This document shows positions 1-64,000 of a stretch of DNA of 64,000 nt, piece by piece. Made by a program: the position numbers and the translations under genes. The notes beneath the pieces were generated by a model that was given only the letters and a program-made list of their open reading frames with translations, did not search any database and was not told the origin of the DNA. Source of the stretch: Candidatus Dadabacteria bacterium (GTDB lineage: Bacteria; Desulfobacterota_D; UBA1144; Nemesobacterales; CSP1-2); assembly GCA_963805855.1 (NCBI GenBank), contig CAWDVW010000007.1:96001-160000 (forward strand), in the 5' to 3' direction. How positions within the stretch are numbered: the stretch's first letter is position 1; every line of letters begins with the position of its first letter.

Positions 1-18
1 TGGCAAATCTTGGAAAGA

Positions 19-762
19 TTAATTGACGTGTTTTTTCTTGCTGTATAAAAGTGGTAGGATCTCCCCGGATTTTCCGAAGATGCTCAGGTCGTATAGCCCT
101 GAATTGGGAGTGTGTTCTAAGTTGATTTCTATTACGGGCTTACCGGCCTGCTTTGCGATAAGGCCAAGAGACGCTGCGGGTTCCACTACACCGGACGTAC
201 CAACTATCAGCATCACATCACATTTTTCGATAGCAATTAGAGCACTGTCGATAATTGTTATTGGTATAATTTCTCCGAACCAGACAATATTCGGTCGCCC
301 AATCGACTGGCATTGCCCACACATTGGGGGTAATTCTCTAAAAGGCACTTCGTGGTTCTGTTCGATTTCACCACACTTTGTGCACCTTACCTGCCAGAGA
401 TTCCCATGCATCTCGATAATATTACGGCTACCGGCTAGTTGGTGCAACCCATCGATGTTTTGAGTTATGAGCGTAAAAGTTAGTATTTGGTTTTCGAGTT
501 CGGCGAGTGCATAATGACCTGGATTAGGCTTGGCATTTCTTACTATCTTTCTTCTCCACTCATACCATTCCCAAACGAGTTTTGGGTCCTTCGAGAAGGC
601 CTCTGGTGTGGCAAGGTCTTCCGAACGGAAATTTCTCCAAAGTCCGTTTTCCCCCCTAAATGTGGGTATTCCGCTCTCTGCAGAGATTCCCGCACCCGTA
701 AGCACAGTTACATTTGTTGAGTTGTCGAGCAGCCTTTTCGCCTCTAGAATCTCTTTTTCCAT
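19..762 (-). CDS. cobB: NAD-dependent protein deacylase (sirtuin, class III)
   Basis: GAGISAESGIPTFRG, TQNIDGLH, HG-x-CxxC..CxxC zinc site, GTSGVVEPAA; YEWR motif typical of desuccinylases; ATG at 762. Confidence 0.95.
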   Translation of the reverse strand: MEKEILEAKRLLDNSTNVTVLTGAGISAESGIPTFRGENGLWRNFRSEDLATPEAFSKDPKLVWEWYEWRRKIVRNAKPNPGHYALAELENQILTFTLITQNIDGLHQLAGSRNIIEMHGNLWQVRCTKCGEIEQNHEVPFRELPPMCGQCQSIGRPNIVWFGEIIPITIIDSALIAIEKCDVMLIVGTSGVVEPAASLGLIAKQAGKPVIEINLEHTPNSGLYDLSIFGKSGEILPLLYSKKKHVN

Positions 763-1019
763 ATTCAAATGGTAGGTCTACATAACTACTTTAATATAAT
801 TTATATTAATTATACAAATAATCAATTTGACGGGTTACCTATCTAATCGTCGGGGTAATAGATGAGAAATAATGCTTGCCTCAGGTCTGTGGTTGTGTTG
901 ATCGCATTGCTGACAATTCCCTGCGCAATAATAAATATGTTTGCTATGTTATAACACAATGTCAGCTTATACGATTCCAATGTGGTTGATATTTTAGAGA
1001 TTCACCTGTTTTGAGATTC

Positions 1020-1047
1020 TTGACAATTCACCCTTAGTACTTAACCT
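1020..1047 (+). promoter_or_regulatory. sigma70-type promoter for nuoA
   Basis: TTGACA (1020-1025), 16 nt, TAACCT (1042-1047). Confidence 0.55.
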
Positions 1048-1053
1048 TATTTC

Positions 1054-1410
1054 GTGCTGTCTGATTATATACCAATTTTGATTATTCTGTTTCTATCGAC
1101 ACTTCTTGCTGCCATACTTCTTGGTATTTCATATATTCTGGGACCAAGAAGATATGTGGGACGAAAGCTAAGCCCATATGAATGTGGTGTTCCCCCAACT
1201 GGTGATGCCAGGCAGAGGTTTCCGTCAAAATACTACTTGATTGCTGCATTATTCATACTGTTTGATGTAGAGTCTGTTTTTCTGTTTGCGTGGGCGGTGG
1301 TCTTCAAGGAATTGGGTGTTCTTGCCTTTGTAGAAATAATTGTCTTTTTCTTAATAATAATTGGTGGTTATTTTTATGTGTTGAAGTCGGGGGCGCTCGA
1401 ATGGGAGTAA
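1054..1410 (+). CDS. nuoA: NADH-quinone oxidoreductase subunit A
   Basis: [14 protein letters not shown]-terminal GALEWE; three hydrophobic segments. Confidence 0.95.
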
Positions 1411-1886
1411 ATATGAATCCGCTCCTTGGGGGAGACGGCTTTATAACTACAAAAGTCAGCTCGTTCGCAAACTGGGCCAGGAAGAATAGTCTATGGCCCA
1501 TGCCTTTTGGTACAGCTTGTTGTGCGATAGAGATGATGGGGGTATTTGCTTCACGCTTTGACCTATCAAGATTCGGTGCTGAAGTGGCCAGATTTTCTCC
1601 ACGGCAGGCTGACCTGATGATAGTGTCCGGTACCATCACGTATAAAATGGCTTCGATCTGCCGAAGGATCTATGAGCAGATGCCGGAACCTAAGTGGGTA
1701 ATTGCAATGGGGTCATGCACGTGTGGCGGTGGGCCTTTTGACAGCTATGCGGTTGTTCAGGGAATAGACGAGTTCCTTCCTGTCGATGTTTATGTGGGAG
1801 GTTGCCCGCCTAGACCAGAGGCACTGATTGATGCCGTCATGAAGATTCAGAAGAAGATAGACATTGAGGGAGCGCCACTTGTATGA
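1401..1886 (+). CDS. nuoB: NADH-quinone oxidoreductase subunit B
   Basis: [26 protein letters not shown] at 1401 overlaps the end of nuoA. Confidence 0.95.
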
Positions 1887-2398
1887 GTTCAAGTTTGCCT
1901 GAAATCATACAGTCTCTACAGAAAAGGTTCCCGGCAGCAGTGCTCGACACGAAGCTATTTAGGGGTGAAACCACCCTTATCATTAAAAGAGAAAATATCC
2001 GGGAAGTTTGCAGACATCTTAAATCTGATTTAGGTTTTTTGTTTCTGGTAGATATAACCGCTGTGGATTATTTGGGAATAAAAGCCCCTCGCTATGAAGT
2101 AATCTATCATGTTCACAGGTTTGGCTCCGATTTTGACGAGAATTTGAGGTTAAGATTGAAAGTAGAAATTCCCGAGGATGATGCAACTGTTGATTCTGTT
2201 ACACCGGCTTGGAGTGGGGCTGACTGGCTCGAAAGAGAGGCGTACGACATGTTCGGAATAGAATTTTTGGGCCACCCCGATCCGAGAAGAATTCTGATGC
2301 CAGAAGATTTTGAGCCTTTCCCTTTGCGAAAGGACTTTGATGTTAGAAATAGAGAACCGTCAAAGAAGAGTTTTGAGCGAGCCCTCGACGAAGGGTGA
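1883..2398 (+). CDS. nuoC: NADH-quinone oxidoreductase subunit C
   Basis: [31 protein letters not shown]. Confidence 0.95.
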
Positions 2399-2453
2399 TT
2401 TGAAGAGAATCTATTTAACAATACCGGCTAATTTTCAAGTCATTTGCCAATCG

Positions 2454-3677
2454 ATGGAAAGAATAGAGTTATTATCTGTACCGTCCGATATTGAAGGGAA
2501 AGAACGAACTGAAACCCTCATGCTTAATATGGGGCCACAGCACCCGTCCACCCATGGTGTGCTGAGGGTAGTTCTGAGTCTGGATGGAGAAACTGTAGTA
2601 AAAGCGGTTCCATACATCGGTTATCTTCACAGGGGCATCGAAAAGCTCTGTGAGCATATAACTTACCAGCAGTGTCTTCCATATACTGATAGGATGGATT
2701 ATCTTGCTTCTATCTGCAATAACATAGGCTTTATACTGACGATTGAAAAGCTGTTGGGTATCGAGGATGCAATACCGGAAAGGGCCAAGGTTGCCGAGGT
2801 CATACTATTCGAATTGGGAAGAATAGAATCTCACCTGGTCGGAATAGGCACAAATGCAATGGATCTTGGTGCAGTCAGCGCTTTCCTGTATTGCTTCAAG
2901 GAGAGAGAGAGGATTTACGATATCCTGGAGATGGTTTGTGGCGCCAGAATGACTACCTCGTATCCAAGGGTAGGTGGCTTGCCCCATGACCTCCCTGAGA
3001 ATTTTGAAGATGCAATAAGAAATTTCCTGAATATTTTTCCTAAGACCCTGAAAGAAGTTGATAAGCTTTTAACAAGAAACAAGATCTGGATCAGAAGAAC
3101 AAAAGGGGTTGCATACATAAGTGCGGATGACGCCATTGATCTTGGACTCACTGGACCTGCACTCAGAGGGAGTGGAGTTCCGTATGACGTGAGAAAGGCG
3201 GTACCTTACCTTGGATATCAGAACTACGATTTTGAAATCCCTGTTGCGACTGATGGGGATGCATTCTCTCGGTATCTATGTAGATTAGAGGAAATGCATC
3301 AGAGTCTTAAGATAATTGAACAGGCGATAAACAATCTGCCCGACGGACCCTTCATTGCCGACTTGCCTGAAATTGTCCTCCCTCCAAAGGATCTTGTATA
3401 TTCAAGAATGGAATCACTTATAAGGCATTTTGTAATCGTCTATGAAGGATTTAAGACACCGCCCGGTGAGGTTTATCATTCCGTAGAAAATCCGAAGGGT
3501 GAGCTGGGGTATTATATCGTCAGCAACGGTTCCGGTAAACCTTACAGGATGCGTGTAAGGGGGCCTTCTTTCGTAAATTTGCAGGCCCTGCCTAAAATGG
3601 TTGAGGGTAGTTTGTTGGCCGATGTTGTCGCGGCAATCGGCAGCATTGATATCGTGCTGGGTGAAGTAGATAGATAG
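2454..3677 (+). CDS. nuoD: NADH-quinone oxidoreductase subunit D
   Basis: NMGPQHPSTHGVLR, GYLHRGIEK, C-terminal GEVDR; start placed at ATG 2454. Confidence 0.95.
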   Translation: MERIELLSVPSDIEGKERTETLMLNMGPQHPSTHGVLRVVLSLDGETVVKAVPYIGYLHRGIEKLCEHITYQQCLPYTDRMDYLASICNNIGFILTIEKLLGIEDAIPERAKVAEVILFELGRIESHLVGIGTNAMDLGAVSAFLYCFKERERIYDILEMVCGARMTTSYPRVGGLPHDLPENFEDAIRNFLNIFPKTLKEVDKLLTRNKIWIRRTKGVAYISADDAIDLGLTGPALRGSGVPYDVRKAVPYLGYQNYDFEIPVATDGDAFSRYLCRLEEMHQSLKIIEQAINNLPDGPFIADLPEIVLPPKDLVYSRMESLIRHFVIVYEGFKTPPGEVYHSVENPKGELGYYIVSNGSGKPYRMRVRGPSFVNLQALPKMVEGSLLADVVAAIGSIDIVLGEVDR

Positions 3678-3698
3678 GGGCAGTCCTTGAATATGTGC

Positions 3699-4037
3699 TT
3701 ATGGTGAAGACCAACATGTCATAGCAATTTGTTGCCAATTGCCATTATGTACATGGACACAAAAACTCTGATCTAATATGTTTTTCCCTTCAAAAATGAC
3801 GTCGAGTGCGATATCTTTTGCCCTTGACTCGTTAGCCTGGTCAGCTTCGACCCAGACGTCCATCGGGGACTGCCATTTTGCTGAGATGACTCCGGGTATT
3901 TCACTCGGGAGCGACTGGGCAAAATTTATCTGATTATCTGTAACAGTAAACCCTTCTATGGGTTGACCATAGCCCAATTGGCTGTACAGGAAAATTAAGG
4001 TCGATAAAGCAATGGCACCTAAAGATTGTAATCTCAT
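3699..4037 (-). CDS. hypothetical exported protein
   Basis: signal-peptide-like N-terminus, RBS GGAGA upstream, follows lolA on the same strand. Confidence 0.7.
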   Translation of the reverse strand: MRLQSLGAIALSTLIFLYSQLGYGQPIEGFTVTDNQINFAQSLPSEIPGVISAKWQSPMDVWVEADQANESRAKDIALDVIFEGKNILDQSFCVHVHNGNWQQIAMTCWSSP

Positions 4038-4069
4038 TCACTGTTTCTCCCATTGTTCATGCAATTTAA

Positions 4070-4747
4070 TTACCCGCCAGGAGGGGGGACTTTTGTTATT
4101 TCTGCCCCTTTTGGCACTTTAAATTTGAACAAAGAGTCCGGTATCCCATTGTTAATTTGCATGTCGTTGAGTTTAACCGTCGTCAAGTTGCCAAATGGAT
4201 CGTAGAGATATATTGTGTTAACAAGCATGGAACCCTTATCTACCGCAACGGTAACAATGCTGTACTCTTCACTATTGTCTTTGGGTAAAAGATCAATAAA
4301 ATAGCTATTATTGTTCTCTTTCGCAGGACTATTCGTGGAGAAGCGGGCATCGAAAAGATTTTTTAAATTCCCCAGTCCCGAAATCAAAGTTGTTGTAGTC
4401 GGCGTGTCTATAACCTCACTTAGAGGAGATTCTATAACCTGTTTTTCTTCTTCGTTATAAAACCAAATTGTAATACCGTCAGATACGATTTGATCCTTCG
4501 TTGGCCTCGAATAGTTCCACCTCATTTTCCCTGGTTTTTTAAACCACACGTCGCCTTGTGCTCTCTGTACCTTGTTTAGTGCCTTTACGGTAGCTTCCTG
4601 GGTAAATTTTGAACTAAAGTCGTTTATCTTTTCATATTTTTCCTGAATCTGATTCAATACCGTATCAAGATTTTCGTTTTCTTTAGCCAGTAGTTGCGAA
4701 CGCGATAAAATCGAAGCTAAAAAAAGAACAACAATGAAGATTCTCAA
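4070..4747 (-). CDS. lolA: outer-membrane lipoprotein carrier LolA
   Basis: FKKPGKMRWNY, IVSDG-x-TIWFY, FKFKVPKGA; canonical ftsK-lolA order. Confidence 0.9.
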   Translation of the reverse strand: MRIFIVVLFLASILSRSQLLAKENENLDTVLNQIQEKYEKINDFSSKFTQEATVKALNKVQRAQGDVWFKKPGKMRWNYSRPTKDQIVSDGITIWFYNEEEKQVIESPLSEVIDTPTTTTLISGLGNLKNLFDARFSTNSPAKENNNSYFIDLLPKDNSEEYSIVTVAVDKGSMLVNTIYLYDPFGNLTTVKLNDMQINNGIPDSLFKFKVPKGAEITKVPPPGG

Positions 4748-6987
4748 TTAATTTGCCTCTCTTTGACCTGATCTATATCTATGAATACCTCTCGGGGCTT
4801 TCCTGCTGATTCCTGTGGACCTATTACGCCCTCTTTCTCCATGATCTCAACGATTCGGGCAGCTCTATTATAACCAATTTTGAGTTTTCTCTGTAGCATT
4901 GAAATCGAGGCCTGGCGAGTTTCTGCGATGATTCTCAGAGCTTCAAGATACAGTTCGTCTTTCTCATCTTCCATTTCCGGTTGAGTTTCGGATTCTTCTA
5001 TTTTTGTGATTTCCTGATTATACTCGGGTTTGGCCTGAGATTTTAGAAACTCTGTAATACTTTCTCTTTCTTCATCAGATATCAAAGCACCCTGAATCCT
5101 GAGCAACTTAGATGTTCCAGGCTGAAGGAATAGCATGTCCCCTTTTCCTAGGAGCTGTTCGGCTCCTGTGCTGTCCAATATTATTCTTGAATCTACCCTC
5201 GACGACACCAGAAAAGAAATTCTGGCCGGGAAATTTGCCTTTATGAGACCGGCTACTATATCGACTGAGGGTCTCTGCGTCGCAACTATAAGATGAATGC
5301 CCGCAGCTCTAGCCATCTGCGAGAGTCTGGTTATAGATTCTCTTATCTCGGCTGGTGCAATCATCATTAAATCTGCGAGTTCATCTATAATAATAACTAT
5401 GTATGGAAGTGAATTTTGATCGCTTTCCCTGGAATCGGACTTACCAATATAACTATTATAGCTTTCGATGTCTCTCACGCCTAATTCAGACATCAATTTA
5501 TACCTTAGTTCCATCTCCTTTACTGCCCACCTTAACGCAGCCGCAGCCTCCTTAGGGTTTGTCACTACCGGATGTAAAAGGTGGGGTATATCTTCATAGA
5601 TAGAGAGTTCGAGCATCTTTGGATCAATCATAATGAATTTTAGTTCATAAGGAGTAGCCTTGAAAAGCATACTGGCTAAAACTGTATGCAGAAAAACACT
5701 CTTACCCGACCCGGTGGTCCCTGCTATCATAAGGTGAGGGGCTCTGCGCAAATCCATGTAGAATGGAATTCCAGAAATATCTTTACCCAAAGCGAGTGTA
5801 AGCATAGATTTACTGTTCATAAATTCGGATGACTCTAACAATTCCCTGAGAACGACTGTCTCTCTCTGGGCATTTGGCACCTCAATACCAATCACATCCC
5901 TGCCTGGAATTGGTGCGATGATTCTTATGCTAAGTGCACTCAGCCCCATTGCTAAGTCGCTTGAGAGCGATGAGATTCTATTTATCTTGATTCCCGGAGA
6001 GGGCTTATATTCAAACATAGTGATTACAGGGCCGGGCCTTATCTCTGTTACCTTCCCAGACACTCCGAAATCGGAGAGTTTTTCCTCTATCAGCTTCGCA
6101 TTCGTGTATACTGCCTCCTTGTCTATAATAATGTTCCCCTTTATCTTCGGATCAAGTAAGTCAATATGTGGAAGCTTGAAGTTCTCCCTCTCTTGGACTA
6201 ACTGTTCTGAATTAATATCAGGCGTTTTTGAAGGTCTCTCAATCACGATTTGAGGAAGGTTCTCGGTATTATCCGCTATATTTTTGTTATTAGAGGTCTT
6301 GTCTGCAGCATTAATTCTTAAGTTCATAGTCTTATTATCGACTCCGCTAAGGGTTTCCTGTTTTTTAAAGAAGATCGATATTCTTTCGACTGCCGATTCG
6401 GTAGCGATACGTAAAAGGTGTAAAGAATATGCGGTCGCATCCACAAACCTCTTAAGGGTTTTCCCACTCCAGTCTAAAATTTGAGACAGGCTTAGATTCG
6501 ATAAAATAATTAAACTCAGAATGACAAGAATGGTTACAATTATATATGAACCTATTGTTCCGGCGATTTTACCCTTAAGAGTCGATGAGATTATGTCTCC
6601 TACCCAACCACCGGCTGGACTGTATCCGACGAGATAGCGGCTTCCAAAAATCAATCCCAGGATTGCGGTAGTTGAAAACAAGAAAATAAATGCTGCTATT
6701 GATTTTCTATAGAGATTGGCTCCCGGTTTGTTAAGAAATACCAATATTGCTGTATAAAACATTACCACCGGGATCACGAAAGAGGCTATTCCAAAAGCGC
6801 TTCCAAGTATATCTGATATGAACACCCCTGCCGTGCCCATAGCTCCCTTAACGTCAAAACCGGATTTGGTACTGTAAAAGATTAGGCTCAAGGAAGAAAA
6901 AAGACCGACCGTGAATAACAAAGCGGCGATAATTTCTCGTTTGATGAAATCTGATTTTTCTTTCGAGGTACTTTTAGCTTTCGCCAT
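4744..6987 (-). CDS. ftsK: DNA translocase FtsK
   Basis: N-terminal TM domain, GTTGSGKS Walker A, IDELADLM, ATQRPS, gamma domain LQRKLKIGYNRAARI. Confidence 0.97.
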   Translation of the reverse strand: MAKAKSTSKEKSDFIKREIIAALLFTVGLFSSLSLIFYSTKSGFDVKGAMGTAGVFISDILGSAFGIASFVIPVVMFYTAILVFLNKPGANLYRKSIAAFIFLFSTTAILGLIFGSRYLVGYSPAGGWVGDIISSTLKGKIAGTIGSYIIVTILVILSLIILSNLSLSQILDWSGKTLKRFVDATAYSLHLLRIATESAVERISIFFKKQETLSGVDNKTMNLRINAADKTSNNKNIADNTENLPQIVIERPSKTPDINSEQLVQERENFKLPHIDLLDPKIKGNIIIDKEAVYTNAKLIEEKLSDFGVSGKVTEIRPGPVITMFEYKPSPGIKINRISSLSSDLAMGLSALSIRIIAPIPGRDVIGIEVPNAQRETVVLRELLESSEFMNSKSMLTLALGKDISGIPFYMDLRRAPHLMIAGTTGSGKSVFLHTVLASMLFKATPYELKFIMIDPKMLELSIYEDIPHLLHPVVTNPKEAAAALRWAVKEMELRYKLMSELGVRDIESYNSYIGKSDSRESDQNSLPYIVIIIDELADLMMIAPAEIRESITRLSQMARAAGIHLIVATQRPSVDIVAGLIKANFPARISFLVSSRVDSRIILDSTGAEQLLGKGDMLFLQPGTSKLLRIQGALISDEERESITEFLKSQAKPEYNQEITKIEESETQPEMEDEKDELYLEALRIIAETRQASISMLQRKLKIGYNRAARIVEIMEKEGVIGPQESAGKPREVFIDIDQVKERQIN

Positions 6988-7121
6988 GTTTCGTTAAATT
7001 TTAATAATGAAGAAAAGTTATTTCCATAAATTTAATAATTTACTTCACATTATAAATGAATGAAAAATAGCCCACTAAAAATTAATTGTCAAATGGATAG
7101 GGCTACCCTTTTAATATCCAA

Positions 7122-8576
7122 TCAGTAATTTTGGAGTAAAGGACCCGCCGCCTTAAGAGCGAGATTCCATGACTGAAATGGGAATACTCCTAGGAGTAAG
7201 GTTACAATTGTCAGTATGGTTAGGGCTAGGGCTGAGAAGGGCTTAAGTGAAGGGAATTCGATTTTTTCCTCTCTCATATAAGCGTAGACTAGTACCCTTA
7301 AGTAATAATAAGCGGATATAACGCTGTTCAGTATTCCAATGATGGCTAACCAGTAGAAGTCGGCCTTTATTGCCGAAAGAAACACCCTGTATTTTGCAAA
7401 AAAGCCAATAGTTGGAGGAACACCGGCGAGTGAGAACATGAAGATACCGAATGCGATGGCGATAAGTGGTTTTCTCTGCCAGAGGCCTGATATATCCTCA
7501 AATGTTTCACATTCTTTTCCATCCTTGGATAGATAGGCTAAGACTCCAAAGGCTCCAAGATTCATAAAAGAATAGGCGAAGAGATAGTATAGCACGCTAC
7601 CCAGACCCGTACTTTTGCCTCCGAGATTCGCTACTACTCCGATCAGCGCATATCCTGCATGGGCGATGCTGGAGTAGGCCAGCATTCTCTTTATACTATT
7701 CTGTGCGATCGCAGCGAGGTTGCCGATGGTCATGGTAAAGGCTGATACAATCCACAAAACATGTGTCCAGTCACCTTGAATCTGATAATTGGCTACAAAA
7801 AGTATTCTCAGGAGAAAAGCAAAGGCCGCTGCTTTGACTGCTACTGACATAAATCCTGTTACAGTCATAGGAGCCCCTTCATAGATGTCTGGCACCCATT
7901 GGTGCAGGGGAAAAGCACCGATTTTGAAGATGATACCTGCAAGGATCAACGCCGATCCTACTAGATATAGAGGGTTACTTACATCAAATCTCAGAGCAAT
8001 TAAATCGAGGGAAATTGTCCCGGAGGCCCCATATAGCAGAGCTATTCCATAAAGGAGTATGGCGGACGAGAAGCCTCCCAGGACTAGATACTTCATTCCC
8101 GCTTCTGACGAAAGTACTGATCTTCTATTGAAACCCGATAGTATATAGACGGAGATCGACATGATTTCAAAGCCAAGGAAAAAGGACATGAATTCCTTTG
8201 CGGAGCTAAGGATCATCATTCCCGAGGTTGAGAATAGAACCAGTGAATAGAATTCATTTGGCCTCAAACCCATGGTACTTATGTATTCCCTGGAAAGGGT
8301 AATGGCGATGAAGCAACTGATGAGGAAAATAATGTTGAAGTATCCGGAAAATACGTCGATCGAAAGTGCTCCCGAAAAGGCAAGCGATGAATTATCTAAG
8401 CGATTAAGGTTAAGAATAAATGCGATTATGATGCCGATAAGTGCTATCCAGAAAAGCTCTTTTTTTTTATCCCGCACAATCAAAGGGTCAATCACTATCA
8501 GTATCATTCCTGTAATTATCAGTGTAATCTCTGGGCCAATCAGTAGTGTGCTCTTAAAAATTTCACTCAATTCCAT
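7122..8576 (-). CDS. nuoN: NADH-quinone oxidoreductase subunit N
   Basis: EAGMKY, FKIGAFPLHQWVPDIYEGAP, KRMLAYSSIAHAGY, SLAGVPPTIGFFAK. Confidence 0.93.
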   Translation of the reverse strand: MELSEIFKSTLLIGPEITLIITGMILIVIDPLIVRDKKKELFWIALIGIIIAFILNLNRLDNSSLAFSGALSIDVFSGYFNIIFLISCFIAITLSREYISTMGLRPNEFYSLVLFSTSGMMILSSAKEFMSFFLGFEIMSISVYILSGFNRRSVLSSEAGMKYLVLGGFSSAILLYGIALLYGASGTISLDLIALRFDVSNPLYLVGSALILAGIIFKIGAFPLHQWVPDIYEGAPMTVTGFMSVAVKAAAFAFLLRILFVANYQIQGDWTHVLWIVSAFTMTIGNLAAIAQNSIKRMLAYSSIAHAGYALIGVVANLGGKSTGLGSVLYYLFAYSFMNLGAFGVLAYLSKDGKECETFEDISGLWQRKPLIAIAFGIFMFSLAGVPPTIGFFAKYRVFLSAIKADFYWLAIIGILNSVISAYYYLRVLVYAYMREEKIEFPSLKPFSALALTILTIVTLLLGVFPFQSWNLALKAAGPLLQNY

Positions 8577-8714
8577 TTAATATCTCCAGGTGGAGTTTTG
8601 ATCGCTAGGATGTAAGCTGAGTAGAGTAGTATTGTTGAGTGACGTTTGTATGTCAAGTATTTTATCGGCCGGAATTACCTATCCTGAAAGAGCTTGAAAT
8701 CTTGGGTGAGTTTA

Positions 8715-9446
8715 TCAAAACATCCCACCGTTGATATGAAGGACCTCACCCGTTATGTAATCAGATTCTATTAAAAAAATTACTCCCATCGCTATGTCCT
8801 CTGGAGAACCATTCCTCTTCAAAGCGGTGTTTTCCACAGCCTGCTTTTTTTCCTCTTCGGTGAAGTTATCGGGGTACAGAACCGGACCTGGGGCAATGGC
8901 ATTAACGTGTATATCCGGAGCAAGTGCGCTGGCCAATGTTCTTGTGAGCATGACCAGTCCTGCCTTCGAAACCAGATACGGAATGTAGTGTTCTGTTTCT
9001 TTGGATATAACAAATGAGTCCGCGATGTTTATTATCTTTCCTGACCCCTTGTCTGACATAATCTTGACCACCTTTTGAGAGCATAGAAAAGGACCCTTTA
9101 AATTCGTATCCATGAACAAATCCCACTCGTCCTCGGAGATATCAGAAAGTTGTGTCTTAAAAAAAATTGCGGCGTTATTGACTAAGATGTCTATTGTTTT
9201 GAAATGGGCTATAGTCGATTCAACCATATTCTGTACTTCATCTGAATTGGAGACATCTGCCTTGACGGCGATGGCGCTTCTATGATTAATCCGATTTAAG
9301 TCGTTTAAGAGTTCCTTCGCATGTTTTTCCGACTTGTTGTAATTGATTACAATCTTTGCCCCTCGCTCTGCTAAAAAGAGGCAAATAGTCCGCCCGACCC
9401 GTCTAGCGCCTCCGGTTACAATTATTACCTTATCCTTGATATTCAT
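8715..9446 (-). CDS. SDR family oxidoreductase, pteridine reductase/FolM-like
   Basis: TGGARRVG cofactor motif, NNAA, YLVSK, VNAIAPG. Confidence 0.85.
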   Translation of the reverse strand: MNIKDKVIIVTGGARRVGRTICLFLAERGAKIVINYNKSEKHAKELLNDLNRINHRSAIAVKADVSNSDEVQNMVESTIAHFKTIDILVNNAAIFFKTQLSDISEDEWDLFMDTNLKGPFLCSQKVVKIMSDKGSGKIINIADSFVISKETEHYIPYLVSKAGLVMLTRTLASALAPDIHVNAIAPGPVLYPDNFTEEEKKQAVENTALKRNGSPEDIAMGVIFLIESDYITGEVLHINGGMF

Positions 9447-9516
9447 AAAAAGTGTGGAATACAGAGAAGGCAATCAATATCGTAGCTGATGTAATAATTT
9501 ATCGATAAAACTAGTT

Positions 9517-10002
9517 TTAATTCAACGACAATTTGATCTTATCTATTACTTCCTTCGCGAATATATAATCGGGACATATTTCCAGTGATTTACCGAGTTC
9601 TTCGAGGGCTTTGTTAATCATTCCTTTTGATAGGTAAATCCTTCCCAAGTTAAAGTGGGGATAATGTCTCGGCTCGTATCTTTTTGCGAGTATAGCCTTT
9701 TCCAACCATGGTATCGCTTCGTCGTATTCGCCCAGCTCAATTAGATATGCCCCAATATCGTTGTATGGGTTCCCAAAGTCCGGGTCAATCTCGATCGCTT
9801 CTTTACATTGAGCTATTGCCTCATCGAGTTTTCCTTGAAAGCTGTAGGTCCAACCAAGGAATGTGTACGCTTCTGCTGTGGGATATATATCAATTGATTT
9901 TCTGTAGTATTCTTCTGCCGAGTCGAAATCATTTACCATCTGGAATTCATAAGCTTTTTGAAAAAGTTTTATCGCTAGACTTAAATAGTTTTTCTCTGAC
10001 AT
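9517..10002 (-). CDS. tetratricopeptide repeat protein
   Basis: several TPR units (AEAYTFLGW, NPYNDIG, PHFNLG). Confidence 0.85.
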   Translation of the reverse strand: MSEKNYLSLAIKLFQKAYEFQMVNDFDSAEEYYRKSIDIYPTAEAYTFLGWTYSFQGKLDEAIAQCKEAIEIDPDFGNPYNDIGAYLIELGEYDEAIPWLEKAILAKRYEPRHYPHFNLGRIYLSKGMINKALEELGKSLEICPDYIFAKEVIDKIKLSLN

Positions 10003-10083
10003 TTATGTATTTAGATATATTTTGATATTTCTCATTCTATCACCCGCTAATTATTTAGTCAAAGCAGTCCTCGAGAGGAAATA

Positions 10084-10926
10084 TCAATAGATAGGAGAGG
10101 TAGTTAAGTCACACTCTGACTGCTCATAATCAACCATGTCTTTTATGGTTGAATTATCACTGCAGAGGGGGCATTTCGGGTCTCTCTTTACGTTTAGTTC
10201 AAGGATGTTCATGTTTAATGTGTTGAATATAAGTAATCTCCCCGAAAGCGTACGTCCAATTTGAAGGATTTCTTTCAGGGTTTCCAAAGCCTGTATCGTG
10301 CCGATCATTCCAGCGACAGCTCCGAGTATCCCTTCCTCCTGGCAGGTTGGTATCATGCCCGCGGGTGGGATTTCGGGGTAGAGGCAGCGATAGCAGGGAC
10401 CACCGGATTGTGGCTTAAATACCGATACCTGGCCTTCAAAGCGGAGTATCGCTCCCGAAACTAGTGTCTTTTTCTCAAAGTAGCACGCGTCGTTTACAAG
10501 GTAACGTGTCGGAAAATTATCGGAACCGTCCAGAACGATGTCGTATCCCTTAATTATCTCTCTGATGTTATTCTTTTTGATCGACTCTTCGTAAACGATT
10601 ACGTTCACGTCAGGATTGAGTTTTTGTAATTTTTCCCGTGCAGACACTGTCTTCGGTCTTCCTATATCATCTGTATAGTGAAGTACCTGTCTCTGGAGGT
10701 TGGTTATATCTACCTGATCGGAGTCGGCAATCCCAATGGTACCGACACCCGCCGCGGCAAGGTATAGTGCGATTGGAGAACCCAGACCTCCGGCACCAAT
10801 GCAAAATACCTTGGATCTCAGAAGCCTTTCCTGACCTACTCCGCCAATTTCGGGAAGTAATATGTTTCTGCTATATCTATATATCTGGTCCTCAGTCAGT
10901 TCAAATCGAAACTCGTCATTTTTCAT
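10084..10926 (-). CDS. moeB: ThiF/MoeB family adenylyltransferase (E1-like), no rhodanese tail
   Basis: RYSR, GAGGLGS, NLQRQ, DGSDNF, CYRC and CPLC zinc motifs. Confidence 0.9.
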   Translation of the reverse strand: MKNDEFRFELTEDQIYRYSRNILLPEIGGVGQERLLRSKVFCIGAGGLGSPIALYLAAAGVGTIGIADSDQVDITNLQRQVLHYTDDIGRPKTVSAREKLQKLNPDVNVIVYEESIKKNNIREIIKGYDIVLDGSDNFPTRYLVNDACYFEKKTLVSGAILRFEGQVSVFKPQSGGPCYRCLYPEIPPAGMIPTCQEEGILGAVAGMIGTIQALETLKEILQIGRTLSGRLLIFNTLNMNILELNVKRDPKCPLCSDNSTIKDMVDYEQSECDLTTSPIY

Positions 10927-11335
10927 CGATCAAATCAATTCCTTTTTCTTTGAAGTTTAAAACAGAATCATCGAGTAACCAGGCCCGTCCGTCATTGTAT
11001 TTGCCTTTATTAATTGATAATATGATATATATCCACTCTGGCCATGCGCGGGACCTATCAAACTCTGACGGTAGGGATGGATGATCCGGATGCGAGTGAT
11101 ATATGCCCAGGATTTCAAGCCTATTCTTTCTTGCCCAGTCGTCTGCTTCATTGAAAGACGTTGGATCTAATTCGTAACGATCATGTGTTCTTTCTTCGTT
11201 TAAATTTCTGCACTGTTTGCAGACTTTAATCTCGCCATTTTTACCGATCAAGACCCCGCACACCTCGTTCGGATATCCCGATTCAGCGTGTTTTATCAAT
11301 TCTAAATATGTAGATTTCAAGATCCTTACCACCAT
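10916..11335 (-). CDS. JAB/MPN (M67) metallopeptidase, Mec-like
   Basis: PNEVCG and YHSHPDHPSLPSEFD JAMM motif. Confidence 0.9.
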   Translation of the reverse strand: MVVRILKSTYLELIKHAESGYPNEVCGVLIGKNGEIKVCKQCRNLNEERTHDRYELDPTSFNEADDWARKNRLEILGIYHSHPDHPSLPSEFDRSRAWPEWIYIILSINKGKYNDGRAWLLDDSVLNFKEKGIDLIDEK

Positions 11336-12273
11336 ATACCTCCGCTGAGGTATCTGTAACCGCTGTCGGGCAGTAGCGTGACCAGAACTCCCTCATCCAA
11401 TCTCTTCGCATACTCCAGCGTCGCATGAATGACCGCGCCTCCCGAATGTCCGACAAATATCCCCTCGGTTTTGAGAAGTTCTTTCATGACCCTGTACGAA
11501 TCTTCTGTTGGTACGTAAAGTCGTTCATCGGGAAAGATTGGATCAAATATCCCGGGGACTATTGATGTTGCCATGTGCTTCAAGCCTTCCAGTCCATGAA
11601 GGGATTCAGCGGGTTCAATCGATATAACCTTTATATTGGGGTTATATTCTCTTAACCTTTTACCTGTGCCCATCAGTGTACCGCTGGTTCCGACCCCCGC
11701 GAGGAAGTGTGTGATCCTTCCGCGTGTTTGTTGCAAAATTTCCGGTCCTGTAGATTCATAATGGGAAATCGGATTTAACGGGTTATTGTACTGATCGGGC
11801 ATGAAGTATTTCTCCGGGTTTTGGGCTCTCAATTTCTGAGCCAGCTTAATTGCACCATCTGAGCCCTCAAGGGGATTAGAATAGATTATTCTAGACCCAA
11901 ATGCCTCTAGCGTTTTCTTTCTCTCTATATTTATATTTTCGGGCGTTACTAGCTCAACTCTGTAGCCAAGTGCTGCTCCAAGCATTGCATAAGCAATAGC
12001 TGTGTTGCCAGATGATGAATCCATAATGACTTTGTCTTTGGTTAATTTGCCGGAGCGGACTCCTTCGAGAATCATCCAAAGCGCGGGGCGATCTTTTACG
12101 GAGCCTCCCGGGTTAAACCATTCTGCCTTGGCGTAAATCTCAACATCCGAATTAAGATCCTGTGTTATTTTCCCGAGCCTTATAAGTGGCGTGTTCCCAA
12201 TCAGATCTATTACAGAGTCTGCTCTTCTTACCCCAAGAGTGGATTGAATTGCTTTTGTTAATGGGGAATCCAT
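11326..12273 (-). CDS. cysM: PLP-dependent cysteine synthase family protein
   Basis: IGNTPL, NPGGSVKDR, SSGNT, GTSGT, PDSGYRYLS. Confidence 0.88.
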   Translation of the reverse strand: MDSPLTKAIQSTLGVRRADSVIDLIGNTPLIRLGKITQDLNSDVEIYAKAEWFNPGGSVKDRPALWMILEGVRSGKLTKDKVIMDSSSGNTAIAYAMLGAALGYRVELVTPENINIERKKTLEAFGSRIIYSNPLEGSDGAIKLAQKLRAQNPEKYFMPDQYNNPLNPISHYESTGPEILQQTRGRITHFLAGVGTSGTLMGTGKRLREYNPNIKVISIEPAESLHGLEGLKHMATSIVPGIFDPIFPDERLYVPTEDSYRVMKELLKTEGIFVGHSGGAVIHATLEYAKRLDEGVLVTLLPDSGYRYLSGGIWW

Positions 12274-12509
12274 TAGCGGCGCTCAATTAAGATTGTGTAG
12301 AAATCACCTTTTTGACGAATTTCCAGGATTCTATGTCCCTCTTCCTTTACACTTCTTGGGACATTGGTTAAGGGTTCTCCGTCTCTCAGGATCACTTCTA
12401 AAATCTGTCCGGAGCGTAAGGTATCGAGTTTTAGTTTTGTCTTTACAAATGTCATGGGACAAATTTCTTTAGTTATATCAATTGTTTGATCCGCAAGTTT
12501 TGTGATCAT
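12273..12509 (-). CDS. TusA family sulfur carrier
   Basis: IDITKEICPMTFVKTK (CPxT variant of CPxP), 78 aa. Confidence 0.88.
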   Translation of the reverse strand: MITKLADQTIDITKEICPMTFVKTKLKLDTLRSGQILEVILRDGEPLTNVPRSVKEEGHRILEIRQKGDFYTILIERR

Positions 12510-12640
12510 CTTGTGTAAGATCAGATAAACTAGAAGTATTTATCTTTGTTAGGTTACCACAAAAAAGGGAAGAGACAAATAGCTATAGCTTAACAAAATT
12601 ACAATAATAAGATGGGGTTGAGGTGCGGTGTTAATTGGAT

Positions 12641-13372
12641 TCAATCAGATGAAATTCTCACGTCGTTCCTACTATTGCCATGCTTCAGCCAAGATATAAT
12701 GGATTCAAAAATAAGCTTTCCGTCTCTTCCGCCTAGAACTTCCTCACAGCACCTTTCAGGGTGTGGCATCATACCTAGAATATTGCCTTGTGGATTTAAT
12801 ATTCCAGCAATATTTTCAAGAGACCCATTTGGGTTTGATTCCGAGTTTGCCAGTCCGTCTTGGTCACAATATTTAAAAGCAATTCGAGAATTTCCCTTCA
12901 GGTATTCAATATCATCGTGATCAGCGTAATAGCTGCCCTCGGCATGCGCTATAGGTATTTTTAATACATCTCCTTTATGAAAGATATGAGTGAACGGGCT
13001 TGTGTTGTTTTCAATACGAATGTCAACCCATTTGCATATAAACTTTGTTGAGGCATTTTTAATAAACGCACCAGGAAGTAGCCTTGCCTCGACTAGAATT
13101 TGAAACCCATTGCAAATTCCTATTACAGGTTTTCCCGTTTTAGCGAAATTCTTTACCTCCTTCATTATATTAGAGAACCTCGCTATGGCGCCCGTTCTTA
13201 GGTAATCTCCGTATGAAAACCCACCAGGCAATACTAAGCAGTCGAAACCATCCAAAGATTTACTCTCATGCCATACATACTCACATCGTTGATCAAATAC
13301 GTGCTTTATCGCATGATAGCAGTCATGATCGCAGTTTGAACCGGGGAAGACGATTATTCCAAAGTTTGCCAT
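12641..13372 (-). CDS. purQ: FGAM synthase subunit PurQ
   Basis: FPGSNCD, PGGFSYGDYLR, GICNGFQ, GMMPHPER. Confidence 0.97.
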   Translation of the reverse strand: MANFGIIVFPGSNCDHDCYHAIKHVFDQRCEYVWHESKSLDGFDCLVLPGGFSYGDYLRTGAIARFSNIMKEVKNFAKTGKPVIGICNGFQILVEARLLPGAFIKNASTKFICKWVDIRIENNTSPFTHIFHKGDVLKIPIAHAEGSYYADHDDIEYLKGNSRIAFKYCDQDGLANSESNPNGSLENIAGILNPQGNILGMMPHPERCCEEVLGGRDGKLIFESIISWLKHGNSRNDVRISSD

Positions 13373-13511
13373 TACCTACCCTTTGCTATTTTATATAAGT
13401 GTCAATATATGCTTAACCGAAATTATCAGATCAACAAGACTAAATCAGGGACTCTCAATTACTGTTTCTCGGTAACCTTAATTTCTCCTTAGAGGGTTTC
13501 ATTCCGAATAA

Positions 13512-13760
13512 TCACTTAATGCTGATAATGAAATCTTCAATCACAGGATTTGCCAGAAGTTTGTCGCACATTTCTTCAACTAGTGCTTTAACGTTTCCTT
13601 TGTCGGTGTTTCTTACAGTTAGTTCGATCAACTTTCCGACTCTGGTTTCTATCACTTGAATATAACCCAGGTTATGAAGGGCTGATAGCACGGTTTTACC
13701 CTGTGGATCCAACACCACAGATTTTAGCTTTACTTCGACTTTGACTTTAAAATCCTTCAT
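13512..13760 (-). CDS. purS: FGAM synthase subunit PurS
   Basis: LDPQG, LLANPVIE. Confidence 0.95.
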   Translation of the reverse strand: MKDFKVKVEVKLKSVVLDPQGKTVLSALHNLGYIQVIETRVGKLIELTVRNTDKGNVKALVEEMCDKLLANPVIEDFIISIK

Positions 13761-13796
13761 TTTCTTGCCGTTGGCTCAGGCACGAGGGTTTATCGT

Positions 13797-14651
13797 TTAC
13801 CCTCTTGTCATTAACGATTCAATGATTCTTTCCAGATCATCAAGGGAATAGTATTCGATTTCGATTTTGCCCTTGCCATTCCTGTCAATGATTTTGATCT
13901 GAGTCCCCAATGCTCTCTTCAGTCGTTCTGTAACATTGCTAATAAAGGGGTCGGCGTATTTTTGCTTTTTATCAGATTCCCTCTCTTTGATTGAACCTTG
14001 TACAAGTTTTTCTGTCTGTCTCACCGAGAGTTTATTTCGTTTTATTAGCTCAAGAATCTCTAGTGCCTTGCTTTGTGATTCTATGCTCAGGATTGCCCTT
14101 GCGTGTCCTGCACTGATTTCCCTGTTTTTTATTGCCTGTTTTACCCGCTCAGGAAGCTTGAGGAGTCTAATTTGATTTGTTATTGTAGATCTATCCTTTC
14201 CTATTCTTTTTGAGATCTCATCGTGGGTTAATCCAAAATCTCCAATGAGTTGCTCGTACGCAATTGCCTCCTCTAGCGGGTTTAAATCCTCTCTTTGAAG
14301 ATTCTCAATTAACGCTAGTTCCAGGACCTCGCTTTCTGAAGCATCTTTTAGGATGATTGGTATCCTTTTGAGGCCAGCTTTTTGAGCTGCTCTCCAGCGT
14401 CGTTCACCTGCAATTATTTCATAGCTATCCCCAATTTTTCTTCCTACCAGTGGCTGTATGATTCCCTTTTCTTTGATTGATGATGCAAGCTCGTCGATAC
14501 CATCTTCGTCAAATTCTTTTCTCGGCTGGTAGGAGTTTGGTTTAATTCGATCGATATCGGCTAGAATATATCCTTTTGCCTCCTCATCGATTGGGATGAG
14601 TGCATCGAGTCCTCTACCCAAAGTGACTTTCTTCAACCTTTTCACCTCCAT
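13797..14651 (-). CDS. parB: chromosome partitioning protein ParB/Spo0J
   Basis: LGRGLDAL, QPRKEF, IAGERRWRA, ENLQREDL. Confidence 0.96.
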   Translation of the reverse strand: MEVKRLKKVTLGRGLDALIPIDEEAKGYILADIDRIKPNSYQPRKEFDEDGIDELASSIKEKGIIQPLVGRKIGDSYEIIAGERRWRAAQKAGLKRIPIILKDASESEVLELALIENLQREDLNPLEEAIAYEQLIGDFGLTHDEISKRIGKDRSTITNQIRLLKLPERVKQAIKNREISAGHARAILSIESQSKALEILELIKRNKLSVRQTEKLVQGSIKERESDKKQKYADPFISNVTERLKRALGTQIKIIDRNGKGKIEIEYYSLDDLERIIESLMTRG

Positions 14652-15420
14652 GCCTTGCTATGATCTCTTGGGCGAGGTACATATAGCTCTCGGCTCCGAC
14701 GGATTTGCTATCATACAATAGAACAGGTTTCCCGTGGCTCGGTGATTCCGCAAGCCTGACATTCCTAGGAATTCTTGTCTGGAACACCAGATCTTTGAAG
14801 TAATCAATCACTTCATTTGCAACTACATGACATATTTTGTTTCTTGGATCGAACATTGTTAAAAGATAACCTTCAATTTCAAGATTCGGGTTTAGTCTCT
14901 GATTGATTAGTGAGATTGTTCTCTTAAGCTGTCCAAGTCCTTCCATAGCATAGTACTCGCACTGAACCGGTATGATGACAGAATTCGCAGCGGTAAGGGC
15001 GTTTACTGTTAGTAAACTAAGTGATGGCGGACTGTCAATAAATATGTAGTCGTATTCATTTACTATTGGTTCAATAATGTCTTTCAGTCTCCATTCACGT
15101 CTTTCAACGTATATTAGCTCAATCTCTGCTCCCGTAAGGGACGAATTTGAGGGTGCGACACTAAGGTAGCCTTTAAGGATGTCAGGTTCTAATTCCACTA
15201 TGGTTTCTCTGATGCTAACCTCACCAATTACGGCATTATAGATGCTTTTCTCAAGCTTATCCTTGTCGATACCGACACCGCTTGTAGCATTGCCCTGCGG
15301 GTCGAAATCAATAAATATGGATTTCTTGTGGGAGGCGGCAAGACAGGCTGAAAGATTTACAACTGTTGTTGTCTTCCCCACGCCACCCTTTTGATTTGCG
15401 ACACATATTATTTTCCCCAT
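14614..15420 (-). CDS. parA: chromosome partitioning ATPase ParA/Soj
   Basis: NQKGGVGKTTT, DPQGNAT, IPRNVRLAESPSHG. Confidence 0.96.
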   Translation of the reverse strand: MGKIICVANQKGGVGKTTTVVNLSACLAASHKKSIFIDFDPQGNATSGVGIDKDKLEKSIYNAVIGEVSIRETIVELEPDILKGYLSVAPSNSSLTGAEIELIYVERREWRLKDIIEPIVNEYDYIFIDSPPSLSLLTVNALTAANSVIIPVQCEYYAMEGLGQLKRTISLINQRLNPNLEIEGYLLTMFDPRNKICHVVANEVIDYFKDLVFQTRIPRNVRLAESPSHGKPVLLYDSKSVGAESYMYLAQEIIARHGGEKVEESHFG

Positions 15421-16351
15421 ATTGACGGTTTCCGTATGATCTAAAAACCCTTGTTGAAAACGTTATATAAAATTTCAGCAGTTGATCAATTTAAAATTAA
15501 GAATGCAATATTTCGACGTAAATCCGATATCCCACTCATTCTTGAAAACTACGCTCTGTCTGAACCTTACGAAAAAATATGACTACGATCAAGCAAATTA
15601 AATTTATTTTTAATATCATATTATCCATTCCTATCTTATTCTGCAATACTCGAACTGTGATGAATGTGATTATTTAAACGCTTTTTAATAGTTGGCGCAT
15701 TACTGTTGACGGGATGCGCGGCACCTCCCTCCCTAACATGGAAATTATAGTAATAGAAAAAAATCATTTGTATGCAGTTTCTGGGATTTTTGAAATTAGT
15801 CTCTTGGTTGTTTTGATCATAAGCTGAAGCCCGCTTTGATAATATTTGCAATAACTTTGGGTTGTTACGGTATGTTAAAATAGAGAAGTTAATTTAATTT
15901 AACTGAGAGCACGGTCGTAGCGTTATTTAAAAGAAATCTACCTTCCTCTAACCATGAGATTCAATAGACACTCATTGTCATAGTTGCGACGGTTTCTTCG
16001 ACACTAGAGTCTTTGAATGGCGAACGGTATTAAGTGTTTTGATCTAGCTTTTATTGAATTAAATATTAGTGTATCTTTTCTCCACGTTTTTCATCTCAGA
16101 TTCAAGTAAATTTAATAAAATTCGAGGAAAAGTAAAAGCGTGTTTTTTTTCAGGACAACGGTTAATTTGAAGCAGTATAGCATATTAGTCATTTGTCGCT
16201 CGGTACGCAGGATCGATTGTTGTCGGGCTGGAAAATCTCGCTAATGAATGTGGATAGTATAAAAAATAATGAGTTAATCTTCTCTAAGTGTAAGTGCTCG
16301 TTTTGAATGCGGCTTTTAATCATAAATTGCAGTATAGGAATAAGGGAATAG

Positions 16352-17890
16352 TTGATTAATATGTTGAAAAGTATTTCGGTAGCACTCTTTGTGTTCAATC
16401 TTATATTTTCTGGAGAGGCATATTCGGCTTCTGGATTTATGGACTCATATATGAATTCAACTACCTCTGGTGCTAAAGAGATCGCTGAAGCAGGGGACTT
16501 AAAACATGAGGAGGAAGTCGAATCAATAAATGAAGATGGTGTAACAGAGCCTGCCGATATCAAAAAACTGGGGGTCAAAGATTTTCTTCGCGATACCGCT
16601 ATCTCTTACGGATTAATGTGGGCAATGCGTTTTTTTTACGTCAGGAACAAGGACCAGAGAATCTTCAGTGCATCAGCCTCAGGCTGGTGGGATCACATAA
16701 CGGAAGCTCCTGTGGTAGATGACGGAGATGGGTTTCAAACAAATTATGTTACTCATCCTCTTATCGGTGCAGTGCAGTATCTTTACTATCGGGCAATGGG
16801 TTGGGGTTATTGGGGAGCATTTTTAGGGGCATTTGTTCAAAGCACGCTTTTCGAATATACGGTTGAGGGAACGGTAGAAAACCCTTCGCTCCCCGATCTA
16901 ATTTCCACACCTGTGATCGGAGCCCCCGTCGGATTTCTCGCTGAAACAATATCCGATTGGCTTATCACACGGGACAGCAGGGTGGCTAAATTCGCTGCGC
17001 ACGTCGTCAACCCGATGAGGAATTTTATCCATGACAGGAAGCTGGTACTGTTGAACCCCATTAATGGCAGCTTTGAATTCAGTGGTACATTTACGATGAC
17101 ACCCAACAAAGGTAAGGCCGTTGAACTATCATATCCTTATTTTTTTGAATCTCCCTTTCCGCTGGGACGATTTATGGGGCTGATCGAGGCCGTTAGCACG
17201 AAAGAGGTTTTGGGGGATGGGGAATTTATCTTTTACGACGTAAGGGCCGACTTTCCTTCTTCGACCGGCCTCTGGGGTCTGTATGTAAAAATCTCTCAGG
17301 CTGGTACAGACAATATAACTATCGAGGGGGAAAACATTAGTAATGGATTCGAATTTGCGAATATTCTGGCGGGTGGAAAATTCCTGATGTATAAGACTCA
17401 TAATTCGGTTTTGTCCGGTGGAATGGACATGATTTTACCCACAGCATACAAGGATAATATACAGCGGCTCGAAACGGTTACGCGTTATAGGAGGGATTTT
17501 CCTATTTATCTTAAAGATGCGTTTACCCTTTCACCATATATTGCTGCCGCTACATGGAAGAAGGGGTTCAGTGTACAAGCAAATCTGGGACTTGATCTCA
17601 TAACGAATGCAAGCAACCTGGAGGGAGAGGACGTCGAACTTAGGATTAAATATGGCGCCGCGGCCGGTTGGAATTTTAAGGTTCCAACCTCACCTTTATT
17701 GTTCGTTGAGTTTGATGGTTATACTATGCCGACTGCTACCAGTACAAAAAAGACGGACACATTCATTACTTCCGGTGTAAGGTTTGGGAAAAAATTCAGT
17801 CCGGGAATAGGAGTACAATTTCCAGTGTCGGGTTCGACTTCCGATATAGCCGATGCGAGTTTTATTGCCGATGTTCAATTGAGGTTTTGA
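16352..17890 (+). CDS. DUF3943-like domain protein with putative C-terminal beta-barrel
   Basis: signal peptide; DGDGFQTNYVTHP..G..Y..R..G, FEY..E..PS..DLI.TP..G; alternating beta pattern ending in terminal Phe; start uncertain. Confidence 0.65.
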   Translation: MINMLKSISVALFVFNLIFSGEAYSASGFMDSYMNSTTSGAKEIAEAGDLKHEEEVESINEDGVTEPADIKKLGVKDFLRDTAISYGLMWAMRFFYVRNKDQRIFSASASGWWDHITEAPVVDDGDGFQTNYVTHPLIGAVQYLYYRAMGWGYWGAFLGAFVQSTLFEYTVEGTVENPSLPDLISTPVIGAPVGFLAETISDWLITRDSRVAKFAAHVVNPMRNFIHDRKLVLLNPINGSFEFSGTFTMTPNKGKAVELSYPYFFESPFPLGRFMGLIEAVSTKEVLGDGEFIFYDVRADFPSSTGLWGLYVKISQAGTDNITIEGENISNGFEFANILAGGKFLMYKTHNSVLSGGMDMILPTAYKDNIQRLETVTRYRRDFPIYLKDAFTLSPYIAAATWKKGFSVQANLGLDLITNASNLEGEDVELRIKYGAAAGWNFKVPTSPLLFVEFDGYTMPTATSTKKTDTFITSGVRFGKKFSPGIGVQFPVSGSTSDIADASFIADVQLRF

Positions 17891-18012
17891 TCTAGCGAGG
17901 TGTAACTGGTGCAGCGCGCGCGGATATAGTGCTGATTGGGTTCAATGGCTCCTGCCTGTTAAAGTAAATTTAAGAATTATCCTAACTTTGCTTTCCCTTT
18001 GGTTATAAAGAT

Positions 18013-18300
18013 CTATTTAGACAGTTTTTTTTCAAATTTGTCTATTGGTATTGCAGCGAGCGTCATTATCTTTACCGTACCCCGTGAACCTAGTTCAATA
18101 GAGACCCTTGAAATGGTCTCGTTGTTTGCTGCCTCTACTATATTTACGAAGTCGTAAGGTCCAAGAACAGCATATTGTTCCAATACCTTTACTCCCATCT
18201 TTTCAATTTCCTTATTTACCTCTTTAATCCTTTCGGGTCTCATCTTGATAGTTTTTCTTCCTTCATCTGTCAGTGTGCTGAGCATTATATATTTCCCCAA
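18013..18300 (-). CDS. GYD domain protein
   Basis: LGPYDFVNIVEA, TDEG. Confidence 0.85.
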   Translation of the reverse strand: MGKYIMLSTLTDEGRKTIKMRPERIKEVNKEIEKMGVKVLEQYAVLGPYDFVNIVEAANNETISRVSIELGSRGTVKIMTLAAIPIDKFEKKLSK

Positions 18301-18557
18301 CGCTTTTATCCTCCTCGATGAATGGTTTCAAATATGAGTTGTTTATTTTGTTCTAAAGGTAACTTAAGAAATTGTCGTACACAAATTGCGATGAGAAGTT
18401 TTGTCGGATGTCAATCTTGGTTATATTGGGGTGGTACTAAAAGGGGGGCCATTATCTATCACTCTAGAATGCGATCTCATACGTTTGACATTTTAGGTTT
18501 TAAGGTATATTTTAACGTCCCATAATCAAGGGAAATAACCAAAAAAAGGAGGTAAGA

Positions 18558-18941
18558 TTGAAGGCCCTAGGGAGGCATTTTTTGGTAGAATACCATAGGT
18601 GTGACCCTGAAGTATTAAACCACAAGGAAAAGATAGAAGGAATTATGATAGAAGCTGCGAATATTTGTGGTGCGACTGTGCTGGAGAGTTCATTTCACAA
18701 CTACGCTCCTCAGGGCGTTAGTGGTATAATTGTCATTGCCGAGTCTCATATCGCGATTCACACATGGCCAGAATTCCATTACGCTGCCGTAGATATATTC
18801 ACTTGTGGTACTAAGGTTGATCCCTGGAAGGCATATCATCACATAAAGGTTTGCTTAGACTCCAGGGAGACTAGCATCCGTGAAATTGAAAGAGGTGAAT
18901 TTACCCAGCTTGAAAGCAGGGTGGTTCACGGGTCTATATAG
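18558..18941 (+). CDS. speD: S-adenosylmethionine decarboxylase proenzyme
   Basis: PQGVSG, AESHIAIHTWPE self-cleavage motif, DIFTCG; RBS AAGGAGG before TTG. Confidence 0.9.
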   Translation: MKALGRHFLVEYHRCDPEVLNHKEKIEGIMIEAANICGATVLESSFHNYAPQGVSGIIVIAESHIAIHTWPEFHYAAVDIFTCGTKVDPWKAYHHIKVCLDSRETSIREIERGEFTQLESRVVHGSI

Positions 18942-19167
18942 ATATGGATGATTGGTTGTGTGTCAAACGTAATTTCATAAATTTGCCAGAAAATCCTGAT
19001 TTTCTAGCAGATGACCATTTGATTAATTTAAGGGTCTCACAAATGGAATTGGTATCTATCGCACTTTTGATGCTGAAGGGTGTGGTCTATCCAAGACTCA
19101 AGAACTACTCGATAATTTATGACGCCTCTTGATAATTCAGGGTTCACTTTTACCCTACAATTAACTA

Positions 19168-19497
19168 TTAAAGAGCCTTATTTATTAATCTTTCAATTTC
19201 GGTCTTTGGGACTGCGCCGATTACCTGCTCAAAGACCTGCCCATTTTTAAAAATTATGATGGTTGGAATGCTTCTGATTCCGTACTTCATTGTGGTTTCA
19301 TGATTTTCGTCCACATTAAGCTTGCCAACTTTGATTCGACCTGAATATGAACTCGAAATCTCTTCGACTACAGGAGCTAAAATTCTGCAGGGACCGCACC
19401 ATGGAGCCCAGAAGTCTACCAGAACCGGGATGTCGCTTTTTAGTACTTCACTGTCAAAGAGTGTATCGTTTAACTGTAAGATTCCGTCACTTGCCAT
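19168..19497 (-). CDS. trxA: thioredoxin
   Basis: WAPWCGPC, IRSIPT. Confidence 0.97.
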   Translation of the reverse strand: MASDGILQLNDTLFDSEVLKSDIPVLVDFWAPWCGPCRILAPVVEEISSSYSGRIKVGKLNVDENHETTMKYGIRSIPTIIIFKNGQVFEQVIGAVPKTEIERLINKAL

Positions 19498-19641
19498 ATT
19501 ATCCTCTCCTTAAGGTTCGATGATTTGTTTATTATTATATCTGACGTCGCATTTACCAATCAAGTAATGGTATTAGATTACACTAGTAAGGGAATAGAAT
19601 TTATTAGATATTAGTCTTTAAGAATGAAGTTCAATCTTCTC

Positions 19642-19690
19642 TTGACATTGTTTTTATAGTCATTAACCTCATAAGTAAGTAATTACTTAC
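19642..19690 (+). promoter_or_regulatory. promoter plus probable TetR operator
   Basis: TTGACA (19642-19647), 16 nt, TAACCT; perfect 16-bp palindrome GTAAGTAATTACTTAC at 19675-19690 over the predicted TSS. Confidence 0.75.
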
Positions 19691-19710
19691 AATAGGGGGG
19701 AGAGATCACA

Positions 19711-20316
19711 ATGTCGACGTTGACGGCTAGAGCGGTTGCGAAGGAGAAAATTTTAGAGAGTGCGGTGAAACTTTTTGCTGACAAGGGTTTTAGCGGTACT
19801 ACTACTAAGGAGATAGCCGAGAAATCGGGTGTGAATGAAGCCCTTATCTTCAGATACTTCTCTACAAAACGAGATCTTTATGGTTCTATTATAGAAAAGA
19901 AGATCAATGAAGAACCTGGGATTGAAAAGCCTCTTCAAAATTATGGGGCTGCAAAAGACGATTGGTCAATATTCAGGTCAATCGCTTTGCGGATGTTTGA
20001 CAAGTGTGGGAGAGACCCCGACTTTATAAGATTATTACATTACAGTGCACTGGAGGGACATGAATTATCGGATATGTTTTTTGATACATATGTAGAATAC
20101 ATCAATACGCTGCTTTCGGAGTATATAAAGGATCGAATATCAGATGGAGCGTTTAAAAAGATTAATCCACTGGTTGCCGCGCGGGCTTTTATAGGTATGG
20201 TAATAAATTACATAATTGTTCAGGAGCTCTTCAGGGAAAAAAGAAAGGGAAACCTTAAACGGGAAGACATAGTGGAATCATTTGTCACAATTTTTCTTGA
20301 AGGTATGAATATATAA
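19711..20316 (+). CDS. TetR/AcrR family transcriptional regulator
   Basis: ILESAVKLFADKGFSGTTTKEIAEKSGV..IFRYF HTH. Confidence 0.93.
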   Translation: MSTLTARAVAKEKILESAVKLFADKGFSGTTTKEIAEKSGVNEALIFRYFSTKRDLYGSIIEKKINEEPGIEKPLQNYGAAKDDWSIFRSIALRMFDKCGRDPDFIRLLHYSALEGHELSDMFFDTYVEYINTLLSEYIKDRISDGAFKKINPLVAARAFIGMVINYIIVQELFREKRKGNLKREDIVESFVTIFLEGMNI

Positions 20317-20338
20317 ATTCTATTAATAAAAAGTAAGT

Positions 20339-21451
20339 ATGTTCAAGAGACTGAATATGAAACTAAAGAAATTAAATTTGCTCTCCTTGTTATTAGGTGC
20401 CGCATTGATGATTGAGGCAATCAATTCTCATGCCCAGGCGCCACCGCCTGCACCTGTGGTAGTATCCGAAGTTAAACAACAGACTCTTCAAAAGCCTGTA
20501 ACACTCGTAGGTGCGGTTGAACCACTCAGGAGGAGCACGATAGCAAGCGAAATAGCAGGTCTCGTTGAAGATTTTCCCGTAGAAGAGGGTAACGTTGTTA
20601 AAAAGGGTGATCTATTGGCCAAGTTGCGTACAAAATCGCTTGAGATTGATCTCCGCGAGGCAAGGGCTCAAAAGGCGGAGGCCGAAGCCCGTTACCGCCT
20701 TGCGAAGAAAAACCTGGAACGTTTTCAAGAACTCTATAAGAAGGGGGTCGCATCTTTACAGCAGCTCCAGGACACGGAGGCTGAGAAGGATGCTATGTTA
20801 GCACGAGTATCTCAGCTTGAAGCCCAAATAGATAGTCACGCTTATGACCTCGCCAGATCCAAAATAGTTGCGCCGTTTGATGGATATGTGACCGCTGAAC
20901 ATACAGAAGTGGGTCAATGGATCGAAGTTGGAGGGCCCGTGGTTGAGCTGATAGATATAATTAGAGCTGAAGTTGATGTGGATGTGCCGGAACGTTATAT
21001 AAGTCAGATTAGGTTGGGTGACATTGCGGTTATTAATTTTGATGCATTGCCCAAGTTGTCGATTGAGGGGGAAATCGCATCTATAGTTCCCCAGGCTGAT
21101 AGGAAATCGCGAACCTTTCCCATTAAAATCGTGGTTGATAACAACGATGGTTTGATAAAAAGCGGTATGGTTGCCAGGGTGTCATTTTTGATCGGTGAAC
21201 CATCTCTCGTTAAGCTCGTTCCCAAAGATGCAATTGTTGAGCAAAATCGGAGCAACTTTGTTTATGTTGTAAATGATGGAGCTGCTGTCCCAGTGCAGGT
21301 CAATACGGGTATTGCATATAAGGATCTGATACAGATAACGGGACCCGTAGAAACGGGACAACTCGTCGTCACAAGGGGTAATGAAAGGCTTAGACCAAAT
21401 CAGCCAGTCAAAATTGTCGACAAAGATGGTATCCCGGAAGGAACGCAATGA
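20339..21451 (+). CDS. RND efflux periplasmic adaptor subunit
   Basis: VEEGNVVKKGDLL, coiled coil, APFDG; start may be a few codons later. Confidence 0.92.
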   Translation: MFKRLNMKLKKLNLLSLLLGAALMIEAINSHAQAPPPAPVVVSEVKQQTLQKPVTLVGAVEPLRRSTIASEIAGLVEDFPVEEGNVVKKGDLLAKLRTKSLEIDLREARAQKAEAEARYRLAKKNLERFQELYKKGVASLQQLQDTEAEKDAMLARVSQLEAQIDSHAYDLARSKIVAPFDGYVTAEHTEVGQWIEVGGPVVELIDIIRAEVDVDVPERYISQIRLGDIAVINFDALPKLSIEGEIASIVPQADRKSRTFPIKIVVDNNDGLIKSGMVARVSFLIGEPSLVKLVPKDAIVEQNRSNFVYVVNDGAAVPVQVNTGIAYKDLIQITGPVETGQLVVTRGNERLRPNQPVKIVDKDGIPEGTQ

Positions 21452-24400
21452 AGCTAGTTGACACATCAATTAAAAAACCAGTGAGCGTTGCAGTAGGCGT
21501 GATTTTCATAATTCTGTTTGGATTTATTTCCCTTTTTAAAATCCCGGTACAGCTAACACCCGATGTAGAAAAGCCAAGAATCACAGTTGATACAAGATGG
21601 GAAGGAGCCAGTCCCCAGGAGGTGGAAACAGAGATTGTTCGTAGACAGGAAGACGAGCTAAAAACGGTCGAAGGCCTGGTGGAGATGACCAGCGAGAGTT
21701 CTGATGGAAGTGGGACAGTTGTTCTTGAGTTTCTTATAGGTACTGATATAGACGCTGCACTTGTTGATGTATCGAATAAGCTCAATCAGGTGAGAGAGTT
21801 TCCCGAGGATGCTGACAGGCCTGTTATCAGCAGTGTGGATGTACGCGGAAGTGCAATGGCGTGGTTTATATTAAAACCGGTAGCGGGCAATGATGTTGAC
21901 ATAAATACATTCCATGATTTTGCAGACGATTTTATAAAGCCCAGGTTTGAACGTGTACCCGGCGTGGGTTCGTCAAATGTATTCGGGGGGCGGGAGCGTG
22001 AGATGCAGGTTATCGTTGATCCTGATGCACTGGCTGCAAGGGACATCACATTACTGGAGATGGCACAGGCAATTGATAAGGAGAATGATAACTATAGTGC
22101 TGGTGATTTCGATGAAGGAAAACGAAGGTATATCGTACGGACAATCGGCGAATATGAATCTCCTGAGGATATCGAGGACGTTATTATAACTCGCAGGAAC
22201 GGCGCACCTGTTTATGTTCGAGATGTGGCAAAAGTAAAGCTTGGATACAAGGATCCAGAGTTTGCTGTCCGACAAAACGGCGAGCCGGCAATAGCAATAA
22301 ATGCTGTCAAAGAAAGCGGGGCTAATGCAATTGAGGTTATGGATGGGCTTCGTCAGTCGATGAATGAGTTAAACAAAGGGCTCCTAAAAGAAAAGAAATT
22401 AGTACTTTTTAACGTGTATGATGAAACAAATTATATCAGGAGTGCGATCAATCTTGTCAAACAAAATCTCATAATTGGCGGTTTTCTGGCAATTGCTGTC
22501 CTGTTGTTCTTCCTAAGGAGCGGAAGCAGTACGCTCATAATAGCCACAGCCATTCCTATAAGCGTCATTGGCACCTTTGTTGTTATGGCTTTTCTGGGCA
22601 GGACAATAAATGTGATTAGCCTTGCCGGTATGAGTTTTGCGGTGGGGATGGTAGTCGATAATGCGATTGTGGTCTTAGAGAATATCTATCGTCATATGCA
22701 GATGGGAAAATCGCGTATCAAGGCATCGTACGATGGAACGGTGGAGGTGTGGGGAGCTGTGCTTGCAAGCACCCTCACCACTGCGGCAGTTTTTTTACCG
22801 GTCATTTTTATTAAGGAACAGGCTGGTCAACTATTTCGAGATATAGCGATAGCAATTAGCGTGTCGGTTATTCTGAGTCTTATTGTATCTATTACCGTGA
22901 TCCCAGCCGCATCCGCTAAGATCCTGAGTATAGCAAAAGAAACAAAAAGGGCGGCGTTTAGTAATCTTTGGGGTTTTGCACGCATAGGACACGATATTTC
23001 AGAGGGAATTGCAAGCCTTGTTCGAAGAATTATTGGAGACTCCAAAACACGTATTCTCGTTGTTTGTGCTTTTACTATCGGTTCGCTTCTTCTTAGCTGG
23101 CTAATGATGCCAAAAGCCGAGTACCTACCAGAGGGAAACCGTAATCTTTTGTTTGGTATCCTTCTACCCCCTCCTGGGTATAATATCGGTGAATTCACAG
23201 AAATTGGACAACGAATAGAAAGTGACTTAAAACCATATTGGGAGGCGGATGTTAATTCTCCGGAAGCGGAGAATCTGGACGGTCCTCCTATCGAACACTT
23301 CTTCTATGTGGCAAGGGGCCGTCAGGTGTTCATGGGGGCACGCGCTAAGGAACCGGATAAGGTGAAAGGCCTCATTCCGGTAATGCAGAAAACCCTGAGT
23401 AAAATTCCCGGTATGATAGCTATCGTCAGTCAATCCAGCATTTTTCAGAGGGGAATCGGTGAAGGACGCTCAATCAATATTCAACTCACTGGTCCTGAAC
23501 TGGAAAAACTTATTGGTCTCGGTCAGAACATCTTTTTCAGTGCGATTCAGAAAATTCCGGGCTCACAGGTACGGCCTATTCCGAGTCTCGATCTGGGCAA
23601 CCCGGAGGTCCAGGTCGTGACAGATCGTGTCAGGGCATCTGATGTAGGGGTCACAAATGAGGGACTCGGTTTTATGGTTAATGCCCTTGTTGATGGGGCG
23701 AAGGTAAGTGACTATCAAATCGCGGGTGACGAAATTGATCTTGTGCTTCGTGGTGAGGATAAGTATTCAAATCGAACACACCAGATTGAGGATCTTATGG
23801 TTAATACCGATAGTGGTAAGATGATCAATGTAGGTTCGGTCGCCGATGTAGTTGTTACCACGGGCCCCGAGCAAATCAATCATTATGAGCGTCAGAGGAC
23901 GATCGCAATTCAGGTAATACCACCTGAGAAAATGCCCCTCGAAAGTGCTATAGACACTATCAATAGTGAAATTCTGGGCCCGCTTCGCAGCAGTGGCGAA
24001 CTCGGGGGATCTTATAGTGCAGTCCTAACCGGCACGGCTGATGATTTAACGGTTACGCGAAAAGCCCTTCAGTGGAATTTTCTCCTTGCAGCTGTAATTG
24101 CTTATCTTCTGATGTCTTCGCTTTTTGAGAGTTTCCTCTATCCCTTTGTAATCATGTTCAGTGTTCCGCTTGCATCGTTTGGTGGATTTCTAGGACTATT
24201 ACTATTAAATATTTTTACCTATCAACCACTTGATATTCTTACGATGCTGGGCTTTATCATACTTATTGGGATAGTTGTAAATAATGCCATACTCATTGTT
24301 CATCAAGCGCTAAACCACATACGCGACGAAGGCTACGAAACCAGTGATGCGATAGTTGAATCCGTGAAAACACGTATTAGACCAATATTCATGAGCACAA

Positions 24401-24624
24401 TGACCAGTGTTTTCGGAATGCTTCCCCTAGTAATTTCCCCTGGATCCGGCTCCGAATTCTATAGGGGCCTGGGTAGTGTGGTAGTAGGTGGACTCACGGT
24501 TTCAACAATATTTACGCTATTTCTGGTTCCGTCGGTTTTCAGCATTGTGATGGATGTAAAAGAAAATCTTTCAAAGAGGTTTGGAAAAGTTAAGGAATCT
24601 ATAGGCTTACTCCCTACAAAGTAG
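21448..24624 (+). CDS. RND efflux permease (AcrB/AcrD/AcrF family)
   Basis: 1058 aa; GMVVDNAIVVLENI, GIVVNNAIL, RIRPIFMST. Confidence 0.96.
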   Translation: MKLVDTSIKKPVSVAVGVIFIILFGFISLFKIPVQLTPDVEKPRITVDTRWEGASPQEVETEIVRRQEDELKTVEGLVEMTSESSDGSGTVVLEFLIGTDIDAALVDVSNKLNQVREFPEDADRPVISSVDVRGSAMAWFILKPVAGNDVDINTFHDFADDFIKPRFERVPGVGSSNVFGGREREMQVIVDPDALAARDITLLEMAQAIDKENDNYSAGDFDEGKRRYIVRTIGEYESPEDIEDVIITRRNGAPVYVRDVAKVKLGYKDPEFAVRQNGEPAIAINAVKESGANAIEVMDGLRQSMNELNKGLLKEKKLVLFNVYDETNYIRSAINLVKQNLIIGGFLAIAVLLFFLRSGSSTLIIATAIPISVIGTFVVMAFLGRTINVISLAGMSFAVGMVVDNAIVVLENIYRHMQMGKSRIKASYDGTVEVWGAVLASTLTTAAVFLPVIFIKEQAGQLFRDIAIAISVSVILSLIVSITVIPAASAKILSIAKETKRAAFSNLWGFARIGHDISEGIASLVRRIIGDSKTRILVVCAFTIGSLLLSWLMMPKAEYLPEGNRNLLFGILLPPPGYNIGEFTEIGQRIESDLKPYWEADVNSPEAENLDGPPIEHFFYVARGRQVFMGARAKEPDKVKGLIPVMQKTLSKIPGMIAIVSQSSIFQRGIGEGRSINIQLTGPELEKLIGLGQNIFFSAIQKIPGSQVRPIPSLDLGNPEVQVVTDRVRASDVGVTNEGLGFMVNALVDGAKVSDYQIAGDEIDLVLRGEDKYSNRTHQIEDLMVNTDSGKMINVGSVADVVVTTGPEQINHYERQRTIAIQVIPPEKMPLESAIDTINSEILGPLRSSGELGGSYSAVLTGTADDLTVTRKALQWNFLLAAVIAYLLMSSLFESFLYPFVIMFSVPLASFGGFLGLLLLNIFTYQPLDILTMLGFIILIGIVVNNAILIVHQALNHIRDEGYETSDAIVESVKTRIRPIFMSTMTSVFGMLPLVISPGSGSEFYRGLGSVVVGGLTVSTIFTLFLVPSVFSIVMDVKENLSKRFGKVKESIGLLPTK

Positions 24625-24835
24625 GTAAGTTTATTTTAGATATGGATCTTTCTTGTTACGTCTCGCTTTCATACCTTTTTCGAGTATGTTATAAATTAAG
24701 TTTTATCATGAATAATCCGTTTGAACTAATGGATTTTCAAATTTGACTTGCAAACTCGTTAGGATAGATTGTTATTTCCGGTTGCAAAATTCACTTTTGA
24801 ACGAAATAAAGGCTTGGGAAAGGAGGACATAAATA

Positions 24836-26227
24836 ATGGCTAAAGAAACGCATAGAATTGAGTCTGATACTATGGGTGACATGAAGGTGCCTGTCGACGC
24901 ATATTATGGTGCTCAAACTGCAAGGGCTATAGAGAATTTCCCAATAAGTGGAATCAGGAAGCCCAGACATTTCATACGGGCGTTGGGTCTTATAAAGCTC
25001 GCGGCAGCCGAGGCGAATATGGAGCTAAAGCTGCTAGATAAGAAGAAGGGATCTGCTATAGTCAAGGCGGCTAGAGAGGTGGCTGATGGGAAACTCGATG
25101 ACCACTTTGTTTTGGATGTTTTTCAGACTGGCTCTGGGACCTCCACGAACATGAATGCGAATGAAGTTATCGCGAATCGCACAAATGAGATATTGCGCGC
25201 AAAAAAGGGAGATAAGAGAGGTGTTCACCCAAACGATCACGTGAATATGGGGCAATCGAGTAATGATGTTTATCCCAGTGCAATGCATGTTTCTGCTCTC
25301 GAGATGATTGAGAAGGACTTAATTCCTGCCTTAAAACTGCTTCACAACTCACTTTCAAAAAAGGCAAGGGAATTCGACAAAATCTTGAAAATTGGCCGCA
25401 CCCATCTTCAGGACGCAACACCGATAAGGTTGGGACAGGAGTTCGGTGGGTATGCGAGTATGATAGACCACGGGATACGAAGATTGCGCGGCACACATGT
25501 AAGTCTGTCGGAATTGGCAATAGGTGGCACAGCGGTAGGAACTGGTATTAATACCCATCCGAGGTTCGCTAAAATAGTCGCGAGCAAAGTGAGCAAGTTA
25601 ACGGGCATTAAGTTCAGGGAAGCGGCAAATCATTTCGAGGCTCAGGGTTCTAAAGACGCGATTGTTGAAACAAGTGGAGTTCTTAAAACCTTGGCGGTGA
25701 GCCTGATGAAGATTGCTAACGATATTAGATGGCTTGGAAGCGGTCCCCGGTGTGGATTGGCCGAGATCCTTCTCCTGCCCGTTCAGCCCGGTTCTTCGAT
25801 AATGCCTGCTAAAGTAAATCCCGTCATTCCCGAAGCCGTTTGTCAGGTGGCTGCCCAGGTTATAGGCAATGATTCGACTATAACTGTCGGAGGTATGCTT
25901 GGGAATTTTGAATTGAACGTTATGATGCCGGTCCAAATCCATAACCTTCTGGAGTCTATAAGGTTGCTGTCGAATTCTTCTAGGGTTTTTGCTGACAAAT
26001 GTATATCCGGGATAAAAGCCGATAAGAAACGATGTGAAGAAATGATCGAGAAGAGCCTCGCTATGGTCACAAGTTTGGCCCCATTAATTGGATATGACAT
26101 GGCAGCCAAGATAGCGAAAGAGGCATATGATACCGGTAAAACGGTTAGAGAGATCTGTATGGAGAAGAAGGTTCTTCCAGAGGATCAATTGAAGAAGGTT
26201 CTTGACCCTTGGTCGATGACCGAATAA
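24836..26227 (+). CDS. fumC: fumarate hydratase class II
   Basis: QTGSGTSTNMN, GRTHLQDATP, GSSIMPAKVNP. Confidence 0.95.
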   Translation: MAKETHRIESDTMGDMKVPVDAYYGAQTARAIENFPISGIRKPRHFIRALGLIKLAAAEANMELKLLDKKKGSAIVKAAREVADGKLDDHFVLDVFQTGSGTSTNMNANEVIANRTNEILRAKKGDKRGVHPNDHVNMGQSSNDVYPSAMHVSALEMIEKDLIPALKLLHNSLSKKAREFDKILKIGRTHLQDATPIRLGQEFGGYASMIDHGIRRLRGTHVSLSELAIGGTAVGTGINTHPRFAKIVASKVSKLTGIKFREAANHFEAQGSKDAIVETSGVLKTLAVSLMKIANDIRWLGSGPRCGLAEILLLPVQPGSSIMPAKVNPVIPEAVCQVAAQVIGNDSTITVGGMLGNFELNVMMPVQIHNLLESIRLLSNSSRVFADKCISGIKADKKRCEEMIEKSLAMVTSLAPLIGYDMAAKIAKEAYDTGKTVREICMEKKVLPEDQLKKVLDPWSMTE

Positions 26228-26289
26228 AAATGGATAATGCGGTTACGTATTGCCGTATTTTCAAGCAACTAATTGACTAAGTCCAATAC

Positions 26290-26853
26290 ATGATAACTCG
26301 ATGTGAATGGGTTTGGTATGATCCTTTATTAATTGAATATCATGACAAGGAATGGGGCGTTCCTGTTCATGAAGACAGGCTTCTCTTCGAATTCTTGGTT
26401 CTCGACGCATTTCAGGCTGGCCTCAGCTGGTCAATTATTCTGAAAAAGCGTGAGAACTTCAGGCGTGCATTCCGAGACTTTGATCCATTTAAGATCGCCA
26501 AATTCGACGAATCAAAAGTTGATCGTCTACTTCAAGATTCCGGAATAATAAGAAATAAGTTAAAAATAGAATCTACGATTTCAAATGCCAACTCCTTTCT
26601 GGAAGTTCGAAAGGAATTCGGATCGCTTGATAAATATATCTGGCAGTTTGTAAACTACAGGACTATTCAAAATAGATGGAAATCCATAAAGGAATTACCG
26701 GCGAAAACTGAAAAATCGGATTTAATGAGCAAGGACTTGAAGAAGAGGGGATTTAGGTTCGTGGGTTCAACGATATGCTATGCTTTCATGCAGGCTGCTG
26801 GCATGGTCAATGATCACGTTGTCAATTGTTTTCGTTATAAAGAATTAAAGTAA
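26290..26853 (+). CDS. tag: DNA-3-methyladenine glycosylase I
   Basis: YHDKEWGVP, QAGLSW, MQAAGMVNDH..C. Confidence 0.95.
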   Translation: MITRCEWVWYDPLLIEYHDKEWGVPVHEDRLLFEFLVLDAFQAGLSWSIILKKRENFRRAFRDFDPFKIAKFDESKVDRLLQDSGIIRNKLKIESTISNANSFLEVRKEFGSLDKYIWQFVNYRTIQNRWKSIKELPAKTEKSDLMSKDLKKRGFRFVGSTICYAFMQAAGMVNDHVVNCFRYKELK

Positions 26854-26902
26854 AAGTGCTAAATGTGTAGTGACTATATTCAAGCTTTGAAGGTCGGATA
26901 TT

Positions 26903-27274
26903 GTGGATAAGAAGTCATTCGAATATCTTGTGGAAAAAGCATACAGCGCAATTCCCGAGGAATTCAGAAAGAAAATTGAGAATGTTGTCATCTCCGTTGA
27001 GGATTACCCGACTAGGGATGACATGGAAAAACTCAAATTAAGAAAAGATAGTTTACTTTTGGGGCTCTATAGGGGTGTGCCTCTACCGAAGAGGAGCGTG
27101 TGGCAGGTGGCAAGCTTTCCTGACGAAATCGTCATATATCAGAAGGATATCGAGAGAATCTGTAGAAATGAAAAGGAGATTGAGGATAAGGTTAATGAGG
27201 TATTAATACACGAGATAGGACATTATTTCGGCCTGTCAGATAAAGAAATTTATGAACTAATGGGGCAATCTTGA
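26903..27274 (+). CDS. zincin-like metallopeptidase (DUF1025-like)
   Basis: LLGLYRGVPL, HEIGHYFG. Confidence 0.88.
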   Translation: MDKKSFEYLVEKAYSAIPEEFRKKIENVVISVEDYPTRDDMEKLKLRKDSLLLGLYRGVPLPKRSVWQVASFPDEIVIYQKDIERICRNEKEIEDKVNEVLIHEIGHYFGLSDKEIYELMGQS

Positions 27275-28517
27275 TCCGTCTCTCACGATACACGCCCGTA
27301 TGTTTCATAAAGTGTGTATAGGCAATTAATGTAAGGAGGACCTTATGGACAGTTCAGGTAAGAGAGACATATAAGGACCAGCTAAGAGATTTATTAAGCA
27401 TGCTTCAAGAGCGCTTGAGAGTGAGCTTGAAGATATCTGGGGTATCCTAAGACAAGCCACCAAGATAAGTCGACAACCTTTAATGTGAGAACGGTTACAG
27501 TACAAGACAGTGAAAGCGATAGTGAGAGGTAGAGCTAGAAGTTCTTCGAGACAGGACTCGGAGTTTGAGCCTCAGATAGTCAAGAGGCGTCAGAGTGTAC
27601 TGGATGACCTTGAGGACAAGATAGTAGCTCTGTATTGAAGGGTATGACAACAAAGAGAAACATCCAGGATATACTGGAGGGCATGTACGGAGTGGATTTA
27701 AGTCCACCGCTTATATCGAGACTTACGTATAGAATGCTGCCTCGATTAGAGGAGTGGCAGTTGAGGCCTCTTGGGCTGGTGTATGGTGGTGAGAATATAG
27801 ATGGCTTGGCTGTATTTTCTACAAGGTAAGGGAAGAGGGAAAGGTTTTAAATAAAGCGATATATCTGGTAATAGGTTTGGGGTAGACGGGAGGAAGGAGA
27901 TACTGAGTTTTTGGGTAAGTGCAAAGGAGAGCAGTGGGTTTTGGCTTGGGGTGCTGAATGACCTTAAGAGCAGAGGGGTTAGGGATGTTTTTATATTCAG
28001 TGTAGATGGTCTTAATGGGCTTGAAGAGGATATTGCTGCAACGTATCCGGCCTCAGACATACAGACGTGTGTTACACATCAGATCAGGAACACTTTGAGA
28101 TATGTGTTATGGAGGACAAGAAGGAGCTGAGCAAAGATCTGATGACAGTTTACGGTGCCTCAACCCTGGAGGGTGCGAGCTCGTCCATGGATGAGTTTGA
28201 AAAGAAGTGGGGTCGTAAGTATCCTCATATAATCAAATCCTGGCGAGAGAGGTGAGAATCTCTTGTGACCTATTTTAGATACCCTGTGGAGATAAGAAAG
28301 CTCATTTACACCACACACCTGATCGAGAGCGTAAATAGCAAGTACCAAAAGGTCACAGATGCCAAAAGGGTTTTTCCCTCTGATAGCTCGGTACTAAAAT
28401 CCCTTTTTATGGCCACCAGGGATCTTGAAAGAAAATGGACCAGGCCTATCAATACTTGGGTCTTGTTATTTATGTCTCAGCTATGTATTATATTTGAGAA
28501 AAGGGTAAATCAGGAAA

Positions 28518-29256
28518 GGCTCTAGATAAGATTAGAGCATGTGTTTTCTTAAAATATTCAACAGAATTTTGTAAATATCTTTCTCTCTATTATTAAACCT
28601 GAACTCACACTCCTTCAAATGGAGATTAAAATCCTTTTTACTGAATCCATTAAATTTCTGCAATCTTCTTTTTGCAAAGCTCCAGAATGATTCTATCCCA
28701 TTTATATGTGATCTTCCATTGGAGAATTTGTTGTCCCTGTGATCCACTCTGAAATGTTTTGGATAACCTATATCAACCAGCCCGTTGTAACCCCTCCATT
28801 TGTCAGAATGAATTACACTCTCAACCTCCACTTTGCCCCTGATAATAGCCTGTAATGTCGCTCTCGAACAATCAGGCACTATCTCCGTATACACCTTACC
28901 GTTCCTCTCCAATATCCCGAATACGATTGTCTTACCGCATGATCCTCTACCCCTTTTGCCCTTTATCCTCCTTGCCCCAAAATACGACTCATCTACTTCT
29001 ACTTCACCGCTAAGTGGAAATTCATTATCGCATATTTCTTTTATTCTCTCCCTTAATTTCTTGTAGATTCTGTTTGTTGTGGGCCTTGATATACCTATTA
29101 ATTCCGATGTCTTCGTAGCTGTTATATCAAGGGAAAAACACCTGAGAATTTCCCTGAATTTAGACTCCGAAAAGTGTGCCCCTTTTAGATACCTGTTTTT
29201 CCCTTTATTTCTCATAACTTAGCATGTATTCTAACATGCTAAAGTTATCTAGAGCC
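28518..29256 (-). mobile_element. IS1595-family insertion sequence (739 bp)
   Basis: 12-bp perfect TIR GGCTCTAGATAA at both ends; 8-bp TSD TCAGGAAA at 28510-28517 and 29257-29264. Confidence 0.93.
28532..29215 (-). CDS. IS1595 family DDE transposase
   Basis: VEVDESYFG, IHSDKWRGY, HINGIESFWS; no N-terminal zinc ribbon. Confidence 0.93.
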   Translation of the reverse strand: MRNKGKNRYLKGAHFSESKFREILRCFSLDITATKTSELIGISRPTTNRIYKKLRERIKEICDNEFPLSGEVEVDESYFGARRIKGKRGRGSCGKTIVFGILERNGKVYTEIVPDCSRATLQAIIRGKVEVESVIHSDKWRGYNGLVDIGYPKHFRVDHRDNKFSNGRSHINGIESFWSFAKRRLQKFNGFSKKDFNLHLKECEFRFNNREKDIYKILLNILRKHML

Positions 29257-29315
29257 TCAGGAAATTTTGAAGATACACAGTCGTTGGAACAGTCCCTAAA
29301 TATAAATAATATAAT

Positions 29316-32300
29316 ATGATGATTGATTCCATAAAGAACGACACTTTGGGAGAATATATTATTACCGCGGTATTTATTTCATTCATTTTCCTCCCTCTTT
29401 TCTTTTTTGTCCATTTTGCTCCCTATCTACGTTACGATATTCAGGCGTTTATAATCTCTGCTAATCTGGCATTTCTTGTATTAACCATCTTCTTTGTAAA
29501 CGCTTTTCAAAAAACTAAGCAATACAATGTTCTATCCTATTACGATCTTTTACTACTTCCTTTCTTTTTCTTTATTCTCATATCATTTTCACTCGTTTCA
29601 GATCATCTCGCCTCATTTCAATCGGTACTCTGGTGGCTAGAAGCCCTAATTTTTTATTTTATGAGTCGTTATGTTTTCATCAATACTGCAACCCGTAAAC
29701 GATTTCTCCATATACTGCCCGGATGTGGAGCGTTGATGACCATTTTTTTTGCAATTAGCCTTTTTGCTAACGAAGAAATAAAAGAAAACTTTCTAGTTTT
29801 TCCAATCGCAATGAATCGCAACTATGCAGCGCAAGTTCTAATCCTTCCTTTTTTCATAAGCCTTTCATTTATGCATAAAACGTATAATCGAGGAACGCGT
29901 TTCTATGCTGCTATCAGTGCTTTTGTTATATTTTTCGGCATACTCATTAGCCGCTCTCGCTCAGTATGGCTTGGGGTCCTCTTGGCAATCGCTGTTGCTA
30001 TATTATGGTTATTCCTTGCTCATAGAGCTCAAGTAAAAACATTTCTTAACAAACAACGCATTCTCATTTCGCTTCTTATGTTGGTAGTCGTAGGGATGTC
30101 GCTCTTTGCGGCTCACACAATTATGCCAAAATACAACTTCCCAAGTCCTGTCACCACACTAAAAACCTTCCAAAAGCCCCTTGAAGGATCTTCTGGTGCA
30201 AGAATACGCCGTTGGACAAATTCACTCCCTATGATACGAGATCATTTTCTCTTCGGTGTAGGACCTGGAAACTGGGCACACACTTTCTATAAGTATCGTG
30301 GCAGTGTTACACCCGATCCGCAAGGCTACCCACATTCATTCAACAGTTATTTAGCGCTCCTTGGAGAGATGGGAGTGTTTGCCTTTCTTTTATTTGTCGT
30401 TTTTATTTCATCACTGTTCAGAAGAAATTATAATGACTCGCCCCAAGTCCTTTTTCTCAACTCTCTCTCGGAGCTTTTCTCTTTGCAGCAGCATTCCACA
30501 TGACCTTTAGTATTAAAGTACTACTAATAGCTATTTTTCTTAATATGAGCCTCCTTAGCTCTTATGAAAAAACCATACACAGTTTGTTTGTTACCAACAA
30601 GAATTTATTTGCTTCTCTGAACCTAGCACTTTGTGCTATAGTGATTGTTACTACTTTTTTTGAATTTAAATATCTTCAATCAAAGATTCATTATTATTAT
30701 ATTGCATATCATCTTTCTTATCGAGGAACAACTCCATATCTTTCCTTCAACAGAAACTCGGCCAGGACCGATTAGGAAATACATTAAAAAATATTTCCCC
30801 GCCGTCTTTTACCGAGAGCATCCTGAGACCATCGAATCACTAGCTTCTTATGGTTCTGGGCGAATGCGAAATTTATACCGAGTGATTGGAATCAAGGAAG
30901 AACTTTCAGGAAGAGGAGAAAGAGGCTCTCTAGGTTGGTATAAGAAAGCTGAGAAGAAAAGTCGATATAGGGCCGACATAATTCCCGCCGCGTGTCAATT
31001 AGAGAAGAAACTGGGCCTAATTAGTGATGCACAATCTACATGTGAAAGAGGCTGTAAGATATTGCCTAATAACGAATTGCTGCATTTGCAACTGGCACGA
31101 ATCTATCGCGAACGTGATCAAAATCAAAAAGCGATCGCATTTTATAAAAAAGCAATTTCACTTTATGAAAAGCAGCTCGAAGCAGATTGGTTCGGTAAAT
31201 CCGGAGTTAGGAAGAGTCATAGACTGTATGCTAATCTTGCAATGGCAAAAAGGGAGCTATCACAGCTTCTCGAACAACCGACTCTGAAACCGTTTTCTGG
31301 GATACAACAAAAAATTCTTCAAGTGCCACTGATAAACAAGGACATCGCCATACGAAACAACGAAGTATTTTTCTCTAGCAACAAAAGCGGGCGTTATGAA
31401 CTGTGGGTCTGGAAAGAAGACAATTCGCTCCAGCAACTCACTGACGATAAGTATGTCTATTTTCACTTGCGACCTCACTATACCCTGCCACGAATGTATT
31501 TCGTCTCTGACGACTCTGGGAATGCAAAATACAATATGTATTATCGAGATCTTAACACTAATGAGGTAGTACGTCTCACTGACGCCTCAGATAATGAGAG
31601 TTTTGAACCTTATGAATTATCTCCCGATGGAAAAAATATTATCTATGTAAAAGAATCCAGGCAGGATGGACATGAAATCTATCAGATGACTCATAATGGA
31701 AGAAACATGCGTAAACTTACATCTGATCGAAAGCGAAAACAATATCTATCATGGCATCCATTGTCTGAACAATTTGTGTATGTCACGGGAGAGCATTTGC
31801 TTAATCTCTTTGACGTTAATTCTTCGGTTAATCGTACTATTATCAAAGAACATTTGAAAGAAATTAAATGGCCTTCATTTAGTCCGGATGGGACAAAAAT
31901 TATCTTTGCGCGTCTCGATCGCCATGGATATGGTAACATTGAAGTTTTTGATCTCAACACAAAAAAAAGTAAGGTAGTAACTATGAAGTCTGGGAGATAT
32001 TTAACACCACAATGGATCAGTCGAGACTCTATCCTCTATCGTGAGAATAAAGACGACCACTACCTTCTCAGAATCACACAATTAAACACAGGTGAAACAA
32101 AGCATATTGGACCGCCTGAAGGAGTAGTATACGATCCTGAAATAACTCATTCAGGGTCACTTCTGGTTTTTCTACACAGTGATCTTACTACTCCTCTTTT
32201 TCTAAATCGAATGGATTTTTGAAACGAACCATCAACAAACACAAAGGTTTGATTCACTCACTAAAGAGGAAATCGTGCTTCCGGAGCGAGATGTCCTGAT

Positions 32301-32916
32301 ATCTCACGGACAATCTTTCCCAGTATACTTATTAAGTCCGTGGGCTTTGAGAATGATCTAAAGTATCCCTGTATTCTCTGGCTAAGATGGCTGAAAGTTC
32401 TGAGTTTTCTCCGTTGGGGCAATTCTACTGCACAGTTTTTTGCTCAATCAGGATACTTTTTTGTTGCTGTTAACTACCGTGAAGCAGACTTCTTCGGCTT
32501 ACGTAAGCAACCAAAATCAAAAGAGTTACATCTCGAATCAGAAGCGATTAAGACTACACTTTCCTATCTTCATTCACAAAAACAAATCGACGGAACACAA
32601 ATCTTTTTGCTTGGTGTAAGTACAGGAACCGAACTCGCACGATACATGGTAGCAACCAATCGGCTTAGTGTTGCTGGAGTAATAGAATACTCCCCTGCTA
32701 GCATGTCGAGTCGAATTGATGATCGAGCAATTCCTAGGCTTATTGTTTGGGGAGAAAATGAGTCCAAGACGGTTAAAATCCTTTTTAGCAGAAGAAAACT
32801 TTTTTCTAACACCCAATAATAAAGTAGAGGTGTTAACAATCGCAAGTGAGGGACATGACCTACGTTTCTACAGTAGTATTGTCTTCTGGATTAAAACATT
32901 CACTTCGTTTTCTTAA
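29316..32916 (+). pseudogene. frameshifted O-antigen-ligase-like / TPR / beta-propeller / alpha-beta hydrolase gene
   Basis: SRSRSVWLG, R..W...P..GVGPGN, NSYLALLGEMG; TPR helix; SPDG repeats; GVSTG and EGHD; pieces 29316-30503, 30500-30775, 30645-32222, 32340-32819, 32716-32916 abut or overlap in shifted frames. Confidence 0.65.
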
Positions 32917-33311
32917 TGATCAAAGGAATCATTAAGATATAAATGCATCGTACTTTCAATTGTAAACGCAGAATTTATGGGATACTTCAAGAATTTGCAG
33001 TTTATAAAATAGCAGGGGGCCATACTATATCCGAAGTACAACTCGCGTCGCTCGACATTTAGAGACGAGGTACTACATGCCTGCATTGTTACTCGGATTC
33101 AATTTGAGCTGACTGTTGTTGTAATGATCCTTTCGACCTATGCATCTGCATTCAAGATTACTCGATTAGTTACTTGTTTTGTCTAAACGGAAGTACCTTA
33201 CACCAACCTTGTGAAATTGACTATCCCCTGAAATACGTACCTAGACGTGATACATTGTAGCATTCTCATATTCAGGGCCAAAGTTTTACACCTATAAAAT
33301 GTGACTGCTTT

Positions 33312-34744
33312 TTATTTAGCAAAACGCCCTTTAAGCCATCTTCCAGGAGGATTTTCTTGTTTTACTTCATGACCATCCAAAATCAAAGGAGTACCATTCA
33401 CGAATAATGCGACAACGCCGCTAGTATTGGCAGGATGTCCGTAGCCGGCATTATCTTTTATTTCATCAATATTCCAAAGTACAAGGTCGGCATAGCCGCC
33501 GACCTGGATGCGCCCGCGTTCGCTGAGATCAGAGATGTACTGTGAGAACCATTTTGCCGGGGCAGTCGAAAAACGGTATACAGCCAATGCAAATGCTGGC
33601 TCGGACCCATTTGCGTATTCGTGGAGAAACTTACCGAAGCTGGCGATACCGCGTGGGTGATCGAAACCGCACGGTCGGTTCCAATAGGTGCAATGGTCTC
33701 ATTTGCAAAAAAGTCAATAGTCGAAGACGGTATGGAATCAACTATAATATTTGCATTTCGACCGGATTCCCAAAGCGTTTGAATTCTTCCCCGGACAACG
33801 GTTGCTCCAGCCACGGAAAACGAAGCCTCTCATATCCCACACGGTAGTGTGTTCTCCAGTCTCCGTCAAACCGACGGATACGCAACTTCGATATCCAAGC
33901 TGTGTAAGGATAAAAATCGTAGATGACCCTCACTCCTCTCTTTTGAACCTCCTCAAGTAGATACACCGCTTGCTGTGGTTGAAACATTCCCCCGGTTGAG
34001 TTTAAATGAAGGATATGGATGTCCACATCGTGTGATGCACACCTCAACGCCTCTTTTACCCCTTCAAGTTCTCGCTCGACATCCGAATAACGAAGATGAA
34101 ATGAGAACACAAGTGGTTGACCTTGAAATGATTTGCACACACGCTCGATGAGCTCAGGGGTCGCTTGGCGGGTATACTCCGGGGGGAGAAAGAGATGCCA
34201 TAAGCCCCGGCCTTCAATGCCTCTTCAAATGCATGAACGACATTGAAAATCCCTGCTTATCGAGTAGGTCTCGGAATCCTATAATGCCTATAGTGGTCGC
34301 GTAATTAAGATAGGTGTCTTCACCGTATGTCTGCATGGACTTGCCCGGCAACCCACCATGTGCGGAAAGATAGGTAGTAACTCCGTCATGTGCTTTAAAG
34401 TAAGCTGCTTTCGCTTTAACGAACCCAGCCGAATTAATGTCCAAGAAGCCGGGAGCCATAATAAGTCCTTTACCATCTATTACATTGTTAACCCTAGGAA
34501 AAGGTTTCCTGGTGCCTATATAGGCAATCCGGTCGCCCCGGATTCCTACCACATGTTCGCGAGTCGTTATTTCCTCGCCCTCAACATAACGGTAAATATT
34601 GACAATCAGATAGTCATAGCCTTGAAACAAACTCGATGAGACAAACAACATCAAAAGTCCGATGATCATAAGTAACCCAAGCAGGAGTAATGATCGGATG
34701 ATCGTGAGTCTAGGAACTATGAGATTGTCAAGGCTAAGTCTCAT
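33312..34744 (-). pseudogene. frameshifted amidohydrolase (N-acyl-D-amino-acid deacylase-like)
   Basis: IDGKGLIMAPGFLD, GVTT, DFYPYTA, APAK, RGRIQVGGYADLVLW, PGRWL spread over four frame-shifted ORFs. Confidence 0.75.
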
Positions 34745-35316
34745 AACTAATTATCCGATGGCACCATCTATCAGCTTATGCATGGAAAGTAAGGATTACC
34801 GATTATTGCACTATATAAATTATCTATCTTAATGATAACACACACGTAAAGTTCTTGAGTCGCAAGGCTGTGCGCTCGAGACTCGAAGCAGGAAAACGAT
34901 GAGCACCGGGGTATCGCCATTTAGTAGACATGTTCGTGCGAATTTAAAAAATTTGGCTCCCGAGAGAAATTAGTTATTGCTAAGTTATATATAGACCAAA
35001 CTCACCTTGCGCGTTTTTATTGGGAATCCATCCGAATCGCAAGGATCTCTACAGAGTGTCCTATGGAATGATTATGAGACATCTTTTAGTAATAAATCTT
35101 CTTAAATACGTGATTCTGAATAAAAGGCTGTTGGGCAAAAATAAAAATTTTCTGATCAGTTGACTTATATTTATTTTTGCCATATATCATTAATGTGGGA
35201 CAATTTTAACGCCATACAAAGACCGAGGATTTTTATGTACTAGATCCCGATCTTCAGAGAAAATAGTTATTCCTTCGATATAATATTCACTGGATCTATA
35301 TTTATCGAGTAAAAGT

Positions 35317-35991
35317 ATGAGTGTCAAAATTGATAAACTTATAAGGTCTAGACGAAGAACAGTTGGACTGGAAGTTACGCCTGAAGCGCTCTTAATTGTA
35401 CGTGCTCCAAGGAATTTGTCACGACGGGAAATAAGTGAGATTGTCGATAAAGAAAGCCCTTGGATACTGAAAAAGCAACGGTTCTTTAGGGAGAACCATA
35501 ACAAGATCAGAGAGAAGGAATTTATAGAAGGTGAAGAATTTTTATATCTTGGAAGAGCTTACAGGCTAAGAGTAGTGCATAATACGGTTGATACACTTGT
35601 TGTAAGTGATGATTTCTTTTATCTATCAGAGGAATGCATTGATAATGCGAGGGAGATAATTGAACGTTGGTACCAGAAAAGGGCCTATGAAGTGGTATCT
35701 GAAAGAGCAGAATATTATTCATATATATTGGGAATGAAATTCAAACGAATCAATATTACGGGTGCCAAGAAAAGGTGGGGCTCGTGTGGTCCAAACGGAA
35801 ATTTAAACATCGCATGGCGCCTGGTGATGGCTCCTGTGACGGTGATTGATTATGTTATCGTACACGAGTTGTCTCATATTGATATAAGAAATCACTCAAA
35901 GGAGTTTTGGCGTAAGGTAGGAAGGATTATCCCTGATTATAAAAGTGATGAAAAATGGTTGAGAGATAACGGGCATTTTTTAGTTTTATAA
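35317..35991 (+). CDS. YgjP/DUF45-like zinc metalloprotein
   Basis: RSRRRTV, FLYLG, RWGSC, DYVIVHELSH..NHSKEFW. Confidence 0.9.
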   Translation: MSVKIDKLIRSRRRTVGLEVTPEALLIVRAPRNLSRREISEIVDKESPWILKKQRFFRENHNKIREKEFIEGEEFLYLGRAYRLRVVHNTVDTLVVSDDFFYLSEECIDNAREIIERWYQKRAYEVVSERAEYYSYILGMKFKRINITGAKKRWGSCGPNGNLNIAWRLVMAPVTVIDYVIVHELSHIDIRNHSKEFWRKVGRIIPDYKSDEKWLRDNGHFLVL

Positions 35992-36129
35992 AAAAGGTAG
36001 TGCGCTGTATGTAAGTATTCTTAGTTTGTTAATTCTCTAAGTATTTGTAATTTATACTGATAGGTTTAGTTGTTTATGGACTTCACAATAAGGTGTTTTA
36101 AGCAAGTGTTTATTTATTTTAAGTCTTTT

Positions 36130-36225
36130 AAAAAACTAATGGGAGCGCCCTAAGTTATTAGGGACACTCCCACTCTTAAAGGAGGATGGAGGATTGCAGC
36201 ATTTAAGTAATCAACTTAACCATGT
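36130..36225 (-). ncRNA. candidate ~95-nt small RNA with anti-SD motifs and intrinsic terminator
   Basis: minus-strand TTGACA (36258-36253), 16 nt, TATAAT (36236-36231); UCCUCCAUCCUCCUUU; 14-bp hairpin 36172-36140 followed by UUAGUUUUUU. Confidence 0.55.
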
Positions 36226-36395
36226 TTATTATTATAAAGTTATTTACTTAAATGTCAAGGCTTATTTTTATACTTTGAGAAAATAATTTTTCCTAAAAAG
36301 TTTTATGATTTTGACCACAGAGTCCGGGCTGTGCCATATGAGCCAAAGTCACGTGATGTCAGATAGTTATAGTAATAATATAAAGGAGATTATTA

Positions 36396-37223
36396 ATGAC
36401 TAAGCATTATCCGCTTAAGCTAATTAAATTATTTCACAGATGCTCTTTCATAATAATTATGGCTATTTTGATTTTGGTCACTGGTACGATCAATTTACTC
36501 GCTCAACTTGATAAAGCCATACAAGCCCATGGAGGCTTGGAGAAATTTCGAGAGTTTGGAACTGTGGAATATGATCTAAGAAATTGGCCATTCGGTAAAA
36601 ACGCCCCTTTAACTGATCACCAGGTAATTGATTTGCAATCCAGAAATGTTTTTATTAAAAGCGATGATTACACAATAGGGTTTGATGGCAATGATGTGTG
36701 GATCTCTCCCGATTCAAAAACATTAGGATTACCGGCGAGATTCTATGCTTTTACACCGTATTATTTTTTTGGTCTACCTTTTTTGTTTGCTGATCCGGGT
36801 GTTCGGCTTGAATCACTCGGCACAAAAAAATTAGACAGTAAGGAATACGATGTTGTTAAAATTAGTTTTGGTGCTGGGGTAGGTGATACGCCGGAAGATA
36901 ACTATGTAGCTTACTTTGATAAAGATTCGAAAAGGTTAAGGCTTGCACATTACATCGTTACATATCCCCTGTTTATGGAGGGAAAACAACCGGACCAATT
37001 AGAGCGACACGCGATCGTTTATGATGAGTGGCAAGAAATAGATGGATTGACGGTTCCGAAGAAAGTTAGTTTTTATGGATGGGAGGATGAAAAACTCGTT
37101 CCCTCTTCCACGGCTCCTTCATATAGCTATGATAACGTGAAATTTAAAAAAGAACGTCCAAGCCCCAAGCTATTTGCAAAACCCAAAGGGACCGAGGTTG
37201 ACTTGTCCCATAAGTTGAAATGA
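36396..37223 (+). CDS. exported protein, DUF6503-like
   Basis: RBS AAAGGAG, hydrophobic N-terminus, AHGG, YFFGLPFLFADPG, GDTPEDNY. Confidence 0.7.
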   Translation: MTKHYPLKLIKLFHRCSFIIIMAILILVTGTINLLAQLDKAIQAHGGLEKFREFGTVEYDLRNWPFGKNAPLTDHQVIDLQSRNVFIKSDDYTIGFDGNDVWISPDSKTLGLPARFYAFTPYYFFGLPFLFADPGVRLESLGTKKLDSKEYDVVKISFGAGVGDTPEDNYVAYFDKDSKRLRLAHYIVTYPLFMEGKQPDQLERHAIVYDEWQEIDGLTVPKKVSFYGWEDEKLVPSSTAPSYSYDNVKFKKERPSPKLFAKPKGTEVDLSHKLK

Positions 37224-37910
37224 AAATGCCAGCTGAGGGTTACGGCGGGTTTTGTCCATTGATTTGTTTCCTTGTTTCACTAATTTTTTGTTCGCTTTTA
37301 AACGGGTTGAAGTTTAGGGAATTCCCAATCTAACTTAGCATCGGCGAGATATAAGTTTGCCGAATCCCTAGAATTGCAGTTATCGCAGCGAGTTAGGTAA
37401 TAGTTTGGATTCGCATATGCGTACAACCTCCTTGACAATCACTCTTGCACCATTATATTATTTTCATACTAATAAGTTCGGTTGTCATGTGATAAGAGTA
37501 AGACAAAAAAGTGTAGAGGAAGCTGAAGGAACTTCAGGATTTAAGAATTTTTCTAAGCGTATTAAAGAAGTTAAAGTGCATTAGAAAAGATCATGTTTTT
37601 TTTAGCTACTATTTTAATGAATTAAGAACGTAATTATGTTAAACGCAAGGCAGTTAAAAAGATATTTGTTTAAAGATGTTCTCAAAGAGCAAGTAAGAAC
37701 GAAGTTATTTTCTACTAATCCACTCACGCGTGGTGATTCTTTTCTAAAAGCACTATGATGGTTAATAACGTTGATATTAGAAGAGTTCACTAATGCACCG
37801 CCCGTCTATTTCAAGCTTATCACGCTTACTAATGATTGATGGCCTATTACTAATTATGAGTATTTAATTTTGACCCAGAATTAATTTATAGACATCGCTA
37901 ATTTGAAATT

Positions 37911-40607
37911 ATGAGCACTAAGAACTTCGAAAAGCTTTTCAATCCGAAATCAATCGCCTTAATTGGTGAGTGCGCGAATGAGGGGAGCATTGCATTTTCT
38001 ATGTTCAAAAACCTTAGAAATTGTGATTTCCAGGGGGAAATATATGTAGTGAATTCCAAAGACGAGAAAAGCTTCGAGGACAAAATTTACAGATCCATTA
38101 CAGATATTGACGATAATATTGATCTTGCAATAATAGGCGAGTCACTGGATCGAGTCCCAACCATAATAAAAGAAGGCGCAAAGAAGAATATTAAGGGTGC
38201 GATTGTCGTGACGGCAAATGGGGAGCGGGAAGAGTCAAATAATTCAAATAATTCTGAACTTGAGTACCAAATAATACGTGAGGCACGACAAAATGGAATA
38301 AGAGTAATGGGTCCTGAGTGCCTGTCGTTTGTGATACCTCGACTTGGTATAAATGCAAGTCCCATCCCTTCATTACCTCCGAAAGGAAATTTGGCTTTTA
38401 TTTCGCAAAGCGGGACAATTTGTACCGCTATTCTGGATTGGGCTATTAAGGAGAAGGTCGGGTTTAGTTATGTCGTTTCTCTTGGACAGATGGCAGATGT
38501 AGATTTTGGAGATGTAATCAATTACCTCGGGGATGACAACAGAGTAAAGAGCATCCTGCTATATTTGGAATCTCTTACAAATGTTAAAAAGTTTGTAGGA
38601 GCTGCCAGGAGTGTATCGCGAGTAAAGCCGATCATCGCACTTAAGGCCGGTAAAATCAATCTCGATTCAAAATACGGCAGTTTCTACAGCGCGGCCGATA
38701 CCGAAGACGACCTTGCCTACAGCACAATTTTCAAACGTGTTGGAATAGTAAGAGTGGATACTATTGAGGAAATTTTTAATGCGGCTTCGTCCCTTTCGAA
38801 ACAGCCTCGTCCATTAAAACCGAATATCGCTATTATAACTAATTCGCGAAGCACGTCTTTTATGTCAATTGACACCATAATCCAAAGGCGGGATCTTCAG
38901 CTGGCAGCTTTAAGTCAAAATACTATTTTGGAATTAAATCAGGTGCTACCGGAATCTTTGAAAAAACAAAATCCAATTGATTTAGGTGTTGAGGCAGGTG
39001 CATCGCTATACTCTAAAACTCTCGAAGTTTTACTCGGTGCGGATGAGACAGGTGGTGTAATAGTGATTTTTACCCCTCAGGTCTTAACCCATGCTTCCGA
39101 TGTAGCGAACGCCATCTGTGACGTAGCAAAAAAATCTAGTACAAAACCCATTTTTGCGGTTTGGATGGGGGGTAAATTGGTTGAAGATGCGATTAATATT
39201 TTACATGAATCGGGTATTCCAACCTATGGGACGCCCGAGGAGGCTGTAAAAGCCTTTTCCCATATGTATTCCTATACTAGCAATCTTCGACTCCTTCAAG
39301 AGACACCAAAACTCCTTAACAGTAGCTTTGACAAAAGGAGGGCGGAATCCGTCATAAGATCGTATCTCGAGCACAAAGAGATTGATACTCTTTCAGAGAT
39401 TGAATCAAAAGCTATAATCGCGAGTTATGAGATACCCGTTAACCATACTGAGATTGCGACGACCCCTTTGGAAGCGTCAAAGGCGTCAAAGGAGATAGGC
39501 TATCCCGTACTCGTGAAGATACATTCTCCCGACGTTGTTCATAAAAGTAGCGATGGTGGAGTTGCACACGACCTGAGGACTGAGTCGGAGGTAATCGATT
39601 CATTTAACAGAATTACTTCTACAGTAAAAAGATTGAAAGCCGATGCAAATATTCTAGGGGTTTCGGTCCAGAGAATGATCAAGGATAAGGGTTTTGAATG
39701 TATTCTAGGGGCTAAGAAGCACCCTACCTTCGGTCCATTGATATATTTTGGAACCGGTGGGATAATGGCGGGTTACATAGATGACATTGGGATGGCGATT
39801 CCTCCACTAAACTCAACGCTGGCGCTCAGATTAATGGAGAAGACCCGAATCTTTGACGTGCTGTCGAGAGGTTTCAATAATATACCCGCTGCAAAGATTG
39901 ATAATATTGTAAAGGTCATCGTAAACTTTTCTGAGCTGATAGCCGATTTCCCGGAGATCATTGAAATTGAAATAAATCCACTTTACGTGAGAAATGATCT
40001 TATACTTGCGCTGGATGCAAGAATTGAGATTCAGAGAACAAACCAAGGTTCCGCCGATCATCTACTTATCACGCCGTATCCCGGTAGCTATGAAAGTTAT
40101 CATACTCTAAAGGATGGAACAGTAGTCTTGCTGAGACCGATTAAACCTGAAGATGAGCCTCTTATGCTCGAGCTATTCAATACATTCTCGGAAAAAACTA
40201 TCGTCTCAAGGTTTTTTCATCTGATCAATGTTACAACACACGAGCAGCTCATACGTTTTACCCAAATCGATTACGACCGCGAAATCTCTATAATAGCAGT
40301 TTGTCAACCTCCCGGGCGTGAAAGAATTTTGGGTATCGGGCAGCTAATTTTTGATCCAAAGGGAGAAAAGGCCGAATTCGCTCTTGTCGTCGGCGATCCG
40401 TGGCAGGGTAGAGGACTTGGGACGAGGCTCTTGGATACTTGCATTGCGATATCTCAACAAAGGGGAGTTAAAGATCTCTGGGGAGAGATTATTGCTACAA
40501 ATCAGCCGATGGGGCACCTGTTTAAAAAGATGGGCTTCAACATAATTAAAAGGGATAATTCATACTACGCGGAACTGAATCTATCTGCGAGGGAGAAATA
40601 CGGTTAA
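37911..40607 (+). CDS. Pat/YfiQ-type protein lysine acetyltransferase (NDP-forming acyl-CoA synthetase-like + GNAT)
   Basis: LFNPKSIA, ISQSG, NPIDL, ATP-grasp HKS..GGV, EINPL, C-terminal LRPIKPED..AEFA..WQGRGLG; the usual phospho-His motif SHTG is absent. Confidence 0.88.
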   Translation: MSTKNFEKLFNPKSIALIGECANEGSIAFSMFKNLRNCDFQGEIYVVNSKDEKSFEDKIYRSITDIDDNIDLAIIGESLDRVPTIIKEGAKKNIKGAIVVTANGEREESNNSNNSELEYQIIREARQNGIRVMGPECLSFVIPRLGINASPIPSLPPKGNLAFISQSGTICTAILDWAIKEKVGFSYVVSLGQMADVDFGDVINYLGDDNRVKSILLYLESLTNVKKFVGAARSVSRVKPIIALKAGKINLDSKYGSFYSAADTEDDLAYSTIFKRVGIVRVDTIEEIFNAASSLSKQPRPLKPNIAIITNSRSTSFMSIDTIIQRRDLQLAALSQNTILELNQVLPESLKKQNPIDLGVEAGASLYSKTLEVLLGADETGGVIVIFTPQVLTHASDVANAICDVAKKSSTKPIFAVWMGGKLVEDAINILHESGIPTYGTPEEAVKAFSHMYSYTSNLRLLQETPKLLNSSFDKRRAESVIRSYLEHKEIDTLSEIESKAIIASYEIPVNHTEIATTPLEASKASKEIGYPVLVKIHSPDVVHKSSDGGVAHDLRTESEVIDSFNRITSTVKRLKADANILGVSVQRMIKDKGFECILGAKKHPTFGPLIYFGTGGIMAGYIDDIGMAIPPLNSTLALRLMEKTRIFDVLSRGFNNIPAAKIDNIVKVIVNFSELIADFPEIIEIEINPLYVRNDLILALDARIEIQRTNQGSADHLLITPYPGSYESYHTLKDGTVVLLRPIKPEDEPLMLELFNTFSEKTIVSRFFHLINVTTHEQLIRFTQIDYDREISIIAVCQPPGRERILGIGQLIFDPKGEKAEFALVVGDPWQGRGLGTRLLDTCIAISQQRGVKDLWGEIIATNQPMGHLFKKMGFNIIKRDNSYYAELNLSAREKYG

Positions 40608-40662
40608 GAATTAGAATTTGTTGTTGATAATTTATAAGATGAAGAGATGTCTTCAATCCTAA

Positions 40663-41180
40663 CTTCTTTGTCTTGATACTGAAACGAGTTCAGCACAGGT
40701 ACAAAGAAGCAATCCTTCGACAGCACTCTCAGGACAGGCCTAGACAGGAACTGAGCATGTGATCACCCTTCGACGAGCTCAGGGTGATCGGGTAATTCTT
40801 ACATCGTGGAATTGGAGCCAAAACAAGCCCTTCCAACCTTCGATGAACTCAGGACAGGGCTGTCCCCCTTGGTGTCATTCCCGCGGATTGTAAGCGGGAA
40901 TCCATGTGTTTACCTCTGGATCCCCGACTACTGATTTCGGGGATAACATAACGACTGAAAAATTTAATTCAATCAGAACCCGCAAATCTTTTTAACGTCT
41001 TCGTTCCTGATTTTCCTAACGCAATTTTTGGAAGGTCGTTCAAGTCCTTTTCTTTCTGACATCGATCTACGAAAACAAATCCAATCGTGAAGTTATAAGA
41101 ATCTTTTACCCGAATTATCTAGCATCTACAATTGCGAGCACCTCGACTTGCCTGCGCTGAGTATGATCGAAGTGCTCAGT
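40663..41180. repeat. cluster of REP-like palindromes
   Basis: CCTTCGA-n-CTCAGG at 40714, 40767, 40837 and its complement at 41157; TGTCATTCCCGC..GCGGGAATCCA..TGGATCCCCG..CGGGGATAACA at 40873-40948. Confidence 0.8.
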
Positions 41181-41517
41181 ACGGGCTCAAGCGTGGCGGT
41201 CTCAGTTCTTGGTACTGGATTGCTTCTTCCCCAGGGGGGAAGCTTATTCTGAGTCCTGAGGTATTGCAATAGTTCGAGGTGCAAACTATCCTGTGGAAAG
41301 TGCACCGGAGATGGATGATATTGCAGAGAAGGTGTATCTAGTTTGACTATTCGCTTGGAGCAATGATAGGATTTCGTAGGATAAGATGGCGAAAACCAGA
41401 AATGTAGAAGCCCTTAAGTATCACATGGCTGTAGAAAGTCATGGAAAGGAAAAGATAAAGGGTTTAACGGTCAAGATTAAACAGGTTTGAACAGAAATCG
41501 GATTGAAGGAGTTTCTT

Positions 41518-43347
41518 ATGGCTTATCAACCAATCGAAAATTATGGCATTGTCGGTGATATGAATACAGTTGCTTTAGTGGGAATGAATGGCTCGGTAGA
41601 CTGGTTTTGCTATCCGCGCTTCGATTCTCCTAGTATATTTGCGGCTATACTTGATCATAAAAAAGGCGGCAATTTCAGGATTTGTCCAAAGAATGATGAC
41701 GTAAAACTCAAGCAATTTTACTGGCCTGAAACCAATATTCTCATAACTCGGTTTCTTTCACCAAGTGGGGTTGGAGAAATAGTCGATTTTATGGCCGTTC
41801 CTGTTCCAGAAAATGAAGGTGGTCAATTAGTTCGCTTGGTTAAAGTTTTGAGAGGAGGTATGAAGTTTCGCGTGGAATGTTTTCCCTCATTCAACTATGC
41901 ACGTGATAGACATGAGACACATATAAACTCTGAGGGTGCATGCTTTTACTCTAAGGATTTGAGTATGGGCTTGGCAACGCATGTTCCTTTGAAAAAGAGG
42001 AAAAACGGAGCTATTGCGGATTTCGGGCTTGAGGAAGGGCAGCGAGCTCTATTTATTTTCAAAAGAGTTGATCCAGGTAGTTCATGTCGCGTCTCATTTT
42101 CCGCTGATGAAGCCCATGAACTTTTTAAAGAAACAATCGACTACTGGCATAGTTGGATTTCAAAATGCACCTATAGAGGTAGATGGCGTGAAATGGTTAT
42201 AAGGTCTGCATTGGTGCTCAAGCTCATGACATATGAACCCAGCGGTGCAATTGTTGCGGCACCCACTTGTAGCCTTCCGGAAGGTATCGGGGGTGAACGG
42301 AACTGGGATTACCGTTTCACATGGATTAGAGATGCGGCCTTTACACTCTACGGTCTTATGCGGATTGGCTTGGTTGACGCTGCTTCGGGGTTTATGGATT
42401 GGATCCAGGCAAGATGCAACGAGCTAAATCCCGACGGCTCCCTGAACATAATGTATGGAATAAATGGTGAGCACGTTGAGTCGGAAGAAATATTGGATCA
42501 TCTGGATGGGTACAGGGAATCACGCCCTGTCCGAATAGGAAACGGGGCCGCAACTCAGCTTCAACTGGACATATATGGTGAATTAATGGATTCCGTGTAT
42601 CTCTTTAATAAGTATGGTACCCCGATATCCTATGATCTATGGGATTCTTTGAGAAAACTGGTCAACTGGGTTTGCAGTAACTGGGAAAGAAAGGATGACG
42701 GTATATGGGAAATAAGGGGCGGTAAACGTCATAATGTATATTCAAAACTGATGTGCTGGGTTGCCGTTGATAGAGGAATTAGGCTGGCAGACAAGCGGTC
42801 GTTTCCGGCCGATCGCGAAAAATGGCTCGATGTTCGAGATAAAATTTATGAGGATATAATTAAAAAGGGTTGGAGTAAGAAGCGACAGGCATTTACCCAA
42901 TACTATGGAAGCAATGCTCTTGATGCTTCAGTCTTGATGATGCCACTGGTGTTCTTTATGTCTCCTACCGATCCTAGGATGATGAAGACTTTAAATGCCA
43001 TCGACCAGCCACCCGAAAAAGGTGGGTTGGTTTCGAATAGCCTAGTTTACAGATACAACGTAGAAGAGGCAAAAGATGGTCTTACGGGTGACGAGGGAAC
43101 GTTTAATATCTGTACTTTTTGGCTTATCGAGGCCTTAACCAGGGCCGGAAGGCATGATAATAAAAGGCTTCGTGAGGCGGTATTCATGTTTGAGCAGATG
43201 CTGAGCTATGCGAATCACCTGGGTCTTTATGCCGAGGAGACGGGCCCGAGTGGAGAGGCTCTGGGTAATTTCCCACAGGCCTTTACACACCTTGCTTTAA
43301 TAAGCGCTGCTTTCAACCTCGATAGGGGACTGGGACCGAGCGGATAA
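41518..43347 (+). CDS. glycoside hydrolase family 15 (glucoamylase/trehalase-like)
   Basis: [43 protein letters not shown]. Confidence 0.93.
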
Positions 43348-43535
43348 TATAAGTAAATTCTGATCTTACAGAGTAGTAGTTTTTTACTTCTATGGACTTG
43401 AACAGCTTCAGATTTTAACTGCCGAATTCCCTGCGGCTTCCTGCAAGTAATTTGATTATTTTGATACGACAAATAGCAGTGGTGAATGGCCGTTTATCCT
43501 CACTATCAATCAATAATCGCAGAACGGAATTTATA

Positions 43536-44067
43536 TTATTTCTCTACCTGTTTCTTTAATTTTTCGAGTCCTCGCTGGAACATAGGTTTCGTCATAGACT
43601 CCATAATAAGCGCGAAATAACCACCTATAATTGGTCTTATCCATATTGCCCTCCATACTCCAGGTTACTTTCGTTTGACCCTCTTCCACGGGCTCATAAA
43701 CCATTGCGCTTTTGCACTCATATTTACCACTACCGAATAACAGGTCATATTCAATACCCGTAGCAGGAGACGAAGACGTGAGAATGAGTCCGCCATCTCC
43801 ATCCTTGCCGACCCATGACTGGCTCGCTCCGATACCTAAGGTTTCATCGCCGTAGGTGATGATAATTGTTGGGTCTCGCTCTGTCCATGGTTCCCATTCG
43901 CGCCATTTCTTTAAATCGCCGACATATTCATGAATTGCCGCTGGTTTTGCGTCTATGATAATCGACCTATTCACACTATAATTGGTGGGTAAAAATATTC
44001 CTATGATTATGACGATCAAGATCAATAACAAAAATGCTATAGAGAGGACTTTGAAAAACTTACTCAT
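43536..44067 (-). pseudogene. SRPBCC/polyketide cyclase family protein with a frameshift near 43632
   Basis: FLPTNYSVNRSIII, WEPW..DP, TKVTWSM; the family-like tail PIIGGYFALIMESMTKPMFQRGLEKLK continues in another frame. Confidence 0.7.
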
Positions 44068-44209
44068 CGCGGCGGATCCTCCATGATTCTTATTCACAGG
44101 TCAATCAACATTTTCACTTAAAATTGTGCAGTCGTACGATCGGCTCTGAGTTTGAAAATATACTAACAAATTAACTTAATTATAAAACCGAAAAAATTAA
44201 TAATATAAC

Positions 44210-44743
44210 ATGCTATTTAAAAAGAAGAACATACTCGTCACGGGGCTTCCCGGTATAGGCAAGACAACGCTCATTAAGGCTTTATCTTCGGAACTAAAAC
44301 TGTATCGCCCAAGTGGATTTTACACTGAGGAATTGAGAGAAGGCGGAGTCAGAAAGGGATTTGAGCTTGTTAGCCTCGATGGTGGAGGGATGATTCTATC
44401 TCACCAGGATATAATAACGGGATACAGGGTTGGCAAATATAAAGTGGATGTAGCAGGCTTTGAAATATTTCTGGGAAAAGTAAGGTTCTTTGAACCTGGG
44501 ATCGAGCTGATTATCATAGATGAGATAGGGAAAATGGAATGTTTATCAAATAAATTTAAGGAGATGATGGAGCAAATTCTTGATTCAGAGAAAATAGTCG
44601 TAGCAACAATTGCTCTCAAGGCTGGAGGATTTATTGGAGACTTAAAGAAGCGAGAAGATGTGAAGCTTTTTGAAATGACAAAAGATAATCGGAATTCTCT
44701 ACTCCCGGAAATTCTAGATGAAGTGAAAACATTGTTACCTTAA
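44210..44743 (+). CDS. NTPase (NTPase_1/THEP1 family)
   Basis: GLPGIGKTT, GFYTEE.R...R.GF, IIDEIGKME. Confidence 0.9.
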   Translation: MLFKKKNILVTGLPGIGKTTLIKALSSELKLYRPSGFYTEELREGGVRKGFELVSLDGGGMILSHQDIITGYRVGKYKVDVAGFEIFLGKVRFFEPGIELIIIDEIGKMECLSNKFKEMMEQILDSEKIVVATIALKAGGFIGDLKKREDVKLFEMTKDNRNSLLPEILDEVKTLLP

Positions 44744-44933
44744 TTTCATTTAGGAATGGCGATTAGATATTTACTTCATGAAGTTCTTTCGACACTTGAT
44801 ACAAAAAGTTTCGTTTTTTTGTATCCGTATCTCTTAAACAATTTGAGAAGTGCATAACACAACTTGCGTTGAAGCAAGGTTAACGGCTTCAGCCTCTTCC
44901 TAACCACTCACCCGCGTCGTCGTCGACCAGTCT

Positions 44934-45022
44934 TGTCATTTCGAATGAATATGAGAAATCTTTCCTTTGTTTTTGCATTTACTGAGTTAACTACTAGATC
45001 TCTCACATTTGTTCGAGATGAC
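44934..45022. repeat. ~89-bp inverted-repeat element (MITE/REPIN-like), copy 1
   Basis: TGTCATTTCGAA..GAGAAATCT / AGATCTCTC..TTCGAGATGACA; related copy at 53219-53307 in opposite orientation. Confidence 0.75.
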
Positions 45023-45205
45023 AGGAAAAAAGTTGTTGCGAGCGGGTCGAAGCGATTTCCAACCTAAGTTGAACAGATAACCCTATCGCAAGCTATAAGG
45101 GGAATTCGGTAATTAAACTTTAAGGTTATTATTAGAAAGAATATTTAGACAACAAGCTGTAAGGTTGTCTTTGTATAAAACTTGAGTATAAAATGAGTTC
45201 ATCTG

Positions 45206-47068
45206 ATGGTCAAAATCAAACCCGAGTTGCCTTTGCTTATATACGATGGGGATTGTGAAGTTTGTCGCCACTGGGTGGACTACTGGAAGTCGTTGACCGG
45301 AGATAGAGTAAGATACGCACCGTTTCAAAATGTTGCCTTTGATTTTCCTGAGATTCCTCTCGGGCATTTTAAAAAATTTGTCGTTCTCATAACTCCCGAT
45401 GGCGAGCTGTATAAAGGTGCTGAGGCTGTTTTCAGGGTTCTGACCTGCTGTTCGGGTAAGAGTTGGTATCTATGGCTATACATGAAAATTCCCGGATTTT
45501 CATCTATATCCGAAGCCGCTTATCGTTTATTCGCGTCACATCGGTCCTTTTTCTATAAAGTCACCATGGTTCTTTGGGGCAGGGATCTTGGTCCTCACAC
45601 ATTTAGGATCTCGCGCTGGGTGTTTCTAAGGCTTCTGGGAATAATTTATTTGATCGCTTTTTTTTCTTTTTTTACGCAGATTCTTGGTCTTATAGGCAGT
45701 AATGGGATTCTCCCGGCAGATATTTTTTTAGGCTCATTGAAGATTAGCCTAGGGTGGAAGGCTTATGTGGGGCTACCCACTCTGGCCTGGATAAACTATG
45801 GTGATGGATTTCTTAGATTTATCCCTCTTTGCGGAATGCTGTTGTCGTTGTTTCTCATCGCTGGGCTATTTACTTTCCCCGTATTACTAGGTCTATGGTT
45901 ACTATACCTTTCTCTGGCTAACATAGGCCAGGATTTTATGTCTTTTCAGTGGGATGTCCTGCTTTTAGAAGCGGGTTTTCTTGCGATCTTCTTGGCTCCT
46001 TTGGCTGTGTTTGAGAGGGCTTCAAGCGGATCATCACCCTCAAAAATTGTCCTGTGGCTTTTAAGATTCTTATTATTCCGTCTCATGTTTTCTTCGGGAA
46101 TAGGCAAGATCGTGAGCGGGGATCCTGCCTGGCGCGATTTCACCGCTCTCGCATTTCATTATTACACTCAGCCCCTACCTACGCCAATTGCGTGGTACAT
46201 GAATCAGCTCCCACTCTGGTTCCAAAAACTTTCTGTTGGCTTTATGTATCTTGTAGAAGTAGTGGTTCCTTTTTTTATTTTTGCTCCCAGCCGACTTCGG
46301 TATTTCGCAGGAGTCATGATCATACTTTTACAGGTGCTCATTTTGCTTACAGGAAACTATACATTCTTTAATTTGCTCAGCATCGCACTATGCGTATTGT
46401 TATTTGATGACTCATTTTTGAGAGCTATTTTGCCAAGTAAAACCAAGATTCATACCGTCTCTCAAGAAATTGATATTAAATCTGGCTTCGGATTTTCAAT
46501 GAAACGACTCGTTGCCGTCTTATTTTTCGTCGTTATGTTTGCTCTCGGGTGTATCCAGCTCGGTAAGGCTGTGGTCGGTTATAGGAGTATGCCAAGAGTT
46601 TTCCAAAATGTGATACGTTGGGTTTCACTATACAGGATTGTAAATAGCTATGGACTATTTACAGTAATGACCACTTCACGTCCTGAAATTATTATTGAAG
46701 GAAGCAATGACGGAAGGGATTGGCAAGAGTATAAGTTTAAATATAAGCCGGGTGATCTCAAGAAGCCGCTGCCATGGGTAGCTCCGCTCCAGCCCAGGCT
46801 CGATTGGCAGATGTGGTTCGCTGCATTGAGCAGCTATCAGGCTAATCCATGGTTTACTAATTTTATGTTGCAAATTCTTGAAGGCTCGCGCGAGGTCTTA
46901 GATCTCCTGGATCAGAATCCTTTCCCTGAAAGTCCGCCAAAGTATCTTCGCGCATCGGTTTATGAGTATAATTTTACAGATCCAGAAACCAGGAGGACTA
47001 CCGGGGATATTTGGAGCAGGGAACTTAAGGGGCTCTATCTCCCTATTCTGAGTCTGCAAGTTGATTAA
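45206..47068 (+). CDS. DCC1-like thiol-disulfide oxidoreductase fused to lipase maturation factor (LMF1) domain
   Basis: YDGDCEVC; FQWDVLLLEAG, TQPLPTP, TGNYTFFN, YGLF, PRLDWQMWF. Confidence 0.88.
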   Translation: MVKIKPELPLLIYDGDCEVCRHWVDYWKSLTGDRVRYAPFQNVAFDFPEIPLGHFKKFVVLITPDGELYKGAEAVFRVLTCCSGKSWYLWLYMKIPGFSSISEAAYRLFASHRSFFYKVTMVLWGRDLGPHTFRISRWVFLRLLGIIYLIAFFSFFTQILGLIGSNGILPADIFLGSLKISLGWKAYVGLPTLAWINYGDGFLRFIPLCGMLLSLFLIAGLFTFPVLLGLWLLYLSLANIGQDFMSFQWDVLLLEAGFLAIFLAPLAVFERASSGSSPSKIVLWLLRFLLFRLMFSSGIGKIVSGDPAWRDFTALAFHYYTQPLPTPIAWYMNQLPLWFQKLSVGFMYLVEVVVPFFIFAPSRLRYFAGVMIILLQVLILLTGNYTFFNLLSIALCVLLFDDSFLRAILPSKTKIHTVSQEIDIKSGFGFSMKRLVAVLFFVVMFALGCIQLGKAVVGYRSMPRVFQNVIRWVSLYRIVNSYGLFTVMTTSRPEIIIEGSNDGRDWQEYKFKYKPGDLKKPLPWVAPLQPRLDWQMWFAALSSYQANPWFTNFMLQILEGSREVLDLLDQNPFPESPPKYLRASVYEYNFTDPETRRTTGDIWSRELKGLYLPILSLQVD

Positions 47069-47187
47069 AGATATATTTAGTCTTGAGTGTCTAACTTGAT
47101 AAAAAAATTGACAAAAATATTTTTGTGAAGTGTTTCTATGGTAAAAATGTTATTATGTAATTGGCATTTCTAAAAAAGGAGGGGGTC

Positions 47188-47559
47188 ATGCCACTAAACG
47201 TTACTTCGAGAGAAAAGGAGCCTGGTGTTTTTACCTTGTCTTCGGAAGGTTCGCTTGACACCAACACATACTCAATCTTGGAGAAGCATGTAGATTCAAT
47301 TCTGGAGGGTTCTCCAAAAGTTATTATTTTTGATATGGAGTACTTGAACTATATAAGCAGCATGGGTGTCAGGGTCATACTGAAGGCCAGAAAAGCCCTT
47401 GAAAAGCGTGGCGGGAATGTTGTTCTTTTGAGTCTGAAGCCGCACATTAAGAAGGTGTTTGATATCATAAATGCCTTGCCGTCAGAACAGGTTTTTTCAA
47501 GCGTTGAGGAAATGGACCGGTATCTTGACCGGATGCAAAGAAAAATAACGGAAGATTGA
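47188..47559 (+). CDS. STAS domain anti-sigma factor antagonist
   Basis: GSLD, YISSMGVR phospho-Ser motif; RBS AAGGAGG. Confidence 0.9.
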   Translation: MPLNVTSREKEPGVFTLSSEGSLDTNTYSILEKHVDSILEGSPKVIIFDMEYLNYISSMGVRVILKARKALEKRGGNVVLLSLKPHIKKVFDIINALPSEQVFSSVEEMDRYLDRMQRKITED

Positions 47560-47619
47560 TGTCCTGAAATGCGTCTATCAGATAGTACTGCTAGCTCAAT
47601 CGTCCCACCTGTTTTAGAT

Positions 47620-48045
47620 CTAACTAGGCTTGGCCTTTTTCTTCATGATTAGCAGATTCCTTTCTTCCTTCCTCTTGTACTGTAAAGAATCCATATGATT
47701 CTTCACTAAATGGATTCCAAGTCCCCCGATGGGTCTTTCGTCAAGCGGTTTATGTATATTGGGCGGCTCAACCTCCAGTGGATTAAATGGCTTTCCGTCA
47801 TCCTCCACTTCGATGTAAACCTGATCTTGATGTAAATTCAGGCGCACATGTATTACATGATCATCATTATCGTCGTAGCCATATCTAATAATATTTGTAA
47901 GTATTTCTTCTAGCGAAAGATTTAGCGCAAAGGCTGTATCCGGTGGCAATTTGTTAGATGCACAAAATTCACCGATGATTTGGCTAATTCTGCCAATTTC
48001 GGTCAATTCGTTCTTGAGTTCAACTGATATTTTCTTGCTCATCAT
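47620..48045 (-). CDS. RsbW/SpoIIAB-like anti-sigma factor kinase
   Basis: EEILTNII.YGY, DDGKPFNP, GGLGIHL. Confidence 0.9.
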   Translation of the reverse strand: MMSKKISVELKNELTEIGRISQIIGEFCASNKLPPDTAFALNLSLEEILTNIIRYGYDDNDDHVIHVRLNLHQDQVYIEVEDDGKPFNPLEVEPPNIHKPLDERPIGGLGIHLVKNHMDSLQYKRKEERNLLIMKKKAKPS

Positions 48046-49967
48046 CCTGAAAATTTTATAGCCATTAGGGTTATGTCATCCGCTTGAGGACTGCCGGACG
48101 AGAAATTGATAATCTCAGCAAGAGTACCTCGTATAATATCCTCAGGATTGAAGTCTCTTTGATTTGCTAAAAAGTTTACTAATCTTTCTTCAGAATACAT
48201 TTTACCGGTGCTATCCATTGCTTCTGTAACCCCGTCCGTAAAGAGAAATATTTCATCTCCAGGTTTCAGGGTTACTCTTCCAGTTGAATAGATTGATCTT
48301 TCCGATATTCCCAAGGCCGTTCCTGAGTTATCTTCTAGGACTTTTAATCCTAGATTCTGTGATAATAGGTACGGAGGATTGTGTCCGCCATTGCTGTATA
48401 GAAATTCTCCGGTTCTTGTATTTAGTATTCCAGAGAAAATGGTCACAAACATCGCTGTGTCGTTATCGACACACAGTTCGTTGTTAACCAACGAAAGGGT
48501 TTCTCTGGGAGCCATGCCATATGTGGTTTTTGCTTTTATAAGCGTTTTGGTTACCGCCATGAAAAGAGAGGCCGGTACTCCCTTGCCGGAGACATCACCG
48601 ATGCAGAAAAACAAATGATCATCGTCTACGAAGAAAAAGTCGTAAAAATCACCTCCAACCTCTTTTGCCGGTTCAATTGATGCAAATATTTCAAATTCCT
48701 TTCTAGTGGGAAATGGAGGGAATATCTTTGGCAGGATACTCATTTGTATTTCACGCGCTACACTTAGCTCGCTCTCTATTCTTTCCTTAGCCGCGGTAGC
48801 CTCCGTAAGTTCTTTTATATAATTTTTTAGTGATCGTTCCATGTATATGAATGAATCAGTCAGCTTCCCCACCTCATCTCCTGATTTAGAAGCTGGTATT
48901 TCGGTGTCCAGATTTCCGATGGCGATATCTTTCGTCGCATTCGCAAGGAGCCTGAGAGGTTTTGTAATTGAACGTGATATCACTACGATCATAATCAAAA
49001 CGATAGATAGGCCGGCAACTCCGATGATGAGGACGTTTCTATTGAGTCTGGTTATGTCCGACATCAGTTCATCTTCTGGGAAAAGCACGCCCAGCGACCA
49101 TCCACTCGTGAATAAGGGGGCAAAGAACATCCAGTATTCTTCGTTTGAATTAAAGCCATTGAGTGGTACAAAGCCGGACTGGCCAGAGATCATTCTTCTA
49201 CCAATCTCTCGGAGTTCCTGATCTTTACGTTGCTCCGCCAGGCTGAATATAGTTTCATTCATAATCAAGCTGCTGTTTGGATGTGTTACTATCGTGCCAT
49301 TCTTGGAGATTAGGAATCCGTAGCCTGTCTTGGAGATCTCGATGGATGATATCATCTTTTCCAACCAGTCAAGCGAGATGTCGGCCGTTACGATGCCAAT
49401 GAATTGCTTTTTGCCGTTTGAGTTCTTGTAGAATGGTACTGAATAGGTGGACATTATTATGTTCCCACCGCCCTCATCGTAATACGGCTCGCTCCATTGT
49501 GGTTTATCGAGCTCTTTGGGAATTTGGTACCAGTCCCAGTAAAAATATCTGTATCGTTCACCGCCAAGGTAGGTGAATTCTATCTTTCCGTTGTCTTTGT
49601 AGAAGTAAGGAGCAAAGTAAAGTGAATCCTTATCGAAAGCATATGGCTCGAATGCTATAGTGGATCCAAAGATCTCGGAGTTATTCTCGACTATTGTGCG
49701 TAGGAGATTCAATATTTCACCCTTATTATATTTGGAATACTCCAAAAAATAGGCAAGATTCTCGGGTATTTTCTCAAAGGATTGCAAGATTGTCTCGATT
49801 CTACTCACTGCATTGAAGGTCAGGTTCTTAGCATTCTCCCTCACGTTGTTTAAGATTAGCTTTCGCGAGATTTGATAGCTGTATCCGAAGATGATGAGGA
49901 ATATTATTGCTGTGGTTGAAAGAATGAAAATACTGAGTTTGAATGCGATGCCTTTATTTCTAAGCAT
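48042..49967 (-). CDS. Cache-HAMP-SpoIIE (PP2C) sensory phosphatase
   Basis: TM, WY..P..WSEPYYD, TM, HAMP (DEVGKL), VGGDFYD, DVSGKG, TDGVTEA, DDIT. Confidence 0.92.
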   Translation of the reverse strand: MLRNKGIAFKLSIFILSTTAIIFLIIFGYSYQISRKLILNNVRENAKNLTFNAVSRIETILQSFEKIPENLAYFLEYSKYNKGEILNLLRTIVENNSEIFGSTIAFEPYAFDKDSLYFAPYFYKDNGKIEFTYLGGERYRYFYWDWYQIPKELDKPQWSEPYYDEGGGNIIMSTYSVPFYKNSNGKKQFIGIVTADISLDWLEKMISSIEISKTGYGFLISKNGTIVTHPNSSLIMNETIFSLAEQRKDQELREIGRRMISGQSGFVPLNGFNSNEEYWMFFAPLFTSGWSLGVLFPEDELMSDITRLNRNVLIIGVAGLSIVLIMIVVISRSITKPLRLLANATKDIAIGNLDTEIPASKSGDEVGKLTDSFIYMERSLKNYIKELTEATAAKERIESELSVAREIQMSILPKIFPPFPTRKEFEIFASIEPAKEVGGDFYDFFFVDDDHLFFCIGDVSGKGVPASLFMAVTKTLIKAKTTYGMAPRETLSLVNNELCVDNDTAMFVTIFSGILNTRTGEFLYSNGGHNPPYLLSQNLGLKVLEDNSGTALGISERSIYSTGRVTLKPGDEIFLFTDGVTEAMDSTGKMYSEERLVNFLANQRDFNPEDIIRGTLAEIINFSSGSPQADDITLMAIKFSG

Positions 49968-49968
49968 A

Positions 49969-50946
49969 TCAGTTGCAAATTTCGTAGAATTCTCTAAATT
50001 GGGGGGGGGCTTTCGTTAAGCCAGTTTTTTTAAGTTCATCGGTCACTCTATTATAGTCCTCTTCCTTGAGCACTCCGATTGTTGTTAGATCTCCATCAGC
50101 TATAATGATATCCCTCATTTTGTCTAGCATCCACTTTTGGTGCGCTCGGTTTGCAGGCAGTTTTGAATTTCGCATGTACTTCAGGACAATCTCTATAGCC
50201 TCATCGGGATTTTCAAACGTATATTTCCATCCTTCGATTGAAGCTTTCACGAAAGCACAACTGAGTGAAGGGTCTTTCTCAAAATTTTCCTTTGATGTAT
50301 AGATGCCGTCCTCAGGAAAATTCAAGCCATATTCATAGAAGAAGAAGGTTCTTAGTTCGTCGGTATCAATCCCGTTGTTTAAGATAGTATGATATTCGTT
50401 ATACCACATAGCGGAAGCCACATCTACGCCATCACGGAGAAAGAGATTAATAGATTGAGATTGGGGTATTATTTTTGGCTCCACCTCGTATTTTTTGAAC
50501 AGGGCACGGGGTTGCACCTGAAATTCCGGACCCCAGAGCCCGATCTTTTTCCCATCCATATCCTTCGGACCATTGATCTTACTGGATTTTTTTGTCACGA
50601 GCATCAAGGCAGAACGTTGAACAATCTGTGCTATGTTGACGAGATTGACTCCGTCTGCCTTTTCTCTTATAGCGGTAGAAAGAAACATTGTAGCAAAATC
50701 GGACTTGCCATTCTTCAAGTACTCTGCAGATGGGCTTTCGGGTCCCCCATTCATAATTGTCAGGTCAATACCGTATTTTTTGTAGATTCCCTTTTCATAT
50801 GCGACGTAATAGCCAGCAAATTGAGCCTGATGAGACCACTGCGCGATAAACCTCGCTTTTTTCGAAGGAGAAGCGTACGCTTTTGTATCAACACCATTGA
50901 CTGAACTGCTTAAAAGGACTAAACAAAATATAATAAATGTTTTCAT
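49969..50946 (-). CDS. NMT1/THI5-like periplasmic binding protein
   Basis: signal peptide, QWSHQAQFAGYYVAYEKG. Confidence 0.85.
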   Translation of the reverse strand: MKTFIIFCLVLLSSSVNGVDTKAYASPSKKARFIAQWSHQAQFAGYYVAYEKGIYKKYGIDLTIMNGGPESPSAEYLKNGKSDFATMFLSTAIREKADGVNLVNIAQIVQRSALMLVTKKSSKINGPKDMDGKKIGLWGPEFQVQPRALFKKYEVEPKIIPQSQSINLFLRDGVDVASAMWYNEYHTILNNGIDTDELRTFFFYEYGLNFPEDGIYTSKENFEKDPSLSCAFVKASIEGWKYTFENPDEAIEIVLKYMRNSKLPANRAHQKWMLDKMRDIIIADGDLTTIGVLKEEDYNRVTDELKKTGLTKAPPQFREFYEICN

Positions 50947-51149
50947 TGATTCTTAAGATTGTATTATAATTTAATCAAGCAAGTTATTGTGGGGATTACG
51001 ATTTTCCTGGGATTTTTTCTGTCTTTTCAGCTTTGTTGGTTTCCTCTTCTTAATCTTTGAAGAGAGGTTAAATCATCATAGATGATTTTAAACTATTCTT
51101 TTTGATAAATATACTTGTTGAATGTAGCGATTTTGCTTTTTTGCCTGAG

Positions 51150-51240
51150 GAAAAATAGGGTAGGGCAGGAACCCCGGGCCCGGCCACCATAACCGAAAGG
51201 GCAATTTTAGGAAGGGATGACACAAACCCAGGGTTCGATC
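51150..51240 (-). ncRNA. candidate structured RNA (G:U-rich hairpin)
   Basis: 19-bp stem with six G:U pairs on the minus strand (51235-51170), TATAAT at 51249-51244 just upstream, C-rich loop and tail. Confidence 0.35.
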
Positions 51241-51441
51241 AGTATTATAACTGAACTTTGTGCTTTTGAAATAAACAATTTCCATCAGAGGATTCTGTCT
51301 ATCGGGAAAACAGATTTTATGTTACTTTTGGGAGTAATACTTGGAATAATTATATTTAAAAAAGTTTTTACTTAAATAAAAGCTACCAACATTAAGTGCA
51401 CGGATTTATTTTTTGATTTAATAGATATTTGGGGGAACTAG

Positions 51442-53022
51442 ATGAAGAATAAGAAAGTGTATAGGTCTGAGTTGACACCTTTATCGTTTCTGCGCCGGAG
51501 CGCTTTTGTATATCCCAATAAAATTGCAGTTGTATACGGCAAGACACTCTATACCTATCGAGAATTAGAAGAAAGAGTAAATCGTTTTACTTCCAGTCTG
51601 CTGACTTCAGGACTAAAGAAGCATGAAAGGGTGGCCTTTCTCTCACCTAACACGCCTGCATTATTAGAAGCACATTTCGCAGTCCCATCCGCACGCGGCG
51701 TTATTGTCGGAATAAACACTCGCCTTAGCCCAGATGAGATTGAATACATACTCGATCATTCCGGGGCTCGTTTCCTCTTTGTTGATGAAGAGCTATATGA
51801 GCTTGTTGGAGACATTGATCATGATCGTATAAGAGTGGTACGGGTTGAGAATTCTGGAGAACCAGACGACCCTTATGAACAATTTATACAAGAAGGCTCT
51901 CCAGAGGCCGTTCAGGATATGATCGAGGATGAAGAAGAATCTATATCTATTAACTATACATCGGGAACAACCGGCAGACCCAAGGGAGTTATTTACACTC
52001 ACAGGGGTGCTTATCTAAACTCCCTCGGTTCTGTAATTGAAACGGGCATGAACGCGAACAGCGTATTTTTGTGGACGGTACCGATGTTTCATTGTAATGG
52101 CTGGTGTTTCACCTGGGCCGTTACGGCAGTGGGAGGCAAGCATGTTTGTTTGAGAAGGGTAGACCCAAGCCTTGTTTGGGATCTTATCAATGAGGAAGGT
52201 GTGACCCACATCAACGGAGCTCCTACCATTTTTACTATGTTGGTGAATGATCCCAAGTCTAAGAGGCTGGAAAGGCCTATAACTGCGACCATTGCAGCGG
52301 CTCCTCCCTCTCCGACCCTCTTTAAGCAGCTTAGGTCACTGAACTTTCGGCCTATCCATATGTATGGATTGACGGAAACCTACGGGCCGATTTCTGTTTG
52401 CGCGTGGCAGAAGGGCTGGGACGAACTTAGCATCGAAGAGCAAGCCAGTCTTCAGGCCCGACAGGGTCAGGGATATGTTACAGCCGACCTCTTGCGGATT
52501 GTAGACAGTGAAAATAATGATGTATTGAGAGATGGCGGCACCATTGGGGAGGCAGTTATGCGTGGTAATAATGTAATGAAGGGGTATTTTAATGACCCGG
52601 ATTCGACCGAGGAGGCGTTTCGGGGTGGCTATTTTCATTCTGGTGATCTTGGGGTTTGGCATCAAGACGGCTACATAGAACTTCGAGATCGCAAAAAGGA
52701 CATCATTATCTCCGGCGGGGAAAACATCTCGACGATCGAAGTTGAGCAGACTATACTGAAGCACCCCGCGGTTTTGGAGTGTGCGGTGATTGCGATACCG
52801 GATGAGAAATGGGGAGAACGGCCCAAAGCTTTTGTAAAACTGAAAGAATCTCAATCTGTCTCACAAGAAGAGCTAATAGCGTTCTGTCGCAGCAATCTTG
52901 CCCACTTTAAGTGCCCGGATAAGGTCGAGTTCTGCGACCTTCCTAAGACTTCTACGGGCAAAGTACAGAAATATCTGTTGCGAGAAAAGGAGTGGAAGGA
53001 AAAGGAAAAACGAATTAACTGA
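51442..53022 (+). CDS. acyl-CoA synthetase (AMP-forming, fatty-acid CoA ligase family)
   Basis: YTSGTTGRPKG, YGLTE, SGD, PKTSTGK. Confidence 0.93.
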   Translation: MKNKKVYRSELTPLSFLRRSAFVYPNKIAVVYGKTLYTYRELEERVNRFTSSLLTSGLKKHERVAFLSPNTPALLEAHFAVPSARGVIVGINTRLSPDEIEYILDHSGARFLFVDEELYELVGDIDHDRIRVVRVENSGEPDDPYEQFIQEGSPEAVQDMIEDEEESISINYTSGTTGRPKGVIYTHRGAYLNSLGSVIETGMNANSVFLWTVPMFHCNGWCFTWAVTAVGGKHVCLRRVDPSLVWDLINEEGVTHINGAPTIFTMLVNDPKSKRLERPITATIAAAPPSPTLFKQLRSLNFRPIHMYGLTETYGPISVCAWQKGWDELSIEEQASLQARQGQGYVTADLLRIVDSENNDVLRDGGTIGEAVMRGNNVMKGYFNDPDSTEEAFRGGYFHSGDLGVWHQDGYIELRDRKKDIIISGGENISTIEVEQTILKHPAVLECAVIAIPDEKWGERPKAFVKLKESQSVSQEELIAFCRSNLAHFKCPDKVEFCDLPKTSTGKVQKYLLREKEWKEKEKRIN

Positions 53023-53153
53023 AGTCAGATTTCTGTAGGATAGGTGTCAAGCAATTCGAGCGGAGAAGCCGAGAAAATAACAAATTTTCTTGTAATTTAT
53101 TCATCCGTCATCCTCGAATGTTTATATTAGCGATCCATTCTACACTTTCTTTT

Positions 53154-53307
53154 TTCTTTGTCTTGATACCAAGAAACAATCCTTCGACATTGCTCAGGAC
53201 AAGAGCTTACAAAAAAGGTGTCATCTCGAACGCATGTGAGAGATCTTGTAGTTAGGTTGGCAAACACAAACACAACGGAAAGATTTCTCGCTCCGCTCGA
53301 AATGACA
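53154..53307. repeat. REP-like palindromes plus copy 2 of the ~89-bp inverted-repeat element
   Basis: TTCTTTGTCTTGATAC..CAATCCTTCGACATTGCTCAGGAC (similar to 40663-40735); TGTCATCTCGAAC..GAGAGATCT / AGATTTCTC..TCGAAATGACA at 53219-53307. Confidence 0.75.
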
Positions 53308-53555
53308 ATAGATGGTCTGGAGATTGAGTTTTCATGGAGGCCGTGCTGCGTCGAAGAATTCCTTCGAGATTGACAGTAATGACTGTCACTTTTCTTAACG
53401 CTTTTGGAATTGATTTTGGCAATTTTTTGAATGCCCATTTAAAATCTAAGAAACTGCCACTGAATTAAATGACATATACCGCAATGACATACGAGAGTCA
53501 TCGTTTGAGGTACTGATACCCTACTTGCTCTAGGGCTTATTCATTTAAAAGTTTT

Positions 53556-53765
53556 TTAACTCTCTTCTGTCATTATCTTGGTTTGATTGTTCATAATTAC
53601 TATGTGCAGTTCAGCAGTTCGTCCATCATCAAACCTTACTTCATATGCTTTGCCGACCATCTTCTTAACCCCGGTTACTATTGTACCCTTCAAGCCCGGT
53701 TCAAATTCCTGGTTACCTGATTTAATCTTGAGTTTAACTTCAAATCTTGTGCCTGGTTGATACAT
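53556..53765 (-). CDS. small hypothetical protein (possible SH3/KOW-like beta fold)
   Basis: RBS GAGGGA, 69 aa, GTIV..YEVRFDDG. Confidence 0.6.
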   Translation of the reverse strand: MYQPGTRFEVKLKIKSGNQEFEPGLKGTIVTGVKKMVGKAYEVRFDDGRTAELHIVIMNNQTKIMTEES

Positions 53766-53856
53766 TTTTTTATCCCTCGTTAATCTCTAAATGAACCGTG
53801 ATAACGATACTTTTAAACTTAAGCAATTTCAAAGCTTTGTTTCGGCCTAAATTCGC

Positions 53857-53940
53857 CCCGATCACCCTGAGCAAAGTCGAAGGGTGCGTCCTGAGCCTAG
53901 TCTACGCATGAGACCGGATCACATGCGTGCTAATCGAAGT
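53857..53940. repeat. nested REP-like palindromes
   Basis: CCCGATCACCCTGAGCAAAGTCGAAGGGTG..GATCACATGC matches the reverse complement of 40756-40792 with an internal insertion. Confidence 0.7.
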
Positions 53941-54077
53941 CACTCAACATAGGTTGTAGTTCGCGAGTATCGTATCTTTCGAATCCGGTTTTCACCGATC
54001 GAGATCCTAAGAACTCTGTCTCGAAATTTATTGGGGTAAAATACATCAATTGAAAATTTGAAAATCTGGAGGGTCTG

Positions 54078-54503
54078 ATGATGACAATTCCGGTGTGGGT
54101 ACTTCTCGGTTTTGCGGGTTGGACACTTGTTGTATTGCTAGGCACCGTGGGTGTTTACAGATGGAGTAGGATTCTCACGGGTAGGGCTGCCATATATGAG
54201 TTTCGAGCAGGCGTACCGCATGAAAAGGACTGGTACCGTCGTGCTATGCGCGCGCATGCTAACTGTGTCGAGAATCTGCCGGTGTACGGGGCGATAGTGC
54301 TGGCTTTAGTAGTCTGTAATCTGAATAGCTTCACCCTTGATGTTTTGGCGTTAGCTTTTTTGGCATCACGGGTCGTACAGACGGTAACTCATATTGGTTT
54401 TGAGGAGACCTCTACCGCAGTAAGCTTACGTTTTACCTTTTTCATTATTCAGCTGATTTGCATGATTTGGATGGGCATCTATGTCGCAGTAAATGTACTA
54501 TAG
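54078..54503 (+). CDS. MAPEG family membrane protein
   Basis: RAMRAHANCVENLP, four hydrophobic segments. Confidence 0.88.
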   Translation: MMTIPVWVLLGFAGWTLVVLLGTVGVYRWSRILTGRAAIYEFRAGVPHEKDWYRRAMRAHANCVENLPVYGAIVLALVVCNLNSFTLDVLALAFLASRVVQTVTHIGFEETSTAVSLRFTFFIIQLICMIWMGIYVAVNVL

Positions 54504-54762
54504 AATTCTGATATTAATTTTATATGGAAACATCTTATTGAATTGAATTCTGGAAGAATTTCTTAATCGAAGGTTCCTATGAGTCCTTTGATTTTAGGGA
54601 TTTTTCAAATACAGATAAAATTCTATATGGGTTAGCTCATAACTGTCGTCTGAATCAATTTTCTCCGCAATTATGAGGGGAGGATAAAATTAATCAACAA
54701 AGCACATTTTATTGACCCCAAATTGATTTAATGTGCGGGTCTGAAAAATATTATAACTTAAA

Positions 54763-55197
54763 GTGGGTAATTCAAATTCAAAATCCAGGAATCTTAGGCG
54801 TTGGTCAAAATGGACGTTGTTCGCAGCGTTTCTTATAACGATACCGGTGCCATTTTTCATGATTGTTGTAGGTGGTATGATCCCAACAATTTGCATCATC
54901 TATCTCGCAGTCTACGGGCTAATTGTTGCTTTGCCTAAATTCACTTTAGAGGGGTTCTGGATGCTCGGCATTCTTTGGGCACATGTCATTATCATCGGTG
55001 GAATACTATATATCGTCGCAGCTAGCATCAATTGGCTCCTCTTTCGCCTTTTACCTTCGTGGGCTGCATTATTCGGTGTGTTGGTGGTGATAGTAGTACT
55101 TTTTGTAGCATCTACCTTTGAAATATATCGGTTGCTTGGACACAACAGTGCTCCACCCGCGAACCTACTGCGGGTAATAAAAGATTTCGCCTACTGA
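54763..55197 (+). CDS. hypothetical membrane protein
   Basis: about four TM segments; no family recognised. Confidence 0.6.
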   Translation: MGNSNSKSRNLRRWSKWTLFAAFLITIPVPFFMIVVGGMIPTICIIYLAVYGLIVALPKFTLEGFWMLGILWAHVIIIGGILYIVAASINWLLFRLLPSWAALFGVLVVIVVLFVASTFEIYRLLGHNSAPPANLLRVIKDFAY

Positions 55198-55327
55198 ATA
55201 AATGGCTAGGGTGCTATAATTATTTTTCGGTAATATACTCGCCACAATTTAGTACATACTGATCGAAATGGTCTCCATAAAATTAATAATTCGAATTTAG
55301 GATTGGGCTCCCAATTGTGAGGATGTG

Positions 55328-55762
55328 ATGAATTTGATTCAGAAAGAAATTTACCTATCTCCTAAATCAAGAGGCTTTCACATCATAACGGGTGAAATAG
55401 CACGACAGCTTCCTGAAATTTCTCAATTTTCTGTAGGATTAGCACATATATTTATATGCCATACCTCGGCGTCACTCACAATAAATGAAAATGCTTCGCC
55501 GGATGTCAGAAAAGACTTTGAAAGGCATTTTAACGAAATGGTTCCTGAGAATGCGTCCTACTACAGGCACACTCTTGAAGGAGCAGATGATATGCCTGCG
55601 CATATTAAGTCTTCAATACTCGGTAGCAGCGTCACTGTGCCGATAACCAATGGGAGAATGAACGTAGGGACCTGGCAGGGAATTTATCTGTGTGAGCATC
55701 GAATCAACGGGGGATCAAGGAGGCTGATCGTTACCGTTTTTGGTGAGGTGTTTAACCAGTGA
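55328..55762 (+). CDS. yjbQ: YjbQ/UPF0047 family protein
   Basis: HTSASLTINENA, EGADDMPAHIKS, GTWQGIYLCEHR. Confidence 0.92.
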   Translation: MNLIQKEIYLSPKSRGFHIITGEIARQLPEISQFSVGLAHIFICHTSASLTINENASPDVRKDFERHFNEMVPENASYYRHTLEGADDMPAHIKSSILGSSVTVPITNGRMNVGTWQGIYLCEHRINGGSRRLIVTVFGEVFNQ

Positions 55763-56127
55763 ACGATGGATATGCAGGATATTTAAAGAGCTATGCGGAA
55801 CTCAGGCGCTCTGTCATCCTCCCGGCCCTGGAGAAGATAAGGGGCGAATTAGAACAAGATGGTTGGTATTGCTTCATAGCCGACTTAAACCCCTTTGATA
55901 AGATCGAAGGTATTACCCCGCGAATACCTGATAGATATGGCTTTACTTCACTGTCAATAATGGATATCGAGAACGGGATAGTCCAATATGTTTTTGTGTT
56001 TTTAGAAAACCACAGGGTAAGGCTTACGTCCGACGTATTTGAAGAAGATAAAGGTGTTTTCTTAGATTTAACCGAGGTCTCCCTTAATTCGGTCGAAGAG
56101 ACAGTAAAAATGATAATAAATCGTTAA
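55759..56127 (+). CDS. hypothetical protein
   Basis: GTGA overlap with yjbQ stop; plausible composition. Confidence 0.6.
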   Translation: MNDGYAGYLKSYAELRRSVILPALEKIRGELEQDGWYCFIADLNPFDKIEGITPRIPDRYGFTSLSIMDIENGIVQYVFVFLENHRVRLTSDVFEEDKGVFLDLTEVSLNSVEETVKMIINR

Positions 56128-56218
56128 TGGACTTCACTGAATCTTTTTTCGAAATGACCGAAAGTTTTTACTTTTCGACGGCACGAATAATCAAGATCTT
56201 GCACCTATCCAGATCAAA

Positions 56219-56301
56219 CTGAGCGTGTCGAAGTGTCTCCGCTGAGCCCGTCGAGGTATGAAAAATCATAAGCTATCTTATCCTTCGACGCGTCTGTACT
56301 G
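56219..56301. repeat. REP-like palindromes flanking the IS110 insertion
   Basis: CTGAGCGTGTCGAAG (56219), CTGAGCCCGTCGAGG (56242), CCTTCGAC (56282). Confidence 0.7.
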
Positions 56302-56381
56302 AGGAATTATGTTAAAAAGGGGTTAGGTACAGACGGTTCCCTTCTTATAATTAAAAGGAAAAAAATAAGGAGGGAACCGTA

Positions 56382-57446
56382 ATGAATAGACAAAGTATAG
56401 ATTACACAAATCAAGATTTTTTTCTAGGCATAGATGTGCATAAGAAGAGCTGGAAAGTAACGGTGAGGACTAACGGCATGGAGTTAAAGACTTTCTCCAT
56501 GGATCCATCACCGGAGCAACTGTACGGATATATGCACAAGCGTTATCCGGGAGGAAACTATCACAGTGTGTATGAAGCAGGATTCTGTGGGTACTGGATT
56601 GATCGGGAGTTAAAGAGGTACGGGTTTAACAATATAGTAATCAATCCGGCAGATGTGCCTAGTACCCAGAAGGAGAAATCGACAAAGACCGACAAGGTGG
56701 ATAGCCGTAAGCTGGCACGAGAGCTAGAGAATGGGTCATTGAGAGGGATATATGTACCGGATGAATTTCACCAACAATTGCGATCATTGTGCAGGCTGAG
56801 ATTTAAGGTGGTACAGTCGCAAACTCGGCTTAAGAATCGGATCAAGGGGTATTTAGCATTCTATGGTTATGTCATACCGCGCCATGATGAGATTGGTCAC
56901 TGGTCTGGGGGATTTATAAGGTGGTTAAAGACATTAGAGTTTTCATACGGGATGGGTAGGGATTATCTTAGGCTATGTCTCGAGGAGCTAGAAAGTCATC
57001 GAAGGCGTTTAGCAGAGGTAGTGAAGTTGGTGCGGAAGTATTATCGGGAATACGGGTTTGGGGAAGAGGTAAAGAATCTGCGTAGTGTGCCAGGGGTTGG
57101 TTTTGTAACAGCGATGACATTATATGGGGAACTGATGGATATGAGTCGGTTCAGGAGTATAGACGATCTTGCTAGTTATGCGGGGTTAGTGCCATCGGTA
57201 AGTAGTTCTGGGGAGAGGGAGAGCACTCTGGGGCTCAGCTTTCGGCGTAACCGGTATTTACGGTACTTACTGATAGAGGCAGCGTGGGTAGCGATACGAG
57301 AAGATCCGGCTTTGGGGCATGTGTTTAGTCAATTGATCAGGCGGATGACCAAGCAGAAAGCGATAGTTCGGATCGCCAAGAAGTTATTGAACAGGATAAG
57401 ATACGTGTGGAAGAATAAGGAGAGTTATGCTTATGGATTGATTTGA
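56382..57446 (+). CDS. IS110 family DEDD recombinase/transposase
   Basis: GIDVHK, YEAG, KTDKVD (DEDD), SVPGVG, YAGLVP...SSG catalytic Ser; intact 354 aa. Confidence 0.95.
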   Translation: MNRQSIDYTNQDFFLGIDVHKKSWKVTVRTNGMELKTFSMDPSPEQLYGYMHKRYPGGNYHSVYEAGFCGYWIDRELKRYGFNNIVINPADVPSTQKEKSTKTDKVDSRKLARELENGSLRGIYVPDEFHQQLRSLCRLRFKVVQSQTRLKNRIKGYLAFYGYVIPRHDEIGHWSGGFIRWLKTLEFSYGMGRDYLRLCLEELESHRRRLAEVVKLVRKYYREYGFGEEVKNLRSVPGVGFVTAMTLYGELMDMSRFRSIDDLASYAGLVPSVSSSGERESTLGLSFRRNRYLRYLLIEAAWVAIREDPALGHVFSQLIRRMTKQKAIVRIAKKLLNRIRYVWKNKESYAYGLI

Positions 57447-57469
57447 TAAGTAATAGGGACTGGATCTAT

Positions 57470-57620
57470 GAAATCTCAAACAATAAAGTGTGGACCGCTA
57501 TCGACTGGCTGCAAAGAAAATGTTTTACTGAGAGTGCGGCCACAGGTTTGAGTGGTTTAATGAATTTAATGCAGCACTGCAAAGAGGCAGCTGACTGTTT
57601 ATAACAGATTGATTCAAGAT
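57470..57620 (+). ncRNA. putative bridge/seek RNA of the IS110 element
   Basis: two stem-closed loops sharing a CTGCAAAGA..TGTTT-guide-AGA scaffold; guides match target halves and the left donor half; ends approximate. Confidence 0.75.
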
Positions 57621-57842
57621 AGGATTTATTTACACATGAGATACATTACATAAAAAAGCACGAAGGGATTCGTTTGTTCAAAGTTAAAGTTTTCCCTAAC
57701 ATAACCCTTGACTTTTTACATAACAGCCTGTCGAACTGCCTGTGATGAGTGAAATCAAACGCCTAGGACGCACGGTCTACGATAAAATCATGATATTTAA
57801 GTAGTGAAAATGCGTAAAAGACGTAAACGTCACGTATGCAGG

Positions 57843-58019
57843 TTATTCGTCCTCTATGTGGGCCTTTACCATTTCCAATAATTCAGGTGTCGGTTCCATA
57901 CCGTGGTCCTTTGCGTGGACTTTGGCCTGTTCCAGCACTTCTTCCTCGGTCTCTCCGCGGATAACGTGATTACATTCCGAACTCGGGTTTACCTTATTGC
58001 ATTGTATTATTTTGCCCAT
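57843..58019 (-). CDS. DUF1059 family small metal-binding protein
   Basis: C..C..IRGETEEEVL...HAKDHG; RBS GGAGG. Confidence 0.85.
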   Translation of the reverse strand: MGKIIQCNKVNPSSECNHVIRGETEEEVLEQAKVHAKDHGMEPTPELLEMVKAHIEDE

Positions 58020-58105
58020 TGTAAAAACCTCCAAAAGTTTTGTTTAGCTAACGGTACAATTCAGGCAACAATTGTAACACTAAATCCGAATATCTCAAAC
58101 AACCC

Positions 58106-59131
58106 TTATTTGTATGCAATTGCTGCACTGGCAGGTCCACCGAGCGGGAGTATCTCAGTTTTTTTGAACCCTGTTTCTTTACACCATTCTGCGAAGTCCG
58201 CGCCCGTAAAGTCAAAAGCATCGCCAAACTCTATTAACATGTTCAGCGACATCATGAGCCCGAAAACATTCTCACGCCTTGCGTCGTCAATGATATTCTC
58301 TATTGCGACGAGCGCACCCCCTTCGGGAAGAGCGTCATAAGCTGCTTTAATGAGTAACTTTTTGTTTTCGAGATTCCAGTCATGAAGTATCATGCCCATA
58401 GTAATTACATCGGCCTTCGGTAAGGGGACTTTGAAGAAATCGCCCGGTGCGGTTGAGATACGATCGGAAACCCCTGACTCCTCGATTGTCTTTTTAGCTA
58501 TCGGCTCGACACCTGGTAAATCCTAACTGACACATCTCATGTTCGGATGCACTTTTGCCACAAGAATTGATAATAGTCCCACTGCCCCACCAATGTCACA
58601 GAGTGTTTGGTATCGTGAGAAATCGAATTTCCCGCCAAACGACTCGAAGTTTCTTTTGGATAAGCCGGTCATTGCCTTCATGAACTCCTCGAGTTTATGT
58701 GGATCCTGGTACAGGACCTCAAAAATATTCTTTTCGTTATATTTGATTTCATTTTGAGGTTGCCCCGTCCTCAATGCTTCAGTCAGATCCCCCCAGTACC
58801 GATAGAGGCGAGTACCTGCCATCTCAAGGATCCCGCCTATGTAATCCGGGCTTTTTTTATCTAAAAACATTGAGGTTTGTGCGGTATTTAGATATTTCGC
58901 CTCATTGCCATTTCCTTCCCGTTCTAAGAACCCCATCGCGACCAGCCCATCAAGGAAGTCCCAAATCCCTCTGGGATGAAGACCTAGCAACTTCCCTATC
59001 TCTTTACCAGTCTTTGATCCCTTACCCAATACGGTAAACAGTTATAATTCTACTGCGCTAAGTAGGGTTCTGGCAGGCCAGAATCCCAAATCGACCTGTA
59101 GAATTTTCGAGTAATCTAATTTAGTCGACAT
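58106..59131 (-). pseudogene. disrupted SAM-dependent O-methyltransferase (Methyltransf_2 type)
   Basis: dimerisation domain, DIGGAVG, GDFF, ILHDW; in-frame TAA at ~59044 and frameshift at ~58523. Confidence 0.8.
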
Positions 59132-59154
59132 AGGTTTCTCCTTTTTTTTAAATT

Positions 59155-60654
59155 CTATTGTGTTTGTATCGTTAACGAACAAGCGGAAGAGTTAAGCTGA
59201 TCCTTGAGTATCAGACCAGTCTGATCTTTCAGTTCAATATCTAAAGAGTCGCTGTCAGCCTCTACTAATGCGTAGCCGAAGGCATTGCCTTGCAAGCACC
59301 TTGGCTGGGTCAGCGAAACTAATGCACTTAATAAGTTGGACGCAGTGTCCTCCGAACCTACTTCTTCTGCTAATCTCGCGAAGAACGTCTCTTGTGCTAT
59401 TGGTCCAGCGATAATCTCTTTTACTATTGGCATCAGTGAAGTAAGTGAGTTTAATCTGACGTCACCTATGAAATTTACATGTAAATCCCCGGTAAGAAAC
59501 ACCACATTTTTAATGTCGTTTTCAGAAATAAAACTTAGAATATCCTCCCGCTCAGCGGGATAGCCCTCCCAACGATCATAGGGAAGGGCAAAAAACTCGC
59601 TCATCGGTACCTCATTAATAATCAGCTTCCATAATGCATTTGATTCTAGAAGTGATTTTTTTAAGGCTTGTTTTTGAATGCTACCCAAGATAGTCCTGTT
59701 TGGCTCATTTATTGCCTCCGTACAGCCTGGGGGAATTTCTTGAGTTATGCCAAATAGATTTCGAATCTCGCTGGGCACCGTTGGAAGCAGATCAGCTTCG
59801 CATGGTTCGACGGCCTCGGCACTACGGCAAGAACGTTCGTCAATAATTATAAGATCTAAAGTTTTTCCCCAGTGAAATACTCGGAAAAGCGGGTTGCCTA
59901 AACAGTCAGGATCATCTGGAAAACTCGATTCCCTGATTGGCATATATTCCATGAATGCCTTCCGGCCATTCTCATATAATATCGGGTCTACTGTCTCGCT
60001 GTCGTAATCATTCTCAACTTCGTGGTCGTCCCAGATTGCGTAGGTGGACGTATCCATAAGGAGATTGCGAAGTGCTTGAAAATCCCGGTTTTGCTTATAC
60101 TTGTCACGCATCTGTTCCAAGCTTTCGGCTTTAGGCCCAAAAGTGTCATTGTAGATGGTGTCGCCCAGATAAACCCAAAAATCTAATTGATCCTCACGGG
60201 CTCTATCAAATACTTCAAAGTTATTAAAGGGGGGTGTCCTGGATCCATCGGAGTCGCTTGAGTAGGCAAATCGTACTACTGGTTCCTGTTCGTTGCCTGG
60301 TGCTGTATGGAATTTCCCGACCTCACTTACTTCCTCGCCAGCTTTGAACCGGTAGCAGTAGGCATTATTCGGCTCGAGATCATTAACCTCTAGCTTCACT
60401 GTAAAATCATTCTCAGCCAGACCATCCGCATGAGCAATCTTATCGATTCGTTCGAAGCTACAATCGGTTGTAATCTCAGCCACGACTTCGCCCTGTTGGT
60501 TGATGCGTGTCCATAATATGACTCCTTTTTCGGAGACTTCACCACTGGCAATTCCGTGAGTGAAGATAGCCTGGTTTTCAGATCCATTACTTGAACAGGA
60601 GATGGCAAGGGTAAGAAGAATTAGTCGAAAAAACCAAGGCAGGTTTTCTTTCAT
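59155..60654 (-). CDS. phoD: alkaline phosphatase D family lipoprotein
   Basis: lipobox-like AISC, HGIASG..ILWTR, LGDTIY, WDDHE, DRWEGY, TGDLH. Confidence 0.9.
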   Translation of the reverse strand: MKENLPWFFRLILLTLAISCSSNGSENQAIFTHGIASGEVSEKGVILWTRINQQGEVVAEITTDCSFERIDKIAHADGLAENDFTVKLEVNDLEPNNAYCYRFKAGEEVSEVGKFHTAPGNEQEPVVRFAYSSDSDGSRTPPFNNFEVFDRAREDQLDFWVYLGDTIYNDTFGPKAESLEQMRDKYKQNRDFQALRNLLMDTSTYAIWDDHEVENDYDSETVDPILYENGRKAFMEYMPIRESSFPDDPDCLGNPLFRVFHWGKTLDLIIIDERSCRSAEAVEPCEADLLPTVPSEIRNLFGITQEIPPGCTEAINEPNRTILGSIQKQALKKSLLESNALWKLIINEVPMSEFFALPYDRWEGYPAEREDILSFISENDIKNVVFLTGDLHVNFIGDVRLNSLTSLMPIVKEIIAGPIAQETFFARLAEEVGSEDTASNLLSALVSLTQPRCLQGNAFGYALVEADSDSLDIELKDQTGLILKDQLNSSACSLTIQTQ

Positions 60655-60789
60655 TTGTCTCTTTTTTTTCAGAGCGATATAGAACTAACGGATTATTCTT
60701 TCATTATTATAACACCTTGTCTATGTTGTTTCTCAAGAATCTTCAATAAGTTCGTTGATCAAACGTCTAAATTGACGCATCGCGAGATA

Positions 60790-61305
60790 AACCGGGCATC
60801 CGAAACTGATTTAATGAATCAGATAGTGAGTAAAGGCAAATCCGCTTTTGGTAGGCTATGCGATCCCGATTCTCTAGTAGTGTTTAATTTAGCTATGAGG
60901 ATTATTAAGCATAGAGGTGAGGCCAAGGAGCTGGCTCAAGAGGTATTTATTCAGATTTGGAAAAGCGCTTATACGTATGATTCGAAGCGCGGGGCGATAG
61001 CGACATTGATTATTAATCGTGCTCTTAATCTGGGTATCGATTAGTCGCGCAAAAAAAGATCTGGATAACTATGTCAGATATAGAGGACTAGCAGATAAGC
61101 TCTAATTGCGATTCTTTAGGTATATTAGACGAGAAGGAGCAGACAATGGTTATTGTAGAAGCTATGGAAGGGCTGCCTATAGAATAGAGCACGGCCATTG
61201 ACATGGTTTATTAATCGCGTTTGACCCATGCAGGAGTAGTAGCACCGCTGAACGAACCAATTGGGACTGTAAAGACGAGGATTAAATTAGGGATTGCTTA
61301 GGGAT
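60790..61305 (+). pseudogene. ECF sigma factor remnant (SigK-like)
   Basis: AQEVFIQIWKSA..YDSKRG (region 2) and PIGTVKTRIKLG (region 4) separated by several stops; ends approximate. Confidence 0.75.
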
Positions 61306-61339
61306 GAAATTCCTCACAAAGACGCAATGGGAGAAAGCC

Positions 61340-61408
61340 TGGATTCCCGGTTACAATCCGCAAATGACATCTAGCTTGTCATCCCCGAGGAATCTTGTCG
61401 GGGATCCA
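61340..61408. repeat. REP-like palindrome pair
   Basis: TGGATTCCCG..AATGACA and TGTCATCCCCG..CGGGGATCCA; same two halves as 40873-40948 in swapped arrangement. Confidence 0.75.
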
Positions 61409-61540
61409 GCCCTATGTCCAGGGATTATCTATTAACGCTATTCAAATGACGAGAATTAAGTAATGTGTTTATAAATGACAGAAAAAGCTTGTCATTATTA
61501 AACAACATGGATAAAGATCTATTTAGTATGAGTTAGATCC

Positions 61541-62062
61541 TTAACGAGTAAGCTTTTCAATGATTTTCTTATGCTGGGGAAATAGCTCAATTAGTTGCGC
61601 TCTACTAAGTAACTCAAAATCTTCGAAATCAAATCCTGGAGCCACTGTGGTTCCCACTAGAGAATAAGAATTTGAATCATCAACGTACGCTCCGAAAATC
61701 CAACCCGCTTTTACCGTTGCCTGTGGCACTTCACCAGTTTTCATATTTCTACCAAGCTTTATTTCGCAGTAATTTCCAGAATTATCAATGACATGAATCG
61801 TTAGGGACGAGCCATCGTAAAAGTGAAATAATTCGTCCTGCTTGATGCGGTGGAATGCCGAGAAATCATCGCCTTTCAATAAGAAGTATATTGCAGTGGA
61901 GAAGCTGCGGCTACCATTAAAGCGTTTAGGTAAGTGTTCCTTATCTATTGTTTCCTCGGACCGGTAGGTTTGTCTAAAGTATCCGCCCTCTGGATGCTTT
62001 TCGAGTCTTAGTAATTCAATCCACCTTTCAGCTTCATCCAATGAAGGGTTCTTTTCGATCAT
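61541..62062 (-). CDS. cupin superfamily protein (DUF985/Cupin_5)
   Basis: HPEGGYF, TAIYFLL, FHRI..DE, VAPGFDFEDF. Confidence 0.92.
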   Translation of the reverse strand: MIEKNPSLDEAERWIELLRLEKHPEGGYFRQTYRSEETIDKEHLPKRFNGSRSFSTAIYFLLKGDDFSAFHRIKQDELFHFYDGSSLTIHVIDNSGNYCEIKLGRNMKTGEVPQATVKAGWIFGAYVDDSNSYSLVGTTVAPGFDFEDFELLSRAQLIELFPQHKKIIEKLTR

Positions 62063-62205
62063 AATATCATGCTGCCCATTCTGATTATATGGTTTTTCAC
62101 CGATTGATCAAACGAAGTAAATACAATATCTCCTCCAAATATGTTTTAGTCTGGTGGATGAGGGTTGGTAAAGATGATGCAGGGTCGTCATTGCCTTCAT
62201 ACCCA

Positions 62206-63243
62206 CTAAACCGAAAGCTCTTTACTTTCATATTGGAGAAGATTCTGTTTTATATCCTTGACTATCTCTTGCTTTAGCTCTGGCGGATGCAAAACCATCA
62301 CATTTGATCCGAATCCCCTTATCCAGCCGATTAGGATAAGATTGATTTCATTTTCAAAGTTTAAAATTACGCTTCCATCTTTAAGCAATTCTTCCTTCTG
62401 GTTGGGATACCATTCTCTTTCTAATATGTAGTCTTTGATTTCCGGCGAGAATTTTAGCTTAATTTTATGTTTCTCACCCTCGAAATTAAACAGGCTGCTC
62501 CTAAAAAAATTATTTACATCGAAATCTGACGGGTATTCAAAGAATTCATCAAGGATATGAACATCCTTTATCCTGTGCAGCGCCATCGTGATGATTTTAT
62601 TCTCATTGTTTGTTATGTTTTTGCATAGGATATACATTGCATCCCTATAATTAAAGAAATGAAGGGGAATAATTTTATAACCTTTTTCGATGTCGCCTTT
62701 TCCATAGTAAAATTCACATGCCTGATTGTTGATGGCTGCTTCGATAATCTTTTCAATCGATTTCAGCTGATCCTTTTCGCTATAGACCTTTCCCCCAAGT
62801 TCGCGTGGCAGTATGAAAAGGCTTGAAATCCTTTTGAAGAAATCATTTCCCGTTCGCTTCTGAGCCTCTTCAGCCGAAATATCTATCTTGTTGAATACCT
62901 CACCCAGGTGCTGATGCATAAATGGTATATCTTTGAAATGCGCAAAGCCACGGATAAAGTAAAGGGATAGGACTTCGTAGGGGCTGAGCAGCAGGGGTCT
63001 GAATTTGGTCGCGTGCTTTTCTATTCTGTATCTGTATTTTTTGTCATCTCCCCTCTGTTTGATTACGTCGATGTCAAAGATATTGCCCTCCATCGCTTTT
63101 AAATCACGCCTCACGGTTTTTTCGCTTTTCATCACGGCCGCCGCAATCTCCTCGACGGTTGCACCCGTCCTGTGATTTGAAAGGCATTCGATGAGGTAAT
63201 AAAAACGGTCATATTTGCCTATGGGCTCAGGAATCTCTATCAA
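62206..63243 (-). CDS. WYL domain transcriptional regulator (wHTH-WYL-WCX)
   Basis: SEKTVRRDL HTH, P.H......MYI, ALHRI, WYPNQ..DGS, WIRGFG..V.VLHP.EL; TTG start with GAGGAG RBS. Confidence 0.9.
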   Translation of the reverse strand: MIEIPEPIGKYDRFYYLIECLSNHRTGATVEEIAAAVMKSEKTVRRDLKAMEGNIFDIDVIKQRGDDKKYRYRIEKHATKFRPLLLSPYEVLSLYFIRGFAHFKDIPFMHQHLGEVFNKIDISAEEAQKRTGNDFFKRISSLFILPRELGGKVYSEKDQLKSIEKIIEAAINNQACEFYYGKGDIEKGYKIIPLHFFNYRDAMYILCKNITNNENKIITMALHRIKDVHILDEFFEYPSDFDVNNFFRSSLFNFEGEKHKIKLKFSPEIKDYILEREWYPNQKEELLKDGSVILNFENEINLILIGWIRGFGSNVMVLHPPELKQEIVKDIKQNLLQYESKELSV

Positions 63244-63290
63244 TTAGGTCAACTCCTCATTCTTTTATGTTTTAGAAAATTATACTCAAT

Positions 63291-63311
63291 AATGGACAGA
63301 ATATGTCCATT
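63291..63311. promoter_or_regulatory. inverted repeat, probable operator of the WYL regulator
   Basis: AATGGACA-N5-TGTCCATT in the 116-bp divergent gap. Confidence 0.65.
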
Positions 63312-63359
63312 CAATAATTCAAAGTTATTTACAAATCTAATCAAGTTTGGAGGTGCGAT

Positions 63360-63971
63360 ATGTATGAAATATCAAGATTGATAAATCAGGTCATCGGCGA
63401 GGACCGAAGCCGAAAAAGGGCTGTGGTAAGGGGACTTGGGTTTGAGGATGATCTTATTGAGGGTTACAACCGCCTTGAAAATCTATTTCGGACAGGGAGG
63501 TGTAATGAGAAGATAAGGAAGAAATTGCCAAAAACATTAAACCTGATGCCGAAGCGTGTGAAAGAGGCCTTAGAAGAAACGGCAAGAGAGGTAGAAAAAC
63601 AGAAGGAAATTTCATTAAGGCGACGTGAGGAATATGCAAGAAGGACGTTTCGGCCATATTTGTGGATAAATCATATATTTTCAAAGCCGAAAGATAAGGC
63701 ACTGGTTGATCATATAGGTCTTGAACACTGGAAGATGATAGATCTCCCCAAGGACATAAACGAAGCGGGATTGAATGATCAGGTGGAGAGAATCCATAGA
63801 ATCATCATTGACCACCAGCGCGAGAGCGGTGGATATGATGATATGTTTGGGAGAATAACAGATTATATATTTTGCAGGAGCTATGATGAAAGTTATCTAT
63901 TCACTGTGAAGGGAGAACTCGTGTCTTCGGATAATGAGCATGGTAATAGGGTGCCGTTAGATTGGACGTGA
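63360..63971 (+). CDS. hypothetical protein divergent from the WYL gene
   Basis: RBS GGAGGT, 203 aa, helical N-terminus and coiled coil; no family named with confidence. Confidence 0.8.
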   Translation: MYEISRLINQVIGEDRSRKRAVVRGLGFEDDLIEGYNRLENLFRTGRCNEKIRKKLPKTLNLMPKRVKEALEETAREVEKQKEISLRRREEYARRTFRPYLWINHIFSKPKDKALVDHIGLEHWKMIDLPKDINEAGLNDQVERIHRIIIDHQRESGGYDDMFGRITDYIFCRSYDESYLFTVKGELVSSDNEHGNRVPLDWT

Positions 63972-64000
63972 TTATCGGTTTTAAATTGGGTTTCTAACCG

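Follow-up and report, generated by a model that had tools for sequence, protein, structure and literature searches.

Does the non-coding DNA downstream of a transposase gene in a Candidatus Dadabacteria bacterium encode the RNA that chooses the insertion site of its own element? The window analysed here is a stretch of 64,000 nucleotides (contig CAWDVW010000007.1 of GenBank assembly GCA_963805855.1, positions 96,001 to 160,000 of the forward strand), and a first-pass annotation of its sequence had proposed that positions 57470 to 57620 hold a readable bridge/seek RNA with guides matching the element's insertion site. Direct reading of the sequence finds every string quoted by that annotation in its place. 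The comparisons described below lead us to conclude, with a probability of roughly 0.9 for the explanation as a whole, that the element is an intact IS1111-group insertion sequence whose DEDD recombinase is most likely programmed by a bridge/seek RNA of ~130-150 nt, encoded just 3' of the gene in the same orientation.

The element, its ends and its class

The features that define the element are as follows.

56304 to 57724, + strand: insertion sequence proper, 1421 bp (1423 bp with one core copy)
56297 to 56303, + strand: left target half TACTG with the left core AG (56302-56303), read from the sequence
57725 to 57733, + strand: right core AG (57725-57726) with the right target half CCTGTCG, read from the sequence
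56307 to 56319, + strand: left subterminal inverted repeat TTATGTTAAAAAG, kept in homologues and containing TATGTT (56308-56313)
56382 to 57446, + strand: transposase/recombinase gene, 354 aa, with DEDD (RuvC-like) and Transposase_20 domains (open reading frame, Pfam, NCBIfam)
57608 to 57724, + strand: tail module with the right subterminal repeat CTTTTTACATAA (57712-57723) and TTGACT (57708-57713)

Pfam searches of the gene product identified an N-terminal DEDD domain (PF01548, residues 15-160, E = 1.1e-16) and a C-terminal Transposase_20 domain (PF02371, E = 1.2e-22). The NCBIfam model NF033542, 'IS110 family RNA-guided transposase', scores the protein at 216.8 bits against a cut-off of 140, and standard annotation thus already labels it an RNA-guided transposase. 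The translation contains GLVPSVSSSG, an instance of the GL-P----S(t)G motif that PMC11187229 describes as a feature of IS1111-type enzymes. The nearest solved relatives are distant, with phmmer E-values of 3.9e-5 for the ISCro4 transposase and 0.0046 for the IS621 transposase.

The ends of the element could be fixed because three copies were compared at both junctions. The source genome (3,114,175 bases in 9 contigs) carries these copies at 100% identity, one of them with a 1-nt deletion in the left non-coding part, and identity between copies reaches just a few conserved target bases past the element ends. On this comparison the left end starts at 56304, the right end closes at 57724 and a core AG flanks both sides. 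The window copy is bordered by ...CTGTACTG-AG|GAATTATG on the left and ...ACATAAC-AG|CCTGTCGAA on the right. The left junctions of the three copies read TCTGTACTG-AG|GAATTATG, CCTGCACTG-AG|GAATTATG and TTCACACTG-AG|GAATTATG, and the right junctions ACATAAC-AG|CCTGTCGAACTG, ACATAAC-AG|CCAGTCGAAGTG and ACATAAC-AG|CCTGTCGAAGCG. The left flank is TACTG-AG at the window copy and CACTG-AG at the other two; the right target half is CCTGTCG at the window copy and CCAGTCG and CCTGTCG at the others. The resulting target consensus is [T/C]ACTG-AG-CC[A/T]GTCGAA, with 3/3 copies in the same orientation.

Duplication at the junctions of the three copies is limited to AG, with no long target duplication. The proposal of AG as the core is borne out by both junctions of the element and extends across the flanks of its homologues, where AG is the last dinucleotide of the left flank in each of the 32 scored homologues and, in most, comes directly behind the right end. 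The dinucleotide is mirrored in three of the four guide segments of the window, the left-end guide being the exception. Three homologues (L103, L054 and L008) have GG rather than AG after the right end, with AG at the left junction. In L103 the 15-nt GGTTGAATAGGTGTT that spans the left junction (10 nt of left flank, then 5 nt from the start of the left end) recurs immediately behind the right end, starting from its GG. These GG junctions may be core mismatches or nested or tandem insertions.

IS1111 elements are reported to have their longer non-coding region 3' of the transposase gene, together with subterminal inverted repeats of 7-17 bp and short terminal extensions (PMC11187229 and PMC11208160). 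In the window, 278 nt of non-coding sequence lie downstream of the gene (57447-57724) versus 78 nt upstream (56304-56381). The repeats TTATGTTAAAAAG and CTTTTTACATAA, both conserved among the homologues, are inverted with respect to each other with one 1-nt gap, and the terminal extensions are GAA and C. The element is therefore an IS1111-type, IS110-family insertion sequence, in which every group feature that was tested was found. As a recombinase system it appears to be intact.

The predicted target-binding loop and its guides

The first of the two loops occupies the following positions.

57489 to 57544, + strand: target-binding stem-loop, with P1 (TGTGG/CCACA) and P2 (CCGC/GCGG) around an internal loop with a small central hairpin (minimum free energy fold, covariation)
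57501 to 57510, + strand: right-target guide TCGACTGGCT, the complement of top-strand core AG and right flank CCAGTCGA (flank comparison)
57526 to 57532, + strand: left-target guide TACTGAG, equal to the top strand of the left flank and core and pairing with the bottom strand (flank comparison)

Homologues were collected by their transposase and comprise 11 loci from species genomes, further matches in two genomes of the same phylum among 119 others searched, and 80 added metagenome loci of 45-61% protein identity. One of the two same-phylum genomes, G007, encodes a transposase 84% identical to the window protein. Overall, the comparison set holds ~40 homologues at 44-84% protein identity, and the relatives of the element in this collection come only from metagenome contigs and from MAGs labelled Ignavibacteria, Bacteroidota and Calditrichaeota, which marks a clade different from that of the published seekRNA elements.

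Folding of the window sequence by itself says little about the RNA. The fold of the whole 282-nt non-coding region, suggested by the first-pass annotation as a check, gave a non-significant z of +0.52 and an uninformative structure; sub-folds of the loops gave z-scores of -1.74, -1.10 and -1.43, not significantly better than shuffles. A search of Rfam 15 returned no match at E <= 1 within 56000-58000. The case for an RNA rests on comparison.

In an alignment of 27 first stem-loops, the nine pairs of the closing helix are formed in 95.9% of cells. Double-change cells number 42 versus 11.3 in shuffles, and 0/500 shuffles reach as high a value; the signal collapses once the partner is shifted by 1-3 columns. 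A simple regex search for the loop overlooked many homologues, and a covariance model built from the 27-loop alignment was used instead. This model found 46 loops in 90 sources (the window and 89 loci), all on the + strand and all adjoining the 3' end of the transposase match wherever both coordinates are known. Its match in the window covers 57486-57547 at 57.1 bits, and in the window's genome it has exactly three matches, which are the three element copies. Among 45 distinct model matches, 9/9 pairs show double changes and 96.0% of cells are paired, figures that lean toward the model because the alignment was fitted to it. U-G pairs are frequent (22 at one pair) and are compatible only with a + strand transcript. 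The central hairpin between the two guide strands is present in 37/46 loops and is marginal in the window element (MFE 0). Together these results show that the stems of the target loop covary as those of a + strand RNA. The inner strings assigned to this loop by the first-pass annotation, TGTGGACCGC (57489-57498) and GCGGCCACA (57536-57544), were correctly identified. The strings of the outer stem that it drew around them, CTCAAAC (57475-57481) and GTTTGAG (57546-57552), are likewise in place, but this stem is absent from the consensus structure of the homologues.

The right-target guide had been described as a 9/10 match to the reverse complement of its target. That figure applies to the window copy and the third copy; at the second copy (contig C7, ~641 kb) the match is 10/10, TCGACTGGCT being the exact reverse complement of AG+CCAGTCGA there. 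The mismatch in two of the three insertions falls on the third flank base. The identity of TACTGAG with the left target half is complete at the window copy (7/7) and reaches 6/7 at the other two. The complement of the top strand lies 5' of the complement of the bottom strand, which is the order given in PMC11187229 for IS1111 seekRNAs and the reverse of that of the IS110 type.

Covariation of guides with flanking targets among homologues was the decisive check named by the first-pass annotation, and it proved strongly positive for both target guides and both donor guides. The target guides were anchored on the invariant scaffold, the 5' guide at ...CT|GCA and the 3' guide at ...AG|NNTGCGGC. 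Two near-duplicates were removed (L080 of L076 and L048 of L047), and elements without a recoverable flank were excluded. Four visibly mis-anchored rows (L082, L069, L054 and L008) were retained, which lowers the cognate score. The right guide matches its own right flank at 7.61/10 positions and the flanks of other elements at 4.17 (n=33); the left guide matches its own left flank at 6.66/9 and other flanks at 3.98 (n=32). When flanks were permuted among elements, 0/20,000 permutations reached the observed sum in the right test and the left test alike, with the kinship among elements disregarded in all permutation tests. The position profile places the signal on the core, on right positions +1 to +7 (0.67-0.85 vs ~0.3) and on left positions -5 to -1 (0.66-0.91 vs ~0.27), with background levels outside these ranges. 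The guide reading across the family is thus 5 + 2 + 7 bp, and therefore the first base of the 10-mer originally quoted as the right guide lies outside the covarying part. Matching at free offsets was less sharp, with the own flank best or tied in 19/34 cases on the right and 10/33 on the left.

The same-phylum relative in G007 carries the guides TCGACTTGCT and TCCTGAG. Its left guide differs from that of the window by a single A-to-C, in agreement with its sites: the left junctions read CCTGAG|GAATTATG in 4/4 cases in G007 and ACTGAG in 3/3 cases in the window's genome. This guide change with matching sites amounts to a one-base natural retargeting. The right guide of the G007 relative fits its right flanks less well, at 8/10 for two solo tails and 6/10 for a short copy, both described below. 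In a separate homologue (L010 1501-2573) a frameshift has cut the transposase gene down to an ORF of 207 aa, and the right-target guide still matches the element's own right flank at 10/10.

In the window's genome all three copies are inserted in the same subtype of a REP-like repeat family built as ..ccgttcaCaCTGAG-N4-5-TCGAAGtgtgaacgg.. The pattern CTGAG-N3-5-TCGA[AG] has 140 matches in the genome, and CTGAGCNNGTCGA occurs 11 times versus 0 for its reversed control. The guides cover the variable parts of the repeat, namely the base before CTGAG and the spacer. A scan of both strands of the 3,114,175-base genome with the guide-predicted 15-mer TACTGAGCCAGTCGA found no unoccupied site at 14/15 or better and five empty sites at 13/15, whereas the occupied sites reconstruct to 14, 14 and 13; the two best genome matches are occupied copies. 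Since there is no empty site of at least 14/15, the element occupies the best available matches to its own guides.

The repeat itself is a palindrome (..CCGTTCACA-CTGAG-N4-5-TCGAAG-TGTGAACGG..), with CTGAG and TCGAAG conserved in its loop and a variable spacer between them. It is found at 56218-56260 and 57727-57749 and also near 22162, 30822, 34157, 40782, 40852, 41156, 53197 and 53866 of the window. Related repeat families in G007 (..GTCCTGAG-CGAAGCGTAGGAATAAAC..) likewise carry IS remnants.

An abundant target family of this kind, together with the unimpressive folding z-scores and the lack of an Rfam match, would also suit a reading in which the matches are not guides, and the non-coding region merely resembles the REP-like target by chance or holds a copy of it that was captured or has degenerated. 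However, a copied repeat would carry both halves in one orientation, and here the right half is reverse-complemented while the left half is direct. Furthermore, both halves include the core, which is a dual-strand signature, and the same layout recurs with unrelated targets in ~40 homologues, where it tracks the flanks of each. Because the enclosing stems covary and the guides track the flanks, this explanation is contradicted, and we consider it highly improbable.

The predicted donor-binding loop and a possible internal right end

The second loop was assigned the following parts.

57561 to 57616, + strand: donor-binding loop, consisting of a weak AT-rich closing helix, the left-end guide, hairpin P5 (57571-57597) and the right-end guide (alignment, compensatory changes)
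57562 to 57569, + strand: left-end guide GAATTTAA, partly complementary to GAATT of the left end and weak here (family permutation test)
57601 to 57607, + strand: right-end guide ATAACAG, equal to the last 5 nt of the element and the core (end variants)

This layout departs in part from that of the first-pass annotation, which had closed the second loop with TGAATTTAAT (57561-57570) and ATTGATTCA (57608-57616). Both strings are present, but their complementarity is imperfect (5 bp + 3 bp), and TGAATTTAAT is largely the left-end guide GAATTTAA, which had been missed. The scaffold CT-GCAAAGA had been taken as common to both loops, and CTGCAAAGA does occur twice, at 57509-57517 and 57577-57585. 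In the second loop, 'GCAGCACT-GCAAAGA' is instead part of the variable hairpin P5 (57571-57597). Relatives share a layout of an AT-rich helix, 8 nt, a TGCAG that opens the hairpin, and then ..T-N-ATAACAG. In constrained folds of homologues, P5 is formed in 28/37 (some misses being anchor errors) and the closing helix of the donor loop in 19/37. The basal pairs of P5 show compensatory changes (GCGGC/GACCG, GTGGC/ACCAC and GTAGC/ACTAT).

The claim that this loop holds a donor guide was upheld. The right end is nearly invariant in the clade, its last base being A in L079 and L104 and T in L060 and L071 in place of the usual C, and the internal 7-mer carries the same change as the variant right end in all four cases. 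On the other side of P5, the 8 nt preceding TGCAG form the complement of the core and of left-end bases 1 to 6. Bases 1 to 3 of the left end and the guide vary together as ATA/TAT, AAG/CTT, AAA/TTT, AGA/TCT, GCG/CGC and CTG/CAG. The left-end guide scores 5.66/8 against its cognate end and 4.05 against others, with 0/20,000 permutations as high (n=32), although kinship inflates this test most because many elements share the same AAG left end. In the window itself, GAATTTAA matches at 4/8 positions (AATT).

The weakness of the left-end guide in the window is one of several points that bear on a different division of labour, in which the first stem-loop alone is the functional guide (a short seekRNA), the second is a signal for processing or termination, or else a right end that has been duplicated or serves as an alternative, and the protein recognises the ends via the subterminal repeats. 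An 82-nt RNA with target matches only sufficed for ISEc11 transposition, as reported in PMC11187229. Additionally, the resemblance of the internal site to the true right end is not confined to the 7-nt guide (CTGACTGTTTATAACAG vs TTGACTTTTTACATAACAG), and in G007 a defective copy ends at the internal site and two solo tails start right after it. However, the GACTG within this resemblance pairs with GCAGC in a hairpin that shows compensatory changes, the 7-mer follows right-end variants in 4/4 elements, and the 8 nt before the hairpin follow the variable first bases of the left end. We thus judge it unlikely that the first loop acts alone, and note that this arrangement and the donor-loop reading are not mutually exclusive. 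The donor-loop reading is the one retained below.

The decayed forms in G007 deserve description. The short copy (L016, contig C68) has an internal deletion in the transposase gene and ends at the internal ATAACAG position, abutting a different REP-like repeat; it was treated as a defective derivative because of this deletion together with its end at the internal site. The two solo tails, of 114 and 117 nt, lie in REP targets (CCTGAG|GTTGG...ACATAACAG|CTTGTCGAAG), are ~75% identical to window positions 57608-57726, and start exactly at the base equivalent to 57608, directly after the internal AG. G007 also has two solo left ends of ~70-80 nt, joined to REP-like sequence at an internal AG; the decayed-form loci in this genome are L016, L023, L024, L123 and L124. 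No solo-tail or short-copy remnants were found in the window's own genome.

Since the donor-guide DNA (…TTTATAAC-AG, 57598-57607) is a copy of the end recognised by the RNA, it is conceivable, and we suggest it only tentatively, that this DNA itself acts as a second, internal right end. Recombination of the left junction with the internal AG would split the element into a guide-carrying short insertion sequence and a tail of ~117 bp, and would explain the short copy and the two solo tails of G007. If true, the guide-encoding locus would be a substrate of its own guide, and the clade would possess a built-in route to modular or decaying elements.

Expression, proposed mechanism and known systems

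A further feature lies immediately upstream of the transposase gene.

56333 to 56380, + strand: 5'-UTR hairpin with 16-nt arms, 94% complementary, burying the AAGGAGG ribosome binding site just before the ATG

In homologues, a corresponding hairpin covers AAAGGA. Such a structure would silence read-through transcripts. A third, partly complementary segment (81%) lies in the element tail at 57662-57677. In the predicted RE-AG-LE junction of a circular form, TTGACT (57708-57713) would serve as a -35 element 17 nt upstream of TATGTT (56308-56313) as a -10 element, and this arrangement is kept in 23/29 elements for which both ends are known. Within the linear element, a sigma-70 scan detected no promoter on the + strand. 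In the picture published in PMC11187229, the junction promoter drives the transposase gene and a long RNA as one transcript, which is then processed.

RNA data for the locus come from sequenced RNA libraries. A 256-nt contig from an oligo-dT RNA library matches 57332-57587 with four differences and runs from the 3' end of the transposase gene across the stop codon and through the target loop; it is a weak hint of transcription only, because such libraries can contain DNA. Three salt-marsh metatranscriptomes contain pieces of the transposase gene at 99-100% identity. Coverage by the RNA runs X1-X3 is limited to parts of the transposase gene, and 57630-57684 appears in no run; the uncovered stretches carry no weight either way. 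One 151-nt contig from X1 joins 56844 to 57730, skipping 885 nt, with 31 nt on the short side. It has three differences from the window in its transposase part, which is joined to the right-flank repeat, and probably stems from another, truncated copy, such as one carried by a related strain, or from the repeat through a repeat-mediated assembly artefact.

Taken together, the observations suggest the following mechanism. The 5' strand of the first loop would pair with the top strand, over the core AG and seven right-flank bases, and its 3' strand with the bottom strand, over five left-flank bases and the core. Both target guides together would then specify the 14-bp TACTG-AG-CCAGTCG, one spacer subtype of the REP-like repeat. 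The second loop would bind the donor on both strands, ATAACAG reading the right end and core and GAATTTAA partly reading the left end. By analogy with IS621 and ISEc11, excision would produce a circle in which the promoter TTGACT-17 nt-TATGTT arises at the RE-AG-LE junction. From this promoter the recombinase gene and the RNA would be transcribed together, and the RNA-protein complex would then act at the AG core to recombine a REP site that fits the guides with the junction of the circle.

The element is a new example of a class published in 2024 and brings no change to the known mechanism. This member is probably undescribed, a statement based on a literature search for the class; the list of Durrant et al. 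or the logos of Siddiquee et al. might include a relative. Its interest lies in a mapped natural bridge/seek RNA to which four guide segments, a core, ends and a 14-bp target could be assigned, accompanied by ~40 naturally retargeted relatives from environmental bacteria. These provide comparative material for the guide rules of IS1111-type elements, including the 5 + 2 + 7 bp recognition and the mismatches tolerated, and one more candidate for a compact programmable recombinase. Furthermore, the element shows the selection of one spacer subtype from a large family of REP-like repeats, and between two genera a shift of subtype goes along with the change of one guide base.

The closest published counterparts are ISEc11, ISKpn4, ISPa11 and ISPst6 (Siddiquee et al. 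2024, PMC11187229). The window element shares with them the DEDD transposase and the GL-P----S(t)G motif. It also shares with them the long non-coding region downstream of the gene, the subterminal inverted repeats, a stem-loop holding the complements of both strands in the same order and overlapping at the insertion point, and natural retargeting between relatives. The first stem-loop, at ~60-80 nt, fits the short seekRNA of 70-100 nt, and both loops together, at ~140 nt, fit the long form of 145-170 nt. The role of that long form is left open in PMC11187229, while here the donor-matching second loop is supported by covariation. Unlike the four named elements, the present one belongs to another clade and has a REP-like target, a distinction drawn from their descriptions, with our element known from its sequence.

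Similarly, IS621 (Durrant et al. 2024, PMC11208160; structures 8WT6-9) has a target loop and a donor loop, each of which reads both strands around a 2-nt core, and the same source predicts bridge RNAs in 93.0% of IS1111 elements, in the right end. Unlike in IS621, however, the RNA lies 3' of the gene here rather than 5', the guide order within the loops is reversed, and the proteins are only distantly related (phmmer E = 0.0046). The core of IS621 is CT, compared with AG here, and the subterminal repeats of the present element are long.

Insertion into repetitive extragenic palindromes is not unique to this element and has been described for the IS110-family ISPpu9 and ISPpu10 of Pseudomonas putida (PMC12288879). 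ISPpu10 forms a hybrid junction promoter. In ISPpu9, repeated end boxes give rise to alternative circles and solo modules are left behind; the short copy and the solo tails of G007 resemble these modules, the circles in our case being predicted. The separable module of ISPpu9 carries an sRNA that is dispensable for transposition (PMC12288879). Unlike in ISPpu9, the separable tail of the present element is located 3' of the guide RNA, and its internal break point coincides with the donor guide.
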